Source: an uncultured Gammaproteobacteria bacterium
GTDB taxonomy: Bacteria; Patescibacteriota; Microgenomatia; UBA12405
Assembly (NCBI GenBank): GCA_964405765.1
Contig: CAYOPC010000002.1
Location: 1 to 51,026 of the forward strand
Reading direction: 5' to 3'
Length of the DNA stretch: 51,026 nucleotides
Positions 1-51,026 of this stretch are shown here, piece after piece. Below the pieces are notes generated by a model. The model made no database searches. It was not told the DNA's origin and saw only the letters and a list, made by a program, of their open reading frames with translations. The translations under genes and the position numbers were made by a program. Numbering within the stretch: position 1 is the first letter of the stretch; each line of letters opens with the position of its first letter.

Positions 1-647
1 ATGGTGAGGCTGATGGTATTGAATCTATTAAGAAATTAATGGAAGCTCTTGATACTTATATTCCTGAACCTGTTCGTGAACTCGACAAACCTTTCTTAAT
101 GCCCGTTGAAGACGTTTTCTCTATCAAAGGTCGTGGTACGGTGGCTACTGGAAGAATCGAAAAAGGTATCGTTAAAATCAATGACGAAGTTGAAATCGTC
201 GGTCTTCGTGACACTCGTAAAGCTGTTGTTACCGGAGTCGAAATGTTCCATAAACAACTCGATCAAGGTCAAGCTGGTGATAATGTCGGTTTATTGCTCC
301 GCGGTGTTGAAAAAGACGATATCGAAAGGGGACAAGTTTTGGCTAAACCAGGTTCCATTACTCCTCACACTGAGTTCAAAGCTGAAGTTTTGTTACTCAA
401 AAAAGAGGAAGGTGGCCGACATACTCCTATCTTTTCAGGTTATCGACCTCAGGTTTTCATCGGTACTACTGATGTTACCGGTGATGTCACTTTAACCGAA
501 GGTACCGAAATGATTATGCCGGGTGACAATACCACTGTTACTATCAAGTTAATTAAACCGGTGGCCATGCAAACAGGTCAACGCTTCGCTATTCGCGAAG
601 GTGGTTTGACTGTTGGTGCTGGTGCTATTACTGAAATTATTAAATAA
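1..647 (+). CDS. tuf: Elongation factor Tu, C-terminal part (5' end lies upstream of the window)
   Basis: The frame is open from base 3 with no start codon. The translation ...[25 protein letters not shown]...[20 protein letters not shown] matches EF-Tu domains II-III. It lies directly upstream of rpsJ. Confidence 0.95.
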
Positions 648-650
648 ATT

Positions 651-962
651 ATGGCTAAGGGTAACCGCATCCGCATTAGATTGAAATCTTTTGATCATCG
701 AATTATCGATGAAGCAGCTATTAAAATAGTTGAGGCTGCGGTTACCGCTGGTGCCAAAGTCGAAGGCCCTATACCTTTACCTACTGAACAAAAGACCATT
801 ACTGTTTTAACCAGTCCTCATACCGATAAGAATGCTCGTGAGCATTTCGAAGTTCGAACTCACAAACGTCTTATTGATATTTCCAATACCAGCCTTCGCA
901 CTGTCGATAGCCTTCAACATTTGGATTTACCCTCAGGAGTGGAAGTAGAAGTTAAGATGTAA
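651..962 (+). CDS. rpsJ: 30S ribosomal protein S10
   Basis: 103 aa, [16 protein letters not shown]...THKRLIDI; first gene of the S10 cluster, 3 nt after the tuf stop. Confidence 0.95.
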
Positions 963-966
963 AATT

Positions 967-1587
967 ATGATCTCAGGATTTTTAATTAAAAAGGGTCATA
1001 TGACCAGTGTCTATACTCCAGAGGGCCGTAGAATTGCTGTCACTCAGTGTAGTGCTCAACCACTAAAAGTTACCCAAATCAAAACCCAAGAAAAAGACGG
1101 TTATACTTCTGTTCAAGTTGCTTACGATTCTAAAAAACATCTCGATCACGCTACTACCAGTAAACTTACCAAACTAAATTTAGATATCAAACCTCGCTTT
1201 TTCAAAGAATTTAAACTTACCTCTGATCAAATTCCCCAAGTTGGTACCGATATTCCTGTCGAATCGGTTTTTTCCCAAGGAGAAATTATTGATGCTACCG
1301 GCACTTCTAAAGGTCGTGGTTTTGCCGGTGTTATCAAGCGACATGGTTTCAAAAAACAACCTATTTTGGGTTCTTCCGATCGTGTTCGTCATCCCGGTTC
1401 TATTGGTGCTCAAACTCCAAGTAAAGTTGTTAAGGGTAAAAAAATGCCGGGCCATTATGGTGTCGAAACTGTCACTGTTTCTGGTTTAGAAGTTTTTTCT
1501 ATCAATCCCGAAACCAAAGAAATTCTCATTAAAGGTTCGGTTCCCGGAAGTTTTAATTCTTGGGTCACCATCAAAAAGACTGCCTAA
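967..1587 (+). CDS. rplC: 50S ribosomal protein L3
   Basis: 206 aa with the GTSKGRGFAGVIKRHGF motif; conserved position after rpsJ. Confidence 0.95.
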   Translation: MISGFLIKKGHMTSVYTPEGRRIAVTQCSAQPLKVTQIKTQEKDGYTSVQVAYDSKKHLDHATTSKLTKLNLDIKPRFFKEFKLTSDQIPQVGTDIPVESVFSQGEIIDATGTSKGRGFAGVIKRHGFKKQPILGSSDRVRHPGSIGAQTPSKVVKGKKMPGHYGVETVTVSGLEVFSINPETKEILIKGSVPGSFNSWVTIKKTA

Positions 1588-1589
1588 TT

Positions 1590-2222
1590 ATGAAAGCTCA
1601 AGTTTATAATATTAAAGCTGAAAAAGTTGGAGATATTGCCCTTCCTAAGGAAGTTTTCTCTAATCCAGTTTCAGATTCTCTTATTGCTCAAGCTATCCGT
1701 GTTACCTTAGCTAACCGTCGTTCTTCTTACGCCAAAACCAAAACCCGTTCTGAAGTTGCTGGTACTCGCAAGAAAGTTTGGGCTCAAAAAGGCACTGGTA
1801 ATGCTCGTCACGGTAATCGTACTGCTCCAATCTTTGTTGGTGGTGGTAGTGCTCTTGGTCCAGATGGTAATCAAAACTATTCTCTTAATATCAGCAAAGC
1901 CATGCGACGCCGTGCTATTCGTGGTCTTTTAACCAAATTTGCTGAGGCTAAAAAAATCTTAGTCATCGATAATTTTTCTCAGCTCGAACCCAAAACTAAA
2001 TCCGGAATTAAATTAATTACTGGACTTAAAGGTATTGATAGCGTATTATCAAAAAGTCGTAAAATTGGGGTTATTACTACTAAAACTATAACTCCTGTCA
2101 AACGGGCTTTTGGCAACATCAAAGATATTAATTTACTTTCTCTTAAGTCTCTTGATATCTATTCTATTTCCAAACAAAATTATTTAATTATCAGTCAAAA
2201 AGCTATTAAGCAGTTCAAATAA
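1590..2222 (+). CDS. rplD: 50S ribosomal protein L4
   Basis: The track ORF starts inside rplC, so I moved the start to ATG 1590, 2 nt after the rplC stop (MKAQVYNIKAEK...). Contains KGTGNARHG. Confidence 0.9.
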   Translation: MKAQVYNIKAEKVGDIALPKEVFSNPVSDSLIAQAIRVTLANRRSSYAKTKTRSEVAGTRKKVWAQKGTGNARHGNRTAPIFVGGGSALGPDGNQNYSLNISKAMRRRAIRGLLTKFAEAKKILVIDNFSQLEPKTKSGIKLITGLKGIDSVLSKSRKIGVITTKTITPVKRAFGNIKDINLLSLKSLDIYSISKQNYLIISQKAIKQFK

Positions 2223-2226
2223 TCAC

Positions 2227-2526
2227 ATGTCACAAAATATTGTTATTTTAAAACCAGTCATCACCGAAAAGGCTCTTGCTGCGCAACAGGTTCAAGATAA
2301 ATACGCTTTTTGGGTTGCCCCTCAGGTTACCAAAAATCAAATAGTCGCTTCTTTCCAAGCTGTTTTTAGTATCAAACCAATTTCTATTCAAACTCTTACT
2401 CTCAAGGGTAAATTCAAAACTAACTGGAAAACCCGAAAGACTAGTCAAAAAACTGATCGTAAAAAAGCTGTTATTACCGTCCCTAAGGGCACTAAGCTTG
2501 AACTCCTCAAGCTTAACACCAAATAA
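2227..2526 (+). CDS. rplW: 50S ribosomal protein L23
   Basis: 99 aa basic protein between rplD and rplB with a uL23-like N-terminus (ILKPVITEKA). Confidence 0.9.
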   Translation: MSQNIVILKPVITEKALAAQQVQDKYAFWVAPQVTKNQIVASFQAVFSIKPISIQTLTLKGKFKTNWKTRKTSQKTDRKKAVITVPKGTKLELLKLNTK

Positions 2527-2528
2527 TT

Positions 2529-3272
2529 ATGGCACTTAAATCTTTACTAACTATCAAAAAGAAAACCAGTGGTCGTGATTCTCACGGTCATGTTTCTATC
2601 CGTCATCGTGGCGGCGAACATAAGCGTTTCTTAAGAAAAATTGAATGGAATCGTACTCAACTTAATATTCCCGCCAAAGTCATAGCTATTGAATATGATC
2701 CTAATCGCACTGCCGATTTGGCTTTAATTGTCTATCAAAATGGGGCTAAATCTTACATTTTATCTACCGCCAATCTTCAAATTGGTGATACTGTTATCTC
2801 TTCAGACACTGCTCCTATCAAAGATGGTAACTGTCTGCCTCTCAAAAATATTCCCGTCGGTGTTCCTATTCATGCTCTTAGTTTCCAGGTCGGCAAACCC
2901 GCCCAGATAATTAAAAGTGCCGGTTCTGCTGCCTATGTTCAAAGTATTGACGGCAACAAAGCTATAGTTAAATTACCTTCTGGGGAAATCAGAATTTTTA
3001 ATGCTGACTGTCGGGCTACTATTGGTCAAGTTTCCAACGCCGATCATTCCAATCAAAAATTAACTAAAGCCGGCCAGTCACGTCATCGTGGTATTCGTCC
3101 TACTGTTCGCGGTGTGGCTCAAAATCCCCATTCACATCCCCATGGTGGTGGTGAAGGTCGTAGTTCTATTGGTATGCATCCAAAAACCAAATGGGGTAAA
3201 CCAGCCTTCAGAAGAACCAGAAAACTTAAAAAAGCCTCTAATAAGTTAATCGTTCAAAGAAGAAAGAAATAA
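2529..3272 (+). CDS. rplB: 50S ribosomal protein L2
   Basis: 247 aa; RHRGIRPTVRGVAQNPHSHPHGGGEG signature. Confidence 0.95.
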   Translation: MALKSLLTIKKKTSGRDSHGHVSIRHRGGEHKRFLRKIEWNRTQLNIPAKVIAIEYDPNRTADLALIVYQNGAKSYILSTANLQIGDTVISSDTAPIKDGNCLPLKNIPVGVPIHALSFQVGKPAQIIKSAGSAAYVQSIDGNKAIVKLPSGEIRIFNADCRATIGQVSNADHSNQKLTKAGQSRHRGIRPTVRGVAQNPHSHPHGGGEGRSSIGMHPKTKWGKPAFRRTRKLKKASNKLIVQRRKK

Positions 3273-3275
3273 TCT

Positions 3276-3548
3276 ATGTCTAGGAGTTCAAAAAAAGGTC
3301 CTTTCATTGACCAAAATATTCTCGATAAATTAGCTAAAGGTGGTAATCAAGTCATCAAAACTTATGCTCGCCACAGCGATATTGCTCCTCAGTTTGTTGG
3401 ACGAACTTTCGACGTTCACAATGGTAAAAAATTTATCAGTGTTTATGTTACTGAAGACATGGTTGGTCACAAACTTGGTGAATTTTCACCTAGCCGAACC
3501 TTCAAAGGCCATGGTCGTGTGGTTAAAAGAGTTATTGAGAAAACCTAA
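3276..3548 (+). CDS. rpsS: 30S ribosomal protein S19
   Basis: 90 aa; [29 protein letters not shown]. Confidence 0.95.
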
Positions 3549-3554
3549 AATTTT

Positions 3555-4016
3555 ATGGCAACTATTACTAAAAAAACTACCCAAGCCAAGGTTTCTAAAA
3601 TTGAAACTATCAAAAAAACCGTCAAGAAAATTGAAACTATTAAGCCGGTTGAAAAACCAGAAGTTATTTTTAAAACCGCCAAATACGTCAATAAAAACAT
3701 TCAAATTTCTCCTCGTAAAATCCGACTTTTAGTTGATGAAGTTCGTAAACTTTCTCCAGTTGAAGCTCTTAACCGGGTTAAATTTGTAAACACTAAATCA
3801 GCCCGGGTTTTAACTCAAGCTCTCAAAAATATCCTTGCTGATGCTAAAAATAATTTTAACCTAGATACAAATTCGTTAAAATTTGATACTATCAAAGCCG
3901 ACGAAGCTTTAAAAATTAAACGTATGGACAAGTCACACGGATCCCGTTTTGCTCGTGGTCTAATTCAAAAACGCCACAGCCGTCTTGTCATAATTGTTAA
4001 AGGAGTTCAAAAGTAA
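3555..4016 (+). CDS. rplV: 50S ribosomal protein L22 with a Lys-rich N-terminal extension
   Basis: 153 aa. The core ISPRKIRLLVDEVR... is uL22. It is preceded by about 40 aa of Lys-rich sequence containing a KIETIK internal repeat. Confidence 0.9.
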   Translation: MATITKKTTQAKVSKIETIKKTVKKIETIKPVEKPEVIFKTAKYVNKNIQISPRKIRLLVDEVRKLSPVEALNRVKFVNTKSARVLTQALKNILADAKNNFNLDTNSLKFDTIKADEALKIKRMDKSHGSRFARGLIQKRHSRLVIIVKGVQK

Positions 4017-4017
4017 T

Positions 4018-4659
4018 ATGGGTCAAAAAGTTAACCCTATCGGTTTCAGACTTGAGGCTGTTAAAAACAGTCCTGAGTGGCAATCCAGTTGGTTTGCTAG
4101 TGCTAAAAAATATCCAATCTTTTTATTGGAAGATAAAAATATTCGTGATTTTTTGCAAAAGAAAATTTATTCAGCGGGTATCGTCAATATTAAAATTGAG
4201 CGATCTGTCAAAAAAATTAAAATTACCATTATTGTCGCTCGACCCGGGCTGGTTATCGGTCGCGGCGGTAAAGAACTTGAAATCCTTAAAAAAGAAATCC
4301 AAAAACTTTTAAATAAAGAAAGCGGTAAGCAATCTGTAGAAATCCAGGTTGAAGAGTTTAAACATTCTGATCTTTCCGCCAAACTGATTGCTGAAAAAAT
4401 TGCTTATCAACTTACCAAAAGAATGCCTTATCGCCGGGTGGTTTTATCATCTATTGAAAAAGCCATGTCTTCCGGTGCTAAAGGTGTTAAAGTCGTTCTC
4501 TCCGGACGTATTAACGGAGCTGAAATCGGCCGTCGGGAAAAATTCTCAGAAGGTAAAATCCCTCTCAGTACTATCCGATCAAAAATTGATTATCACGAAT
4601 GCCCCTCTCTTACCCGATCGGGCTATATCGGGGTTAAAGTTTATTTATGTTTAATATAA
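4018..4659 (+). CDS. rpsC: 30S ribosomal protein S3
   Basis: Start moved to ATG 4018 (MGQKVNPIGFRL), 1 nt after the rplV stop. KH domain plus GRINGAEIGR motif. Confidence 0.93.
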   Translation: MGQKVNPIGFRLEAVKNSPEWQSSWFASAKKYPIFLLEDKNIRDFLQKKIYSAGIVNIKIERSVKKIKITIIVARPGLVIGRGGKELEILKKEIQKLLNKESGKQSVEIQVEEFKHSDLSAKLIAEKIAYQLTKRMPYRRVVLSSIEKAMSSGAKGVKVVLSGRINGAEIGRREKFSEGKIPLSTIRSKIDYHECPSLTRSGYIGVKVYLCLI

Positions 4660-4694
4660 CTAAGATCTAAGATCTGAGATCTAAATAACTAACT
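4660..4694. repeat. Heptamer tandem repeat filling the rpsC-rplP spacer
   Basis: Exactly five 7-nt units, CTAAGAT CTAAGAT CTGAGAT CTAAATA ACTAACT, then ATG 4695. Contains three AGATCT palindromes at 7-nt spacing. Confidence 0.85.
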
Positions 4695-5096
4695 ATGTTA
4701 CAACCAAGTCGTACTAAATACCGAAAACAATTCCGGGGTAAAATGCGGGGTAATTCCAAGGGTAATTTAGTTTCTTTTGGAGAATACGGCCTTAAAACCT
4801 TAGAATGTGGTTGGATTACTAGTAACCAACTCGAAGCTGCTCGTAGAGCTATTGCCCATGCTACCAAAAGAAATGGTCGTATGTGGGTCAGAATCTTCCC
4901 CGATAAACCTATCACTGAAAAAGGTACTGGTACTATGGGCGCTGGTAAAGGCGACGTCAAAGGTTACGTTGCTGTTATTAAACCGGGTCGGGTTATGTTT
5001 GAAATTTCTGGTATTAACCAAAAGGAATCACACGAAGCTCTTAGATTAGCTGCTGCTAAGTTACCGGTTGTTTGCAAAATAGTTGCTAAAAAATAG
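4695..5096 (+). CDS. rplP: 50S ribosomal protein L16
   Basis: 133 aa; [15 protein letters not shown]... canonical uL16 N-terminus. Confidence 0.95.
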
Positions 5097-5107
5097 GAGT
5101 AGATTTT

Positions 5108-5308
5108 ATGAAAAAAACTGATAAAATTTCCTACAGACAAAAAACTCAAAAAGAACTCCAAAAAGATCTTTTCGATTTAAAAAAGAGTTTAATCGAAGCC
5201 AAGGCTAAATTTACTACTGGCAACCTTACTGATACTTCTGTCTTTACTAAAATTAAGCGTCAAATCGCTTTAGTCCTAAACTTTTTAAGTCAAAACAATG
5301 AAAAATAA
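5108..5308 (+). CDS. rpmC: 50S ribosomal protein L29
   Basis: 66 aa helical Lys-rich protein in the conserved slot between rplP and rpsQ. An AGGAG lies upstream, one of the few SD-like motifs in the cluster. Confidence 0.85.
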   Translation: MKKTDKISYRQKTQKELQKDLFDLKKSLIEAKAKFTTGNLTDTSVFTKIKRQIALVLNFLSQNNEK

Positions 5309-5567
5309 TACTAATAATACCGGTAAAACCTTTATTGGCCAAGTTGTCTCTGACAAAATGGCTAATACTATCGTGGTTGAGTTGGAATATACCAGCCGTC
5401 ATCTTAAATATAAAAAAATTGTTACCAAACATAAAAATATCTACTCTGACAATAATCTTTCAGCCAAAATTGGCGATTTGGTCAAAGTCAGAGAAACCCG
5501 ACCTATAAGTAAGCTTAAACGCTTTACTCTTGTCGAAATCGTTAAAAAATTAGACATTAGAAATTAG
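5298..5567 (+). CDS. rpsQ: 30S ribosomal protein S17
   Basis: 89 aa; GQVVSDKMANTIVVE...; overlaps rpmC by 11 nt. Confidence 0.9.
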   Translation: MKNNTNNTGKTFIGQVVSDKMANTIVVELEYTSRHLKYKKIVTKHKNIYSDNNLSAKIGDLVKVRETRPISKLKRFTLVEIVKKLDIRN

Positions 5568-5605
5568 TTTAGATTTTAGAAATTAGATATTAGAAATTAT
5601 AATTT
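5550..5605. repeat. Heptamer-periodic repeat spanning the rpsQ 3' end and the rpsQ-rplN spacer
   Basis: Eight 7-nt units: TTAGACA TTAGAAA TTAGTTT AGATTTT AGAAATT AGATATT AGAAATT ATAATTT, then ATG 5606. Confidence 0.8.
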
Positions 5606-5974
5606 ATGGTTCAACTTAGAAGCATTATCAAACCAGCCGACAACTGTGGCGCTCGAAGCGTTCAGGTGATTCATGTCTACAAAGGTCACTTTCATAAGAA
5701 AGGTTCCATTGGTGACATTGTTTTGGCTGTCGTCAAGGACGCTATTCCCAATGGTTTAGTTAAGAAAAAAGAAAAAGTCAAAATGGTTATTGTTCGTACC
5801 AAAAAAGAAGTTGGTCGTGCTGATGGTTCTTACATTCGTTTTAGTGATAATGCCGGAGTTATTATCGACTCTCAAAACAACCCTCGTGGTACTCGCATTT
5901 TTGGACCAGTTGCCCGCGAAATTAAAGATTTAGGATTCAATAAAATTGCTTCCATGGCCCAAGAGGTTTATTAA
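5606..5974 (+). CDS. rplN: 50S ribosomal protein L14
   Basis: 122 aa; [17 protein letters not shown]. Confidence 0.95.
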
Positions 5975-5975
5975 T

Positions 5976-6302
5976 ATGAAAATTTTAAAAGGCGATAAAG
6001 TCAAAATCTTAATCGGTAAAGATAAAGGTCGCGAGGGCGAAGTTATTAAAAGCTTCCCTAAAAAATCTTCCCTTATCGTTAAAGGTCTGAATATTTTTAA
6101 AAAACATGTTAAACCAAGTCAGGGACGTCCGGGGAGTATTATTGAAAAAGAACGGGCTATCTATGTCTCTAAGGTTTCCTTAATCTGTCCTGAATGTAAA
6201 AAAACTACTCGTGTGGGTTATAAAATAGACAAATCCGGTACCAAATACCGAATTTGTAAAAAGTGTCAAGCTATCCTGGCTAAAAAAGTTGCCACCAAAT
6301 AA
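5976..6302 (+). CDS. rplX: 50S ribosomal protein L24 (four-Cys form)
   Basis: Start moved to ATG 5976 (MKILKGDKVKILIGKDKGREG, KOW motif), 1 nt after the rplN stop. The C-terminal part carries CPEC...CKKC. Confidence 0.9.
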   Translation: MKILKGDKVKILIGKDKGREGEVIKSFPKKSSLIVKGLNIFKKHVKPSQGRPGSIIEKERAIYVSKVSLICPECKKTTRVGYKIDKSGTKYRICKKCQAILAKKVATK

Positions 6303-6304
6303 TT

Positions 6305-6847
6305 ATGTTAAAAAATACTATTCAAACTACTATCAAAGAAGAACTGATTTCTAAAATCGGTAAAAAAAGAAACGTCTTTTCTTTACCTCGCCTTACTAAA
6401 GTTGTCATTAACTATCGGGTTGCCGAAGCTCGTGAAAGTCAGGAATCCCTAACTGCGGCTATTGAAGAAATTACTGCTATTACCGGCCAAAAACCCCAGC
6501 TTTGTAAAGCCAAAAAAGCTGTTTCCAGCTTTAAAATTCGGGAAAATGATCCTTTAGCTCTCAAAGTGACTCTTCGCGGATCACGTATGTATGATTTTGT
6601 TGAAAAACTATTTAATCTTATTTTACCTCGCCTTCGCGATTTCAAAGGTATGAGTCTTAATGCTTTTGATGATGCCGGTAATTACAATCTTACCATTAAG
6701 GATCAAACTCTCTTTCCTGAAATCAATTTAGACAAAGCCAATAAAATTCGTTCTGTTCAAATCACCCTAAATATTAATGCCACTTCAAAAGATGAAGCAA
6801 AAATGTTATTATCAGCCCTAGGCTTCCCATTTGAGAAGTCTAACTAA
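6305..6847 (+). CDS. rplE: 50S ribosomal protein L5
   Basis: 180 aa; conserved slot after rplX; the uL5-like sequence includes [20 protein letters not shown]. Confidence 0.95.
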
Positions 6848-6849
6848 AT

Positions 6850-7035
6850 ATGGCAACAACTGCAAAAATTGTCAGAGAAGACAAAAAACTAAAATACAGC
6901 TGCCGACATCATAATCGATGTCACATTTGTGGTCGACCCCGTGGATTTATTCGTTTGTTCGGCATTTGCCGTCTTTGCTTCCGTAAGCTGGCCCATCAGG
7001 GTATGCTTCCGGGTGTCAAAAAATCAAGTTGGTAA
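6850..7035 (+). CDS. rpsN: 30S ribosomal protein S14, zinc-ribbon type Z
   Basis: 61 aa with CxxC...CxxC ([26 protein letters not shown]). Confidence 0.93.
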
Positions 7036-7039
7036 AAAT

Positions 7040-7429
7040 ATGTTGCAATCAACCTCTATCGATTTCTTAATTAGAATCAAAAACGCCGCCAAAGCTGGTA
7101 AAAAAGAACTTACCGCTCCGGCTTCTAATTTTTGTATCAGTATCGCCGATCTTTTAAAAAGATACGGTTATCTTGAAAATTATTCTGTTACCGATGGTGC
7201 TAAAAGAGAAATCAATTTAAAACTGTCTTATATTGACAATCAACCCAAAGTTACTCAGGTTAAGATTTTCTCTAAACCTGGTCGAAGAATCTATGAAAAA
7301 GTTTCTTCCTTACCTTGGGGAAAAACTCGTCAGTCATTAATTATTGTTTCCACTTCCAGTGGTGTTATGTCCCAAAAAGAGGCTAAAACTAAATCTCTTG
7401 GTGGTGAAATCATTGCTGAAATTTATTAA
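7040..7429 (+). CDS. rpsH: 30S ribosomal protein S8
   Basis: The track ORF begins inside rpsN, so I moved the start to ATG 7040 (MLQSTSIDFLIRIKNA). Confidence 0.93.
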   Translation: MLQSTSIDFLIRIKNAAKAGKKELTAPASNFCISIADLLKRYGYLENYSVTDGAKREINLKLSYIDNQPKVTQVKIFSKPGRRIYEKVSSLPWGKTRQSLIIVSTSSGVMSQKEAKTKSLGGEIIAEIY

Positions 7430-7432
7430 TTC

Positions 7433-7460
7433 TTTTAACTTTATACTTTTTACTTTTAAC
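7433..7460. repeat. G-free heptamer repeat module upstream of rplF
   Basis: TTTTAAC TTTATAC TTTTTAC TTTTAAC followed by TAATTT and ATG 7467. Same unit family as at 8008, 32858 and 16990. Confidence 0.8.
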
Positions 7461-7466
7461 TAATTT

Positions 7467-8006
7467 ATGTCCAGAATTGGCAAACAACCCATCACCATCC
7501 CTACCGGAGTCACTGTTACCGTTGATAAGCAATTGGTTACCGTCACTGGTCCCAAAGGCACACTTACTTTAACCGTTCCTTTCAAAATTAACGTTGAAGT
7601 TAAGGACAATCAAGTTATTGTTACTCGGGTTTCTGAAGACAAAAAAATTAAAGCTTGTCATGGTGCTACCCGGGCTCATATCCATAATATGGTTACTGGT
7701 GTTCAAACTCCCTGGACCAAAGAACTTGAAATTAAAGGCACCGGTTACAAGGCTTCTGTCAATGGTAATAAACTCAAAGTTTTAGCTGGTTTCATCCATC
7801 CGGTTGAAATCACCGCTCCGGTTGGCATTGAATTCCAAGTTCCGGAAGAAACCAAAATCGTTGTTATAGGTACCGATCGTATGGTCGTTGGTCAGGTTGC
7901 TAGTAATATCCGCAAAATCAGACCGCCTGAACCTTACAAAGGTAAAGGTATCCGCTATGTTAATGAATTTATCAAGTTAAAAGCCGGCAAAAAAGCTAAA
8001 GCTTAA
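7467..8006 (+). CDS. rplF: 50S ribosomal protein L6
   Basis: 179 aa; MSRIGKQPITIPTGVTV...; PEPYKGKGIRY motif. Confidence 0.95.
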   Translation: MSRIGKQPITIPTGVTVTVDKQLVTVTGPKGTLTLTVPFKINVEVKDNQVIVTRVSEDKKIKACHGATRAHIHNMVTGVQTPWTKELEIKGTGYKASVNGNKLKVLAGFIHPVEITAPVGIEFQVPEETKIVVIGTDRMVVGQVASNIRKIRPPEPYKGKGIRYVNEFIKLKAGKKAKA

Positions 8007-8007
8007 A

Positions 8008-8042
8008 ACTAAACTTTTTACTTTATACTTTTAACTTTAAAC
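8008..8042. repeat. G-free heptamer repeat module upstream of rplR
   Basis: ACTAAAC TTTTTAC TTTATAC TTTTAAC TTTAAAC. Positions 8014-8042 equal 32858-32887 apart from one extra A. Confidence 0.85.
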
Positions 8043-8048
8043 CAAATT

Positions 8049-8393
8049 ATGATTGAACAAAATCAAAAAATTAGAAGATTAAAAAGAATCAGAAATAAAA
8101 TTGCCCAAAATTTAGGCATACCTCGACTTTCTGTTTTTCGCAGTAATCAGCATATTTGGGCTCAAATAATTGACGACAAACATGGGCTTACTTTGGTTTC
8201 TGCTTCTACTAAAACCGTTAAAAGTGCCAAGGGTACCAAATCCCAAAAAGCTGCCGAAGTCGGCACTCAAATAGCTAAACTAGCTCTCACCAAGCACATT
8301 ATCAATGTCCGATTTGATCGAGGCACTTATCGTTATCATGGCCGAGTTAAGGCTTTGGCTGATGGAGCTCGATTAGCCGGTTTAAAATTCTAA
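8049..8393 (+). CDS. rplR: 50S ribosomal protein L18
   Basis: 114 aa; RLSVFRSNQHIWAQIIDD...; YHGRVKALADGAR. Confidence 0.93.
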   Translation: MIEQNQKIRRLKRIRNKIAQNLGIPRLSVFRSNQHIWAQIIDDKHGLTLVSASTKTVKSAKGTKSQKAAEVGTQIAKLALTKHIINVRFDRGTYRYHGRVKALADGARLAGLKF

Positions 8394-8394
8394 T

Positions 8395-8877
8395 ATGGCT
8401 TACAACAACAATAAATCAAATCAAAAAAACGATCGATACGAAAAACCAGTCAGTGAATTTACTGACAAAGTTGTTCAAATCAAACGTGTCTCTAAAAAAA
8501 CCAAAGGTGGTAATCAAATTCACTTTACTGCTTTAGTTGTTTCTGGTGACAAAAAATCCCGAGTCGGTGTTGGTTTAGGTAAAGCCAAAAGTGTTGCTGA
8601 TGCTATTCAAAAAGGTATCAAAAAAGCCCAAAAATCTTTAATTGAAGTGCCCATTGTTAATGGAACTATTCCCAGTTCTATCCAACTCAAATTCAAGGGT
8701 GGCATTATTTTAATCCGTCCGGGTAAAGCTGGAAGTGGTCTTATCGCCGGTGGTCCGGTCCGGGCCGTGGTTGAATTAGCTGGTATTAAAGATATTGTCA
8801 GCAAAATCATTGGTTCCAAAAATAAATCAATTAATGTTTGGGCTACTCTTAAGGCTCTTACCTTACTCCAAAAATAA
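8395..8877 (+). CDS. rpsE: 30S ribosomal protein S5
   Basis: 160 aa; VVQIKRVSKKTKGGNQIHFTALVVSGD... Confidence 0.95.
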   Translation: MAYNNNKSNQKNDRYEKPVSEFTDKVVQIKRVSKKTKGGNQIHFTALVVSGDKKSRVGVGLGKAKSVADAIQKGIKKAQKSLIEVPIVNGTIPSSIQLKFKGGIILIRPGKAGSGLIAGGPVRAVVELAGIKDIVSKIIGSKNKSINVWATLKALTLLQK

Positions 8878-8879
8878 TT

Positions 8880-9329
8880 ATGGAAATCTTAACTCAATTA
8901 GCTAAAACTACTACTAAATCAGCTCGTCGTTGTGGCCGGGGTATCGGTTCAGGTCTTGGTGGCCACACTTCTGGTCGTGGTGCCAAAGGTGATCTTGCTC
9001 GTGGTAAAACCAAACTGACTTTTGATGGCACTAAAATCAAAAAAGGTTGGATTAAACGTTTGCCTTTCTTAAGAGGTAAACATCGTCTTAATAATCAGAA
9101 AAGTGTTATTACCTTCACTTTAACCCAAATTGATAAATGGTTTGCCAAAGGAGACACCATTGATATTAATTCTCTGGCACAAAAGACCCACATCTCTTTC
9201 AAGAGACTTAATGCTCAAGTTAAAATTCTTTCTGTTGGTGAAATCACTAAAGCCTTTAAATTCAAAGGTGTTTTAGTTTCCAATTCTGCTTCTAAAAAAA
9301 TTATAGCTGCTGGTGGTAATATAGACTAA
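8880..9329 (+). CDS. rplO: 50S ribosomal protein L15
   Basis: 149 aa; RCGRGIGSGLGGHTSGRGAKG. It starts 2 nt after the rpsE stop, so no rpmD lies between them. Confidence 0.9.
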   Translation: MEILTQLAKTTTKSARRCGRGIGSGLGGHTSGRGAKGDLARGKTKLTFDGTKIKKGWIKRLPFLRGKHRLNNQKSVITFTLTQIDKWFAKGDTIDINSLAQKTHISFKRLNAQVKILSVGEITKAFKFKGVLVSNSASKKIIAAGGNID

Positions 9330-10609
9330 TGAACCGGTTTACTAAAACTCTTTCACTCTATATTGAAGCTTTTAAAACCCCGATTTTTCGCAAGAAACTT
9401 CTATTTACATTAGGTATTTTAATCATTTTTCGTTTAACTGCTCATATTCCTGTTCCTGGTGTTAATCTTGAACTCCTTCAACAATTTTTCTCCCAAAATC
9501 AACTTTTATCTTTGTTAGACATTTTTTCCGGTGGTACCTTAGCCAATTTTTCCATCATGGCTCTCGGTCTTAGCCCTTATATCAGTGCTTCAGTCATGAT
9601 GCAGCTTTTGGCTTTAGTTGTGCCTCAAATTGAAGAACTTCAAAAAGAAGGGGAATATGGTCGGGCTAAAATCAATCAATATACCCGCATTGCCACTATT
9701 CCTTTTGCTATCGTCAATGGTTTAGGTATGTATGCTTTACTTCGTTCACAAAACATTATTACTGGTCTTGATTTGCTCACTACTATCGCTCTTATTACCA
9801 GTATGTTAGCCGGTACTATGATCATGATTTTCTTTGGTGAACTGATTAATCTTTACGGTGTTGGTAACGGTGTTTCTATGTTGATTTTTGCTGGTATTAT
9901 TGCTCGTCTTCCAGTAAGTTTTGCTCAAACTTTTTCAGTCACTGATTTTTCTAATCCTCAAACCGGACTTAATTTTATTATTTTTCTTGCCTTAGCGATC
10001 GCTCTTATAACCGCCATTGTTTTTGTTGAAGAAGCCGTTTTACGTATTCCTATCAATTATGCCAAAAGGGGGCAATCTACTTATTTACCCATCAAAGTCA
10101 ATACCGCCGGGGTTATGCCCATCATTTTTGCTGCTTCACTTGCTACCGTCCCTACGCTCATAGGTCAATTTGCTTCAAAATTACCCAACCAAAATATTGC
10201 CAATTTTGCTACTGGTATGTCTAACTTTTTCCGAACTGATGGTTATTTTTATATGTTCTTTTACTTCTTTTTAGTTATTGGTTTTACTTTCTTTTATACC
10301 TCCGTTGTTTTTAAACCAAAAGATATCGCCGAAGAATTACGTAAATCCGGTGGCTTTATCCCTGGTATTCGCCCAGGTCAATCAACCGAAAAACGTCTTC
10401 AATATTTAACCAGTCGGGTTTTGTTGATTGGTGCTGTTTTTTTGGGAGTTATTGCTGTTACTCCCCACATTGTTCAAAAAATTACCAACATTACTACCAT
10501 TACTATTGGTGGTACCAGTGTTCTTATTGCTGTTTCAGTAGTTTTGGAACTAACTCGAAAAATTGAAAACGTCGTTCAAACTTACAATTACGACAAATTA
10601 ACATATTAA
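9329..10609 (+). CDS. secY: Preprotein translocase subunit SecY
   Basis: 426 aa, multi-TM, conserved slot after rplO; the ATG overlaps the rplO stop (TAATG). Confidence 0.95.
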   Translation: MNRFTKTLSLYIEAFKTPIFRKKLLFTLGILIIFRLTAHIPVPGVNLELLQQFFSQNQLLSLLDIFSGGTLANFSIMALGLSPYISASVMMQLLALVVPQIEELQKEGEYGRAKINQYTRIATIPFAIVNGLGMYALLRSQNIITGLDLLTTIALITSMLAGTMIMIFFGELINLYGVGNGVSMLIFAGIIARLPVSFAQTFSVTDFSNPQTGLNFIIFLALAIALITAIVFVEEAVLRIPINYAKRGQSTYLPIKVNTAGVMPIIFAASLATVPTLIGQFASKLPNQNIANFATGMSNFFRTDGYFYMFFYFFLVIGFTFFYTSVVFKPKDIAEELRKSGGFIPGIRPGQSTEKRLQYLTSRVLLIGAVFLGVIAVTPHIVQKITNITTITIGGTSVLIAVSVVLELTRKIENVVQTYNYDKLTY

Positions 10610-10711
10610 AAATTAAAAAGTTTCCCTTTTTAAGGGAAAAACCGGTTTATCCGAAAAGGGTTTATTAATTAATTATTAATTTATTTATTAGTCATTAGAC
10701 ATTATTAAATT

Positions 10712-11293
10712 ATGTCATTAAATTTATTCATCATTGGTCCCTCCGGTTGCGGTAAATCTACCCAAGCCAAATTAATTGCCGCTAAATACAATTTAACCCA
10801 TCTTTCCATGGGTCAAATTCTTCGTGACGAAATGGCTGCTGGTAGCCCGGAAGGTCTTGAAGCCAAATCCTTCGTCGATAGCGGTACTTTAGTTCCCGAA
10901 GAATTAACTTTCAAACTTTTAACTGGAAAACTTAATCAAATCGGTAACAAAGATTTTATTATCGATGGTTTTCCTCGAAGTTTAGGTCAAGGTCAATTTA
11001 TTGAAAATTATCTCTCGCAGGTCAATGAACCTCTCGATCTTATTATTCATCTCGATGTTACTTTTGAAGAAATTAGTGCTCGCCGGGCCAAAATGGGCGC
11101 CGAGTTCCAAGATAAAGATCGTACTGACAATACTCCCGAAGCTATGGCGGCTCGCCAAAAATTCTACGATGACAACAATGGTTTGATTATGGATTATTTC
11201 AGTCCAAAAGGATTAATTCTTCAGGTTGACGGCAATCGTCCTATCGAACCGATTTTCGCTGACATTGACCAAAAAGTTAGTACTCTAAAATAA
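10712..11293 (+). CDS. adk: Adenylate kinase (short-LID type)
   Basis: 193 aa; P-loop GPSGCGKSTQ; FIIDGFPRS. I see no four-Cys LID. Confidence 0.9.
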   Translation: MSLNLFIIGPSGCGKSTQAKLIAAKYNLTHLSMGQILRDEMAAGSPEGLEAKSFVDSGTLVPEELTFKLLTGKLNQIGNKDFIIDGFPRSLGQGQFIENYLSQVNEPLDLIIHLDVTFEEISARRAKMGAEFQDKDRTDNTPEAMAARQKFYDDNNGLIMDYFSPKGLILQVDGNRPIEPIFADIDQKVSTLK

Positions 11294-11300
11294 ATAATTA

Positions 11301-11924
11301 ATGCCAAAAATCATTATCAATCAGAAAATTTGCGATAAATCTCCTGATTGCAGCGGAATTGCTGTTTGTCCAACAAAAGCTCTTTCGTTTGACGAGGATT
11401 CAAAATCAGTCAAATGGGATCAAGGTAAATGTGTTTTTTGTCTTCGCTGTACCATGCCAGATAGCTGTCCTATTGGTGCCATCATGTATGCCAGAGATGA
11501 AGCCGATGAAAAAAATATTTTAGATACCATTAATTCTGATCCTCGATCTGGGGAATGGTTATGGCAAGAAAGATTTGGTGTCGAACCGGGCCAACCATCA
11601 ATCGCCAAGGAATTAAATGAAACTAATTTTGAAGATGTTTTTTATTCTTCAGAAAATAATTTAATCGATATTTGGCATGAAGATTACTTGAATTGTCGTT
11701 TACACTCAATTTTGTATCAAGATATTCAAAAAGAAATAAAAAATCTAACTTTTTACAAATTAGATGCCAAAAAATATCCTGAATTAGCAAAGAAATTAGG
11801 TGTTACCATATTTCCTACTCTTCAACTCATTATTAACGGTAAAATTAACTTAATTTGCCAAGGTGATATTGAAGATTCAAATTTATCAATTATTATTAAT
11901 TCAGTCAAAGAAATTATTAATTAA
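11301..11924 (+). CDS. Ferredoxin-like (two Cys clusters) / thioredoxin-fold fusion protein
   Basis: The N-terminus has CDKSPDCSGIAVCP and CVFCLRCTMPDSCP. The C-terminal half looks thioredoxin-like (FPTLQLIINGK) with the WCxxC site degraded to YLNCRL. It occupies the slot where map usually sits. Confidence 0.6.
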   Translation: MPKIIINQKICDKSPDCSGIAVCPTKALSFDEDSKSVKWDQGKCVFCLRCTMPDSCPIGAIMYARDEADEKNILDTINSDPRSGEWLWQERFGVEPGQPSIAKELNETNFEDVFYSSENNLIDIWHEDYLNCRLHSILYQDIQKEIKNLTFYKLDAKKYPELAKKLGVTIFPTLQLIINGKINLICQGDIEDSNLSIIINSVKEIIN

Positions 11925-11930
11925 CTAAAA

Positions 11931-12137
11931 ATGCCCAAAGAACCAACAGTCAGAGGCCAAATCACTGAAGTCCTGCCCAATTCTCTTTACCGGGTTAAAC
12001 TCGAAAATGGTAACGAGATAATTGGTCATTTAGCCGGTAAATTACGCATGAATCACATTCGTGTTATTGCTGGTGACAATGTCTCTTTAATCCTTAGTCC
12101 CGATGGCGGATTAGGTCGAATAGTTTATCGAGGTTAA
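11931..12137 (+). CDS. infA: Translation initiation factor IF-1
   Basis: 68 aa S1-like OB fold; GQITEVLPNSLYRVKLENGNEIIGHLAGKLRMNHIRV. Confidence 0.93.
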   Translation: MPKEPTVRGQITEVLPNSLYRVKLENGNEIIGHLAGKLRMNHIRVIAGDNVSLILSPDGGLGRIVYRG

Positions 12138-12151
12138 ATTAAATTTACTCT

Positions 12152-12180
12152 TTGATATTGTCCCTAATTTAGGTTACAAT
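12152..12180 (+). promoter_or_regulatory. Sigma-70-like promoter for rpmJ and the alpha operon
   Basis: TTGATA (12152-12157), exactly 17 nt spacer, TACAAT (12175-12180); 16 nt upstream of the rpmJ ATG. Confidence 0.45.
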
Positions 12181-12196
12181 ATCCAAGTCTATTTCT

Positions 12197-12310
12197 ATGA
12201 AAGTAAAATCGAGTATCAAACGTCGTTGTCGAAATTGTCAGGTGGTCATTCGCCGCGGTGTTCGACGTATTATTTGTTCTACCAAAAGACATAACCAAAA
12301 ACAAGGTTAA
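12197..12310 (+). CDS. rpmJ: 50S ribosomal protein L36
   Basis: Absent from the ORF track because it is only 37 aa. I translated it by hand as [37 protein letters not shown], with stop TAA at 12308-12310. Canonical slot between infA and rpsM. Confidence 0.9.
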
Positions 12311-12316
12311 ACTAGT

Positions 12317-12736
12317 ATGAGAATTCTTGGTGTTGAAATTCCAGATAACGAAAGAGCCGAAATCGGTTTGACTCGTTTTTATGGCATTGGTAAAACTAAT
12401 GTCATAAAGTTAGCCACCATGTCTAACATTAACTTAAATACCCGTATTAAAGATTTGACTCGTGATGAAGTCGCTGTTCTCATGAAATCGCTTGAATCTT
12501 TCAAAATTGAAGGTGATCTCAAAAAAGAAATTCGGGAAAATATTGATCGTCTTAAAGCCATTAAAGCCTATCGTGGCATTCGCCACATTGTTAGTCTTCC
12601 GGCTCATGGTCAACGAACCAAAACCAATGCTCGTACCCGTAAAGGTAAAAAGAAAACTGTCGGTTCTCTTACTAAAGAAGCCTGGGCTAAAATTGAATCC
12701 CAACAAAAGGCTGCTGCTACTGGTTCTAATAAATAA
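12317..12736 (+). CDS. rpsM: 30S ribosomal protein S13
   Basis: 139 aa; MRILGVEIPDNERAEIGLTRFYGIG. Confidence 0.95.
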   Translation: MRILGVEIPDNERAEIGLTRFYGIGKTNVIKLATMSNINLNTRIKDLTRDEVAVLMKSLESFKIEGDLKKEIRENIDRLKAIKAYRGIRHIVSLPAHGQRTKTNARTRKGKKKTVGSLTKEAWAKIESQQKAAATGSNK

Positions 12737-12739
12737 ACT

Positions 12740-13144
12740 ATGCCAGAAACTAACCAATCTCCAAAAACAGTTGTCAAAAAGAAAATCTTCAAAAACATTG
12801 CCGAAGGCCGTCTTTACGTTCAATCAACTTTTAACAATACTATAGTTAGTATTACCGACTCTAAAGGAAAAGTTTTAACCTGGTCAAGTGCTGGAAACTG
12901 TGGTTTCAAAGGTTCTCGTAAATCCACTCCGTACGCCGCCACTACTGCTATTGAAAAAGCTTTAGAAGAAGCCAAAAAACATGGTCTTAAAAAACTTGAG
13001 GTTTATCTCAAAGGTCCGGGTGTTGGTCGTGACGCCACTCTTCGATTTTTAAGAACCAAAAGAGATTTTGATGTCGACAAAATTGCCGATATTACCCCAA
13101 TTCCACATAATGGTCCACGTCCGCCAAAACAACGACGTGTTTAA
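12740..13144 (+). CDS. rpsK: 30S ribosomal protein S11
   Basis: 134 aa; GRLYVQSTFNNTIVSITDSKGKVLTWSSAG...; IADITPIPHNGPRPPKQRR. Confidence 0.95.
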   Translation: MPETNQSPKTVVKKKIFKNIAEGRLYVQSTFNNTIVSITDSKGKVLTWSSAGNCGFKGSRKSTPYAATTAIEKALEEAKKHGLKKLEVYLKGPGVGRDATLRFLRTKRDFDVDKIADITPIPHNGPRPPKQRRV

Positions 13145-13190
13145 TTTATAACTATTTAACTAATTTACTAATCAACTAATAAACTAATCT

Positions 13191-13820
13191 ATGTCTAGAG
13201 CTACATTAGATGCCAAATGCCGACTTTGTCGAGCTGCCGGTACTAAACTTTATCTCAAAGGAACCCGTTGCTATTCAGCCAAATGCCCCATCGAAAGAAA
13301 AGGTGCTGTTAAACCAGGTATGCACGGAGCTAGATCTTCCAGTAAACCCACCGATTACAGTCTTCAGCTTAAAGCTAAGCAAAAAGCTAAGCGTATTTAT
13401 GGTGTCCAGGAAACTCAATTCAAAAATTATTATCTAAAAGCTAAAACCCTCAAGGGTTTAGTCGGTGATAACTTACTTAATCTTCTCGAAAAAAGACTCG
13501 ATAATATCGTCTATCTTGCTGGTCTATCTCTTTCTCGATCTTCCGCTAAACAACTCATTAGTCATGGTCATATCACTGTTAACAGTAAAGTCATGGATAT
13601 CCCTTCTTATCAGGTAAAAATTAAAGATACTATCGCTATAGATTCAAAAATAGCTGATAAAATTGGTACTATTCCTGGTACAGAATCTGACTTCAAAGCC
13701 AAAAATTGGCTTGACCTCAACAAAAAAGATCTTACTGTCAAAATCATTTCTGAACCTCTCAAAGAGGAAATTGGTAATGATATCGACATCAATTTAATAA
13801 TTGAATATTATTCAAGATAA
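13191..13820 (+). CDS. rpsD: 30S ribosomal protein S4
   Basis: 209 aa; N-terminal CRLCR...C..C Cys cluster and an S4 RNA-binding domain (RLDNIVYLAGLSLSRSSAKQLISHGHI). Confidence 0.95.
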   Translation: MSRATLDAKCRLCRAAGTKLYLKGTRCYSAKCPIERKGAVKPGMHGARSSSKPTDYSLQLKAKQKAKRIYGVQETQFKNYYLKAKTLKGLVGDNLLNLLEKRLDNIVYLAGLSLSRSSAKQLISHGHITVNSKVMDIPSYQVKIKDTIAIDSKIADKIGTIPGTESDFKAKNWLDLNKKDLTVKIISEPLKEEIGNDIDINLIIEYYSR

Positions 13821-13834
13821 AAAAGGAGAACTTC

Positions 13835-14752
13835 ATGATTGAAACTAATAAGTTCAATGTCAAAACAGTTAAATCTACCGAAAATTACGGTAAATTTGAA
13901 CTTAGCCCTTTGGTCGGCGGTTTTGGCCACACTCTCGGTAATAGCTTACGTCGGGTTCTGCTAATCACTATTCCTGGCGCCGCCATTACTCGTATTCGAG
14001 TTGATGGGGCTAACCATCTTTTTACTACTCTTCCTGGTGTTAAGGAAGATTTAGTTGAAATTTCTTTAAATCTTAAAAAAGTTAAATTTAACTACACCAA
14101 AGATGAACCGACCGTCCTCAAACTTGAAAAAAAAGGTCCAGGTGTAGTTACTGCTGCTGATATCGTTGATAACGACTTGTGTCAAGTCAGTAATCCTAAT
14201 CAAATTATTGCTAATTTATCTGATTCTAAGTCAAAGTTATCCATGGAACTTACTGTCGAAAGGGGAGTCGGTTACACCATGGCTAAGGAACAAAAAACTG
14301 ATGTCGTTGGGGAAATCATCCTCGATGCCACCTTCACTCCAGTTCTTAAAACCAATTATACTGTTGAACCTACCCGTTTAGGTAAAAAGTCTGATTACGA
14401 CAAACTTACTATGGAAATTTGGACCGATGGTTCTATTGATCCACTTTATGCTCTCAAAATGGCCGCTAAAGATTTAATTAATTCTTTCGGCCAAATTGCT
14501 GATCCAAAAGAATTTGAAGAAGAAGTTGTTACCATTAATACTTCTATCGGCCCGCAAGGTAGCGATATTTCTGTTGAAGAAATCGAACTTCCTCTCAGAG
14601 TTACTAACGCTCTTAAAAAAGCCGGTTATCCTACCATTGACGCTTTGACTAAGGCTGGACGTCTTGATGTCAGCCGTGCTAGAAACGTTGGTGAAAAATC
14701 ACTCAAAGTTATTGATTCCTGGTTAAAGGAAAGAGGTTTTACCTGGAAATAA
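13835..14752 (+). CDS. rpoA: DNA-directed RNA polymerase subunit alpha
   Basis: 305 aa; GHTLGNSLRRVLL motif and a C-terminal helix-hairpin-helix domain (LPLRVTNALKKAGY). AAGGAG lies 6 nt upstream of the ATG. Confidence 0.95.
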   Translation: MIETNKFNVKTVKSTENYGKFELSPLVGGFGHTLGNSLRRVLLITIPGAAITRIRVDGANHLFTTLPGVKEDLVEISLNLKKVKFNYTKDEPTVLKLEKKGPGVVTAADIVDNDLCQVSNPNQIIANLSDSKSKLSMELTVERGVGYTMAKEQKTDVVGEIILDATFTPVLKTNYTVEPTRLGKKSDYDKLTMEIWTDGSIDPLYALKMAAKDLINSFGQIADPKEFEEEVVTINTSIGPQGSDISVEEIELPLRVTNALKKAGYPTIDALTKAGRLDVSRARNVGEKSLKVIDSWLKERGFTWK

Positions 14753-14770
14753 AACTTTAATCTCCTGTTT

Positions 14771-15247
14771 ATGAAACATCGTATTTTTGGAAAAAAATTA
14801 GGTAGAAACCATAACGAACGTAAAGCTCTGTTCAACTCTTTGACCAGATCAATCTTCATCCATGGTTCTATCAAGACTACCGAAGCTAAGGCTAAATCAA
14901 TTGTTTCTACTGTTGAATCGCTGGCTAACACTATTATTACCAAACCGGAATTAACTGCCAAAAGAGAACTTTTCCGTTATCTCCAGGATCAAACTTGGGT
15001 TAACCATGTCGTTTCCAAATTTAAAGAAACTTTTGGAGATCAGTCCAGCAATTTTACCCAAATTACTCGTGTTAAACGCCGTTTTGGCGACGATGCTCTT
15101 ATTGTTAAGCTTAGTTTTGTTAAACCGGTAAAATTTGACAAAACTAAAGCTAAAAAAATTGAAGAAAAAGCTGATAAAAAAGCTGCTTCCAAAAAACCGG
15201 CTCTCAAAAAAACCGTTAAGAAAGCTGATAAAAAGGAGACCAAATAA
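14771..15247 (+). CDS. rplQ: 50S ribosomal protein L17 with a Lys/Ala-rich C-terminal tail
   Basis: 158 aa; MKHRIFGKKLGRNHNERKALF, plus about 40 aa of KKAxKK-type tail. Confidence 0.9.
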   Translation: MKHRIFGKKLGRNHNERKALFNSLTRSIFIHGSIKTTEAKAKSIVSTVESLANTIITKPELTAKRELFRYLQDQTWVNHVVSKFKETFGDQSSNFTQITRVKRRFGDDALIVKLSFVKPVKFDKTKAKKIEEKADKKAASKKPALKKTVKKADKKETK

Positions 15248-15663
15248 TGAAAACCACAGTTACTAAAGGCAATCAGATTCAAAGATCTTGGCATTTAGTT
15301 GATCTTTCCGGTCAAACATTAGGTCGTATCTGTACTCAAATTGCCCAAATCCTTATGGGTAAAGACAAACCGGCTTTCTCTTATCATCGGGATGATGGTG
15401 ACTATGTTGTGGCCGTTAATGCTGATAAAATTCAAGTCACGGGTAGTAAACTCAAAGAAAAACTCTATCGCCATCACACTCACTGGTCTGGTGGTCTCAA
15501 AGAATTAACTCTAGCCGAGATGATGCAAAAAGATGCCAGACAAGTTATTATCCATGGAGTTTATGGCATGCTTCCCAAAAACAAACTTCGCGACACCCGA
15601 ATTACTCGTTTAAAAGTTTTCGTTGGTGCCACTCACCCATACGCTGACAAATTAACTAAATAA
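15247..15663 (+). CDS. rplM: 50S ribosomal protein L13
   Basis: 138 aa; WHLVDLSGQTLGRICTQIAQILMGKDKP. Confidence 0.95.
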   Translation: MKTTVTKGNQIQRSWHLVDLSGQTLGRICTQIAQILMGKDKPAFSYHRDDGDYVVAVNADKIQVTGSKLKEKLYRHHTHWSGGLKELTLAEMMQKDARQVIIHGVYGMLPKNKLRDTRITRLKVFVGATHPYADKLTK

Positions 15664-15665
15664 TT

Positions 15666-16076
15666 ATGGCCAAAACTACTTCAAAAAATTCTTATACCCG
15701 ATCTATTGGTCGTCGAAAAAGTGCGGTTGCCAGTTTGAAATTATTCTCCGGTAAAGGTGAATCCACTGTCAATGGTTTATCCCTAGAAAAATATTTTCCT
15801 ACCAAAACCGAAAAAATCGTTTACGACAAACCTTTTGAAATTACCAAAACTTCGGGAAAATATCATTTTCAAGCCAAAGTTCTTGGTGGTGGTAAAACCG
15901 GTCAAGTTCAGGCTCTTAGCTTAGCTATTTCTCGCTGCTTAATCAAAATTAACGACACTTTTAAAACTGATCTTCGTGCCAATGGTCTTTTGACCGTTGA
16001 CTCCAGAGTCAAGGAACGCCGTATGGTTGGTACCGGTGGCAAATCTCGAAGACAGAAACAGTCACCTAAGCGTTAA
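15666..16076 (+). CDS. rpsI: 30S ribosomal protein S9
   Basis: 136 aa; GRRKSAVASLKL...; C-terminal GGKSRRQKQSPKR. Confidence 0.95.
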   Translation: MAKTTSKNSYTRSIGRRKSAVASLKLFSGKGESTVNGLSLEKYFPTKTEKIVYDKPFEITKTSGKYHFQAKVLGGGKTGQVQALSLAISRCLIKINDTFKTDLRANGLLTVDSRVKERRMVGTGGKSRRQKQSPKR

Positions 16077-16105
16077 ACCGGTAATTCGATCCGCCTCTGG
16101 TGGAT

Positions 16106-16135
16106 CGCCGACAGAAACAATCTCCAAAGCGTTAA
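16106..16135 (+). pseudogene. Relic duplicate of the last nine rpsI codons plus stop
   Basis: CGC CGA CAG AAA CAA TCT CCA AAG CGT TAA reads RRQKQSPKR*, identical to the rpsI C-terminus (16047-16076). 25 of 30 nt match and all five differences are synonymous. It is in a different frame from rpsI, and an in-frame TAA (16082-16084) lies upstream of it. Confidence 0.7.
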
Positions 16136-16251
16136 AGGTAAATTCTGTTTTGCAGAAAAATGGTTTTATACTTTCAACCCTACTCCGGTATGGTTTTCGG
16201 TTTTCATCTTATTTTTTACTTGATAGACTGAAAAACTGATAAACTAAATCC

Positions 16252-16980
16252 ATGACTCTTATTCAATCTTTAACTCTCGGTCTAGTTCAAGCCATTAGTG
16301 AATTTTTACCCATTTCTTCAGATGGACATCTTAATTTAATCCAGTATTTTTTTAAATTAATTCCATCTCTAGATTTCGATATTTTTCTCCACACTGCCAC
16401 ATTTATTTCAGTAATTTTCCTTTTCCGACATCAAACCAAATATTTTTTTACTAACCTTAAATATATCATTGTTGGTTCTATCCCTGTAATTTTAATTGGC
16501 TGGTTTCTAAAAGATCAAATTGAATTAATTTCTGGACTACCGAAACTATTACCATTTTTTTTCTTATTCACCGGTATTTTAGTTTTTTCCACTAAATTTA
16601 TCTCGGCCAAAAATAAATCCTTGAACTATTTTTCTGCTTTTATTATCGGTATCTTTCAAGCTATCGCTCTTTTACCTGGAGTTTCCCGTTCCGGTTGTAC
16701 TATTTTTTCTGGCCTACTTTTAGGGCTTTCGCCCCAGAACGCCTTTAATTTTTCTTTCAGCTTATTTATTCCTGCCACCGCTGGCGCTATTTTACTTAGT
16801 ATCAACGATATCGCTTCCTCAAATTTTATTACTTTCAATAATATTCTCACTTTTATCATCACTTCTCTTGTCGGTATCTTTATTCTTTCTTTGTTTCAAA
16901 AAATCACCGTTAATCATAAATTCTGGTACTTTGGTGTCTATGTCATCTTCCTTAGCTTTCTTCTTTTCTTCATTCTTTAA
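16252..16980 (+). CDS. uppP: Undecaprenyl-diphosphatase (BacA/UppP family)
   Basis: 242 aa multi-TM; N-terminal QAISEFLPISSDGHL motif and PGVSRSG motif. Confidence 0.85.
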   Translation: MTLIQSLTLGLVQAISEFLPISSDGHLNLIQYFFKLIPSLDFDIFLHTATFISVIFLFRHQTKYFFTNLKYIIVGSIPVILIGWFLKDQIELISGLPKLLPFFFLFTGILVFSTKFISAKNKSLNYFSAFIIGIFQAIALLPGVSRSGCTIFSGLLLGLSPQNAFNFSFSLFIPATAGAILLSINDIASSNFITFNNILTFIITSLVGIFILSLFQKITVNHKFWYFGVYVIFLSFLLFFIL

Positions 16981-17031
16981 TTTTAATCATCTTTTTTACT
17001 TTTATACTTTTTAGCCGTATAATACGGTTAT

Positions 17032-17715
17032 ATGGATAAAAACACCAAAGTTTCGGAAATTTTTAAACAAAGTTTAGTTATTTATCAAAAACGGTTTTGG
17101 ACTTTCTTTTTAATCGTCCTTATTCCTCTTTTATTCACTGGATTAATCAGTTACTTTACTGGTTTTTTACCTAAAAATATTAAATTAATCAATCACCTTC
17201 TAACTTACATTATTATCAGCACCATCCCTTTTTGGGGAAATCTATCCTTATATCAAACAATTCAAAATAAAAACACTGATTTATTCAAAATTTTTAAACT
17301 ATCATTAAAAAAACTTTTACCTTTCTTAATTCTTAGTCTATTGTTCGAATTAGCTATTTTTGGCGGTTTAATTCTCTTGGTAATTCCGGGAATTTTATTT
17401 ATGATTTGGTTTAGTTTAGCCTTTTGGATTTTTGTTGATCAGGATATTCATGGCAACAAAGCTTTGTTATTAAGCAAAAAATATATGACAGGTAATATTG
17501 GTTATGTTTTTAAAAAAATGACTTTTATTGTATTACTTTCTATTCTCCCATTATTAGTCACTTCAATTATTTTTAAAGAAAATTTAATCCTAAGTTTGGT
17601 CACCACTAGTATTCTTTCTGCTTTAATCGGTCCGCTTAATGCTATTTATGGATACTTTATTTACCAAAATATCAAAAATTCCCAAACACCCCGTCCCAAT
17701 AAAATTAAAAACTAA
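17032..17715 (+). CDS. Hypothetical multi-pass membrane protein
   Basis: 227 aa with several hydrophobic segments; I recognise no family. Preceded by a T-rich heptamer module. Confidence 0.5.
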   Translation: MDKNTKVSEIFKQSLVIYQKRFWTFFLIVLIPLLFTGLISYFTGFLPKNIKLINHLLTYIIISTIPFWGNLSLYQTIQNKNTDLFKIFKLSLKKLLPFLILSLLFELAIFGGLILLVIPGILFMIWFSLAFWIFVDQDIHGNKALLLSKKYMTGNIGYVFKKMTFIVLLSILPLLVTSIIFKENLILSLVTTSILSALIGPLNAIYGYFIYQNIKNSQTPRPNKIKN

Positions 17716-17933
17716 CACTCACCAATTTTCCCATTGATTCGGTTTAAAATTAGTTTCTTCAAATTTTTTCTGGCAATTTTTACCATTCTTACCGGTCGTT
17801 CTTGTTCCCTTAAGTCTATAATTTCAAAATCTAAATGGTATTTTCGATCCTCATTAATATTTAAACTAAATTCTGATTGATCGTCCCGATGAAGTTTTGA
17901 TTTATATCGGGATTTTTCTTTTTTATTTTTCAT
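17712..17933 (-). CDS. Hypothetical small charged protein
   Basis: 73 aa ORF with no recognisable motif; tail-to-tail 4-nt overlap with the upstream plus-strand gene. Confidence 0.35.
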   Translation of the reverse strand: MKNKKEKSRYKSKLHRDDQSEFSLNINEDRKYHLDFEIIDLREQERPVRMVKIARKNLKKLILNRINGKIGEC

Positions 17934-17950
17934 ATTTTTAAAATTTTTTA

Positions 17951-17988
17951 TCCCTGCCCTGTCAAGGGAAGGGTTGGGAAGGGTTTTG
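17951..17988 (+). repeat. G+C-rich hairpin / G-run element, intergenic copy
   Basis: TCCCTGCCCTGTCAAGGGAAGGGTTGGGAAGGGTTTTG. Hairpin CCCTGCCCT-GTCA-AGGGAAGGG, then GGG runs at 17966, 17971, 17976 and 17981 (G3N2G3N2G3N2G3). Same family as 26934, 27168 and 34908. Confidence 0.8.
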
Positions 17989-17990
17989 TT

Positions 17991-18941
17991 TTAAATCCCT
18001 GACATAAACTCCTTCCAGATTAAATAAAGTTGTGTTGTCGAATAAGCGTCTCTGGCCACGTAGTCAGCAATTTTTTGGAAATCTTTTTTATCAAACAATT
18101 CATTTACGTCGCCACCATGAACTCCGGCCTCCTTAGGATTTTCTATTCCAAAGGCTTTACACAGCATTTCTAATTTAAACCCATGGTTTTGTCTGATTTT
18201 ATTTTGTAAATCAATAAATTTATCTGATCCCCACTTTTTTACTTCAAACGGCACTTTAACTCGATTGATTCCCGAGCGAATTATTAAATACGGAAAATCA
18301 AAATTGTCTCCGTTGTAAGTCACAAATAATTCATAGTCTGTAGTAATTTTCCAAAATTCTGTCAATAAATCTTTTTCTGTTTCAAATATTTTGTAAGTAT
18401 AATTTTCTTTTTCTGGAGTTAAATCTTTTTCTCCTAGTAACAATACCATTCCTTTTTTAGAACCCGGGTTATAAGCCCCAATGGCGCAAACCTTGCCAAA
18501 AATTGAATAAAGCCCGGTTTTTTTCTTAGCTTCCTCTTTGTCTTCAGTTGCTTTTTCCAAATTATTCAGCAAATAATCTTGTTCTGCTTCATCCAACTCT
18601 TCAAATTTTTTCCCCACAGTTTCAATATCAAACACCATAGTTTTAGAAATAAGGGAATATTCGTCCACTTCTTCGCTGTTTACTATCTGACAACTATCAA
18701 TTATCAAGCTAATTTGACCCTTATATTCTTGAGTTTTACCATTCACTTCAATTATTTTCCCTTGCTCTAAATTACATTGGGGGATATTATTATTCCAAAT
18801 TTTTGCCTCAATTATACCGTCTTTATTCGATAATTCCAGCTGAAAATAAACATCACCTTTGCTGGTTTGTTTATTTTCTTTCTTTAAAACTAAAAAATGC
18901 TCATCCCTGACCAGATCATTTGCCTGAAATTTTACCGCCAT
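17991..18941 (-). CDS. OB-fold domain fused to a DEDD-type 3'-5' exonuclease (PolB-exonuclease-like)
   Basis: 316 aa. The N-terminal roughly 90 aa look like an OB fold. After that come VFDIET (Exo I), YNGDNFDFPYL (Exo II) and YVARDAYSTTQL (Exo III). Confidence 0.7.
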   Translation of the reverse strand: MAVKFQANDLVRDEHFLVLKKENKQTSKGDVYFQLELSNKDGIIEAKIWNNNIPQCNLEQGKIIEVNGKTQEYKGQISLIIDSCQIVNSEEVDEYSLISKTMVFDIETVGKKFEELDEAEQDYLLNNLEKATEDKEEAKKKTGLYSIFGKVCAIGAYNPGSKKGMVLLLGEKDLTPEKENYTYKIFETEKDLLTEFWKITTDYELFVTYNGDNFDFPYLIIRSGINRVKVPFEVKKWGSDKFIDLQNKIRQNHGFKLEMLCKAFGIENPKEAGVHGGDVNELFDKKDFQKIADYVARDAYSTTQLYLIWKEFMSGI

Positions 18942-19031
18942 AGTTAATTATAAAACATTTCACCCAATTTTATTCTAATATGTTTTAAGTGTGTACTTTT
19001 TTTAGTTTTAATCTTCATCGGGTGTTATAAT

Positions 19032-19601
19032 ATGACCACTATGAATTCTGCCATATCCATAGGAGTCAGTTCCCCTCAAACCATCAACGCTATTGTTGAA
19101 ATCACCAAAGATACCCATAATAAATACGAATATGACGAAAAATTAGACATAATTAAACTTGATCGAGTTCTCCATTCTCCTATGCATTATCCAGTTGATT
19201 ACGGTTTCATCCCTCAAACCCGCTCTAAAGATGGCGACCATCTTGATGTCATGATTATTACCAATTCTCCGGTTTTCACCGGTTGTCTTATTGAGGTTAG
19301 GCCAATTGGCATTTTAATTATGTCCGATGAAAACGGTGACGATGAAAAAGTTCTGGCCGTGCCATTAAAAAATCCCAACTATGACCATGTTAAAAATCTC
19401 AAAGATGTCGAACCTCATTTCCTTAAAGAATTAGTCCATTTTTTTTCCGAATACAAGCGTCTCGAAAATAAAAATGTCACTGTCAAGGGTTGGCTCAATC
19501 GTACCGAAACTTACAAAATTATTCGGGAGTCAAATAAAGTTTATCTTAACGAAGAACATCAAAAAAACATTGAACTATCCGCTGCTCATATTCTGGAATA
19601 A
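19032..19601 (+). CDS. ppa: Inorganic pyrophosphatase, family I
   Basis: 189 aa; KYEYDEKLDIIKLDRVL...YPVDYGFIPQT...DGDHLDVMII. Confidence 0.9.
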   Translation: MTTMNSAISIGVSSPQTINAIVEITKDTHNKYEYDEKLDIIKLDRVLHSPMHYPVDYGFIPQTRSKDGDHLDVMIITNSPVFTGCLIEVRPIGILIMSDENGDDEKVLAVPLKNPNYDHVKNLKDVEPHFLKELVHFFSEYKRLENKNVTVKGWLNRTETYKIIRESNKVYLNEEHQKNIELSAAHILE

Positions 19602-19839
19602 AATATTATTCTCCCCCCAAAAAAAATCCATCACCTTGCCAGACTCAATCCTATCAACACCCTTAGGTATAAGTAATTAATATTCTAAAAATAGAATTCA
19701 ATAAAAAGAAACAAACAGCTTTGTTTTATAAATCGTTTTTGAAAATTATCAAAGAATCGGAAAGGAGGGTATCTTATTAATGCCATTTTTCTTAAAAACG
19801 AGTGGAAAAATACCAAAAAACTACCATATATGGTTTTTG

Positions 19840-19913
19840 TCGGGAATACAGGATTCGAACCTGCAACCTCATGCACCCCATGCATGCGCGCTAGCCAATT
19901 GCGCCAATCCCCG
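19840..19913 (-). tRNA. tRNA-Pro (anticodon GGG); CCA not encoded
   Basis: Hand-folded 74 nt: acceptor CGGGGAT/ATTCCCG, D arm GCGC-AATTGGCTA-GCGC, anticodon arm CATGC-ATGGGGT-GCATG (U33, GGG, G37), T arm GCAGG-TTCGAAT-CCTGT, discriminator A followed by CAAAAA. The track ORFs 19685-19885 and 19780-19962 over it are spurious. Confidence 0.85.
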
Positions 19914-19962
19914 TAGTTTTATCAAAGTGCTTATTTTATTAAAACAGAAATTGACACACTAG

Positions 19963-20053
19963 CCTCAGCCACAGGCTGATCCGCCTTTGGCGGAAATTGC
20001 CTGCCCGCAGTCCGAATGTCGGACAGCTTTTGCAGGCGGGCGCCAATCCCCGT
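19963..20053. other. G+C-rich hairpin cluster ending in a duplicate of the tRNA-Pro 5' end
   Basis: Hairpins CAGCC-ACA-GGCTG (19966-19978) and CCGCC-TTT-GGCGG (19981-19993). A nested stem GCCTGCCCGC/GCAGGCGGGC (19999-20041) encloses GTCCGA-ATG-TCGGAC (20010-20024). GCGCCAATCCCCGT at 20040-20053 repeats 19901-19914. Confidence 0.6.
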
Positions 20054-20178
20054 TGCTTGTGTATTTTACTTTTTTTATTCTTAATTTACTAGGCTTCGGT
20101 TTTTATTTGGGTTTTACTCCTTGACTTGATATAGTCTGGCTTGATATCACTATATTGTTAACTTAAAATATAATATTT

Positions 20179-21267
20179 ATGAAAAAGAAAAAAGAAATTC
20201 AAAAAGGTGCTACTGTTGGTGCTAATCAAAGTCAAAAAAATGAAGCTGTCCGTGTGGCCATGGAACAAATTACTAAAGCTTTTGGTGACGGTGCCATTAT
20301 GAAGATGGGGGCTAAACAGGCCGATATGTCCATTGAAGTTATTCCTACTGGTTGTTTACCTCTTGATATTGCTCTTGGTGTTGGCGGTTTGCCTCGCGGC
20401 CGGGTTACTGAAATTTTTGGCCCGGAAGCCTCAGGAAAAACTACTGTCTGTCTTCACGTTATTGCTGAAGCTCAAAAACTTGGTGGTACTTGTGCCTTTA
20501 TTGATGTCGAACATGCCCTTGATCCACTTCGTGCCTCCACTGTCGGTGTTAATCTTGATAATTTGCTTATTTCTCAACCGGACAATGGTGAACAGGCCTT
20601 AGAAATCGTCGAAACTCTGGTTCGCTCCAATGCGGTTGATGTCATTGTTCTCGATTCTGTTGCCGCCTTAGTTCCCAAAGCTGAAATTGAAGGTGAAATG
20701 GGGGATTCTATGATGGGTGTTCAAGCTCGTCTTATGTCTCAAGCTCTTCGCAAACTCACCGGGGCTATTTCCAAATCCAAGGCCGTGGTCATCTTCACTA
20801 ATCAAATTCGCCAAAAGATCGGCGTTATGTTTGGTAATCCCGAAACTACTCCTGGTGGTTTAGCCCTCAAATTTTATGCTTCAGTTCGGATTGATTTGCG
20901 CAAAATTGCCAACATTAAAACCTCTTCCGGCGATGCCATCGGCTCTCAACATCGCGCCCGAATTATCAAAAACAAAGTTGCTCCGCCGTTTAAGGAAGCC
21001 GAATTTGACATTATGAACACCGAAGGTATTTCTGTCTTTGGCGGTTTAGTTGATTTAGCTGTTCAGCATGGTTTAATTACCAAATCCGGCGCTTTCTTCA
21101 AAGTCGGTGATCAAAATATTCAGGGCCGTGAAGGTGCTAAAAAATTCTTCAAAGAAAATCCTAAAATTGCCCAAGATTATCGTGACAAAATTTGGGACAA
21201 AATCAAAAATGCGGCTGAATCCGGTGAAATCCAAAAGTCTGCCCAGGATTCTGCCAATGAAGAATAA
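20179..21267 (+). CDS. recA: Recombinase RecA
   Basis: 362 aa; GPEASGKTT Walker A, LDSVAAL, and other typical RecA core motifs. Confidence 0.97.
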
Positions 21268-21908
21268 TGTTGACCATTACCAATATTAAAACTGGTCGAG
21301 TTTCTAATCAGGTTAATCTGACTTTTTCAGACAACTCATATCTTCCGTTTTTTATTGATGATGTCGTTAAACTTGGCCTTCAAAAAAACCAAACCATCGA
21401 CGGAGAAAAATTTTCTCAAATTATTTCTGCCGCCTTATTTTATTTAGGTCGGGAATATACCTTGCGGCAAGTGGCTATTTCCCCCAAAACTCAAAAAATA
21501 ATTTCTCAAAAATTAAAATTATTTTTCCAAAAAACTACCAGAAAGTATAAACATTTTATTGGTTTCAAGACCGATGAAATAATTTCTGCTATCATTAATG
21601 ATTTAAATTCCAAAAATCTTCTCAACCAGGATGATTTTGTCAAAAGTTTTCTGGCCAAAAATCGCCGTAAATCAACCAATCAAATCAAATTTCTCTTATC
21701 TCAAAAAGGGGTCGATATCTCATCTTTAAAACTGGATAAAACCAATGATATCGACTCTATTAAGCGAATTTTAGCCAAAAAAAGACCGACCAAGGAATTT
21801 TTAAAGGATTTTAAAGCCAAAAATAATTTATATGCTTCACTTTTTCGCCAAGGTTTCGATATTTCCGATATTAAGGCCGCAATTGACGATTACCTTACAT
21901 TACAGTAA
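21267..21908 (+). CDS. recX: Probable RecA regulator RecX
   Basis: 213 aa helical-repeat protein whose start overlaps the recA stop (TAATG). Called from position and composition; the sequence match is weak. Confidence 0.55.
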   Translation: MLTITNIKTGRVSNQVNLTFSDNSYLPFFIDDVVKLGLQKNQTIDGEKFSQIISAALFYLGREYTLRQVAISPKTQKIISQKLKLFFQKTTRKYKHFIGFKTDEIISAIINDLNSKNLLNQDDFVKSFLAKNRRKSTNQIKFLLSQKGVDISSLKLDKTNDIDSIKRILAKKRPTKEFLKDFKAKNNLYASLFRQGFDISDIKAAIDDYLTLQ

Positions 21909-22053
21909 AATATACTGATTTCGTTTTTATACTATTACTTATTAAATTAATTTTTTTAACTTTTTACTTAAAACACACACTTTTATGTTTTCTTGTTTTC
22001 TAATTTCCTAAAAAGGCTGCTATAGTTGTGTCGTAAAAAGTATTGGAGGTTCC

Positions 22054-23652
22054 ATGTTAGATTTTTTCTTGACCAAGGTCAAAGGTTTATTTTCTTCACC
22101 TGCACCAGCTCGAAAACCGGTTTCCAAAAAAGAAACAGTTAAGGTTACTAAGGAGGTTGTTAAAGAAACTCCGCTATCTGATAATGAAGACAAAAACCGG
22201 GTTGTCTTTAGTCCTACTAAACCTGTCGCTCAGCCGGTAACTCAATCTTCTGTTTCTAAAGAAGAAATTGATAAAGCCAACGCTCAGGCTCAAACCATTC
22301 TTCAAAACGCCAAAAAAGTTGAAGCTGATGCCAAAGTTAAAGAGGCTGAAATTTTTCAAAGATTATCATCACTTGATGAAAAAGAACGCTATTTAATTCA
22401 AAAAGAAAAATCTCTTGATCAACAATCATTAGATTTAAAAAATAAATTAACTGGTGTTGACGATCTTTATCGCAAACAACTTGATAAACTCGAAGTTATT
22501 TCCGGTCTTGATGTTGAAAAAGCCAAACAATTGGTTATTAGTAGTACCGAAAAAAGGATGTCTTCCTGGGTGGCCAAAAAAATCGACGAAGCTCGTGATA
22601 AAATTCGCCAAAAAGAAGAGGAGATTACCAAAGAAGTTATCGTCGATAATATCCGTCATGGTGTTACCGATTATGTGGCTGAATATACCGTTTCCACAAT
22701 CTCTCTAGCCGACGAAGCTGCTAAAGGGAAAATCATTGGTCGTGAAGGGCGTAATATTCGTGCTTTCGAAAAAGCTACTGGTGTCGAACTTGAACTTGAT
22801 GAAACCAATGATATCCGTATTTCTTCTTTCGACTCTACTCGTCGTGAAATTGCTCGTATCGCTCTCGAAAAATTAGTCAAAGATGGTCGGATTCAGCCCC
22901 TCAAAATTGAACAAATTGTGGCTCAAACCAAAAATGACATGGATAAAATTCTTGTTAATGAAGGTAAAAAAATGTGTCAGGAAGTTGGTGCTTTTAATTT
23001 ACCTATCGACCTTATTAAGGAAATTGGCAAATATAAATTTCGTTTTTCTTATGGCCAAAATTTAGCCAAACATACTATTGAAGCCACCAAAATTGCTGTC
23101 GGTATTGCCTACGAATTAAAAGCCGATGTTAATACTGTCCGCTTAGGTGCCTTACTTCACGATATCGGCAAAATTGTTGCCGACCAGGAAGGTACACACG
23201 TCGATTTAGGTATCGATTTACTCAGAAAATATAAAATTCCTGAAAAAGTTATTAACTGTGTTGCCGAACATCACGAAGACAAAGAATTTTCTTCAATCGA
23301 GTCAGTTATCGTTTACATTGGTGACGCTGCCTCTGGTGCTCGCCCCGGTGCTCGTTATGAAGTCCACGAAGAATATCTTAAGCGGATGAAAAATATTGAG
23401 GAGGTTGCCAACTCCTTTAATGGCGTCACTAGTGTCGCTGCTTATCAGGCCGGTAGGGAAGTTGTGGTTATTGTTGAACCTTCCCAAGTTTCTGATTCTG
23501 AAGCCGAAGTCTTAAGTCAAAATATTGCCGAAAAACTCGAAGAAGAAGCCAAATGGGCTGGTCAAATAAAAGTTACTGTTATTCGTGAACTTCGTACCAG
23601 TAGTGTTGTCACCGCTCCAAAAATCAACAAAAATGCGGTAAAAGAAGACTAA
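22054..23652 (+). CDS. rny: Ribonuclease Y
   Basis: 532 aa; coiled-coil N-terminus, KH domain (GKIIGREGRNIRAFEKATGVEL), HD domain (LHDIGK...HH). GGAGG lies 5 nt upstream of the ATG. Confidence 0.9.
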   Translation: MLDFFLTKVKGLFSSPAPARKPVSKKETVKVTKEVVKETPLSDNEDKNRVVFSPTKPVAQPVTQSSVSKEEIDKANAQAQTILQNAKKVEADAKVKEAEIFQRLSSLDEKERYLIQKEKSLDQQSLDLKNKLTGVDDLYRKQLDKLEVISGLDVEKAKQLVISSTEKRMSSWVAKKIDEARDKIRQKEEEITKEVIVDNIRHGVTDYVAEYTVSTISLADEAAKGKIIGREGRNIRAFEKATGVELELDETNDIRISSFDSTRREIARIALEKLVKDGRIQPLKIEQIVAQTKNDMDKILVNEGKKMCQEVGAFNLPIDLIKEIGKYKFRFSYGQNLAKHTIEATKIAVGIAYELKADVNTVRLGALLHDIGKIVADQEGTHVDLGIDLLRKYKIPEKVINCVAEHHEDKEFSSIESVIVYIGDAASGARPGARYEVHEEYLKRMKNIEEVANSFNGVTSVAAYQAGREVVVIVEPSQVSDSEAEVLSQNIAEKLEEEAKWAGQIKVTVIRELRTSSVVTAPKINKNAVKED

Positions 23653-23720
23653 ATTTACTTGCAATTTCGGTATTATCCGTTATTATTAAGTTAATTATTT
23701 ATTAAAACAAAATAAAACAA

Positions 23721-23993
23721 ATGACCAAAAAAGATCTCATTGAGTCAGTCTCTCAAAAGGCTAAACTCAGCAAAAAGGCTGCCAAGCAAGCTGTTGAAAC
23801 TTTCCTTTCTGAAATAATGAAAGCTCTCGCTAGCGGAGAAACTGTTAAACTTTCTGGTTTCGGTACTTTCAAAACCAAAATGTTCAAAGCTAAAACCATT
23901 AAAGCCATCGGTTCAAAAGAATCCAAAAAAATCGTGGCCCGTCGTATGCCTCGCTACATTCCTGGCACCAAGATCAAGAAATTGGTGAAGTAA
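23721..23993 (+). CDS. hup: HU/IHF-family DNA-binding protein (divergent beta-arm)
   Basis: 90 aa; MTKKDLIESVS...AVETFLSEI...VKLSGFGTFK. The arm lacks the usual R-N-P-x-T motif. Confidence 0.8.
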   Translation: MTKKDLIESVSQKAKLSKKAAKQAVETFLSEIMKALASGETVKLSGFGTFKTKMFKAKTIKAIGSKESKKIVARRMPRYIPGTKIKKLVK

Positions 23994-24045
23994 GCTTCTG
24001 GCTTACGGAATCCCGCTACTGCGGGATCAAATACATTAATCTTTA

Positions 24046-24072
24046 ACTCCCCCGTCCATCGGGGGAGTTTTT
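24046..24072 (+). terminator. Rho-independent terminator after hup
   Basis: ACTCCCCCG-TCCAT-CGGGGGAGT, a perfect 9-bp stem, followed by TTTTT. Preceded by twin small hairpins at 23992-24004 and 24010-24027. Confidence 0.8.
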
Positions 24073-24091
24073 GGTTTATACTTAGTCAACT

Positions 24092-24595
24092 GTGAAAACA
24101 AATAAACAATTTGGTCTGATTATCGGTCGTTTTCAACCACCATGTCTCCATCATTTAGAATTTATCAAAGAAGTTATTCATTCAGGTATTACAGAAATTT
24201 TAATTGGTATCGGTGATGCTGGTATTATCGATGATAAAAATTTTCTTACTGCCAACCAGGTTAAAGGATTATTGATTCCCAATTTAAATCAATTAAATTT
24301 TCCTTATCAAATTCAAATTATCCCCGATATTCATAATCCGCCCAAATACGCCGATCATGTCAAAACTTTCTTCTCATTTATTAACGAATTCAACACTTGT
24401 CTTTTTACTGACAATAATTACACATCTGACTGTTTTACAAATTATGGCCATAATTTTGAACATCTCATTCCCGCTATTCTTCCCTCCCGTGCTACCGACA
24501 TTCGTCAAATGATTCTTGCCAAAAATCCCCATTTTTCAGATTATGTTCCGGATAACGTCTTTAAATTTCTCTCCGAATTTAAGCTTAATTTATAA
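24092..24595 (+). CDS. Cytidylyltransferase-family nucleotidyltransferase (NMN adenylyltransferase-like)
   Basis: 167 aa with a GTG start. GLIIGRFQPPCLHHLEF resembles the GRFQPxHxGH nucleotidyltransferase motif. Confidence 0.6.
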   Translation: MKTNKQFGLIIGRFQPPCLHHLEFIKEVIHSGITEILIGIGDAGIIDDKNFLTANQVKGLLIPNLNQLNFPYQIQIIPDIHNPPKYADHVKTFFSFINEFNTCLFTDNNYTSDCFTNYGHNFEHLIPAILPSRATDIRQMILAKNPHFSDYVPDNVFKFLSEFKLNL

Positions 24596-24602
24596 TTAAC
24601 AC

Positions 24603-25325
24603 ATGAAATACGGCTACAGTATTATTTACGATATTCAAAAAGATATGTGGAATTGGCGCGATTCCTTAAAAAACCCGTTTTTGGGACGCAGCTGGATTAA
24701 TAATGTTAAAGATAAAAATGATTTAAAAATCGTTAAACAAATTTTAGAACTTGAAAAAAAATCAGCTGAAAAAATTCTTAAACCATATCTTTTATCTCAA
24801 AAAGAAACTCAAAATAGTAGATTAAACAATTTTCTCAAAATCATTAAAAAAGATTTTCAAAAAAAATATCAAAATGCCATTCAAGTTTTAGAAACAATTA
24901 CTCAACAGCCCATAATGTCAGATAATTTTACTTTCTATATCACTACTTTTCCCCGTTGTCCTTATTTTTATGAAAAAAGAGAAATTTTTATATACGATTC
25001 AACTGAAGATTACTGGGGTATGCCCATCGATACTTTTCTTCATGAGGTTCTTCATTTTCAATTCATTTATTACTGGTACAAAAATCCAAAATCAGCTGTT
25101 TTAAAATTAAAATATGAAGATTTTGATTATCTCAAAGAAGCCCTCACTGTAGTTTTGGACGATGAATTAAAACCAATTATTTCTCAATCAGATCAAGGTT
25201 ATCCTAGTCAAATTAAATATCGAAAATTACTTCGTCAAAATTGGCAAAAATATCATGATTTTAATAAATTAGTTGATTTCGGATTATCAAAACTAAATGA
25301 TTTTATAAAAATAAAATCTACCTAA
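24603..25325 (+). CDS. Hypothetical protein with an HExxH motif
   Basis: 240 aa. FLHEVLHFQF is a possible zinc-metallopeptidase-like site; otherwise no recognised family. Confidence 0.45.
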   Translation: MKYGYSIIYDIQKDMWNWRDSLKNPFLGRSWINNVKDKNDLKIVKQILELEKKSAEKILKPYLLSQKETQNSRLNNFLKIIKKDFQKKYQNAIQVLETITQQPIMSDNFTFYITTFPRCPYFYEKREIFIYDSTEDYWGMPIDTFLHEVLHFQFIYYWYKNPKSAVLKLKYEDFDYLKEALTVVLDDELKPIISQSDQGYPSQIKYRKLLRQNWQKYHDFNKLVDFGLSKLNDFIKIKST

Positions 25326-25344
25326 TTTTTGGTAAAATACTCTC

Positions 25345-26415
25345 ATGAAATTATCCATCGCTATCGTCGGTTTGCCTAATGTCGGCAAATCAACTCTTTT
25401 TAATGCTTTGCTGGGAAAACAAGTTGCTGATGCTAGTAATTATCCTTTTTGTACTATTGACCCTAATGTTGGCGTTGTTGAAGTCCCTGACTCTAAACTT
25501 CCGGTTTTAGCCGAAATTGTTAAAACTGACAAAATTGTTCCGGCTATCGTTGAGTTTGTTGATATTGCCGGTTTGGTCAAAGGTGCTTCTCAAGGCGAAG
25601 GTCTGGGCAACAAATTTTTAACCAACATTCGTGATTGCGATGCTATTTGTCATGTTGTTCGGGCTTTTTCCGATGAGAATATTATTAAAGAAGGTTCAGT
25701 TAACCCTCAGGGAGATTTTGAAGTTATTTGTGCCGAGTTAATTATCAAAGATTTGGAAACTATTGATAAATACATTGATGCCAACAAAAATAATGCCAAG
25801 GAAAAAATCACTAAAAAATTTATTTTGGCTCAAAAATTAAAAACCGAATTAGAGAAGGGAATTTTGGCTGTTAATTTGCAGCTTAGTGACGAAGAAAAAG
25901 AATTCTTAAAAGAATTTTTTCTGCTTACTGCCAAGCCTTATTTTATCGTCGCCAATGTCGACGAAGATACCTATCAAAATATTGCTAATTTTAATCTTAA
26001 AGTTGAAAACTTTGAATCAGTCGTTCCGGTTTGTGCCAAAATCGAATTTGATCTTTCCGAGTTAAATCCGGAAGAACGAAAAAGCTATCTCCAAGAGTTA
26101 GGTGTTTCTCAATCGGGTTTAGAAAGAGTTATCCAAAAAGCTTACGACACACTGGGTCTTCAATCTTACTACACCGCCGGTATTAAAGAAGTTCGGGCTT
26201 GGACTATCAAAAAAGGCGACACTGCTCCCCAGGCTGCTGCCGCCATTCACACCGATTTTGCCAAAGGCTTTATTATGGCTGAAGTTGTCTCCTATCAAGA
26301 TTTTGTTGCTTGTAACGGCCCTGTTGGGGCTAAAGAAGCGGGTAAACTTCGTCATGAAGGTCGTGACTATATCATGCGTCCCGACGATGTCGTCGAATTC
26401 AAAGTCAATGTCTAA
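25345..26415 (+). CDS. ychF: Ribosome-binding ATPase YchF
   Basis: 356 aa; [15 protein letters not shown]-loop, [13 protein letters not shown]-terminal TGS-like domain. Confidence 0.93.
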
Positions 26416-27385
26416 TAAACTTCTTGTCATTTCTGGTCCGACCGCTACTGGTAAAACCGATTTAGCTGTTGAACTGGCCAAAAAATATAACGGTGAATTA
26501 GTTTCCGGTGATTCCTGTCAAATTTATAAAGGTATGGATATTGGTACCGGCAAAGATCAACCGGAGGGTACACCGATTCATTTAATTGATATAGTTACTC
26601 CTGATCAAAAATTTTCTGTCGCTGATTTTCAAAAAATTGGTTTACAAACTATCAAAGAAATTCAATCACGAAATAAATTACCAATTTTAGTTGGTTGCAG
26701 TGGTTTTTATATCGACTCTTTAATTAATTCCAACTACACTACATTTTCCGTTAAACCTCATAAGGTATGGCGTTTTATTTCCCGTCTTTGCTCGGTAAAA
26801 ACTTTACAAAAAATTTACCAATTTTTAGACCAGCCAAACTTTTCTAAATTAAACCATTCCGATGTAAACAATCACTACCGTTTAACCCGAAAAATAGAAA
26901 TTAAAATAGCAAATTTAACCAAAAAAAAACAGTTCCCCGCCCTGTCAAGGGAGGGGCTAGGGGAGGGTTTCGATATCTTGCATATTTCCCTCACCGCCCC
27001 CATGGACTTTCTTTATCAGCGTATCGATGCCCGGGTTCAAAAAAGAATCGATCTTGGTTTTTTAGATGAAGTCAAAACTTTACTTAAAAAATATCAATGG
27101 TCCGATCCAGGTATGCAAATTGCCGCCTATCAATGTCTTAAACCCTATTTTGACAATCAACCAAAACTCCCTGTCCTGTCAAGGGAAGGGTTGGGGAAGG
27201 GTTTGAATCAAGAAAGGGTTTTGTCCGATTGTCTCCAATCTTGGTCTTATGCCGAACACTCTGATGCCCGCCGGCAAAGTTGTTGGTTCAAATCAAAATC
27301 AAACGCTCACTTTTTCGATATCACTCAAAAAGACTTCAAGAGAAAAATATTGACCCAAGTTTCCCGATGGTATACTAAGGTATGA
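26408..27385 (+). CDS. miaA: tRNA dimethylallyltransferase MiaA carrying two in-frame repeat-element insertions
   Basis: Start moved to ATG 26408 ([17 protein letters not shown]), overlapping the ychF stop; the track ORF 26258 start lies inside ychF. Motifs: DSCQIYKGMDIGTGK and ARRQSCWFK. Confidence 0.88.
   Translation: MSNKLLVISGPTATGKTDLAVELAKKYNGELVSGDSCQIYKGMDIGTGKDQPEGTPIHLIDIVTPDQKFSVADFQKIGLQTIKEIQSRNKLPILVGCSGFYIDSLINSNYTTFSVKPHKVWRFISRLCSVKTLQKIYQFLDQPNFSKLNHSDVNNHYRLTRKIEIKIANLTKKKQFPALSREGLGEGFDILHISLTAPMDFLYQRIDARVQKRIDLGFLDEVKTLLKKYQWSDPGMQIAAYQCLKPYFDNQPKLPVLSREGLGKGLNQERVLSDCLQSWSYAEHSDARRQSCWFKSKSNAHFFDITQKDFKRKILTQVSRWYTKV
26934..26972 (+). repeat. G+C-rich hairpin / G-run element, in frame in miaA (copy 1)
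   Basis: TTCCCCGCCCTGTCAAGGGAGGGGCTAGGGGAGGGTTTCG, translated as FPALSREGLGEGF. Four G3-4 runs. Confidence 0.8.
27168..27205 (+). repeat. G+C-rich hairpin / G-run element, in frame in miaA (copy 2)
   Basis: CTCCCTGTCCTGTCAAGGGAAGGGTTGGGGAAGGGTTTG, translated as LPVLSREGLGKGL. Four G3-4 runs. Confidence 0.8.
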
Positions 27386-28356
27386 TCAACAAAAAGTTTG
27401 AAGTTTCTACTAAAACCGTAATTTTTACCGTTTTCTTTTTACTTTCTCTATTTTTGCTCTGGCAAGTCAGAGCTTTAATCGTTTTGCTTTTCATTAGTTT
27501 CGTTTTTATGGAAGCTATCAATCCCGCCATTGTTCGTTTGGAAAAGATGAAAATCCCTCGACCTTTAGCTATTTTAATCATTTACATAATTATTTTAGCT
27601 GTTATTTCCTTTGCTATTGCCGGTATCGTCCCTATATTAGTTGAGCAGACTACTGGATTAGTCCAAACCTTACCAGACACACTTAGCCATATCCAGATTT
27701 TTGGCACCAATCCCATTGATTTATCTTCTCAATTTAAAATTTTAGAAAACCTTCCTGGCGGTATTGCTAGAACTGCCATCTCTTTAGTTTCTAATATTAT
27801 CTCTGCCTTTGTTATCATGTTTCTTACTTTTTACTTGCTCTTAGAAAAGAAAAATTTTCCTAAATATAGCCTGAATATGTTTGGAGAAAATGGTCAGAAA
27901 AAAGCCATTGCTATTATCGAACGGCTAGAAACTCGCCTTGGTAGCTGGGTCACTGCCGAATTTTTCCTCATGAGCATTATTGGTGTTCTTTCTTATATTG
28001 CCTATTTATGTCTTGGCTTAAAATATGCCGTTCCCTTGGCCATTTTTGCTGGTCTTTTAGAAGCTGTCCCGTCCATTGGTCCAACTGTCGCCACCATTCT
28101 AGCTGCTTTAGTTGGTTTTACTATTTCTCCTCTAATTGGAATTTTAACTATTATTGTTGGTGTCATTATTCAACAATTAGAAAATAATATCCTCGTTCCT
28201 AAAATTATGAAGCAAACAGTTGGGTTTAATCCCTTAGTCACCATCCTTTTGATTGCCGCTGGCGCCAAGATTAGTGGTGTTATCGGTGCCATTCTTGCTT
28301 TACCGGTGTTCCTTACCCTCGAAACCATCACTAAAGTCTTAATTGAGAAAAAATAA
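27382..28356 (+). CDS. AI-2E family transporter (PerM/YhhT-like permease)
   Basis: 324 aa multi-TM. The C-terminal part, QQLENNILVPKIMKQTVGFNPLVTILLI...LALPV, is typical of the family. ATGA overlap with the miaA stop. Confidence 0.8.
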   Translation: MINKKFEVSTKTVIFTVFFLLSLFLLWQVRALIVLLFISFVFMEAINPAIVRLEKMKIPRPLAILIIYIIILAVISFAIAGIVPILVEQTTGLVQTLPDTLSHIQIFGTNPIDLSSQFKILENLPGGIARTAISLVSNIISAFVIMFLTFYLLLEKKNFPKYSLNMFGENGQKKAIAIIERLETRLGSWVTAEFFLMSIIGVLSYIAYLCLGLKYAVPLAIFAGLLEAVPSIGPTVATILAALVGFTISPLIGILTIIVGVIIQQLENNILVPKIMKQTVGFNPLVTILLIAAGAKISGVIGAILALPVFLTLETITKVLIEKK

Positions 28357-28367
28357 CCCTGGTTCAA

Positions 28368-28401
28368 ACTCAGCCATAGGCTGATTGGCCTTTGGCCAAA
28401 A
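28368..28401. terminator. Twin G+C-rich hairpins between the convergent permease gene and rnpB (probable bidirectional terminator)
   Basis: CAGCC-ATA-GGCTG (28371-28383) and TTGGCC-TTT-GGCCAA (28385-28399), flanked by A/T runs. Paralogous to 19963-19996, with compensatory stem changes. Confidence 0.5.
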
Positions 28402-28709
28402 AAGCCTTCAAAGAAATTGTTAAGCCGAATTTTGTTTATGTGTCATCTATCTCCTCTCTCTACCTAAGACTCTCAAAGATCAGATCTTGACGTCTCAACT
28501 TGAGATTTCCACCAGAAGGCTGCTCGTTTCATATCAGCTCGCCGTAGCTTCTTGCGAAGGCGGCCCGCTTACTCGTCTCTGTAGCATTGCCGTTCAGTCA
28601 CCCAAACCCCTACATTTTCAGGTTCTGTATCTTTTGTGGTTCGGACTTTCCTCCCCTCGGATCGCCTTAGCTTTCCTCAGGGTAGACACTTCAATTTCTT
28701 TGAAGACTG
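28402..28709 (-). ncRNA. rnpB: RNase P RNA, bacterial type A-like, compact (about 308 nt)
   Basis: The reverse complement contains GGGGAGGAAAGTCCGAACC (the CR-I / P4 5' strand) and ACAAAATTCGGCTTAAC (the CR-V / P4 3' strand). A perfect 14-bp P1 joins 28692-28705 to 28406-28419. The region is G+C-rich. The track ORF 28487-28720 is spurious. The ends are approximate. Confidence 0.85.
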
Positions 28710-28713
28710 AAAT

Positions 28714-28742
28714 ATTTTAAGATTTATTACTATTGAAGTAAA
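28714..28742 (-). promoter_or_regulatory. Candidate promoter for rnpB
   Basis: The minus strand reads TTTACT (28742-28737), 17 nt spacer, TAAAAT (28719-28714). This puts the start about 7 nt downstream, at the P1 stem. It overlaps the 3' end of the 58-aa ORF. Confidence 0.4.
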
Positions 28743-28906
28743 GCTGCATCAGCGGCAGACAGGATTTTAAACATCTTAGTACCTGTTTCTGGATCAACAG
28801 TTTCAGCTGCTGGTCTACCGTTTTTAAGCATAACTTTTTTAACTTTACTTACGTCCACCTCTACAGACTTACGTGATTTAACAGAATAAAATTTAATGGT
28901 TGGCAT
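28730..28906 (-). CDS. Small basic protein (58 aa), absent from the ORF track
   Basis: Hand translation: MPTIKFYSVKSRKSVEVDVSKVKKVMLKNGRPAAETVDPETGTKMFKILSAADAALLQ, stop TAG then TAA. Strong SD-like GAGGGGGTGA lies 7-9 nt upstream, which is rare in this window. Eleven K/R against six D/E. Confidence 0.6.
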   Translation of the reverse strand: MPTIKFYSVKSRKSVEVDVSKVKKVMLKNGRPAAETVDPETGTKMFKILSAADAALLQ

Positions 28907-28913
28907 TTAAGCT

Positions 28914-29033
28914 TCACCCCCTCAAATTAACAAATAAATAGATAACAACTACCAACATAATTGAAACCAAACTCAAAATCAAGCTTTTAATCAAGTCTTT
29001 CTTAATATATCTGTTATTTTCTTCCTGATTCAT
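28914..29033 (-). CDS. Possible 39-aa single-TM peptide coupled to the 58-aa ORF
   Basis: MNQEENNRYIKKDLIKSLILSLVSIMLVVVIYLFVNLRG. Its TGA stop lies inside the SD of the downstream ORF. The ORF is short and I see no good SD, so support is weak. Confidence 0.35.
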   Translation of the reverse strand: MNQEENNRYIKKDLIKSLILSLVSIMLVVVIYLFVNLRG

Positions 29034-29078
29034 CTTTCTAAGGCCAGTATAGCACATAAATTTTGCTACAATGAAAGT

Positions 29079-29423
29079 ATGGTATTTCTATATATTCTTA
29101 CTTTTCTCAACCTTTTTTGGCTCGGATTTATCACTCTCGGTATTTACCGTAAAAATCAAATATCTAAAAATCAAAGTAGTTCTCCTAACAATAATCATTT
29201 AAAAATCAATGTTCTACGCTATAACCCTTTTGAAAGCATTGGTGGTGATCAAAGTTTCATTCTGACTATTTTAGATCAAAACAATTCGGGTGTTCTTGTT
29301 TCTTCACTCCACAATCGCGATATTACCAGAGTCTACGCTAAACCTATCAAAAATGGCCAGGGGGATAATATCACTTTGTCAAAAGAGGAAAAATTAGCTA
29401 TAGTTAAAACTATTAAAGGTTAA
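29079..29423 (+). CDS. DUF4446-like membrane-anchored protein
   Basis: 114 aa; N-terminal TM, then RYNPFESIGGDQSFILTILDQNNSGVLVSSLHNRDITRVYAKPI, which I recall as the DUF4446 pattern. Confidence 0.55.
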   Translation: MVFLYILTFLNLFWLGFITLGIYRKNQISKNQSSSPNNNHLKINVLRYNPFESIGGDQSFILTILDQNNSGVLVSSLHNRDITRVYAKPIKNGQGDNITLSKEEKLAIVKTIKG

Positions 29424-29430
29424 AATTTTA

Positions 29431-30690
29431 ATGAACCCAAAAATCACTAGAATATCTGGATTATTAGGAATATTTCTAATACTTAGTGGTATTTCCTATT
29501 TTTTATTTGACTATTTCTTACCAGCTAGTGATGGTGGATTTTTAGGTTCAATTTCTAAAAAACCTACCGACAATCCTTTAGAAACCGAAAAAACTAATTC
29601 CACTACTTCAAATTCTTCCAACCTTTACTCTGGTCCCAAAACTGAAGCCTGTCCTATCAATGGTCAGTTGTATACTCAGGAAGAAGCTGCTATTTGGTCA
29701 AAACGCCGACCCTTAATGGTTATGATTGAGAATCATGAAGATTCTCGACCTCAGTCTGGTTTGCAAACTGCCGATATAGTTTATGAGGCAGTAGCTGAAG
29801 GTGGCATTACTCGATTTATGGGTGTCTTTTATTGTGGTCAAGTTGCTGGGTCTGAAGCCAATAAGTATGATATTGGCCCTGTTCGCTCAGCTCGCACTTA
29901 TTTTCTTGATCTTGCTTCTGAATATTCTGACTATCCGCTTTACAACCATGTTGGTGGCGCTAATTGTAGTGCGGCTACTACTGGTGGTCCATGCACTACA
30001 GCTAAAAAAGCTCAGGCTATTGAACAAATTGCCAGCTTTGGTTGGAACAACAAAGGCACCTGGAGCGATCTAAGTCAATTTTCCTTATCTTATAAAGCTT
30101 GTCGTCGTGAACCGGATCGTACCGGTGATGAAAGAGCTACTGAACACACCATGTATTGTTCAACCAAGGAACTTTGGAATATTGCTGTTGACCGAGGTTT
30201 GACTAACATTACTACTGCCAAAAATAATTCTTGGGATAAAAGTTATCGCGCTTGGTTATTTAAACAAACAGACAAAGCTAGTTCTTCTCTAACAGCTAAT
30301 AATGTTTCCTTTGATTTTTGGTCTAGTTACAAAGGTTATTCTGTCAGTTGGAAATATGACAATGCCAATAATAATTATCTTCGATTTAATGGCGGAAAAG
30401 AACACATAGATTTTAATACCGCCAAAACCATCACCACCAAAAATATCATTATTCAATTCGTTAAAGAGACTCGCTCGGTCGATGAACATTTACACAATCT
30501 TTACGATGTTATTGGTAGTGGTAACGGAGTTTTAATCCAAAATGGAGAAAAAACCGAAATTACTTGGTCTAAAGCTAATCGACTTTCTCGAACTATTTTT
30601 AAAGATAAGAGCGGTAAAGAAATTAATTTTGTTGCCGGTAATATCTGGGTAGAACTTTTACCCATTGGCACCACAGTTTCTTACAATTAA
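29431..30690 (+). CDS. DUF3048 (YerB-like) secreted or membrane-anchored protein
   Basis: 419 aa; signal anchor, then RRPLMVMIENHEDSRPQSGLQTADIVYEAVAEGGITRF, characteristic of DUF3048. Confidence 0.7.
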   Translation: MNPKITRISGLLGIFLILSGISYFLFDYFLPASDGGFLGSISKKPTDNPLETEKTNSTTSNSSNLYSGPKTEACPINGQLYTQEEAAIWSKRRPLMVMIENHEDSRPQSGLQTADIVYEAVAEGGITRFMGVFYCGQVAGSEANKYDIGPVRSARTYFLDLASEYSDYPLYNHVGGANCSAATTGGPCTTAKKAQAIEQIASFGWNNKGTWSDLSQFSLSYKACRREPDRTGDERATEHTMYCSTKELWNIAVDRGLTNITTAKNNSWDKSYRAWLFKQTDKASSSLTANNVSFDFWSSYKGYSVSWKYDNANNNYLRFNGGKEHIDFNTAKTITTKNIIIQFVKETRSVDEHLHNLYDVIGSGNGVLIQNGEKTEITWSKANRLSRTIFKDKSGKEINFVAGNIWVELLPIGTTVSYN

Positions 30691-30695
30691 TCTTT

Positions 30696-31289
30696 ATGAA
30701 AATTCAAAATAGTCTTAAACGCCTTTTTATCTCTCAGACCAGAATTAAAATTATTAATGTTTTGTTCTATCACCCTGGAGAAATTTTTTATGTTCGTCAA
30801 CTGGTTCGCTTGGTCGATGAAGAAATTAATTCTGTCCGACGTGAATTAGATAACCTTCAAAAAAGCGGCCTTATCACTTCAGAATGGCGGGGTAATAGGC
30901 TTTACTATTGGGCTGACAAACAATCACCTTTATTTACTAACCTTCTTCTTATTGCCAATCAGTCATTTGGTCTAGGTCTTAAACTCCAAAACAAAAACGA
31001 AACTCTTGGTTCTATTAAACTTGTTTTTTATAATTACAAATTTATGACCGGAGAAAAAAGACAGATCGATGATATTGATTTGGTTATTGTCGGTGATGTT
31101 TCTATTAGGGAAATGGAGAATTTGATTAAACAAGAAGAAACTATTCGTGGTCATGAAATTAATTATATGGTTATGGGTAAAGGAGAATTTAATCTTCGCC
31201 GTCAAAAACGTGATCAATTTATTGTTGACTTCTTTCTAAGTAATCCTATTGCTATAATAGGAAGCTGCCAGGAAATTAATAATCTTTAA
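30696..31289 (+). CDS. Winged-helix regulator with a nucleotidyltransferase-like C-terminal half
   Basis: 197 aa. The N-terminus is ArsR-like wHTH (IKIINVLFYHPGEIFYVRQLVRLVDEEINSVRRELDNLQKSGLI). The C-terminal DDIDLVIVGD resembles minimal nucleotidyltransferases. Confidence 0.5.
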   Translation: MKIQNSLKRLFISQTRIKIINVLFYHPGEIFYVRQLVRLVDEEINSVRRELDNLQKSGLITSEWRGNRLYYWADKQSPLFTNLLLIANQSFGLGLKLQNKNETLGSIKLVFYNYKFMTGEKRQIDDIDLVIVGDVSIREMENLIKQEETIRGHEINYMVMGKGEFNLRRQKRDQFIVDFFLSNPIAIIGSCQEINNL

Positions 31290-31481
31290 ATGACTCAAAT
31301 TAGAAAAGTTATCAGAACCGGCAATAGTTTAGCCATCACCATTCCGTCAAGGTCTATTAAGGATTTTAATATCAGAGAAGGGGATCCGGTCTCTATAAAA
31401 ATTAATCACTCTAAAACTAGTATTACTTATATGTTTTCCGGTCACCCACGCCAATTATCCCTTATTTCCCATCAAAAATAA
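31290..31481 (+). CDS. AbrB/SpoVT (MazE-like) domain protein
   Basis: 63 aa; IRKVIRTGNSLAITIPSRSIKDFNIREGDPVSIK swapped-hairpin motif. It starts immediately after the previous stop and ends 2 nt before secD. Confidence 0.65.
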   Translation: MTQIRKVIRTGNSLAITIPSRSIKDFNIREGDPVSIKINHSKTSITYMFSGHPRQLSLISHQK

Positions 31482-31483
31482 TT

Positions 31484-32857
31484 ATGACAAAAAGAAAAAA
31501 GACTCTTAGAAATTTTTGGGTTATCGTCGCTATCACTCTTTTTTGCTCACTTTTAAATTTTCCAAATGAACTTCCAATTAAAATCCATTTTAAAAATATA
31601 AATTTAGAACATACTTTTTATCGTCCTAATTTAAATTTTAAAATTGGTTCATTCACTCCCATAAAAAATATTAACCTCAAATACGGCCTGGATTTAGCTG
31701 GTGGCTCTTCACTCCTTTTTGATATTGATACCTCTGGTGTTAGTTCAGAAAATTTACCTTCAGCTCTGGAATCTCTTAAAAACAACATTGAACGCCGAGT
31801 TAATCTTTTTGGTGTTAGTGAAACCACCGTTCAGATTAACAAACAACAAGATAAGTATCGCCTTCAAGTCGATCTTCCGGGCGTTGAAAACATTAATGAC
31901 GCAGTTAGTCTTATTGGTACCACCGCCAAACTTTCCTTTAAAGGTGAAGTTGAGATCCCTCCGGAAGCCACTGAATCAGCTACTGTTTACGATCTTTTTG
32001 CTAAAGATACAGGGATAAACGGTTCTCATCTGAAACGTTCTTCAGTTGAAATCAATACCAAAAACTCTCAACCTGAGGTCAGTCTTGAATTTAATGATGA
32101 AGGCTCTAACCTATTTGCTCAAGCTACCAAAGAATTATTAAATAAACGGATTGCTATTTTTCTCGACGACTATCCTATCACCGCTCCAGTAGTTCAATCT
32201 GTCATTACTGATGGTAAAGCTTCCATTAGTGGCAATTTTACTTCTCAATCAGCCAAAGAACTCTCGGCTCAACTTAACGCCGGTGCCTTACCTTTATCGA
32301 TCAAATTAGTTCAACAATCTCAGATTGGTGCCACTCTTGGCCAAGACTCACTTAATAAAGGAATTTTTGCTGGTGTTGTTGGTTTAATTTTAGTTTCCCT
32401 TTTTATGATTGCTAATTATGGCAAATTGGGTCTCATCGCCGACATTGGTTTGATTATTTATGGTCTAATTACTCTCAGTCTTTATCGACTTATCCCGGTT
32501 ACATTAACCTTTCCCGGTATTGTCGGCTTTATTCTTTCTATCGGTATGGCAGTTGATAGCAATATCTTAATTTTTGAAAGATTTAAAGAAGAAACCCGAA
32601 AAGGTAAAGACTGGAATATAGCCCTCGAATCTGCTTTTGGTCGAGCTTGGGATTCTATCAAAGACGCCAATACTTGTACTATTATTACTGGTTTTATTTT
32701 GTTTAACCCGTTTAATTGGTCATTTTTAAGTACCTCAGGTATGGTACGTGGCTTTGCTCTCACCCTAATCTTAGGTATTTTTATTGGTATCTTTACTGGA
32801 GTTTTTGTTACCCGTAATCTCTTGCGTGTCTTTATCAGAGAAAAAAATAAAAATTAA
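31484..32857 (+). CDS. secD: Protein translocase subunit SecD
   Basis: 457 aa; N-terminal TM, periplasmic domain, C-terminal six-TM bundle (GIVGFILSIGMAVDSNILIFERFKEE). Confidence 0.9.
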   Translation: MTKRKKTLRNFWVIVAITLFCSLLNFPNELPIKIHFKNINLEHTFYRPNLNFKIGSFTPIKNINLKYGLDLAGGSSLLFDIDTSGVSSENLPSALESLKNNIERRVNLFGVSETTVQINKQQDKYRLQVDLPGVENINDAVSLIGTTAKLSFKGEVEIPPEATESATVYDLFAKDTGINGSHLKRSSVEINTKNSQPEVSLEFNDEGSNLFAQATKELLNKRIAIFLDDYPITAPVVQSVITDGKASISGNFTSQSAKELSAQLNAGALPLSIKLVQQSQIGATLGQDSLNKGIFAGVVGLILVSLFMIANYGKLGLIADIGLIIYGLITLSLYRLIPVTLTFPGIVGFILSIGMAVDSNILIFERFKEETRKGKDWNIALESAFGRAWDSIKDANTCTIITGFILFNPFNWSFLSTSGMVRGFALTLILGIFIGIFTGVFVTRNLLRVFIREKNKN

Positions 32858-32887
32858 CTTTTTACTTTAATACTTTTAACTTTAAAC
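32858..32887. repeat. G-free heptamer repeat module upstream of secF
   Basis: CTTTTTAC TTTAATAC TTTTAAC TTTAAAC; near-identical to 8014-8042. Confidence 0.85.
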
Positions 32888-32893
32888 TAACTT

Positions 32894-33757
32894 ATGAATA
32901 TCATGAAATTAAGACCATTATTTTTTATCTTTTCTCTAATTTTATTGCTTTCATCACTCTTTTCTATTATTTTTTGGAAATTCAAATTATCTATCGATTT
33001 CACTGGTGGTACTATTTGGGAATTAAATTTACCGGAGTTTTCCGAAGATAAAATTAAGGAAGTTTTTTCCAAGAGTAATCTGGAAGTAAAAGAAATTAAT
33101 TTTCTAGGTAACCAAAATTATTCTTTAAAATTTAATGACATTAGTGTTGAACAAAAAACCGGTCTTGATAAAACTCTCAAAGAACTTTATCCAGACTCTA
33201 AAGAATTAAAGTTTGAAACTATTGGGCCAATTTTAGGTCGTGAATTACTTAAAAAAACTATTACTGCTGTTATCCTTTCTTCATTATTTTTATTTCTATT
33301 TATTGGTCGTCGTTTCCGCGATCTGTCTTTTGGTGCTGGAGCTGTTCTAGCTATGCTTCATGACACTTTTATTTTAGTTGGTAGTTTTTCTATCTTAGGC
33401 CACTTTTTTGGTGCCGAGTTTGACTCTCTTTTTGTCACTGCTCTCCTGACTACATTATCTTCATCAGTTCATGATACTGTCGTTACTTTTGACCGTATCC
33501 GTGAACTTAAACGCCAAAGTTTCCAAAAAGACTGGGTCTCATTAGCCAACGAAGCTATTACTGAAACCCTAACCCGTTCTATCAATAATTCCATGACTAT
33601 TATTTTTATGTTAGCTTCTTTAGTTCTATTAGGTGGTACCACTACTCGCTGGTTTGCCGCTGCTTTACTCATTGGTGTTATTTGTGGAACTTATTCGTCC
33701 ATTGGCGTTGCTATTCCTCTCGTTCTTTTTTTCAAAAAATATTCCAAGAAAAAATAA
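32894..33757 (+). CDS. secF: Protein translocase subunit SecF
   Basis: 287 aa; LAMLHDTFILVG... and the six-TM pattern; follows secD. Confidence 0.9.
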   Translation: MNIMKLRPLFFIFSLILLLSSLFSIIFWKFKLSIDFTGGTIWELNLPEFSEDKIKEVFSKSNLEVKEINFLGNQNYSLKFNDISVEQKTGLDKTLKELYPDSKELKFETIGPILGRELLKKTITAVILSSLFLFLFIGRRFRDLSFGAGAVLAMLHDTFILVGSFSILGHFFGAEFDSLFVTALLTTLSSSVHDTVVTFDRIRELKRQSFQKDWVSLANEAITETLTRSINNSMTIIFMLASLVLLGGTTTRWFAAALLIGVICGTYSSIGVAIPLVLFFKKYSKKK

Positions 33758-33945
33758 GTTAAGCTTTTACTTCAAAAGTATTTCCTTTTTTAGACAATTT
33801 CTCTTGAGCCGGCCCTTCTTTTTCCTCTAAATAACATAGCCTTTTTTATTTTGGATTATACCTATCTCTTTCTTTAGTTAAACTATTACCAATTTCCATC
33901 TTATCTATTCCAGTAACTCTAATTTCTCCTATTTTTTCAGCTATT

Positions 33946-35334
33946 TTATTTAAAACTTTTAATTTTTTCTAATAAAACCTCTCTATCATTTAACTCCGGT
34001 TTTTCTTCCACTTTTTTAAAAATACTATTTAGTACTTCACCTACTTTTCGTCCTGTTTTAATTTCTAAAATTTTCATTACATCTATACCGTTAACTTTTA
34101 AATCTTTTACCGCAAATGGCTGCTTCTGAACCTCTACAATTCGTTTTTTAAACAATTCCCATCGCCAACTGGTTTCTTTAGCTCCGCTACCTAATCTATC
34201 AGCCCGGCGTAAGTCAATCATTTCATCAACATAATCCAAGGTTACATTGCGGATAAATCTTCTCACCGCTTTATCAGTTTGGGTTTCTTGGACGGTAAAC
34301 ATATGCCATCTGACTAATCGAAATAATTGATCCAATTCTTTATTGGACAACCTTAATTTTTTGCCTATACTGACTGCCATTCTTGATCCATAAATTTCAT
34401 GATTATGAAAAGTTCTGGAATCTCCATTACCCTCAGCTGATCTCGGTTTACCCACATCATGAAGCAATGCCGCCAATCTGGTTATCGGGTTTTTACTTTG
34501 GCAATTATCCAAAGTTTTTAAATTATGTGTCCAAACATCATCGATATGATGTCCTTTTTGAGTCATTCCTAGGCCACTAACTAACTCCGGCATAATCTGT
34601 TCCAATAATCCAGATTTTCTTAACCACTCAATTCCCGTTGATGGTGTGGGTAAGAGAAGAATTTTAAATAATTCATCTCTAATTCTTTCTCCGGCAATAT
34701 TATTAATTAATTTGGCATTTTTTTGAATTGACTCTAAAGTTTTTTCTTCAATATTAAAACCTATTTGTCCGGCAATTCTCACTGCTCTCATCAGTCTCAA
34801 AGCATCTTCATTAAACCTTTCATCCGGATTCCCCACTGTTCTAATTAATCTGCTTTGCAGATCCTTTTGCCCTTCAAACAAATCAATTATTTTATAGTTA
34901 TTAAGACTTCCGCCCTCTTTGAGGGAGGATGTCGAGCTTTGCGAGACAAGAGGGTTTTGTATTTCAATCGCCATAGCATTTATAGTGAAATCCCTTCTCT
35001 CTAAATCTTCCTCTAAAGTTTTACCCCATTTAATTTTATCCGGATGCCGGCCGTCACTATAACCTCTTTCAGTCCTAAAAGTCGTTACTTCAAAAATCTC
35101 CCCGTCTTTTTCCACAATACTCAATGTCCCAAAATTATTGTTATAAAAACTGTTTTTCGGAAAAATTTTTTTCATTTCTTCCGGAGTCAAATTAGTTGTA
35201 AAATCCCAATCATTTACTTCTCGTCCTAAAATCAAGTCACGTACCGCCCCGCCGACAATATAAATCTCAGCTTTATTTTCTTGAAATTTAGCAATAATTT
35301 TTTTAATCCTCTCTGGGATTACTAATTCTTTCAT
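33946..35334 (-). CDS. cca: CCA-adding enzyme (class II nucleotidyltransferase with HD domain)
   Basis: 462 aa; GGAVRDLILGREVNDWDFTT, RDFTINAMA, EDALRLMRAVR, HD motif LLHDVGK. Consistent with tRNA-Pro lacking an encoded CCA. Confidence 0.88.
   Translation of the reverse strand: MKELVIPERIKKIIAKFQENKAEIYIVGGAVRDLILGREVNDWDFTTNLTPEEMKKIFPKNSFYNNNFGTLSIVEKDGEIFEVTTFRTERGYSDGRHPDKIKWGKTLEEDLERRDFTINAMAIEIQNPLVSQSSTSSLKEGGSLNNYKIIDLFEGQKDLQSRLIRTVGNPDERFNEDALRLMRAVRIAGQIGFNIEEKTLESIQKNAKLINNIAGERIRDELFKILLLPTPSTGIEWLRKSGLLEQIMPELVSGLGMTQKGHHIDDVWTHNLKTLDNCQSKNPITRLAALLHDVGKPRSAEGNGDSRTFHNHEIYGSRMAVSIGKKLRLSNKELDQLFRLVRWHMFTVQETQTDKAVRRFIRNVTLDYVDEMIDLRRADRLGSGAKETSWRWELFKKRIVEVQKQPFAVKDLKVNGIDVMKILEIKTGRKVGEVLNSIFKKVEEKPELNDREVLLEKIKSFK
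34908..34959 (+). repeat. Long variant of the G+C-rich element, in frame inside cca on the antisense coding strand
   Basis: TTCCGCCCTCTTTGAGGGAGGATGTCGAGCTTTGCGAGACAAGAGGGTTTTG. It shares TTCC-CGCCCT-loop-AGGGAGG...GAGGGTTT with 26934-26972. It encodes NPLVSQSSTSSLKEGGS, placed just after the RDFTINAMA motif. Confidence 0.65.
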
Positions 35335-35783
35335 TCTGTCTTATTTTACCTTATTTACACGGAATCTCTCTTCTTGTTTCTGAAATCTCATACCAACTCT
35401 CTAATTCATAACATTTTATTCTTTTACCGATACACATACTATTAGATATTCCTGAATACGAACCCAAATGAGACATCCATTTTTGTATTCCTATACACTC
35501 ACAAGAATTTGTCTCACCCAATTCATTCTATAAGAACTACACGAGCTTGAAGGTAACAGAGTAACTATCAAAAAGAATAAAATAAAAAATAACCAGTAAT
35601 TCCATTTCTTAATCAACAATACAGACAAAATTATATTAACTATAATTAAAAAAAACACTTACATTCGATGGAAAAACAATATGGATCAAAACACCACTAA
35701 CTAATAAAACAACATAGCCTAACCTAAATACAATTTCCCAAACACCATTGACCGGAAGTTTCATAATTCAGTCTACCATATCC

Positions 35784-35812
35784 AAAAAACCCTCCGGTTG
35801 CCCGGAGGGTTT
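35784..35812 (-). terminator. Rho-independent terminator of the RRM-protein gene
   Basis: AAACCCTCCGG-(4-nt loop)-CCGGAGGGTTT, a perfect 11-bp stem. On the minus strand it is followed by a T run (TTTTTTGG). Confidence 0.8.
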
Positions 35813-35833
35813 CACAATCGTTTTTAATTTAAT

Positions 35834-36094
35834 TTATACACGATCTGGCTTTGGTAAAGCTTCTTTGACAGCGATATTTCTACCCATCTGTTCAGAATTG
35901 TTGAGAGCTTCCATAGCTTTAGCGGCATCTTCATCGTTTTCGAATTCCACGAAACCGAATCCTTTGCTTCTCTTAGAGAATTTATCGATGACTACGTTGG
36001 CTGAAGTTACCGCCCCGTAAGCTGAAAAGATTGAATTCAAATCAGCATCTGCCATTGCAAAAGGAAGATTGCCTACAAATAATTTTTTTGCCAT
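35834..36094 (-). CDS. RRM-type RNA-binding protein
   Basis: 86 aa; RNP-2 LFVGNL and RNP-1 KGFGFVEF. Confidence 0.9.
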   Translation of the reverse strand: MAKKLFVGNLPFAMADADLNSIFSAYGAVTSANVVIDKFSKRSKGFGFVEFENDEDAAKAMEALNNSEQMGRNIAVKEALPKPDRV

Positions 36095-36230
36095 GTGTTT
36101 TTTTTAAAAACTCCTTAAATACCTTAATAAAATATAACAGGTTTAAACCTCGTTCCTAAAAGTTGGCTACTTCCAGAAACTAATCAATAGTATATAACAT
36201 TTCCCTCAAAATGTGTAAAATTGACTATCT

Positions 36231-37883
36231 ATGCTGTGTATCGACCATTCCACCTCAGAAGATCAAATTTTAGATTTACTCCTAAAAAATCGCCAAATCA
36301 ACCCTAAAAATTCAGCTGAATTTTTAAAACCGTCATCTCCAAAAAAACTTACTCCCAAAGATTTTGGTATTAGTCAAAAGTCTCTTGATCAAGCCGTTAA
36401 GATTATTCAACACCATATTCAAAATAATAGTCAAATTTTGATTTATGGTGATTACGATGTTGATGGTATCACTGCTACCGCCATTCTTTGGCAGGTTTTA
36501 TACCAAAAAGATGCCCGAGTTTTACCTTTCGTCCCCGACAGGGAAGCTGATGGTTATGGTATCAAAGCTGATTCTTTTTTTCGCATTCAAACCGATAAAA
36601 ATCTTCATTTCGATTTACTTATTACGGTTGATAATGGTATTGTTGCCGGCAAAGAATTATTGCCGATTTTAGACTCCGGCACGCAGATTGTGGTCATCGA
36701 CCATCATGTTGCTGATAATTCATTACCCAAAGAAATTACCTCCGTTCACTCAACCAAAACTTCCGGTTCAGTTCTTTCCTGGTTAGTCGCCTCTCAAATC
36801 GATAAATCTAGTGACTTGGGTTTAGCTGCTCTTGGTGCCGTTACTGACTGTATGCCGCTCAATACTGTCAATCGCAATATTGTCTACCATGGTCTTCAAT
36901 CTCTTCGTCTTCAACCAAATCCCGGCATCAAAAAATTAATTCAAGTCAGTGGTTCCAAACAAGATTCTTTAACTACTTATGATTTAGGTTTTGTTCTTGG
37001 CCCTCGCATCAATGCTGTTGGCCGTTTATCCAATCCCACCGACGCTCTCCGACTTCTTTGTAGTCAAACCCAAGAACAGGCCAATAAATTTGTCGCTATC
37101 TTAGATGGTTACAACAAAGAACGTCAGACTCTTCAACAGGAAAGTCTTGATTTAGCTAATGAAAAAATAAGTAGAGACATTTTGCTAAACGTCTCTGCAA
37201 AAGAGAAAAATAAATTAATTTTTGTTGCCGACAAATCATTTCACCCCGGTGTTATTGGTCTGATTGCCGGACGTTTAACCGAAAAACACTATTTACCCTC
37301 AATTATTATTAGTCTTGATGAAGAAATTTCCAAAGGTTCCTGTCGATCAATCAAAGAATTAAATATTATTGCCACTCTTCGCCAATTTTCCGACCTTTTT
37401 GTTGATCTTGGCGGCCATAGTGGTGCTGCCGGCTTTAGTATCAAAACCGAAAATATTCCTAAGATTCAGCAAAAATTAACCAAATTTATTAATCAAAAAT
37501 TAGCTAATTGCGAGCTCAAGCCTGAAAAATTTATTGATGCCGAGATGAAATTAAATGCTGTTACTGTCAAAAATTGTCGTCTTGTAAAAAAACTTGAACC
37601 TTTTGGTATTGGTAACCCTGATCCGGTTTTTTTATTTAAACAAGTTCGAGTTGTCGAAAAACGCTTGCTTGGTTCTACTGGTGATCATCTCAAACTAAAA
37701 ATCGATGACCCAACTACTCCCCAAAAAGAAAACATTGTCGTGGACTCCATCGCTTTCAAAAAAGGGGAGTTTGACTCAAAAATAAAAGTCGGTGACCTGA
37801 TCGACTTTACCGCTAACCTTAGTTTAAATATTTGGAACGGTTACACTTCTCCCCAGCTTGTCGTCAGAGACTTTCTATCGTAA
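36231..37883 (+). CDS. recJ: Single-stranded-DNA-specific exonuclease RecJ
   Basis: 550 aa; DHH motifs (IYGDYDVDGITATAIL, VIDHH) and DHHA1 (GGHSGAAG). Confidence 0.88.
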   Translation: MLCIDHSTSEDQILDLLLKNRQINPKNSAEFLKPSSPKKLTPKDFGISQKSLDQAVKIIQHHIQNNSQILIYGDYDVDGITATAILWQVLYQKDARVLPFVPDREADGYGIKADSFFRIQTDKNLHFDLLITVDNGIVAGKELLPILDSGTQIVVIDHHVADNSLPKEITSVHSTKTSGSVLSWLVASQIDKSSDLGLAALGAVTDCMPLNTVNRNIVYHGLQSLRLQPNPGIKKLIQVSGSKQDSLTTYDLGFVLGPRINAVGRLSNPTDALRLLCSQTQEQANKFVAILDGYNKERQTLQQESLDLANEKISRDILLNVSAKEKNKLIFVADKSFHPGVIGLIAGRLTEKHYLPSIIISLDEEISKGSCRSIKELNIIATLRQFSDLFVDLGGHSGAAGFSIKTENIPKIQQKLTKFINQKLANCELKPEKFIDAEMKLNAVTVKNCRLVKKLEPFGIGNPDPVFLFKQVRVVEKRLLGSTGDHLKLKIDDPTTPQKENIVVDSIAFKKGEFDSKIKVGDLIDFTANLSLNIWNGYTSPQLVVRDFLS

Positions 37884-37892
37884 AATACACCT

Positions 37893-39272
37893 ATGACTAG
37901 AATATTAAACGCAGAATGTATCGCTAAAGTAGGTGAAAAAGTCACCGTCAAAGGCTGGGTTAATAGTGTTAGAAGCTATGGCAAATTAGCTTTTGCCGAT
38001 ATTCGTGACCGGTCTGGTCTCATTCAGGTTGTTGGTGGTCCGGAAATTGGTACTTTAAAAGATGAATCGGTAGTTGAAATTACCGGCACCGTCCGCAGTC
38101 GCAGCGAAAAATATTTTAATGATAAATTAATTACCGGCAAAATTGAAATTGAAGTTGAATTGATTAATGTTTTAGTCAAAGCTGCCGAATTGCCTTTTGA
38201 TATTCATCAGGCAGATAGTAAAACCACTCTTCCGATTATTTTAGACAATCGCTCATTATCTCTTCGTAACCAAAAAATTCAGGATGTTTTTAAAGTCCAG
38301 GCCACCATTGTCAAAACTTTTAGAGATTATCTTAACCACATCGGCTTTACTGAAATTTTTATTCCTACTATTGTTGCTGGCTCTACCGAAGGTGGTTCTG
38401 AAGTTTTTCCTATTGATTATTTCGGTTATCGTGCTTATCTGGCCCAAAGCCCTCAACTATACAAACAAATCCTGACTTCTATTTTCGAAAGAGTTTTTAC
38501 TATTGCTCACGCTTATCGAGCCGAGCCATCAGTCACTACTCGCCATCTTACTGAATACGTTGGTCTTGATGTCGAAATGGGGTTTATTGATAGTTGGACT
38601 GAAGTTTTAAAAACTGCCGATGCTGTGGTTAAAGCCATTTTTAAATCTGTATCTGAGAAACATCAGGACATCTTAAATGAATATGGAGTCACTATCCCTC
38701 AAACAGTCGAAAATACTCCAACAGTCAAATTAAAAGATGCCTTACAAATAATTTACGATAGAACCGGTCGTGATGTTCGTAACGAACCGGACATGGATCC
38801 GGAAGGGGAGCGGGAAATTTGCCGTTGGTCTCGTGAAAAATATGGTAGCGATTTGGTCTTTATTACTCATTTTTATACCAAAAAACGAGCCTGGTATTCT
38901 TATGCCAATCCGGAAAATCCCGAAGAAACTTTAACTTTTGACTTAATCGGTTGCGGTGTCGAATGGATCAGTGGTGGTCAACGTATTCACGATTATCAAC
39001 AACTTCAGGAAAAAATTATTTCTCGAGGTCAAGACCCTAAAGATTTTGAAATTCCCTATGGTCAGGCATTTAAGTATGGCATGCCTCCCGAAGGTGGTTT
39101 TGCTATTGGTTTGGAACGAATCACCCAAAATATCTTAGGGTTAGAAAATGTTCGTCAAGCCAGTTTATTTCCCCGTGATATGGAAAGAGTCGATTCTAGA
39201 CTATCTGTTTCCGGTAAAAAAATTGCTAAGATTAAAACGGATGCTAAAAAAAGCCATAAATCTAAAAAATAA
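37893..39272 (+). CDS. aspS: Aspartate--tRNA ligase, archaeal/eukaryal-like class IIb, with a Lys-rich tail
   Basis: 459 aa; OB anticodon-binding N-terminus, YRAEPSVTTRHLTEYVGLDVEMGF (motif 2), GGFAIGLERI (motif 3). I did not rigorously exclude AsnRS. Confidence 0.8.
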   Translation: MTRILNAECIAKVGEKVTVKGWVNSVRSYGKLAFADIRDRSGLIQVVGGPEIGTLKDESVVEITGTVRSRSEKYFNDKLITGKIEIEVELINVLVKAAELPFDIHQADSKTTLPIILDNRSLSLRNQKIQDVFKVQATIVKTFRDYLNHIGFTEIFIPTIVAGSTEGGSEVFPIDYFGYRAYLAQSPQLYKQILTSIFERVFTIAHAYRAEPSVTTRHLTEYVGLDVEMGFIDSWTEVLKTADAVVKAIFKSVSEKHQDILNEYGVTIPQTVENTPTVKLKDALQIIYDRTGRDVRNEPDMDPEGEREICRWSREKYGSDLVFITHFYTKKRAWYSYANPENPEETLTFDLIGCGVEWISGGQRIHDYQQLQEKIISRGQDPKDFEIPYGQAFKYGMPPEGGFAIGLERITQNILGLENVRQASLFPRDMERVDSRLSVSGKKIAKIKTDAKKSHKSKK

Positions 39273-40173
39273 TTGGCCCGATTTTCTGATTATTTTTTTG
39301 ATTTTAATTCTCAATCTCTTTTGGCTGCCGACTTTTTCTTTTTGGCAAATTTATCCCAAAAACAATTTCATTACCGAAAATAATCAGATTTTAGAATTCT
39401 CTCATCCGGAAACCCCGCTGGTAAAACTAATTCAACCTCCTCAACTTTTGACCGACAAATACATTTTAATTGATGTCGACACCAATAAAGTTCTCATTTC
39501 CAAAAATCAGGATAGTAAAATTTATCCTGCTTCGACTACTAAATTAGCTACCGCTTTAACCGCCCTTAATCTTTACCCTCTCGATGAAGTGGTTACTATC
39601 GATCAGGCTTATGATAATGGCAAAGTTATGGAACTCCAATTTGGAGAAAAAATTACTGTTAAATCATTAGTCACCGCTCTCTTGGTCTATTCAGCCAACG
39701 ATTCAGCTTTTTCTTTAGCTAATCACTATCGCCAGGGTCTTTCTGGATTCATTGAACAAATGAATTCTCTTATGGTCAAATATAATCTTAAAAATACCCA
39801 TTTCGTTAATCCTGATGGTATTCACAATGACAATCATTATTCCACGGTTTATGATCTTTCCCAGCTTGGCCGTTTGGCTATTCAAAATTCCACTGTTCGC
39901 CAAGTAGTCAGAAATAAAAGTATGACTATTACCGATGTTACGGGAAAAATCAAACATGAAATTACTACTACTAATGAACTTCTGGGTGTTGTTCCGGAAG
40001 TTATTGGCCTGAAAACTGGTTTAACTCCGGAAGCTAAAGGTTGTTTTATTGGATTATTAAATATTAACGGTCATTTAGTCATCAGTGTTGTGGCTCAAAG
40101 TGATGATCGTTTTCAGGATACCAAAACCCTTATTTCCTGGCTCAAACAAAACGTTTCTTGGCTAGAGTATTAA
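39241..40173 (+). CDS. D-alanyl-D-alanine carboxypeptidase (peptidase S11, PBP5/6-like)
   Basis: SxxK (ASTTK), SxN (SAND) and KTG motifs. The track ORF start 39148 lies deep inside aspS. ATG 39241 gives a basic N-terminus plus TM, but the true start is uncertain. Confidence 0.75.
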   Translation: MLKKAINLKNNWPDFLIIFLILILNLFWLPTFSFWQIYPKNNFITENNQILEFSHPETPLVKLIQPPQLLTDKYILIDVDTNKVLISKNQDSKIYPASTTKLATALTALNLYPLDEVVTIDQAYDNGKVMELQFGEKITVKSLVTALLVYSANDSAFSLANHYRQGLSGFIEQMNSLMVKYNLKNTHFVNPDGIHNDNHYSTVYDLSQLGRLAIQNSTVRQVVRNKSMTITDVTGKIKHEITTTNELLGVVPEVIGLKTGLTPEAKGCFIGLLNINGHLVISVVAQSDDRFQDTKTLISWLKQNVSWLEY

Positions 40174-40192
40174 CTCTATTTTTGTATCTGCA

Positions 40193-41242
40193 TTATCTAT
40201 CCTCACCTGCACTAACATATTTACTCGTTACCGCCGATACATAAGCCACAAAATTATTGTCTCCTTCAAACACAAAAATCGGTTGTAAATAATTAGTTAA
40301 GGTTGTCGGTTCGTAATAAGCCAAATACATTTTTCTAATAATTACACTAGAATCAGTTACATCCATAGCCGTCCAATAATTTCCGGATTTTAAGTCATTA
40401 ATCGCTTCCTCTCCTGTTTTAATCAGATAAGTTGAATAGGATTCTCTGTCCACATTTATATCTTTAAAATTAACTCCAATTATTTTCTTCGCTTCAACTG
40501 TTGACCCGGATATTAATACTGAAACAGACGCTTTACCGAAATCAGAAGACAATAAATTATGACCATCAAAATCTTTTCGATAGAAATCTACTCTAACCGC
40601 ATTAGACTCTGATTGAGATGAAACTGATTTCAAAGTTCCACTATCTATTTTCCAATAGGAAATTGTTTTCTCTCCGTTTTTTAGATCATCAATTAACTTT
40701 CCTCCTTTATTCAAAAAAGATGAAGCAATTTCTATAGCACTCGTCTTATCTGGAACATTAGTTTCTGTTAATAGCATTTGGTCGGATCCATAGGGATAAG
40801 TAATCTCAAAATCACCGTCCAATACATTTACTACTAATTTTTTATTATCCGTAGTGTTATTAAACTCATAAATTCCTGGTTTTACCTCTACCGGCTCACT
40901 GGGAAAACCAAACGATTTAGCTGTTTCTGTGTCTTCTTGCAAGGCTAAAAAGGTCGTATTCGGTCTATAGATTATATAAACCTTTACTTGATCTTTAAAA
41001 ACTGGAATTTCATCATTTGGTAATTCGAAAGTAAAATTTTTCGCCGTCACCGTCTTGTCCGGAAAAACCACCTTGGGTAAAACACCATATTTAACCGTTG
41101 GTGCATAATAAATTGGATGATTTTCCCTATATATTTTATAAGCCGTTGTAATAACCATCCATAAGAAAGTAAAAACTACTATTCCTAACCCCCCAAACTT
41201 AATCAAATTTCTGCTGGTATAAGCTGTTTGTGTTAACGACAT
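40193..41242 (-). CDS. Hypothetical membrane-anchored extracytoplasmic protein
   Basis: 349 aa; one N-terminal TM, then a beta-rich sequence. No recognised family. Confidence 0.5.
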   Translation of the reverse strand: MSLTQTAYTSRNLIKFGGLGIVVFTFLWMVITTAYKIYRENHPIYYAPTVKYGVLPKVVFPDKTVTAKNFTFELPNDEIPVFKDQVKVYIIYRPNTTFLALQEDTETAKSFGFPSEPVEVKPGIYEFNNTTDNKKLVVNVLDGDFEITYPYGSDQMLLTETNVPDKTSAIEIASSFLNKGGKLIDDLKNGEKTISYWKIDSGTLKSVSSQSESNAVRVDFYRKDFDGHNLLSSDFGKASVSVLISGSTVEAKKIIGVNFKDINVDRESYSTYLIKTGEEAINDLKSGNYWTAMDVTDSSVIIRKMYLAYYEPTTLTNYLQPIFVFEGDNNFVAYVSAVTSKYVSAGEDR

Positions 41243-41277
41243 AAATTATTTTACACTAAAATGATACAATATTAACC

Positions 41278-42705
41278 ATGAGTGACACCAAAGTTATTCG
41301 TACTCGTATTGCTCCTAGCCCAACAGGGGAATATCACATCGGCCACTTACGTACCTGTCTTTACGATTATGCTTTAGCTCGTAAATACGGCGGTCAATTT
41401 ATTATCCGTATTGAAGATACTGATCAAAAAAGATTTGTTGCCGGTTCTGCCGACAGAACTCTCCAAGTTATCAAAGATTATGGTTTAAATTGGGATGAAG
41501 GTCCGGATGTTGGTGGTCCATATGCTCCGTATATTCAAACTCAACGTTTAGATATCTATCAAAAATACGCCAAAGAACTAATTAATAAAGGTTTAGCCTA
41601 CTATTGTTTTTGTACCCAAGAGAGGCTTGATTCTTTACGTGCCTCTCAAAAAGCTGCCGGCCAAGTCTCAAAATACGACCAACATTGCCTTCATCTACCA
41701 AAAGAAGATATTCAAAAAAATCTTAATGCTAAAATTCCTTACACTATTCGTCTAGTCATCCCCAAAAACGAAACTATAATTTTTGAAGATCAAATTCGAG
41801 GCAAAATTAAATTTAACACCAATGATATTGATGACCAGGTTCTAATTAAATCAAACGGAATTCCTACTTATCATTTTGCTGCTACTGTTGATGATCACCT
41901 TATGGGCATCACTCATGTCTTTCGTGGTGAAGAGTGGCTTACCTCTACCCCAAAACATTTATTGCTTTATCGTTATTTTGGCTGGCACCCCCCCATTTTT
42001 GCTCATTTAACTGTTATTCTAAACCCGGATGGTAAGGGTAAACTAAGCAAACGTCATGGAGCTACCTCAGCCAGATCATTTCTGGAGGATGGTTATTTAC
42101 CTGAAGCTATGCTCAATTTTTTGATGTTTTTAGGTTGGAACCCGGGCGATAATCGGGAATTTTTTACCCTTGATGAATTTGTCCAGGCTTTCAGCCTCGA
42201 TCATTTGCACAAAAAATCTCCGGTTTTTGATCGTAAAAAATTAGACTATTTAAACGGTTATTACCTTCGCCAAAAAACCGATGAACAATTGTTTGATCTT
42301 TTCAAAAAATTCTTACCTCAAGCCAGTGACGACCAAATCAAAATTTTAATTCCGGTCTTAAAAGAAAGATTAATTAAACTTTCTGATCTTCAGATTCAAA
42401 CTAAATTTTTATTTGAAGATGTTGAATACGATAAAGAATTATTGCTTAAAAAGGGGACTGCCTCCAAGTTGGCCAAAGACATGCTTTCAAAATCCAAAGA
42501 ATTATTAGGCAATTTTTCTGATATTCAAAATCGTTTAACTAATCTAATCAATGCTAATAATTGGAATGTTGGTGAATTTTTTATGGTCTTTCGGGTCGCC
42601 ATTTGTGGTTCTGCCTTTACTCCGCCGGTAGTTGATTGCCTTCCGGCTTTAGGCCAAGAATCAACTATTAGAAAACTCGACATTGCTCTCGCCAAACTTT
42701 CCTAA
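41278..42705 (+). CDS. gltX: Glutamate--tRNA ligase
   Basis: 475 aa; HIGH (PTGEYHIGHLRT) and KMSKS (KLSKRHG) motifs. Confidence 0.93.
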   Translation: MSDTKVIRTRIAPSPTGEYHIGHLRTCLYDYALARKYGGQFIIRIEDTDQKRFVAGSADRTLQVIKDYGLNWDEGPDVGGPYAPYIQTQRLDIYQKYAKELINKGLAYYCFCTQERLDSLRASQKAAGQVSKYDQHCLHLPKEDIQKNLNAKIPYTIRLVIPKNETIIFEDQIRGKIKFNTNDIDDQVLIKSNGIPTYHFAATVDDHLMGITHVFRGEEWLTSTPKHLLLYRYFGWHPPIFAHLTVILNPDGKGKLSKRHGATSARSFLEDGYLPEAMLNFLMFLGWNPGDNREFFTLDEFVQAFSLDHLHKKSPVFDRKKLDYLNGYYLRQKTDEQLFDLFKKFLPQASDDQIKILIPVLKERLIKLSDLQIQTKFLFEDVEYDKELLLKKGTASKLAKDMLSKSKELLGNFSDIQNRLTNLINANNWNVGEFFMVFRVAICGSAFTPPVVDCLPALGQESTIRKLDIALAKLS

Positions 42706-42723
42706 AATTTATTAAAATAATTT

Positions 42724-43959
42724 GTGGCGTTTTTATTTTTTATTTTTTGCTTTTTTTTAGTTAAACCTGTATTGGCTGCCACCACTCTTCAAATTACCGT
42801 TGCTCCGAGTAGTTTATCTTCAGTTGGTACCAGTTTTCCGGTCCAGTTTATTATCACTGGAGCCGATCCAAATAGTAGTTACTATTATAAATTTTGTGGC
42901 GGAATCGGTAGCTCAACTACACAAATTCAAAGTACACCATCTCTTTCTTGTAGTTCTGAGTGGATCAATTTTCCTATCATAAATATTGATACTGGTGGTA
43001 GCGCTGCTGTTGATTCTACTGCCTATATAAAACCAGATGTTTCATCTGGTACATACAATCTTTTTACTCGCATTGCCTTAATTCCAAAAGGTAACAATTG
43101 GATCACGTATACTAGCTCTACTTCAACTATTTCAGTTACTATAACCCCAACTTGTTCATATAATTATTCCTCATGGAGTGACTGCTTGTCATCCAACACC
43201 AAAACCAGAACAGCGACATTAATATCAACTTCCGAATGTATTGGTACTTCTGAACCGGTCACTCAATCTTGTACCTATGACCCTACTGTAATCAATCCCG
43301 ACTCGTCAACTATTAAAATCACTGAATTTATGCCATATTCAAACCCTGAATGGATAGAGTTCTACAACAGCAATGATAAACCAGTTAAACTAGTTGGTTG
43401 GAAGTTAGAAGATAAAGATGGTCACCCTCGTAGCATAGGTGATTTAGCCATTGGAGCAAAAAGTTATTTTGTTTTTAATTATTCTCCATTTTTCGACAAC
43501 ACTAATGAAGAAAAAGTAATTATTAAAGATCAAACTGGAACAGTTGTTGTCCAAACGTCATATAATAGCGGACTAATGACTCTCGATCGATCATGGTCAC
43601 TAATTAACAATAGTTGGTGTCAATCAAGCACCACTCAAGGTTACGAAAATGTTACTTCTTGTTATTCCGCCCCGGCTGCCACTCCTACTCCAACATTAGC
43701 TAAAACTCCCACTCCTACTCCTGACCAAAGTAAGTATACTTCATCAGATACTGCCACCGAATCAGCCATCATCGAGCCCATCACGGAATCCGATTATATT
43801 ACACCTCAATCAACTTCAACCCCGACTTCTTCTTCCGGATCAATTTTAGGTGATGATATTTCTAATGCCACCAAAAAAAATTATCTGCCTCTGATCCTTA
43901 TTATTTCCGGAGGTCTTTTGCTTACTTCTCCGTTATTTTTTAGTAAATTTAAAAAGTGA
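42724..43959 (+). CDS. Surface protein with a lamin-tail domain and a C-terminal TM anchor
   Basis: 411 aa, GTG start, signal peptide (VKPVLAA). LTD-like IKITEFMPYSNPEWIEFYNSNDKPVKLVGWKLED, a Thr/Pro-rich linker, then a terminal hydrophobic helix plus KFKK. Confidence 0.6.
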   Translation: MAFLFFIFCFFLVKPVLAATTLQITVAPSSLSSVGTSFPVQFIITGADPNSSYYYKFCGGIGSSTTQIQSTPSLSCSSEWINFPIINIDTGGSAAVDSTAYIKPDVSSGTYNLFTRIALIPKGNNWITYTSSTSTISVTITPTCSYNYSSWSDCLSSNTKTRTATLISTSECIGTSEPVTQSCTYDPTVINPDSSTIKITEFMPYSNPEWIEFYNSNDKPVKLVGWKLEDKDGHPRSIGDLAIGAKSYFVFNYSPFFDNTNEEKVIIKDQTGTVVVQTSYNSGLMTLDRSWSLINNSWCQSSTTQGYENVTSCYSAPAATPTPTLAKTPTPTPDQSKYTSSDTATESAIIEPITESDYITPQSTSTPTSSSGSILGDDISNATKKNYLPLILIISGGLLLTSPLFFSKFKK

Positions 43960-44333
43960 AAAAAATACTTCGTTTTCTTCCAGCTATCATTTGGATGGGG
44001 ATTATTTTTTATTTTTCTTCCCGCCAAACTACTGGCATCGGTGGAACTTCATATTTACACCGATTTTTAATTCTAAAAACCTTTCATTTAATTGAATATG
44101 CCATTCTTTTTATCTTAATTTCATTTGCTCTAAACTCCGATTTTTATTCTTTAATAGTCTCTTATCTCTACGGCGCGACTGATGAAATTCATCAGTCTTT
44201 TACTCCGGGAAGAACGCCAAAATTTACTGACACCCTCATTGATCTTCTGGGAATTTTAATTGGATTTTTAATCTACCGATTTTTCCTCTTACCGCTTTTC
44301 CAAAAATACTTTCACAAAAGAAACTCTAATTAA
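43956..44333 (+). CDS. VanZ-like membrane protein
   Basis: 125 aa, four TM segments, GATDEIHQSFTPGRT motif. The GTG start overlaps the previous stop. Confidence 0.7.
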   Translation: MKKILRFLPAIIWMGIIFYFSSRQTTGIGGTSYLHRFLILKTFHLIEYAILFILISFALNSDFYSLIVSYLYGATDEIHQSFTPGRTPKFTDTLIDLLGILIGFLIYRFFLLPLFQKYFHKRNSN

Positions 44334-44348
44334 TTTATACTCTTAAGT

Positions 44349-45245
44349 GTGAAACGTAATTGGTCATATTTTTTTCTACCCAAAAAAGAAAACAATTTTC
44401 GTGCCAGTATTCTCAAAAATGGTTTTTTAGTTTTACTCATTGCTGTCTACCTTCTTAATCAAGCTTTTATTAAATACTTAAGTTTAGTTAAGCCAGGAGT
44501 TTTAGGTTATTCCTCCGAAATCACCACTCAAAAAGTTTTTGACCAAACCAATAAACAGAGAATCGACTTAGGTTTAGAACCTCTTAAATATAATTCTCTT
44601 TTATCACAATCAGCCGCCAAGAAAGCCGAGGATATGTTTGCCAATAATTATTGGGCTCACAATTCTCCTAAAGGTAATACTCCTTGGGACTTTTTTAAAT
44701 TAGTCGGTTACCAATATTCCCTTGCTGGCGAAAATCTGGCTCGTGACTTTTATGACACCGAATCACTAATGAAAGCCTGGATGAATTCTCCTACACACAA
44801 AGCTAATATTATAAATTCTAAATACCAGGAAATTGGTGTTGGTGTAGTTAATGGTACTTTAGGTGGAATTAAAACTACTTTGGTAGTTCAACATTTCGGC
44901 ACTCCGATTGCCGCCATTGCTGAAACCCAAAAAACTGAAACTCAAAAATCCACCACTTCCAAAGATATTGTTGTCAACAGCAACCAAAACATCGATACTA
45001 TTGTTGAGTCTTCCCAAAATCAAGTTTTAGCTCAAAATCAGCAAAATTATATCAATCCCTTAGTTCTTAATAAAATCTTTGGTCTGATTATTTTTAGCTT
45101 TATTATTATTACCTTATTTGTTGACGGTTATGTCACTCTAAAAAATAATGTTCATCGTATGACCGGTTCTACCATTGGTCACATTGGTTTTTTATTTGTG
45201 ATTCTTTTATTTATTCTTTATCAACAACAGGGGGTAATTTTTTAA
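44349..45245 (+). CDS. CAP/SCP (YkwD-like) domain protein with N- and C-terminal TM segments
   Basis: 298 aa, GTG start; NNYWAHNSPKGNTPWDF...GENLARDF...HKANIINSKYQEIGVG. Confidence 0.65.
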   Translation: MKRNWSYFFLPKKENNFRASILKNGFLVLLIAVYLLNQAFIKYLSLVKPGVLGYSSEITTQKVFDQTNKQRIDLGLEPLKYNSLLSQSAAKKAEDMFANNYWAHNSPKGNTPWDFFKLVGYQYSLAGENLARDFYDTESLMKAWMNSPTHKANIINSKYQEIGVGVVNGTLGGIKTTLVVQHFGTPIAAIAETQKTETQKSTTSKDIVVNSNQNIDTIVESSQNQVLAQNQQNYINPLVLNKIFGLIIFSFIIITLFVDGYVTLKNNVHRMTGSTIGHIGFLFVILLFILYQQQGVIF

Positions 45246-45246
45246 C

Positions 45247-45510
45247 ATGATTATTCCAAAAGAAGTCCGCCAAAAACCATTCGAGTACATTATTCTAGGA
45301 ATAATTTTCATCATTGGTTTAATGTTTTATTTTTTTGGTCCATTCAACTCTCATGGTAAGCGGCTTATTGTTTACCTTATGGCCGCTAATTATTTTTTTT
45401 GGAGTCTTCTTCATCATTATCGTCGGGGCGATCTTAGTCTTCAAATTATTGTTGAATATTTAGTTATAGCTCTCTTTGGTATCACCTTGCTTACTTTATC
45501 GTTTTTCTGA
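45247..45510 (+). CDS. Small hypothetical membrane protein
   Basis: 87 aa with three hydrophobic helices. Its 3' end overlaps the trmD 3' end by 20 nt (convergent). Confidence 0.4.
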   Translation: MIIPKEVRQKPFEYIILGIIFIIGLMFYFFGPFNSHGKRLIVYLMAANYFFWSLLHHYRRGDLSLQIIVEYLVIALFGITLLTLSFF

Positions 45511-46207
45511 CCTGTTCCGTCTGCCATTCCTTTATTTTTTTAGGATCTCCGGACAATAAAACCTCCGGTACTGTCTTTCCCATAAAATCTCTTGGTCTGG
45601 TATATTGAGGATATTCAACTGTTCTTATTTTTTGACCATCAATTTCCACCCATGACCAGCTTTCCGCTTTACTTGATTCATCTTTTCCTAAAACACCGGG
45701 AATAAGTCTGCTGACAGAATCAATTACTACCATCGCTGCTAATTCACCCCCGGTTAATACATAATCACCAATCGATATTTCCTCGTCTATCATATAATCA
45801 CTGATTCTTTGATCAAACCCTTCATAATGACCAGCCAATAAAACTATATGATCTAATTTTGACAATTCTTCCGCCTTTGCCTGATCAAACTTTTTTCCTC
45901 TCGCCGACATCATAATTATCCTGGTTTTATTTTCTTTTTGTCTTTTTTCTTTGCCTTCATTAGACATTAGAAATTCGACATTAGAAATTTGTTTCAGTGC
46001 CTTGTAAACCGGCTCTACTCTAATCAGCATTCCTACATCACCTCCAAACGGTTTATCGTCTACTGAACCGTAATCGTCAATTGCCCAATCTCGTAAATTA
46101 TGTATTTTTATATCCACTAAACCCTTCTTAATTGCCCTTTTAATAATGCTTTCTTCAAAAGGGGATTCAAACATTTTAGGAAATAAGGTTAAAACATCTA
46201 TCTTCAC
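45491..46207 (-). CDS. trmD: tRNA (guanine37-N1)-methyltransferase TrmD
   Basis: 238 aa; MKIDVLTLFPKMFESP..., GHYEGFDQR, LTGGELAAMVVIDSVSRLIPGVLG. Its target G37 is present in the tRNA-Pro of this window. Confidence 0.92.
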   Translation of the reverse strand: MKIDVLTLFPKMFESPFEESIIKRAIKKGLVDIKIHNLRDWAIDDYGSVDDKPFGGDVGMLIRVEPVYKALKQISNVEFLMSNEGKEKRQKENKTRIIMMSARGKKFDQAKAEELSKLDHIVLLAGHYEGFDQRISDYMIDEEISIGDYVLTGGELAAMVVIDSVSRLIPGVLGKDESSKAESWSWVEIDGQKIRTVEYPQYTRPRDFMGKTVPEVLLSGDPKKIKEWQTEQVRKTIK

Positions 46208-46245
46208 AGGCCTATTTTATCATTTTTAGGCTATACTCTTTTTAT

Positions 46246-47469
46246 ATGACCACAACTAAAACTTCCAAGCCCGTTGCTGTTATCGTTATTCCTACCTACA
46301 ACGAAGCCGATAATATCGGTCGCATGATTGAATATCTTAATACTAAGACTTTTGTTGATATCAAGAATTTAAACCATAACTTAACCCAAAATTGGCAAAT
46401 GAAAATTTTAGTCGTCGATGGAAATTCCCCTGATGGTACTGGAAAAATTGTTGAAAAAGAAGCCAAAAAATATAATAACACTTTTCTTTATACCGAAACC
46501 AGTAAGGACGGCATTGGTGCTGCTTATCTCAAAGGGTTTAAATATGCCATAGAACAACTCAAAGCTGATTTTGTTTTTGAATTTGATGGCGACTTTCAGC
46601 ACCCACCCGAAACTATTCCGGTCATGTTAAAAGCTATGGAAGATGGCTTTGACTATGTCATTGGTTCTCGCAAAATCCCTGGTGGCTCTAATCCCAAAGG
46701 TTGGGGTTTCAAACGGGTTTTCTTTTCCGAAGTCGGTGGTTTTACCGCCCGTTTTATTATGTTTTTTCCTTTCAAAAATTTCTTCAAAGTTACCGATCCT
46801 ACTACTGGCCTTAAAATTACTCGGGTTAAAGGCTTTGTCGATAAAATGGACATGAACTATAATCGTCTTCTTACCCGTAGTTTCGGTTACAAACTCCAAC
46901 TTCTTTTTGAAACTCTCAAAATGGGGGCTAAGTTCAAAGAAATCCCTCTTCAATTCCACGTTCGTAATGCCGGTGAATCAAAAATTGAATCCAAAACCGC
47001 CAAAGATATTTTCCGGGTGGCTTTTTTGCTTCGTTGGCAAGATGATTTTACCCAAAAGTTCCTCAAATTTGGCACTGTCGGTGGTGTTGGTTTTGTTATT
47101 AATACTCTTGGTGCTAAATTATTCAAATCAGCCCTAATTAATCCAGAATCCAATATCAGTCTCTTAAATGGTATCTGTAATGCTATGGCTGCTGAAATTT
47201 CCATTATTTCCAATTTTATTTTTAATAATATTTGGACTTTTTCTCAAGAAAAAATTACCGATAGAAGTAAATTAATTTCTAAATTCCTTACCTTTAATCT
47301 TTCCTCTGTCGTTAGTGGTATTCTAATTCCCTCTGCTGTTATTGCCCTCCTTACAGCCTTATTTGGTGATCACCTCTTCCTTTACCAAATCATCGCTATT
47401 TTTGGTTTAACCATCCCCTTAAATTGGATTATCTACAACAATGTCATTTGGAAAAATAAGAAAAAATAA
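46246..47469 (+). CDS. Family 2 glycosyltransferase (polyprenyl-phosphate sugar synthase-like) fused to a GtrA-like membrane domain
   Basis: 407 aa; VIVIPTYNEADNI, VVDGNSPDGT, and a C-terminal four-TM GtrA-like region. Confidence 0.8.
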   Translation: MTTTKTSKPVAVIVIPTYNEADNIGRMIEYLNTKTFVDIKNLNHNLTQNWQMKILVVDGNSPDGTGKIVEKEAKKYNNTFLYTETSKDGIGAAYLKGFKYAIEQLKADFVFEFDGDFQHPPETIPVMLKAMEDGFDYVIGSRKIPGGSNPKGWGFKRVFFSEVGGFTARFIMFFPFKNFFKVTDPTTGLKITRVKGFVDKMDMNYNRLLTRSFGYKLQLLFETLKMGAKFKEIPLQFHVRNAGESKIESKTAKDIFRVAFLLRWQDDFTQKFLKFGTVGGVGFVINTLGAKLFKSALINPESNISLLNGICNAMAAEISIISNFIFNNIWTFSQEKITDRSKLISKFLTFNLSSVVSGILIPSAVIALLTALFGDHLFLYQIIAIFGLTIPLNWIIYNNVIWKNKKK

Positions 47470-47553
47470 CTTTAGATATAGTAAAATATAGTGTCAATCA
47501 ATTATTAATAGTTCTTAAATTATTAATTAGTAACTATTAATTATTAATTAATT

Positions 47554-48276
47554 ATGAAAGGTATCGTTCTCGCCGGTGGCCGTGCCACTCGTCTTCGTCC
47601 ATTAACTGCCATTACTTCCAAACAATTACTGCCTGTCTACGACAAACCCATGATCTTTTATCCTATTGAGACTTTAATCAAAGCCGGGATTGAAGATATT
47701 TTAATTATCATTGCTCCGGATTATTCTGGTCATTTTTTGAATCTTTTGGGTGATGGTAAAGAGTTTGGGGCTCATTTTAGTTATACTGTCCAAAAAGAAC
47801 CCCGTGGTTTAGCCGATGCTTTCATCATTGGTGCCGATTTTATTGGTAATGATAATGTCACCATGATTCTGGGCGATAATATTTTTGAACAGGATTTTTC
47901 TGCAGAAATCAAAAACTTTAAATCTGGTGGTATGGTTTTTGCTAAACAGGTTAGTGACCCCCAGCGTTTTGGTGTGGTTGAATTTGACCAAAACATGAAA
48001 GCTATCTCTATTGAAGAAAAACCGCTTCAGCCAAAAAGTAATTACGCTGTTGTTGGTCTTTATACTTACGATAATCAAGTCGTTAATATTGCCAAAAATC
48101 TCAAACCTTCTGACCGTGGCGAAATTGAAATTACCGATATTAACCGAACTTACTTGGAAAAAGGCGAATTACAGGTAAATATTTTTGATTCCCTTTGGGA
48201 AGATGCCGGTACCTTCGATAGTTTGCTCCATGTCAGCAATATCATGGCCCAAAAAGCCAAACAGTCTCAGGGCTAG
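47554..48276 (+). CDS. rmlA: Glucose-1-phosphate thymidylyltransferase-like sugar nucleotidyltransferase (short form)
   Basis: 240 aa; [37 protein letters not shown]. Confidence 0.85.
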
Positions 48277-48285
48277 TGAAATTGT

Positions 48286-49107
48286 ATGAATTTTTCCCAA
48301 AATTTCATCAAATCGCCCCAACTGGTCTCTCAACTTCTTCAATATAGCCATTTAAATCCCGGTGATACGGTAGTTGAAATTGGTCCGGGCCAAGGGATTA
48401 TCACTCAAAAATTATTAGACATTGGTTGTCAGGTTATTGCTGTCGAAAAAGACCGTCGCTTAATTAGTGAACTCCAAACCCAATTTTCTGATTATAAAAA
48501 TTTTAAACTAACCAACAGCGATTTTCTTTTTTGGTCACTACCAAAATCTCCCTACAAAATATTTTCCAACATTCCCTTTTCTATCACCGCTCTGATTATT
48601 AATAAAATTCTCAAATCAAACAATAAACCGACAGAGATGTATCTCATCTTGCAGCAAGAAGCCGCTGAAAAATTTTGCTTATTTGACGATATTAATAATC
48701 AGGATGCCATTTTAGTTGCTCCGTTTTATCAGGTTGAAATTTTAGGCGATATCGATCGCACCGCTTTTACTCCCAAACCTCAAGTAAATATTGTTTTCAC
48801 TAAATTTAGTTTGTTAAAAAATCCCTTATTGGAATTACAAAATTACCAGAAATTTCGGGATTTTATTATTTTCGGTTTTAATCAATGGAAACCCAATATT
48901 TTTGAAATTTACAAAAAAATATTTTCCTACGATCAATTTAAAAAAATAAATCATCAGCTGAAAGTGAGTTCACTCAAACCAACTCAACTAAATTTTAACC
49001 AATGGTTGGGTTTATTTTCTATCTACCAAGAATTTGTCCCCAATATCAAAAAACGCCTTGTTGTTGGTTTCGAGAAAACCCATTTATCTCATGTCAAATT
49101 ACCATAA
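48286..49107 (+). CDS. rRNA adenine N6-dimethyltransferase family protein, closer to Erm than to KsgA/RsmA
   Basis: 273 aa; SQNFIKSPQLV, EIGPGQGIIT (SAM site), YKIFSNIPFSIT. The C-terminal FNQWLGLFSIY parallels ErmC FEQFLSLFNSY as I recall it. Confidence 0.75.
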   Translation: MNFSQNFIKSPQLVSQLLQYSHLNPGDTVVEIGPGQGIITQKLLDIGCQVIAVEKDRRLISELQTQFSDYKNFKLTNSDFLFWSLPKSPYKIFSNIPFSITALIINKILKSNNKPTEMYLILQQEAAEKFCLFDDINNQDAILVAPFYQVEILGDIDRTAFTPKPQVNIVFTKFSLLKNPLLELQNYQKFRDFIIFGFNQWKPNIFEIYKKIFSYDQFKKINHQLKVSSLKPTQLNFNQWLGLFSIYQEFVPNIKKRLVVGFEKTHLSHVKLP

Positions 49108-49226
49108 TAATTGTTTTCCCCATTGAATTAATCTGTAGCTCGATATACACTCCAAGTATTATAGAAAAATATATATAGAAGCATATAGCGTTTTTATATA
49201 AATTTTCCCTGTACCTGAACAATATA

Positions 49227-49821
49227 GGAAAGAGGTGAAAAAGTTTTGTTCTGTAACCCTCGCGTCCGATCGCGCTACTATCACTACATAGCCGAAACGA
49301 CCTGAGAGAGGAGGCAAGCCGTTGCACTAACATACGCACACCGACACAACGTCTTTTCGAGTGGAGAAGAACCCCCTTAGTATATTCGAATCTCAGCAAT
49401 AGAAGTGCTCCCTTAGTGGAGAAGATCTTCTGATGATGCATCAGGAAGGTTTCGAATAAGCTATCTGGGTATTCACCATTCATGTTTAGAGGTCAAGCGA
49501 TCAATGGATGCTTGAAAGGGGCTAAGAACCCTGATAGTCTGTCATCAAGACAGCAGAAAGTTTGGTGGTCCATTGGACTAGTTAATCTGGTCGCGCACAC
49601 GGCAGCCGCCTGAGGTGAAATGCACTTAGCCTTAAGGCGACTATGGTAATCCATCCTGGATCACTCATCCGCCGGGCCGATTGCCTCTGGTTGGTAACCC
49701 AAAACTGAATAGTTCTCGCGTCATTTTGACCCAACCATTGGGCCAAGGAAAAGCTTCGCGCGCGTCTCGTCGCCCGCAAGCCACTCCACGGTGTCATCAG
49801 TAACCTTCACTCTTTCTTTCC
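49227..49821 (+). ncRNA. Candidate large structured RNA of unknown class
   Basis: A G+C-enriched island with no credible ORF and many short hairpins. A closing helix joins 49227-49239 to 49806-49821. Several G.U pairs are valid only on the plus strand. Strand and ends are tentative. Confidence 0.5.
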
Positions 49822-49833
49822 CGACTTACTCTA

Positions 49834-49888
49834 GCCTGAGGCTCTGTATTATTGACTCGCAAAGTGCGAACAACAATACATCCTCAGG
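49834..49888 (+). terminator. Long imperfect hairpin followed by a T-run, between the candidate RNA and the convergent gene
   Basis: CCTGAGG...GTATTATTG...TCGCA-AAG-TGCGA...CAACAATAC...CCTCAGG, then GTTTTCC. It could terminate both convergent transcripts. Confidence 0.5.
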
Positions 49889-49896
49889 TTTTCCAT

Positions 49897-50418
49897 TTAA
49901 ATTTCCTTAAACGTTTCAATTATTTCATCTACCTTTGGATCGTAATTTGTATTTACCAAAGTAATATAAACATTTCCAATTTTCTTTACTGTCACATTTT
50001 TATAAGTGCTGTCGTATTTCTTTTGATATTCCGCCTCATTTGTCCAAGCTTCTATTGCCAAATCGTAAGATTGACCCCCACCATATATCAGCGCCACCGC
50101 TTTTTCCCAGCCATACATATTTTCTTTATCGGTTAATACTTTATATTTTGCCGGATAAGAAATTTCAAAACCATATTGTTTATTAGTATAAGTTTGCCAT
50201 CCGTTCGGTAAGCTTGATGTTGGTTTTACTGTTGGTGTTATTGTTTCAGTTGGCAACGTAGTCCCTGAAAGAGTGTCTGCTACAACCTTTGGTGACTCTG
50301 TAATAGATACAGCTCCGGGTTTTTCTTTTCCTTTTTGAGTTCCGTAATAATAAGCAAATCCCGCACTCACTCCGATTAATAAAACGATTAAAACAATCTC
50401 CATTAAATTCTTTTTCAT
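49897..50418 (-). CDS. Hypothetical membrane-anchored extracytoplasmic protein
   Basis: Start moved to ATG 50418 (MKKNLMEIVLIVLLIG...), which removes the overlap with the NUDIX gene. One TM, a Thr/Pro linker, then a globular domain with no recognised family. Confidence 0.5.
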   Translation of the reverse strand: MKKNLMEIVLIVLLIGVSAGFAYYYGTQKGKEKPGAVSITESPKVVADTLSGTTLPTETITPTVKPTSSLPNGWQTYTNKQYGFEISYPAKYKVLTDKENMYGWEKAVALIYGGGQSYDLAIEAWTNEAEYQKKYDSTYKNVTVKKIGNVYITLVNTNYDPKVDEIIETFKEI

Positions 50419-50434
50419 AATTAACAAAATTATA

Positions 50435-50878
50435 CTAGCTATTCCAACCGCTTTCAAAAAACGGTATTTTATCTTGATATTTTTGCCATGCCTCTTTTAT
50501 ATAAGGCAATAAATTTCCTGGCAGATTATCCACATCAAACCATCTTAAATCATCACATTTGTCTGTTTCTCCAATAGTTATTTCTCCTATCCATTTTTCA
50601 CACACAAAGAACAAATCCACATATTCCTGATCTGATGATTTTCGATGAATTACTACTGCCGGAATTAAATCTTCTTTTTTAACTACAATTTTTGCCTCCT
50701 CCATTGCCTCCCTAACCATTGCTTGGGTTACTGTTTCGTTACCATCCAAATGTCCCGCAACTAAACTATATTTTCCATCCATCCAACCAGTATTAAACCT
50801 TCTAGATAATAAAATTTGATTATCTTTTTTCAAAAATAAATAAACCGCCGATCTTAATTTAAATCGTTCTTCTTCCAT
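50435..50878 (-). CDS. NUDIX hydrolase
   Basis: 147 aa; NUDIX box GHLDGNETVTQAMVREAMEEAKI. Confidence 0.85.
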   Translation of the reverse strand: MEEERFKLRSAVYLFLKKDNQILLSRRFNTGWMDGKYSLVAGHLDGNETVTQAMVREAMEEAKIVVKKEDLIPAVVIHRKSSDQEYVDLFFVCEKWIGEITIGETDKCDDLRWFDVDNLPGNLLPYIKEAWQKYQDKIPFFESGWNS

Positions 50879-50973
50879 AGATAATTTTAATAAATCTTTT
50901 TGTTAAGAGTTTACCAAAAAGTTCGAACCGCATTCTCGCCGCGCCTCCACCGGCGGTACGGGGCGACAAACTG

Positions 50974-51026
50974 TTACCCCACATGGATTCGAACCACAAT
51001 TACTACGTTCAGAGCGTAGTGTCCTA
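50974..51026 (-). tRNA. tRNA, 3' two-thirds only (anticodon CUG, Gln by the standard code); 5' part lies beyond the window
   Basis: The minus strand reads ...CTACG-CTCTGAA-CGTAG (U33, CUG, A37), T arm TGTGG-TTCGAAT-CCATG, acceptor 3' strand TGGGGTA, discriminator A. CCA is not encoded. Acceptor pairing cannot be checked because the 5' strand is outside the window. Confidence 0.6.

Follow-up and report, generated by a model that had tools for sequence, protein, structure and literature searches.

Putative intrastrand triplex repeats inserted in frame in the miaA gene of a CPR bacterium

Two segments within the miaA gene of a CPR bacterium are copies of a dispersed repeat of ~37 nt. At a probability of about 70%, the repeat is of the structural kind known from BoxC, PIT (potential intrastrand triplex) and TM-ECO, repeats that occur in E. 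coli as well as in other Proteobacteria (Holder et al. 2015, PMC4666352): read from the sequence, its three blocks are arranged as in a class II intrastrand triplex. An earlier note on this DNA had presented the segments as a hairpin combined with a G-quadruplex (G4); the class II intrastrand triplex motif is the better description.

Repeat copies in the window

The window, i.e., the whole stretch of 51,026 nt that was analyzed, has a GC content of 36% and comes from a tiny uncultured CPR bacterium. Its miaA overlaps the stop of ychF at its own start, and the start of the following gene at its own stop; it encodes a product of 325 aa (Pfam IPPT, E=1.2e-44); among 5371 MiaA homologs, the nearest named one is the MiaA of Ca. 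Shapirobacteria. Both repeat copies that the earlier note had reported for this gene are present with the sequences it quoted, share the frame of the ORF at 26408-27385 (+), lie 234 nt apart and fall outside the recognisable MiaA motifs; only the positions required correction, the quoted strings being 40 and 39 nt long and starting one base earlier, at 26933 and 27167. Copies 1 and 2 are translated as FPALSREGLGEGF and LPVLSREGLGKGL, respectively. The 16-mer core CCTGTCAAGGGARGGG occurs three times in the window, always on the + strand, compared with 0.31 expected occurrences. An intergenic relative that had been placed at 17951 proved to be a genuine family member, starting at 17952, while the relative reported at 34908 within cca shares the architecture but belongs to a different sequence family. 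A sequence-agnostic search for the three-segment architecture (class II finder: 8-nt stems, at most one Watson-Crick and at most one triad mismatch) matched the window at 17952, 26935 and 34909, all on the + strand; it returned nothing on the - strand of the window and nothing in 30 Markov-shuffled windows. The features are as follows:

26408..27385, + strand: miaA (tRNA dimethylallyltransferase), the host gene (ORF list, Pfam IPPT)
26935..26970, + strand: copy 1, MiaA site 1, residues ~175-187 (sequence and class II finder match)
26935-26943, + strand: copy 1, pyrimidine (Y) arm, CCCCGCCCT
26944-26947, + strand: copy 1, loop, GTCA
26948-26956, + strand: copy 1, purine (R) arm, AGGGAGGGG
26957-26959, + strand: copy 1, linker, CTA
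26960-26968, + strand: copy 1, mirror (reverse-Hoogsteen) segment, GGGGAGGGT
26969-26970, + strand: copy 1, terminal TT
27169..27204, + strand: copy 2, MiaA site 2, residues ~254-266 (sequence)
27169-27177, + strand: copy 2, Y arm, CCCTGTCCT
27178-27181, + strand: copy 2, loop, GTCA
27182-27190, + strand: copy 2, R arm, AGGGAAGGG
27191-27193, + strand: copy 2, linker, TTG
27194-27202, + strand: copy 2, mirror segment, GGGAAGGGT
27203-27204, + strand: copy 2, terminal TT
17952..17987, + strand: copy 3, intergenic (16-mer core and class II finder)
17952-17960, 17961-17964 and 17965-17973, + strand: copy 3, Y arm, loop and R arm
17976-17984, + strand: copy 3, mirror segment, preceded by the linker TT and followed by TTT
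34909..34955, + strand: sister-family class II element inside cca (class II finder)
within 34909..34955, + strand: cca element, Y arm TCCGCCCT, loop CTTTG, R arm AGGGAGGA
within 34909..34955, + strand: cca element, 18-nt loop 2, mirror segment AAGAGGGT

Copy 2, at 27169, has one extra T.G wobble. Copy 3 is flanked by two minus-strand genes, a PolB-exo-like gene with its stop at 17991 and a 75-aa gene with its start at ~17934. The cca element is antisense to cca, yet co-oriented with the other three copies in the window; its 18-nt loop 2 could apparently fold into a small hairpin by itself (TGTCGAGCTTTGCGAGAC), and the cca protein has a variable insert at the element position when compared with that of the syntenic relative L238. 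The 'ATGTCGAG...ACA' linker family to which this element belongs is found in the ortholog L241 as well, sense-oriented, at site 1 of miaA.

The miaA copies are insertions

The miaA copies are insertions and not ancestral protein sequence. In L238, whose MiaA comprises 307 aa rather than the 325 aa of the window protein, site 2 is empty, with a clean 54-nt gap in the pairwise DNA alignment:

27158..27211, + strand: 54-nt (18-codon) stretch absent from the L238 ortholog

This stretch consists of copy 2 together with ~9 nt and ~8 nt of flank, its boundaries depending on the alignment by a few nt. Copy 3 is missing from the orthologous intergenic region of L238; copy 1 is present there and differs by a single C->T substitution, which creates a T.G wobble. 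When flanks were compared across ~240 loci, no further pairs of empty and filled sites emerged. Across 97 MiaA orthologs, site 1 ranges from 17 to 29 aa and site 2 from 12 to 38 aa. The GTCA-loop repeat family occupies site 1 in 18 of these orthologs and site 2 in two, and other hairpin-type inserts are found in at least 18 orthologs at site 1 and at least 22 at site 2. In the AlphaFold model, both inserts coincide with loops of pLDDT<50 (residues 173-186 and 253-264); site 2 moreover aligns to a gap in the solved MiaA 2qgn.

If the 12-13 aa peptides were instead conserved parts of MiaA, with the DNA similarity being secondary, the recurrence of one peptide at site 1 in 18 orthologs would find a ready explanation. 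However, aligned orthologs that are 70-88% identical lack the peptides, which are thus lineage-specific, in keeping with the insertion proposed in the earlier note; the same DNA is found between genes and, within other genes, in four different reading frames; and the segments have pLDDT<50, site 2 being absent from solved MiaA structures. Refuted by the empty sites and the non-coding copies, an ancestral or functional protein origin retains practically no probability, and the encoded peptides (e.g., LPALSREGLGKGF) are passengers. The copies persist in miaA because their length is a multiple of three, the frame used contains no stops and the loops are length-variable among orthologs. Inteins, introns and translational bypass were also considered and rejected, as the frame is always kept and open frames are used.

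Distribution of the repeat family

The further copies to be expected of a dispersed repeat were found in large numbers in related genomes. The element, which is 36-38 nt long and has the three-block layout in its CPR hosts, occurs commonly in the genomes of Candidatus Shapirobacteria and of other CPR/Patescibacteria: ~35 full-length copies were present among the genome matches, mostly in CPR MAGs, and the total after a metagenome scan was 151 copies at 112 distinct sites. From the observed densities, we very roughly estimate that all such families together may account for 70-130 copies per genome. Nearly half of the copies (66 of 138, ~48%) lie deep inside long ORFs, 33 in sense and 33 in antisense orientation, and all but two of these 66 use the four frames that stay open.

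Neither a conserved target sequence nor a target-site duplication was detected at the flanks of the copies; the upstream flank is merely AT-rich, and downstream only the TT following GGGT is conserved (96% and 91%). Terminal inverted repeats were not found on the element, a Pfam scan of 14 window ORFs identified no transposase or translocase (including the Y1 transposase domain/RAYT), and a scan of viral contigs gave 0 matches and, hence, no sign of phage carriage. The element may be spread by a trans-acting mechanism.

Co-variation of the three segments

Read along the G-rich strand, the element comprises a pyrimidine arm (CCCYGCCCT), a GTCA loop, a purine arm (AGGGARGGG), a linker of 2-3 nt, a third segment (GGGRAGGGT) and TT; the family consensus in the window is CCCYGYCCT-GTCA-AGGGARGGG-N2-3-GGGRAGGGT. 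The third segment repeats the purine arm in mirror image. The first two arms would form a Watson-Crick hairpin, on whose purine arm the third segment could fold back in antiparallel orientation, so that G*G-C, A*A-T and T*A-T triads would result, and the selected feature would be the triplex fold of transiently single-stranded DNA. By the ITxF definition, a class II motif has its three consecutive blocks on one strand in the order pyrimidine arm, purine arm and reverse-Hoogsteen block, with stems of 6-15 nt and at most one mismatch (Holder et al. 2015, PMC4666352); the window elements carry a pyrimidine arm, a purine arm and a reverse-Hoogsteen block on one strand, and their third block is the antiparallel mirror that the triads call for. 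The hairpin alone was dropped as an explanation, its thermodynamics being indistinguishable from those of composition-matched shuffles (z of -1.3, +0.3 and -1.9; ViennaRNA, hairpin only).

The three segments co-vary (first arm/second arm/third segment: TG/AA/AA in 72 copies, CG/AG/GA in 19, TC/GA/AG in six, and others). Among the informative copies, 53 of 57 are compatible with a mirror relation and 0 with a direct one, counts that ignore phylogeny and that, within the GTCA-loop family, correspond to a handful of subfamily events. T in the third segment is found opposite A only. Permuting the third segment among 92 distinct sequences gave a mean of 39.7 and a maximum of 56, compared with 88 observed. 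The asymmetric types of this family include CCCTGCCCT/AGGGAAGGG/GGGAAGGGT, CCCCGCCCT/AGGGAGGGG/GGGGAGGGT and CCCTCCCCT/AGGGGAGGG/GGGAGGGGT, with linkers as in AGGGAGGGG-TTA-GGGGAGGGT and AGGGGAGGG-CTG-GGGAGGGGT.

Since the GTCA-loop counts represent few subfamily events, independent support for the mirror rule comes mainly from other stem families, of which TCTCCCTT/AGGGGAGA/AGAGGGGT is a further asymmetric example. In a head-to-head comparison with 9-mers, these unrelated families contained 43 perfect mirror matches but only one perfect direct match, and the mirror was the better fit in 82 cases versus 13 (p=2e-13). They comprise 24 distinct purine arms, and the third segment lies 3' in 74 cases versus 5' in three. 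The order of pyrimidine arm, purine arm and reverse-Hoogsteen segment (Y-R-RH) is nearly exclusive, with 246 class II versus four class I arrangements among CPR-like loci.

Could the four runs of G3-4 fold intramolecularly into a quadruplex, in DNA or mRNA, that is itself selected or functional, the 5' hairpin being secondary? The formal motif claimed by the earlier note is there: every copy has four G3+ runs with loops of 1-3 nt, and the canonical rule (G3+ N1-7 three times, then G3+) is matched by three window copies and by nothing else on either strand of the 51-kb window. Quadruplex formation is, in addition, known for G-rich triplex sequences (PMC4666352). However, a G4 requires neither a conserved C-rich arm nor compensation between the first and second arms, and has no need for mirror symmetry between G-blocks 1-2 and 3-4 (53 versus 0; in other families, 82 versus 13); A/T-only substitutions opposite A suit triads, not tetrads; and some sister-family members (with AAGGGAGA / AGAGGGAT stems) have fewer than four G3 runs. 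As an explanation, the G4 thus leaves the C-rich arm, the mirror co-variation (53/57 versus 0) and the Y-R-RH order (246 versus 4) unaccounted for. TM-ECO oligonucleotides also match the G4 rule with their four G3 runs, yet they form a stable triplex by CD and NMR, with 18 imino signals, and G4 formation was excluded (PMC4666352). We consider the G4 reading unlikely. The emphasis that had been placed on the mRNA-sense strand did not hold, and a general mRNA-G4 role is excluded because sense and antisense copies are equally frequent (33 versus 33).

An RNA-level function as an intrinsic terminator, attenuator or mRNA-stabilizing hairpin with a U-run would be in keeping with a G+C-rich hairpin upstream of TTT(T) and with the longer T-runs at some intergenic copies, but the third segment separates the T-run from the hairpin, half of the copies lie within ORFs with sense equalling antisense, and orientation is independent of gene direction. 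Rfam, searched at the gathering threshold for the window and at E<=1 for 26300-27500, returned tRNAs only and no family match at the element. PIT elements acted neither as promoters nor as terminators, and RNA does not form triplexes of the purine motif (PMC4666352). Such a function is very improbable, and a class II intrastrand triplex layout is the reading that we retain.

Orientation relative to chromosome strand asymmetry

The element is polar relative to chromosome strand asymmetry, not relative to genes. At 79 of 84 loci (mean skew -0.20, p=3e-18), it is the C-rich strand of the genome that carries the G-rich strand of the element; counted per distinct site, the tally is 76 versus seven (83 sites), and the other stem families have the same polarity (103 versus 16). 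No bias with respect to the gene strand is evident (43 versus 41), and none of the multi-copy loci are of mixed orientation. Orientation thus follows chromosome strand composition, and the significance that the earlier note had attached to the mRNA-sense strand does not apply, sense or antisense being irrelevant (33 versus 33).

We infer that this polarity is related to replication. Under the standard convention of a G-rich leading strand (Chen et al. 2020, PMC7111523), on which our leading/lagging assignment is solely based, the triplex/G4-prone purine strand would be kept off the lagging-strand template. Two routes to this polarity are conceivable: insertion at the fork that is specific for one orientation, or counter-selection of orientations that stall the fork; with GAA/TTC triplex repeats, stalling occurs if the purine strand serves as the lagging-strand template. 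The window, L159 and L238 were the only loci in which ribosomal-protein operons turned up. In the first two, the operon shares its C-rich strand with the G-rich form of the element, which would suggest the opposite leading/lagging assignment. The orientation of tRNAs relative to skew is even (17 versus 18), and no rRNA was found alongside them. At a skew switch in L141, no origin genes were present. The sole match of a DnaA motif scan was L193, a Nomurabacteria-type contig with weak skew, and a search with its DnaA protein returned only relatives of at least 87% identity, none of them from Shapirobacteria.

The element contains the octamer GGGNAGGG, identical to the KOPS consensus that the translocase FtsK recognizes in E. 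coli, and its polarity might reflect selection to guide FtsK/SpoIIIE-type translocases to the terminus. KOPS-type octamers are enriched on the leading strand and oriented from ori towards dif. At least one octamer is present on the G-rich strand in 123 of 138 copies, and two in 84; the polarity is strict and gene-independent; the G-rich form lies on the ribosomal-protein operon strand in the window and L159; and the one L193 copy that lies to the left of dnaA-dnaN points away from these genes. By the usual GC-skew rule, however, the C-rich strand that carries the G-rich form is the lagging one, on which KOPS are oriented non-permissively; 15 of the 138 copies, like many sister families, do not contain the octamer and yet have the same polarity; and FtsK binding explains neither the C-rich arm nor the mirror rule. 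Guidance of a translocase is, on balance, a rather remote explanation for the polarity.

Relation to known repeats

The source for the BoxC/PIT elements is reportedly Hoyne/Maher 2000. Among known systems, BoxC/PIT/TM-ECO is the closest kind, and the CPR element would belong to it structurally, as judged from the shared layout: ~37 nt, a 9-nt C-rich arm, a loop of 3-6 nt, a 9-nt G-rich arm, a loop of ~3 nt that is often TTA in both, and a 9-nt G-rich segment, with one mismatch commonly tolerated. Both are multi-copy, highly similar within a genome, variable by local indels and devoid of an associated transposase. TM-ECO itself reads 5'-CCCTCNCCC N3-6 GGGNGAGGG N3 GGGNGAGGG-3' (37 nt, loop 2 often TTA), and in vivo its triplex was undetected by DMS footprinting (PMC4666352). 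The CPR stems differ in sequence (CCCYGCCCT/AGGGARGGG/GGGRAGGGT versus CCCTCNCCC/GGGNGAGGG/GGGNGAGGG), and the window copies do not match the pattern of TM-ECO/BoxC sensu stricto; true BoxC-like copies were seen only in Nitrospirota-type matches (L008, L016, L093 and L099). While the TM-ECO purine arm, GGGAGAGGG, is mirror-symmetric, so that mirror and direct relations are indistinguishable, the asymmetric CPR stems allow the distinction. BoxC in E. coli MG1655 has been described as intergenic and without orientation bias, neither of which applies to the CPR element (66/138 in ORFs; 76 versus 7 sites): it resides in genomes of 30-45% GC, is in frame where it lies within ORFs (~48%), is ~90% polar against GC skew, and was not seen in inverted pairs.

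The parallel that the earlier note had drawn with the Rickettsia palindromic elements (RPEs) extends to short in-frame insertions tolerated as extra peptide in small, reduced, AT-rich genomes, but not to membership. RPEs are plain palindromes of ~100-150 bp without a mirror third segment and are restricted to Rickettsia, and we know of no report of replication-strand polarity for them; the CPR element is a three-block repeat of 36-38 nt in a non-Rickettsia host, and a sequence relationship is unexpected. REP/BIME repeats (associated with RAYT, IS200/IS605-like Y1 transposases) resemble it as G+C-rich hairpin repeats of 20-40 nt in high copy. By analogy, spread and polarity could plausibly be modelled on REP-like recognition of folded single-stranded DNA coupled to a replication strand. 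REPs are, however, extragenic by definition, with a conserved 5' GTAG, no third mirror segment and a co-occurring RAYT gene, whereas the CPR element is about half intragenic, does not carry the 5' GTAG, has the third mirror segment and was accompanied by no RAYT in a scan confined, within this genome, to the 14 window ORFs. Finally, in H-DNA mirror repeats and GAA/TTC repeats a purine mirror tract can also form reverse-Hoogsteen triads, and orientation-dependent interference with replication is established for this type. H-DNA arises from supercoiled duplex and requires no separate pyrimidine arm on the same strand; the CPR element, in contrast, would be a three-block single-strand fold with one block order.

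Implications

What is new relative to BoxC/PIT is the CPR host, the location of about half of the copies in genes and the strong polarity. The in vivo formation and relevance of intrastrand DNA triplexes have been in question ever since PIT/BoxC were described, and the mirror (triad) rule obeyed by dozens of unrelated asymmetric CPR stems carries the type of co-variation argument by which RNA secondary structures were established over to a DNA triplex. Tentatively, and at rather less than even odds, these asymmetric stems may be evidence of triplex formation in vivo and of selection for it; together with the ~90% polarity and the Y-R-RH order, they could point to folding at the replication fork, and thereby either to mobile DNA of a new kind that depends on structure and is coupled to replication, or to a genome-wide strand-marking system of CPR bacteria neutral enough to be carried by hundreds of protein-coding genes. 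As strand polarity links the elements to replication, their orientation would be expected to flip at ori and ter, and any stalling to be orientation-dependent. At the protein level, passenger inserts of 12-18 aa enlarge and diversify CPR proteins at surface loops and produce indel hot spots; they can lead alignments, phylogenies and domain annotations of CPR proteomes astray, and they indicate where enzymes such as MiaA and the CCA-adding enzyme tolerate insertions.

Two copies of the element in miaA

The features of the window to which we refer by coordinates are as follows.

26408-27385, + strand: miaA (Pfam IPPT, E = 1e-44)
19839-19913, minus strand: tRNA-Pro
7416-7470, 7998-8052, 32843-32897, also 16983-17013 and 21943-21973: AT-rich CTTTTTACTTTATACTTTTAACTTTAAAC motif (repeat families D2, D8, D9 and D16)

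The G+C content of the window is 36%, and its MiaA has Candidatus Shapirobacteria, a candidate phyla radiation (CPR) lineage, as nearest named relatives. ORF layout, together with synteny with the annotated relative L238, points to an apparent ribosomal-protein operon at the window's beginning. The earlier note had reported two copies of a hairpin and G-run element within miaA, and we confirmed this observation: both quoted sequences are present, each beginning one base earlier than had been given (at 26933 and 27167), 234 nt apart and in the same orientation and frame, and they are translated as FPALSREGLGEGF and LPVLSREGLGKGL. The window contains their 16-nt core three times, always on the + strand, where 0.31 occurrences are expected. 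The copies had also been said to stand out as G-quadruplex motifs; the only three canonical motifs of this type on either strand are indeed the three element copies.

The start of miaA overlaps the ychF stop codon (26408-26415), and its stop overlaps the start of a downstream AI-2E-family transporter gene (27382-27385). These overlaps, and the preservation of the ychF-miaA-transporter order in L238 and three further loci (L240, L241 and L242), suggest a translationally coupled operon. Elsewhere in the window, a conserved AT-rich motif of about 40 nt (…CTTTTTACTTTATACTTTTAACTTTAAAC…ATG) lies directly 5' of several start codons, preceding the ORFs that start at 7467, 8049 and 32894, and may act in this organism as a common promoter or leader signal. 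The end region of tRNA-Pro (GCGCCAATCCCCGT…) is repeated 139 nt away (19901-19940 and 20040-20079, family D3), a partial duplication of a kind that can mark an old integration site.

Insertion into permissive loops of MiaA

MiaA orthologs sharing roughly 65-88% identity are 300 to 339 residues long, and in an alignment of 50 this length variation is confined to the two positions occupied by the copies (site 1, residues ~175-187; site 2, residues ~254-266). In the miaA gene of L238 (GCA_964558195.1), a syntenic relative, the copy at site 1 is present with a single C->T change, which turns a C-G pair into a T.G wobble, and there is no copy at site 2, where the window has a clean insertion of 54 nt (18 codons); the intergenic copy at 17952 is also missing from L238. 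Across 97 orthologs, site 1 measures 17-29 and site 2 12-38 residues. The family with the GTCA loop occupies site 1 in 18 of these and site 2 in 2, while other hairpin-type inserts (peptide types PFHQGE.., SLFKGD.. and PLSKGE..) are found at site 1 in at least 18 and at site 2 in at least 22, and some orthologs contain nested inserts.

An AlphaFold2 model built from the alignment (mean pLDDT 74.6) has six stretches with pLDDT <50; as modelled, two of them, residues 173-186 and 253-264, coincide exactly with the inserts, each of which is flanked by confidently modelled secondary-structure elements. In an alignment to the solved MiaA of Bacillus halodurans (2qgn), site 2 falls opposite a gap and site 1 opposite a loop of about the same length. 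Ancestral peptide sequence would be conserved at these positions in distant orthologs, and no such counterparts were found; the empty site in L238, the ortholog length variation, the low-pLDDT loops and the gap in 2qgn all argue against ancestry. The miaA copies are lineage-specific in-frame insertions into permissive loops, and the earlier note was right to liken their behaviour to that of Rickettsia palindromic elements.

A dispersed repeat family

The element belongs to a dispersed family of class II triplex-type repeats, that is, repeats with the block order pyrimidine arm, purine arm, mirror (reverse-Hoogsteen) segment. Matches to the 16-mer in 185,579 species genomes (596 Gb) were chiefly due to chance, as is predicted for a 16-mer in 596 Gb, and about 35 of them contained the whole element. 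Most of these came from Shapirobacteria, a Parcubacteria MAG with at least seven copies on three contigs, Patescibacteria UBA1372 and further MAGs in which the flanks are AT-rich. After a metagenome scan, in which the co-varying positions were left free in the search pattern, the family comprised 151 copies (92 distinct sequences, 112 distinct insertion sites), so that further copies do exist beyond the window; none was found in the viral contigs scanned.

Nearly half of the copies (66 of 138) lie within long ORFs, at a depth of at least 40 codons, 33 sense and 33 antisense. Four open frames serve 64 of these 66 and yield the recurrent peptides LPALSREGLGKGF, PCPVKGRVGEGF, KPFPNPSLDRAG and NPSQTLPLTGQG; the third antisense frame holds a TGA. 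Flank conservation is limited to TT after GGGT, and no target duplication is apparent at the flanks. The 16-mer CCTGTCAAGGGAAGGG also recurs in cultured marine Flavobacteriaceae (L029, L036, L038, L047, L048, L049, L088 and L095), where it makes up one arm of a long, conserved inverted repeat (…GTGCCTGTCAAGGGAAGGG-~30 nt-CCCTTCCCTTACAGGAC); this hairpin is a distinct, apparently conserved element in which the third segment is absent.

Mirror co-variation of the third segment

The element reads arm A (CCCYGCCCT), GTCA, arm B (AGGGARGGG), a linker of 2-3 nt (most commonly TTA), segment C (GGGRAGGGT) and TT. Watson-Crick complementarity links arms A and B, and compensatory variants occur; segment C is the mirror image of arm B, being neither a direct copy of B nor the complement of A. 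The variable positions of arm A/arm B/segment C combine as TG/AA/AA (72), CG/AG/GA (19), CA/AG/GA (9), CG/AG/GT (7), CT/AG/GT (6), TC/GA/AG (6), TC/GA/TG (3) and rarer forms. Where mirror and direct predictions differ, 53 of 57 copies fitted the mirror in full, with G facing G and either A or T facing A, and none fitted a direct copy, under a search pattern that also admitted direct versions; T in segment C occurs opposite A only. To our knowledge, templated copying of any sort cannot yield a mirror repeat. Folded antiparallel onto arm B, segment C would form purine-motif triads (G·G-C, A·A-T and T·A-T).

Because counts within the GTCA-loop family collapse to a few subfamily events, we tested other stem families. 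In the window, a sequence-agnostic finder returned the copies at 17952 and 26935 and the insert in cca (34909). Each is on the + strand; the - strand gave no hit, and nor did 30 Markov controls. In CPR-like loci the finder identified 119 motifs without the GTCA-loop core. We then considered third segments within 25 nt of 153 pyrimidine/purine hairpins that belong to other families and whose 9-nt purine arms are asymmetric; 43 had a perfect 3' mirrored segment and one a perfect direct copy. The mirror fitted better in 82 and the direct copy in 13 (p=2e-13), the signal spanned 24 distinct purine arms, and it lay on the 3' side in 74 cases versus the 5' side in 3. Block order was class II in 246 cases and class I (reverse) in 4. 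These counts show mirror co-variation and an exclusive block order. The Watson-Crick hairpin alone does not stand out against shuffles, and no Rfam family matches the element.

The insert in cca, previously taken for a related copy, is a class II element of a sister family rather than of the same one. It is antisense to cca, on the + strand and co-oriented with the other window copies; its loop 2 seems capable of folding into a separate small hairpin, and its linker family (ATGTCGAG...ACA) also occurs, in sense orientation, at miaA site 1 of another ortholog. The loop-2 sequences of many sister-family elements (for example tgtcccgatttatcgggac and tgcccgaagggc), lying between purine arm and mirror segment, resemble small G+C-rich hairpins (window 34925-34947; L020, L042, L104, L107, L108, L123, L192 and others). 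Together with the corresponding nested peptide inserts in MiaA orthologs (LPALSR-SIDTPERV-EGLGKGF), they suggest that these elements are modular or nested.

Strand polarity

In all nine loci with multiple copies, the copies are co-oriented. Of 84 loci measuring 4 kb or more, 79 have the G-rich form on the otherwise C-rich strand, the GC skew of that strand averaging -0.20 and reaching -0.39 (p=3e-18); with one count per distinct insertion site the figures are 76 versus 7, and other class II families point the same way (103 versus 16). As the elements are themselves G-rich, any copies left unmasked would at most have diminished the signal. The cumulative skew of the window falls monotonically, and each of its four elements is on the + strand. 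Gene-strand balance is unrelated to element orientation (43 versus 41 loci), so that orientation tracks chromosome strand asymmetry and not transcription, a polarity of replication type.

The CPR-like contigs (L119-L237 and the window) have huge GC skews, to -0.39 over 8 kb, and show bias neither in gene strand nor in tRNA gene orientation relative to skew (17 versus 18), a combination unusual for bacteria whose strands are so asymmetric. At ~3000 in contig L141, away from origin genes, the skew changes from -0.17 to +0.18, with a 774-aa protein encoded to the right; this point may mark the edge of an inversion or of acquired DNA, and not ori or ter.

The usual rule, given again in PMC7111523, takes the G-rich strand to be the leading one. 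The G-rich element strand would then be the nascent lagging strand, and thus the leading-strand template, with its C-rich complement on the transiently single-stranded lagging-strand template. Such an orientation would keep the triplex- or G4-prone purine strand off the exposed template. GAA/TTC triplex repeats cause forks to stall if their purine strand serves as lagging-strand template, a behaviour that the element's orientation under this rule fits by analogy. Both the window and locus L159 have the ribosomal-protein operon on the C-rich strand that bears the elements, which hints at the opposite assignment. No rRNA genes are present in the examined loci, and the only locus with dnaA-dnaN, L193, belongs to a Nomurabacteria-type genome whose skew is weak.

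In 123 of 138 copies, segment C is GGGNAGGG, the KOPS consensus of E. coli, and the polarity might accordingly reflect a KOPS-like role read by FtsK, which requires the G-rich form on the leading strand. We consider this improbable, as octamer-free families have the same polarity and FtsK binding leaves both the C-rich arm and the mirror rule unexplained.

Proposed origin and spread

We instead infer that the single-stranded G-rich strand folds as a hairpin plus third strand, and that the triplex fold itself may be the feature selected or recognised. Polarity would be created at the replication fork, by oriented insertion or by loss of fork-stalling orientations, and the encoded peptides would be passengers. 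Among the window ORFs scanned, no transposase lies near the elements; no terminal inverted repeats were seen, and a search for more clean empty/filled junctions yielded none. One orthologous site in related genomes (L056 5533, L227 3886) carries different subtypes (CT…TTG linker and AG…TTT linker), and the two miaA loops are occupied by different element families; both suggest repeated insertion at a few tolerant sites or conversion between elements.

Relation to known triplex repeats

Intrastrand triplex repeats of the BoxC/PIT/TM class are already known, and the window element is a variant of this class. The class II layout, earlier named BoxC and PIT elements, was defined by Holder et al. 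2015 (PMC4666352). Its E. coli representative TM-ECO, 5'-CCCTCNCCC N3-6 GGGNGAGGG N3 GGGNGAGGG-3' (37 nt, loop 2 TTA or CCG), has 3610 copies in 262 proteobacterial genomes, at loci unusually variable among strains (PMC4666352). As an oligonucleotide it forms a very stable triplex (Tm 70-82 C) with 18 imino NMR signals, G-quadruplex being excluded despite a sequence capable of it in principle; DMS detected no triplex in vivo, promoter or terminator activity was not found, and RNA does not form purine-motif triplexes (PMC4666352). The G-quadruplex reading of our element stands as a formal motif, but not as its best description.

Although the window element falls outside the strict TM-ECO consensus, it would, judged from its sequence, agree with all structural criteria of the class. 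It differs in its host clade, CPR, which is new, and in being often in frame within genes and strongly strand-polarized, neither of which has been described for the class. In a literature search of partial journal coverage, we found nothing joining CPR/Patescibacteria to triplex, G4 or MITE/REP-type repeats. Nitrospirota- or Desulfobacterota-type MAGs (L008, L009, L033, L059, L093, L099 and L118) share the GTCA core, with an extra C-rich block 5' (CACCCTCCCC-nnn-CCCT-CCTGTCA-AGGGAGGGG), and in L008, L016, L093 and L099 a classic BoxC-like unit (CCCTCTCCCCTTGCGGGAGAGGGTTAGGGTGAGG) adjoins the GTCA-core element; related triplex-type repeats thus extend well beyond CPR. The asymmetric CPR stems also add co-variation evidence for the triplex fold.

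Follow-up and report, generated by a model that had tools for sequence, protein, structure and literature searches.

A probable structured non-coding RNA gene of an uncatalogued, lineage-restricted family between an Erm-like gene and tRNA-Gln in Microgenomates bacteria

The bacteria of the candidate phyla radiation have tiny genomes which are almost unexplored for non-coding RNAs, and the literature searched yielded no description of a structured RNA class from them. In one of them, a block at 49227-49892 of the window (the whole stretch of DNA analysed, 51,026 nt) raises the question of whether it represents an RNA gene, a decayed protein gene or debris of foreign DNA. The block is flanked upstream by an Erm-like gene (48286-49107, plus strand) and downstream by a convergent gene of 186 aa (49897-50457, minus strand). 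An identical contig occurs in samples from anaerobic digesters and sludge (for example ERZ27257431, JGI 3300010355, SRR8925803 and SRR10769912). Its G+C content is 0.47-0.53 in 300-nt windows compared with ~0.33 in the surroundings, and the richest 600-nt stretch of all 51 kb was found at 49247-49846 (0.50, with a window mean of 0.36, sd of 0.034 and z = 3.9), bearing out the enrichment described in the first-pass annotation. The tRNAs and RNase P RNA had been named as the only other such islands; the RNase P RNA region is indeed among the next-ranking ones, but so is recA (20179-21267), a coding gene. The block, probably with a leader from 49108, is probably a separate plus-strand structured non-coding RNA gene belonging to an uncatalogued, lineage-restricted family. 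We consider the RNA to be real and to be new as an RNA class. If this is true, an RNA of 300-1200 nt at one chromosomal position joins OLE, ROOL, GOLLD and raiA, large bacterial RNAs of unknown function. Recent structural work on such large RNAs has revealed unexpected RNA-only assemblies.

In several assemblies, a minus-strand ORF of 129 aa within the block has been annotated by gene callers, which would fit a protein gene that has decayed or one read in another genetic code. This reading is very improbable. Stops interrupt every frame of the block, as had been noted, and among 1.84 billion representative proteins the 129-aa ORF matched itself alone, while a homologue search with the 71-aa minus-strand ORF returned none. 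As tblastx between subfamilies of related sequences also gave no meaningful signal, the decayed-gene reading fails for lack of protein-level signal. ORFs are not conserved in the related loci L019, L028 and L188, comparisons with which revealed frameshifting indels of 1 nt inside 100%-conserved blocks. Furthermore, blocks of 30-60 nt are almost invariant where the Erm protein is 83% identical, a pattern which is not codon-like. No coding frame is conserved and no peptide is shared between subfamilies; in the compact members of the family, the longest plus-strand ORF preceded by a Shine-Dalgarno-like sequence has 8 codons. Recognition of the RNA would be of practical use in marking a stretch mis-annotated by gene callers as a 129-aa protein.

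Comparison with known RNA classes by cmscan against all 4227 families of Rfam 15 returned nothing for the block at gathering scores or at E <= 10. The only match in 49000-50000 at E <= 10 was a chance one to SCARNA7, outside the block, and seven related loci gave no Rfam match at E <= 1. The same approach identified the divergent RNase P RNA of the window (E = 4e-23), so the search can detect divergent RNAs of this genome. Detectable ROOL, GOLLD, OLE, raiA, HEARO, tmRNA, 6S, SRP, RNase P and group I/II introns are excluded by this check, and ARAGORN found no tmRNA in the window or related loci, in agreement with the earlier reading. 6S RNA, a rod of ~180-200 nt in which a closing stem and a terminal stem flank a large central bubble, was rejected here as the closing stem is present but the predicted interior is multi-branched, the length is 300-1200 nt and there is no match to RF00013. 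An omega RNA of TnpB/IscB and a retron or other reverse-transcriptase non-coding RNA were also discarded, with no nuclease or reverse transcriptase among the neighbours. A guide RNA serving a nearby nuclease was discarded too: in the compact class, the neighbouring 374-aa protein is an LCP-family enzyme and not TnpB. CRISPR, TIGR and ToxI-type arrays were dismissed as only a few short two-copy repeats and no array were found.

Syntenic relatives do exist in other Microgenomates. The family comprises 18 distinct sequences of 300-1200 nt in about 8 subfamilies, mostly unalignable with one another, the hosts of the relatives being Shapirobacteria/Woesebacteria-type Microgenomates of the candidate phyla radiation. 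Close relatives were found by nhmmer or blastn, and distant ones were recognised by position and architecture. Both are conserved: the sequences lie 3' of an Erm-like gene (or of Erm plus an LCP gene) and 5' of tRNA-Gln(CUG), which is the constant right-hand neighbour, and they have in common an A+T-rich leader, a closing helix (P1), the motif AAAACUGAAUA with a covarying hairpin, and a long 3' hairpin with a T-run. Genes found in the neighbourhood are Erm-like (RrnaAD), LCP (LytR_cpsA_psr), NUDIX, small unknown proteins and tRNA-Gln; an RRM-domain protein is also a neighbour. The block is absent from the locus in close relatives (L027, whose Erm is 85% identical, L022, L024 and L046), and the RNA is therefore dispensable, being accessory rather than essential.

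Between Erm and tRNA-Gln lies a variable island whose cargo genes differ from lineage to lineage. This variability, and the close relatives devoid of the RNA, would suit a non-functional remnant at a tRNA integration hot spot, that is, debris of an integrated element, or a MITE whose inverted repeats imitate the closing helix, with G+C richness and hairpins inherited from foreign DNA. Such an origin is improbable. Position, orientation and element order remain constant while the Erm proteins are 55-85% identical, and it is on the far side that the cargo changes. Each locus has a single copy, and searches of the 51-kb window and of 985 kb of related loci found no other; on the basis of this single syntenic copy, and of terminal strands which differ between lineages, a MITE or other mobile element was rejected. 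Searches of phages and plasmids by blastn gave no real match, the sole match from three exact-motif scans of viral contigs was a chance one within unrelated, G+C-rich coding sequence, and a metagenome scan with a 24-nt conserved pattern gave no match. Were the block non-functional debris after all, it would instead teach how G+C-rich sequence dense in hairpins arises at integration hot spots.

The putative RNA unit opens with the A+T-rich leader (49108-49226, plus strand), which starts directly after the Erm stop codon, contains the conserved CTGTACCTGAACAAT and is ~85% identical in L019, L028 and L188. A promoter-like pair is located within it on the plus strand (TTGAAT at 49123-49128 and TACACT at 49146-49151, with a 17-nt spacer); a promoter consensus scan did not flag this pair, and the transcription start is a putative one. 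In the compact class the same leader type (TTGACCCCTTT...) occurs after the LCP gene, which assigns the leader to the RNA unit rather than to the gene upstream.

Following the leader is the 5' strand of P1 (GGAAAGAGGUGAA, 49227-49239, plus strand), which is purine-rich and Shine-Dalgarno-like and which pairs, in minimum-free-energy and centroid folds, with a pyrimidine-rich, anti-Shine-Dalgarno-like 3' strand (UUCACUCUUUCUUUCC, 49806-49821, plus strand; followed by conserved CCGACUUA). The first-pass annotation had suggested this long-range helix, and the relatives keep it with changes. Equivalent helices of 9-17 bp with differing sequences were found in all subfamilies, the changes between subfamilies are compensated, and P1 emerged independently when many of the members were folded as single sequences. 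Pairing is stronger between cognate than between non-cognate strands (-17.3 vs. -13.1 kcal/mol, permutation p = 5e-5, for P1 windows picked by eye from the same data). Short-window tests were used here, a long-window duplex test having given meaningless energies, and a naive genome-wide search for long-range purine/pyrimidine helices was too noisy for use. Taken alone, P1 has no strand bias and few G-U pairs (14/198), a point in favour of a remnant. Its purine/pyrimidine inverted repeat could also be a DNA-level feature. An upstream CCCCUUU element was considered, by eye, for alternative or triple-helix pairing with P1 and was dropped as consistent complementarity was not found.

Within P1, the variable middle domain of the window (module A, 49341-49590, plus strand) has a CCGACA motif at its start, hairpins at 49432-49446 and 49539-49553, and a long-range pairing of UAUUCGAA (49384-49391) with UUCGAAUA (49452-49459) on the plus strand. 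Module A is restricted to the window and L028; L019 and L188 carry a different middle module and L028 has both. Its hairpins are compensated or replaced between the window and L028, and an inverted-repeat search also found the inverted repeat I1. The helices previously paired by eye fared unevenly. That at 49427-49448 is largely conserved in L028, whereas that at 49352-49370 is not kept there; the helix at 49539-49553 is present in the window but L028 has a different hairpin at the same place, and the helix at 49261-49274 is unchanged in L019 but replaced in L028. The helix at 49494-49514 exists in the window and has an alignable counterpart in no relative. Two of these small by-eye helices are not conserved.

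Module A is followed by a conserved block (ACGGCAGCCGCCUGAGGUGAAAUGCACUUAGCC...GGUAAUCCA, 49591-49661, plus strand), nearly identical in L019, which contains the hairpin AUCCA-UCC-UGGAU (49649-49661). This hairpin, already recognised in the first reading, is retained with altered sequence in L028 (AAUCC/GGAUU) and L188 (CAUC/GAUG). Next to it is an orphan half-helix, CGCCGGGCCGA (49670-49680, plus strand), which pairs perfectly with UCGGCCCGGCG ~90-100 nt upstream in L019, L028 and L188. In the window, the UCGGCCCGGCG partner and the intervening sequence are missing, with the junction at the direct repeat GTAATCCATC. The window copy has lost one module; the proposal of a single 600-nt RNA holds as far as a structured RNA is concerned but not as one fixed fold, the unit being a mosaic whose interior modules vary between close relatives. 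Mosaic modules, duplicated or deleted at direct repeats, are also what a remnant would be expected to contain. Whole modules are lost as well, among them the signature motif in L188 and, in the window, one half of a helix. Such loss without obvious consequence is unusual for an RNA whose activity depends on a precise fold.

The signature motif of the family is the 11-nt AAAACUGAAUA (49701-49711, plus strand). Exact matches to AAAA[CT]TGAATA occur in 8 of the 18 members and in 4 otherwise unalignable subfamilies, a 204-fold enrichment over 2 Mb of flanking sequence (Poisson p = 1e-16, for a motif chosen by eye from the same data). The survival of this motif amid diverged surroundings argues against debris. 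A conserved small protein running through the motif was rejected, because a stop codon closes the frame after a few codons at most in L035, L042 and L045, as was a mimic of the tRNA-Gln anticodon loop, with which CUGAA alone is shared and the U33 position is unfit. The hairpin HP-A (CCCAA-CCA-UUGGG, 49730-49742, plus strand) lies 18 nt past the motif. All motif-bearing members have a hairpin ~15-37 nt after the motif, its 5' arm rich in pyrimidines and its 3' arm in purines. The initial reading had listed the window's hairpin, and relatives keep it with different stem sequences (GUCCCA/UGGGGC, CUCUC/GAGAG, CUCUCC/GGAGGG, CUUCCU/AGGAAG, UUUUCCUCU/AGAGGGAAA and UUUUCCUAU/AUAGGAAAA). The remaining G+C-rich 3' domain (GCUUCGCGCGCGUCUCGUCGCCCGCAAGCCACUCCAC, 49743-49805, plus strand) ends in a junction before P1; it has 2 differences over ~60 nt compared with L019, is replaced in L028 and is absent in L188. 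Ahead of the P1 3' strand lies an (A/C)UCCAC element, which the compact class has as well.

The presumed intrinsic terminator and 3' end is a ~54-nt hairpin (CCUGAGG...CCUCAGG, with an apical UCGCA-AAG-UGCGA) followed by UUUU, at 49835-49892 on the plus strand. It corresponds to the 55-nt hairpin and T-run of the first-pass annotation, and relatives preserve it in altered form: comparison with L019, L028 and L188 shows covariation at the base and in the middle of the stem, and L035 also conserves the apical UCGCAnnnUGCGAA. It was missed by a simple terminator scan limited to stems of <=20 pairs, loops of 3-8 nt and >=5 T in the next 8 bases. Within every subfamily, the last ~65-100 nt is the part still detectable among more distant members.

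The block was found to fold in excess of expectation, its minimum free energy being 3.2 sd under dinucleotide shuffles. The mean folding z-score is -5.6 for the plus strand and -3.9 for the minus strand, the plus strand being better in all 16 members tested, and T-runs come after 3' hairpins on the plus strand. These results, together with the homologues, the compensation in P1, the lack of protein-level signal and the lack of an Rfam match, support the claim of a plus-strand structured RNA of unrecognised class. Helices and terminator had been said to favour the plus strand, and this stands for folding and T-runs but not for the closing helix alone as a strand discriminator. Alignment across subfamilies by MAFFT was structurally inconsistent, with differing hairpin registers (the compact-class alignment was poor, at 423 columns), and therefore RNAalifold was applied per subfamily together with custom scripts. 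The covariation described here consists of pairwise or per-subfamily compensated changes, as the subfamilies are unalignable. In the L113/L051 pair, 11 base pairs are altered on both sides yet kept (per-subfamily RNAalifold), and among the 130 predicted pairs of L035/L042 just 3 substitutions fall within pairs, with 3/3 keeping pairing. Compensatory helix changes and the consistent plus-strand preference both speak against a remnant. The unit would be transcribed from its own promoter and terminated at the hairpin, the start, end and strand of the transcript being predicted from sequence features.

Short ORFs close to the 5' end bear on the nature of this putative transcript. The first of these (49246-49305, plus strand, TTG start, 19 codons) begins 7 nt past the Shine-Dalgarno-like strand, and its predicted peptide is not conserved. 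A second Shine-Dalgarno-like motif, GAGAGAGGAGG, is followed by a two-codon mini-ORF, TTG CAC TAA (together 49304-49330, plus strand), which is kept as TTG AAC TAG in L019 and TTG CAC TAG in L028. Motifs of the GAAAGGAG type are 30-fold enriched in the blocks of the family. It is conceivable, though unlikely, that the unit is a small-ORF messenger or leader-type RNA in which the Shine-Dalgarno-like strand loads ribosomes on a short ORF (of 19 codons in the window) whose sequence is immaterial, with the 5'-3' clamp controlling loading as in the hok-type fold-back or Erm attenuators and the rest being regulatory or stabilising. In most members the start codon lies 5-10 nt beyond the P1 5' strand (our reading of the sequences), and the first ORF has 19, 19 and 17 codons in the window, L019 and L028, respectively, with the same start and end places despite a frameshifted or replaced interior. 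The conserved mini-ORF sits behind a perfect GGAGG, a small in-frame ATG...N-T-G ORF behind strong Shine-Dalgarno sequences is common to L019, L028 and L032, and synthesis of the 3' strand would allow P1 to sequester the Shine-Dalgarno sequence. Against this, no peptide conservation extends across subfamilies, the peptides are not hydrophobic toxins, and the compact members L045, L052 (L052:6035-6341) and L115 are essentially without a usable ORF. In addition, there is nothing downstream to regulate, the presumed terminator facing the convergent gene or the tRNA; the unit follows the Erm-like gene instead of preceding it; and any purine/pyrimidine helix can be expected to contain Shine-Dalgarno-like runs. 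The strong Shine-Dalgarno-plus-start arrangements, together with the ORF common to L019, L028 and L032, make some translation of what we regard as a non-coding RNA possible.

A resemblance to hok-type type I toxin mRNAs and Erm attenuators lies in the erm-family neighbour and in 5'-3' pairing over the Shine-Dalgarno-like strand, which would sequester it beside a short ORF. Unlike hok-type mRNAs, the unit has no conserved or hydrophobic toxin ORF (the ORFs are unconserved, non-hydrophobic and missing in compact members), and an antisense RNA gene is not evident. An Erm leader-peptide attenuator was rejected since the unit comes after the Erm-like stop and has its own presumed terminator, with no regulated gene behind it. 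The LCP gene separates the RNA unit from Erm in the compact class.

With ROOL and GOLLD the RNA shares a length of hundreds of nucleotides, a highly structured and non-coding nature, a separate unit, a tRNA-gene neighbour and non-essentiality; it adjoins tRNA-Gln, is dispensable and has a 3' end which stays alignable within subfamilies. In contrast to them, it is chromosomal and syntenic and not in prophages or viral contigs, its core sequence is far less conserved, and its host belongs to the candidate phyla radiation. Membership of either family was rejected, with no model match in the block at E <= 10 and no phage or viral copy found. It resembles CsrB/RsmZ-type sponge RNAs in having several GGA/GGAGG purine motifs across a structured, fast-evolving, non-coding transcript, but the motifs are not repeated hairpin-loop GGA sites and there is no match to the CsrB/Rsm families of Rfam.

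In the 30S subunit, bS21 adjoins the Shine-Dalgarno/anti-Shine-Dalgarno helix, a duplex which P1 resembles. OLE is a large structured RNA proposed to be a ribonucleoprotein scaffold, and its structure pointed to sequestration of the ribosomal protein bS21/RpsU by this RNA (PMC12286853). The present RNA differs from OLE in having no OLE model match, no ole-associated protein genes nearby, and another lineage and architecture, and a link to bS21 is pure speculation.

In the preferred reading of a structured non-coding RNA, P1 would clamp the molecule, with the Shine-Dalgarno-like 5' strand on the anti-Shine-Dalgarno-like 3' strand. Within the clamp would lie a multi-branched interior, in which AAAACUGAAUA with its hairpin, GGAGG-type motifs and the junction before the P1 3' strand would be the only family-wide landmarks, and the long conserved 3' hairpin would end the transcript. 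Interior modules would be quickly gained, lost, duplicated and replaced, the 660-nt copy of the window being an expanded, G+C-rich variant of a ~300-nt core. A fast-changing modular interior in a conserved clamp would provide a natural experiment on which parts of large RNAs are needed. As the best, though tentative, guess at function, the RNA may be a stable trans-acting scaffold or decoy whose Shine-Dalgarno-like elements, exposed or clamped, bind a ribosome-related or other RNA-binding partner. The more specific proposal is distinctly unlikely, namely a new class of large modular candidate-phyla-radiation RNAs which act on the translation apparatus by means of a clamp mimicking the Shine-Dalgarno/anti-Shine-Dalgarno pairing and of exposed GGAGG. 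Such an RNA could titrate 30S subunits, titrate a platform protein such as bS21, or serve as a decoy or cofactor for the Erm-like methyltransferase. In the window subfamily, the P1 strand repeats GGAAAGA, which we take to be the 23S target motif of Erm (A2058 region).

The candidate RNA block (window positions ~49227-49892, plus strand) is flanked on the left by the gene of an Erm-like rRNA adenine methyltransferase (48286-49107, plus strand, Pfam RrnaAD) and on the right by a convergent gene of 186 aa (49897-50457, minus strand) to which no function was assigned. Its G+C content is 0.47-0.53 in 300-nt windows, compared with ~0.33 in the vicinity. The enrichment noticed in the first-pass annotation was borne out, with 49247-49846 having the highest G+C of any 600-nt window in the 51 kb (0.50, against a mean of 0.36; z = 3.9); next in rank are the coding gene recA and the region of the RNase P RNA. 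Relatives of the Erm-like methyltransferase number in the hundreds, most of them from Microgenomates, Dojkabacteria and Saccharibacteria-type genomes. Its gene context in those of the closer Microgenomates loci that were examined is a conserved housekeeping set (NTP transferase, TrmD, Dus, RlmN, Obg), which suggests a native role in rRNA modification, not acquired macrolide resistance.

Stops interrupt all frames of the block, as had been claimed. A homologue search with the 71-aa ORF was negative, and a search of 1.84 billion representative proteins with the 129-aa minus-strand ORF returned no match but the ORF itself. The latter (49094-49483, minus strand) is recorded as a hypothetical protein in several public assemblies; given its overlap with the RNA and its complete lack of relatives, this gene call is almost certainly spurious.

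The 789-nt intergenic sequence was found to be 100% identical in contigs of more than a dozen other samples, copies which therefore add nothing to a comparison. With the Erm-like protein as anchor, ~170 loci (L handles) were collected from Shapirobacteria/Woesebacteria-type Microgenomates. Three sequence-level homologues of the block were identified, namely L019/L029, L028 and L188 (Erm 83, 84 and 78% identical, respectively), in which near-identical blocks adjoin unrelated segments. The L028 RNA measures 1.2 kb and holds the middle modules of both the window and L019, while the entire AAAACUGAAUA/hairpin module is missing from L188. A stretch of ~85 nt, which in all three supplies the strand UCGGCCCGGCG pairing with CGCCGGGCCGA, has been lost from the window, where only CGCCGGGCCGA remains (49670-49680) and the deletion junction lies at a GTAATCCATC direct repeat.

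Non-coding blocks occupy the same position in more distant lineages (L030 (= L026), L032, L035/L042, L037/L038/L039, L040 (= L111) and L021/L025/L043); they are not alignable to the window by nhmmer and are of the same build. A compact class of ~300 nt (L045, L052, L115 (= L048), L113 and L051) is separated from Erm by an inserted LCP-family gene. From 5' to 3', the common architecture consists of an A+T-rich leader directly after the upstream stop codon (conserved within classes whatever the upstream gene), a Shine-Dalgarno-like purine-rich strand, and additional motifs of the GAAAGGAGG type and one of the CCGACA type. Next come AAAACUGAAUA and a hairpin whose 5' arm is rich in pyrimidines, then an (A/C)UCCAC junction, a pyrimidine-rich strand complementary to the Shine-Dalgarno-like strand, and finally a long hairpin, G+C-rich at its base, before a T-run. 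The interior is modular and change is slowest at the 3' end. A perfect ~120-nt tandem duplication was observed in the L032 version (4985-5225, plus strand), and a hairpin module is duplicated in L038 relative to L037. The leader of each class also has a palindrome between the promoter-like region and the closing helix P1 (AATTATTTAAAATAATT in L115/L052, ATATTACA...TGTAATAT in L113/L051 and ATATTGATAAAGCTTCAATAT in L021/L025/L043), possibly serving as an operator site or forming a 5' hairpin.

The data as a whole support the reading of the block as an independently inherited unit, predicted to encode a structured plus-strand RNA. P1, the long-range helix proposed between 49227-49239 and 49806-49821, is present in the minimum-free-energy fold, as is the 3' hairpin (54 nt, then UUUU), and the folding energy of the block is 3.2 sd below that of dinucleotide shuffles. 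P1 also appears in single-sequence folds of L040, L052, L115, L113, L051 and others and in the L035/L042 consensus, with strands as different as GGAAAGAGGUGAA/UUCACUCUUUCUUUCC, GGAAGAGGUAAGU/ACUUACCUCUUCU, AGAGAAGAGAGGUUUUU/AAAAACCUCUCUUUCUCU, AGAGAGUGGUGGUG/CACCACCACUUUCUUU and GAUAAUAAAUAAGGAAGG/CCUUCCAAAUUUCUUAUC. Cognate P1 duplexes average -17.3 kcal/mol against -13.1 kcal/mol for non-cognate ones (permutation p = 5e-5 for 14 sequences, with windows picked by eye and related pairs having identical P1). Eight of the 18 members, spread over four subfamilies, carry the signature motif AAAA[CT]TGAATA (11 nt; AAAACUGAAUA at window 49701-49711), and the motif is enriched 204-fold over the surrounding 2 Mb (p = 1e-16, on the same data in which it was found). 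At least seven different sequences were seen for the stem of the hairpin that comes after the motif.

Between L113 and L051, 11 pairs are altered on both sides with pairing kept, and between L035 and L042 three of roughly 20 substitutions fall within the 130 predicted pairs, all three preserving pairing. Covariation within the window subfamily is seen in the 49649-49661 hairpin and throughout the 3' hairpin, and two hairpins of module A (the variable middle domain, 49341-49590) are compensated or replaced in L028. All 16 members tested fold far better than dinucleotide shuffles. P1 taken alone does not fix the strand; mean folding z is -5.6 for the plus strand and -3.9 for the minus strand, with plus better in 16/16 (sign-test estimate ~1.5e-5), and, in combination with the T-runs behind the 3' hairpins, these values assign the predicted RNA to the plus strand, in agreement with the first-pass annotation.

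The main rival is a translated-leader reading. In most members a start codon lies 3' of the Shine-Dalgarno-like strand of P1, and in the window, L019 and L028 the first short ORF retains its start and stop positions despite scrambled content and is followed by a conserved GGAGG and a two-codon mini-ORF. An in-frame M...N-T-G ORF of 24-56 codons with a strong upstream Shine-Dalgarno, absent from the window, is common to L019 (6225-6299, 24 codons), L028 (5581-5661, 26 codons) and L032 (5240-5410, 56 codons), all on the plus strand. These features are what sustains this rival. On the other side, 1-nt indels occur within conserved blocks, tblastx between subfamilies gave two marginal matches only, a scan for ORFs behind Shine-Dalgarno motifs found no peptide common to different subfamilies, and the longest such plus-strand ORF in compact members has 8 codons. 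The three small ORFs have related N-termini (M-x-H-T-N-T-G-P-P in two, N-T-G-Q-Q in the third), and their distances from ATG to the conserved CAACACNGG differ by multiples of three; they may represent a genuine micro-protein encoded within some copies of the RNA.

The RNA family is without a match in Rfam 15, cmscan giving none for the block at gathering thresholds or E <= 10 and nothing at E <= 1 for seven related loci; a literature search on the family likewise found nothing. No tmRNA was found by ARAGORN, as expected from the first reading. The permissive scan did pick up the RNase P RNA of the window (28405-28702, minus strand; 81 bits, E = 4e-23, where the gathering score is 100), so that the block is not RNase P and the method is able to detect divergent RNAs of this genome. 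This RNase P RNA is of bacterial class A, covers only 298 nt of the 367-position model and looks like a reduced candidate-phyla-radiation-type form that would escape default annotation.

In behaviour the RNA most resembles ROOL, GOLLD and OLE, large, non-essential RNAs which often adjoin tRNA genes; membership of these families was tested and rejected. In GOLLD the 3' region is conserved and the 5' region variable (PMC12286853). As a working mechanism, the structured RNA may act in trans as a stable scaffold or decoy, with the P1 clamp protecting its ends and its Shine-Dalgarno-like elements engaging a ribosome-related or other RNA-binding partner.

The RNA is probably accessory, being absent at the locus from L022, L024, L046 and L027 (Erm 85% identical, same 186-aa neighbour). 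In L027 an A+T-rich 96-aa ORF (4874-5164, plus strand) takes its place, with both flanking genes retained. No DNA similar to the block was found in phage and plasmid records. In every locus checked with sequence reaching far enough, the constant right-hand landmark is a tRNA-Gln(CUG) on the opposite strand, with variable cargo genes between it and the RNA. In the window this tRNA is a partial copy (50974-51026, minus strand) and the variable island spans 49897-51026, with equivalents in L019, L021, L022, L024 and L027. Island cargo differs by lineage (186-aa protein and NUDIX; 110-aa and 214-aa proteins; GIY-YIG; SNase, hydrolase and DUF8173; HD), a pattern consistent with integration at the 3' end of the tRNA.
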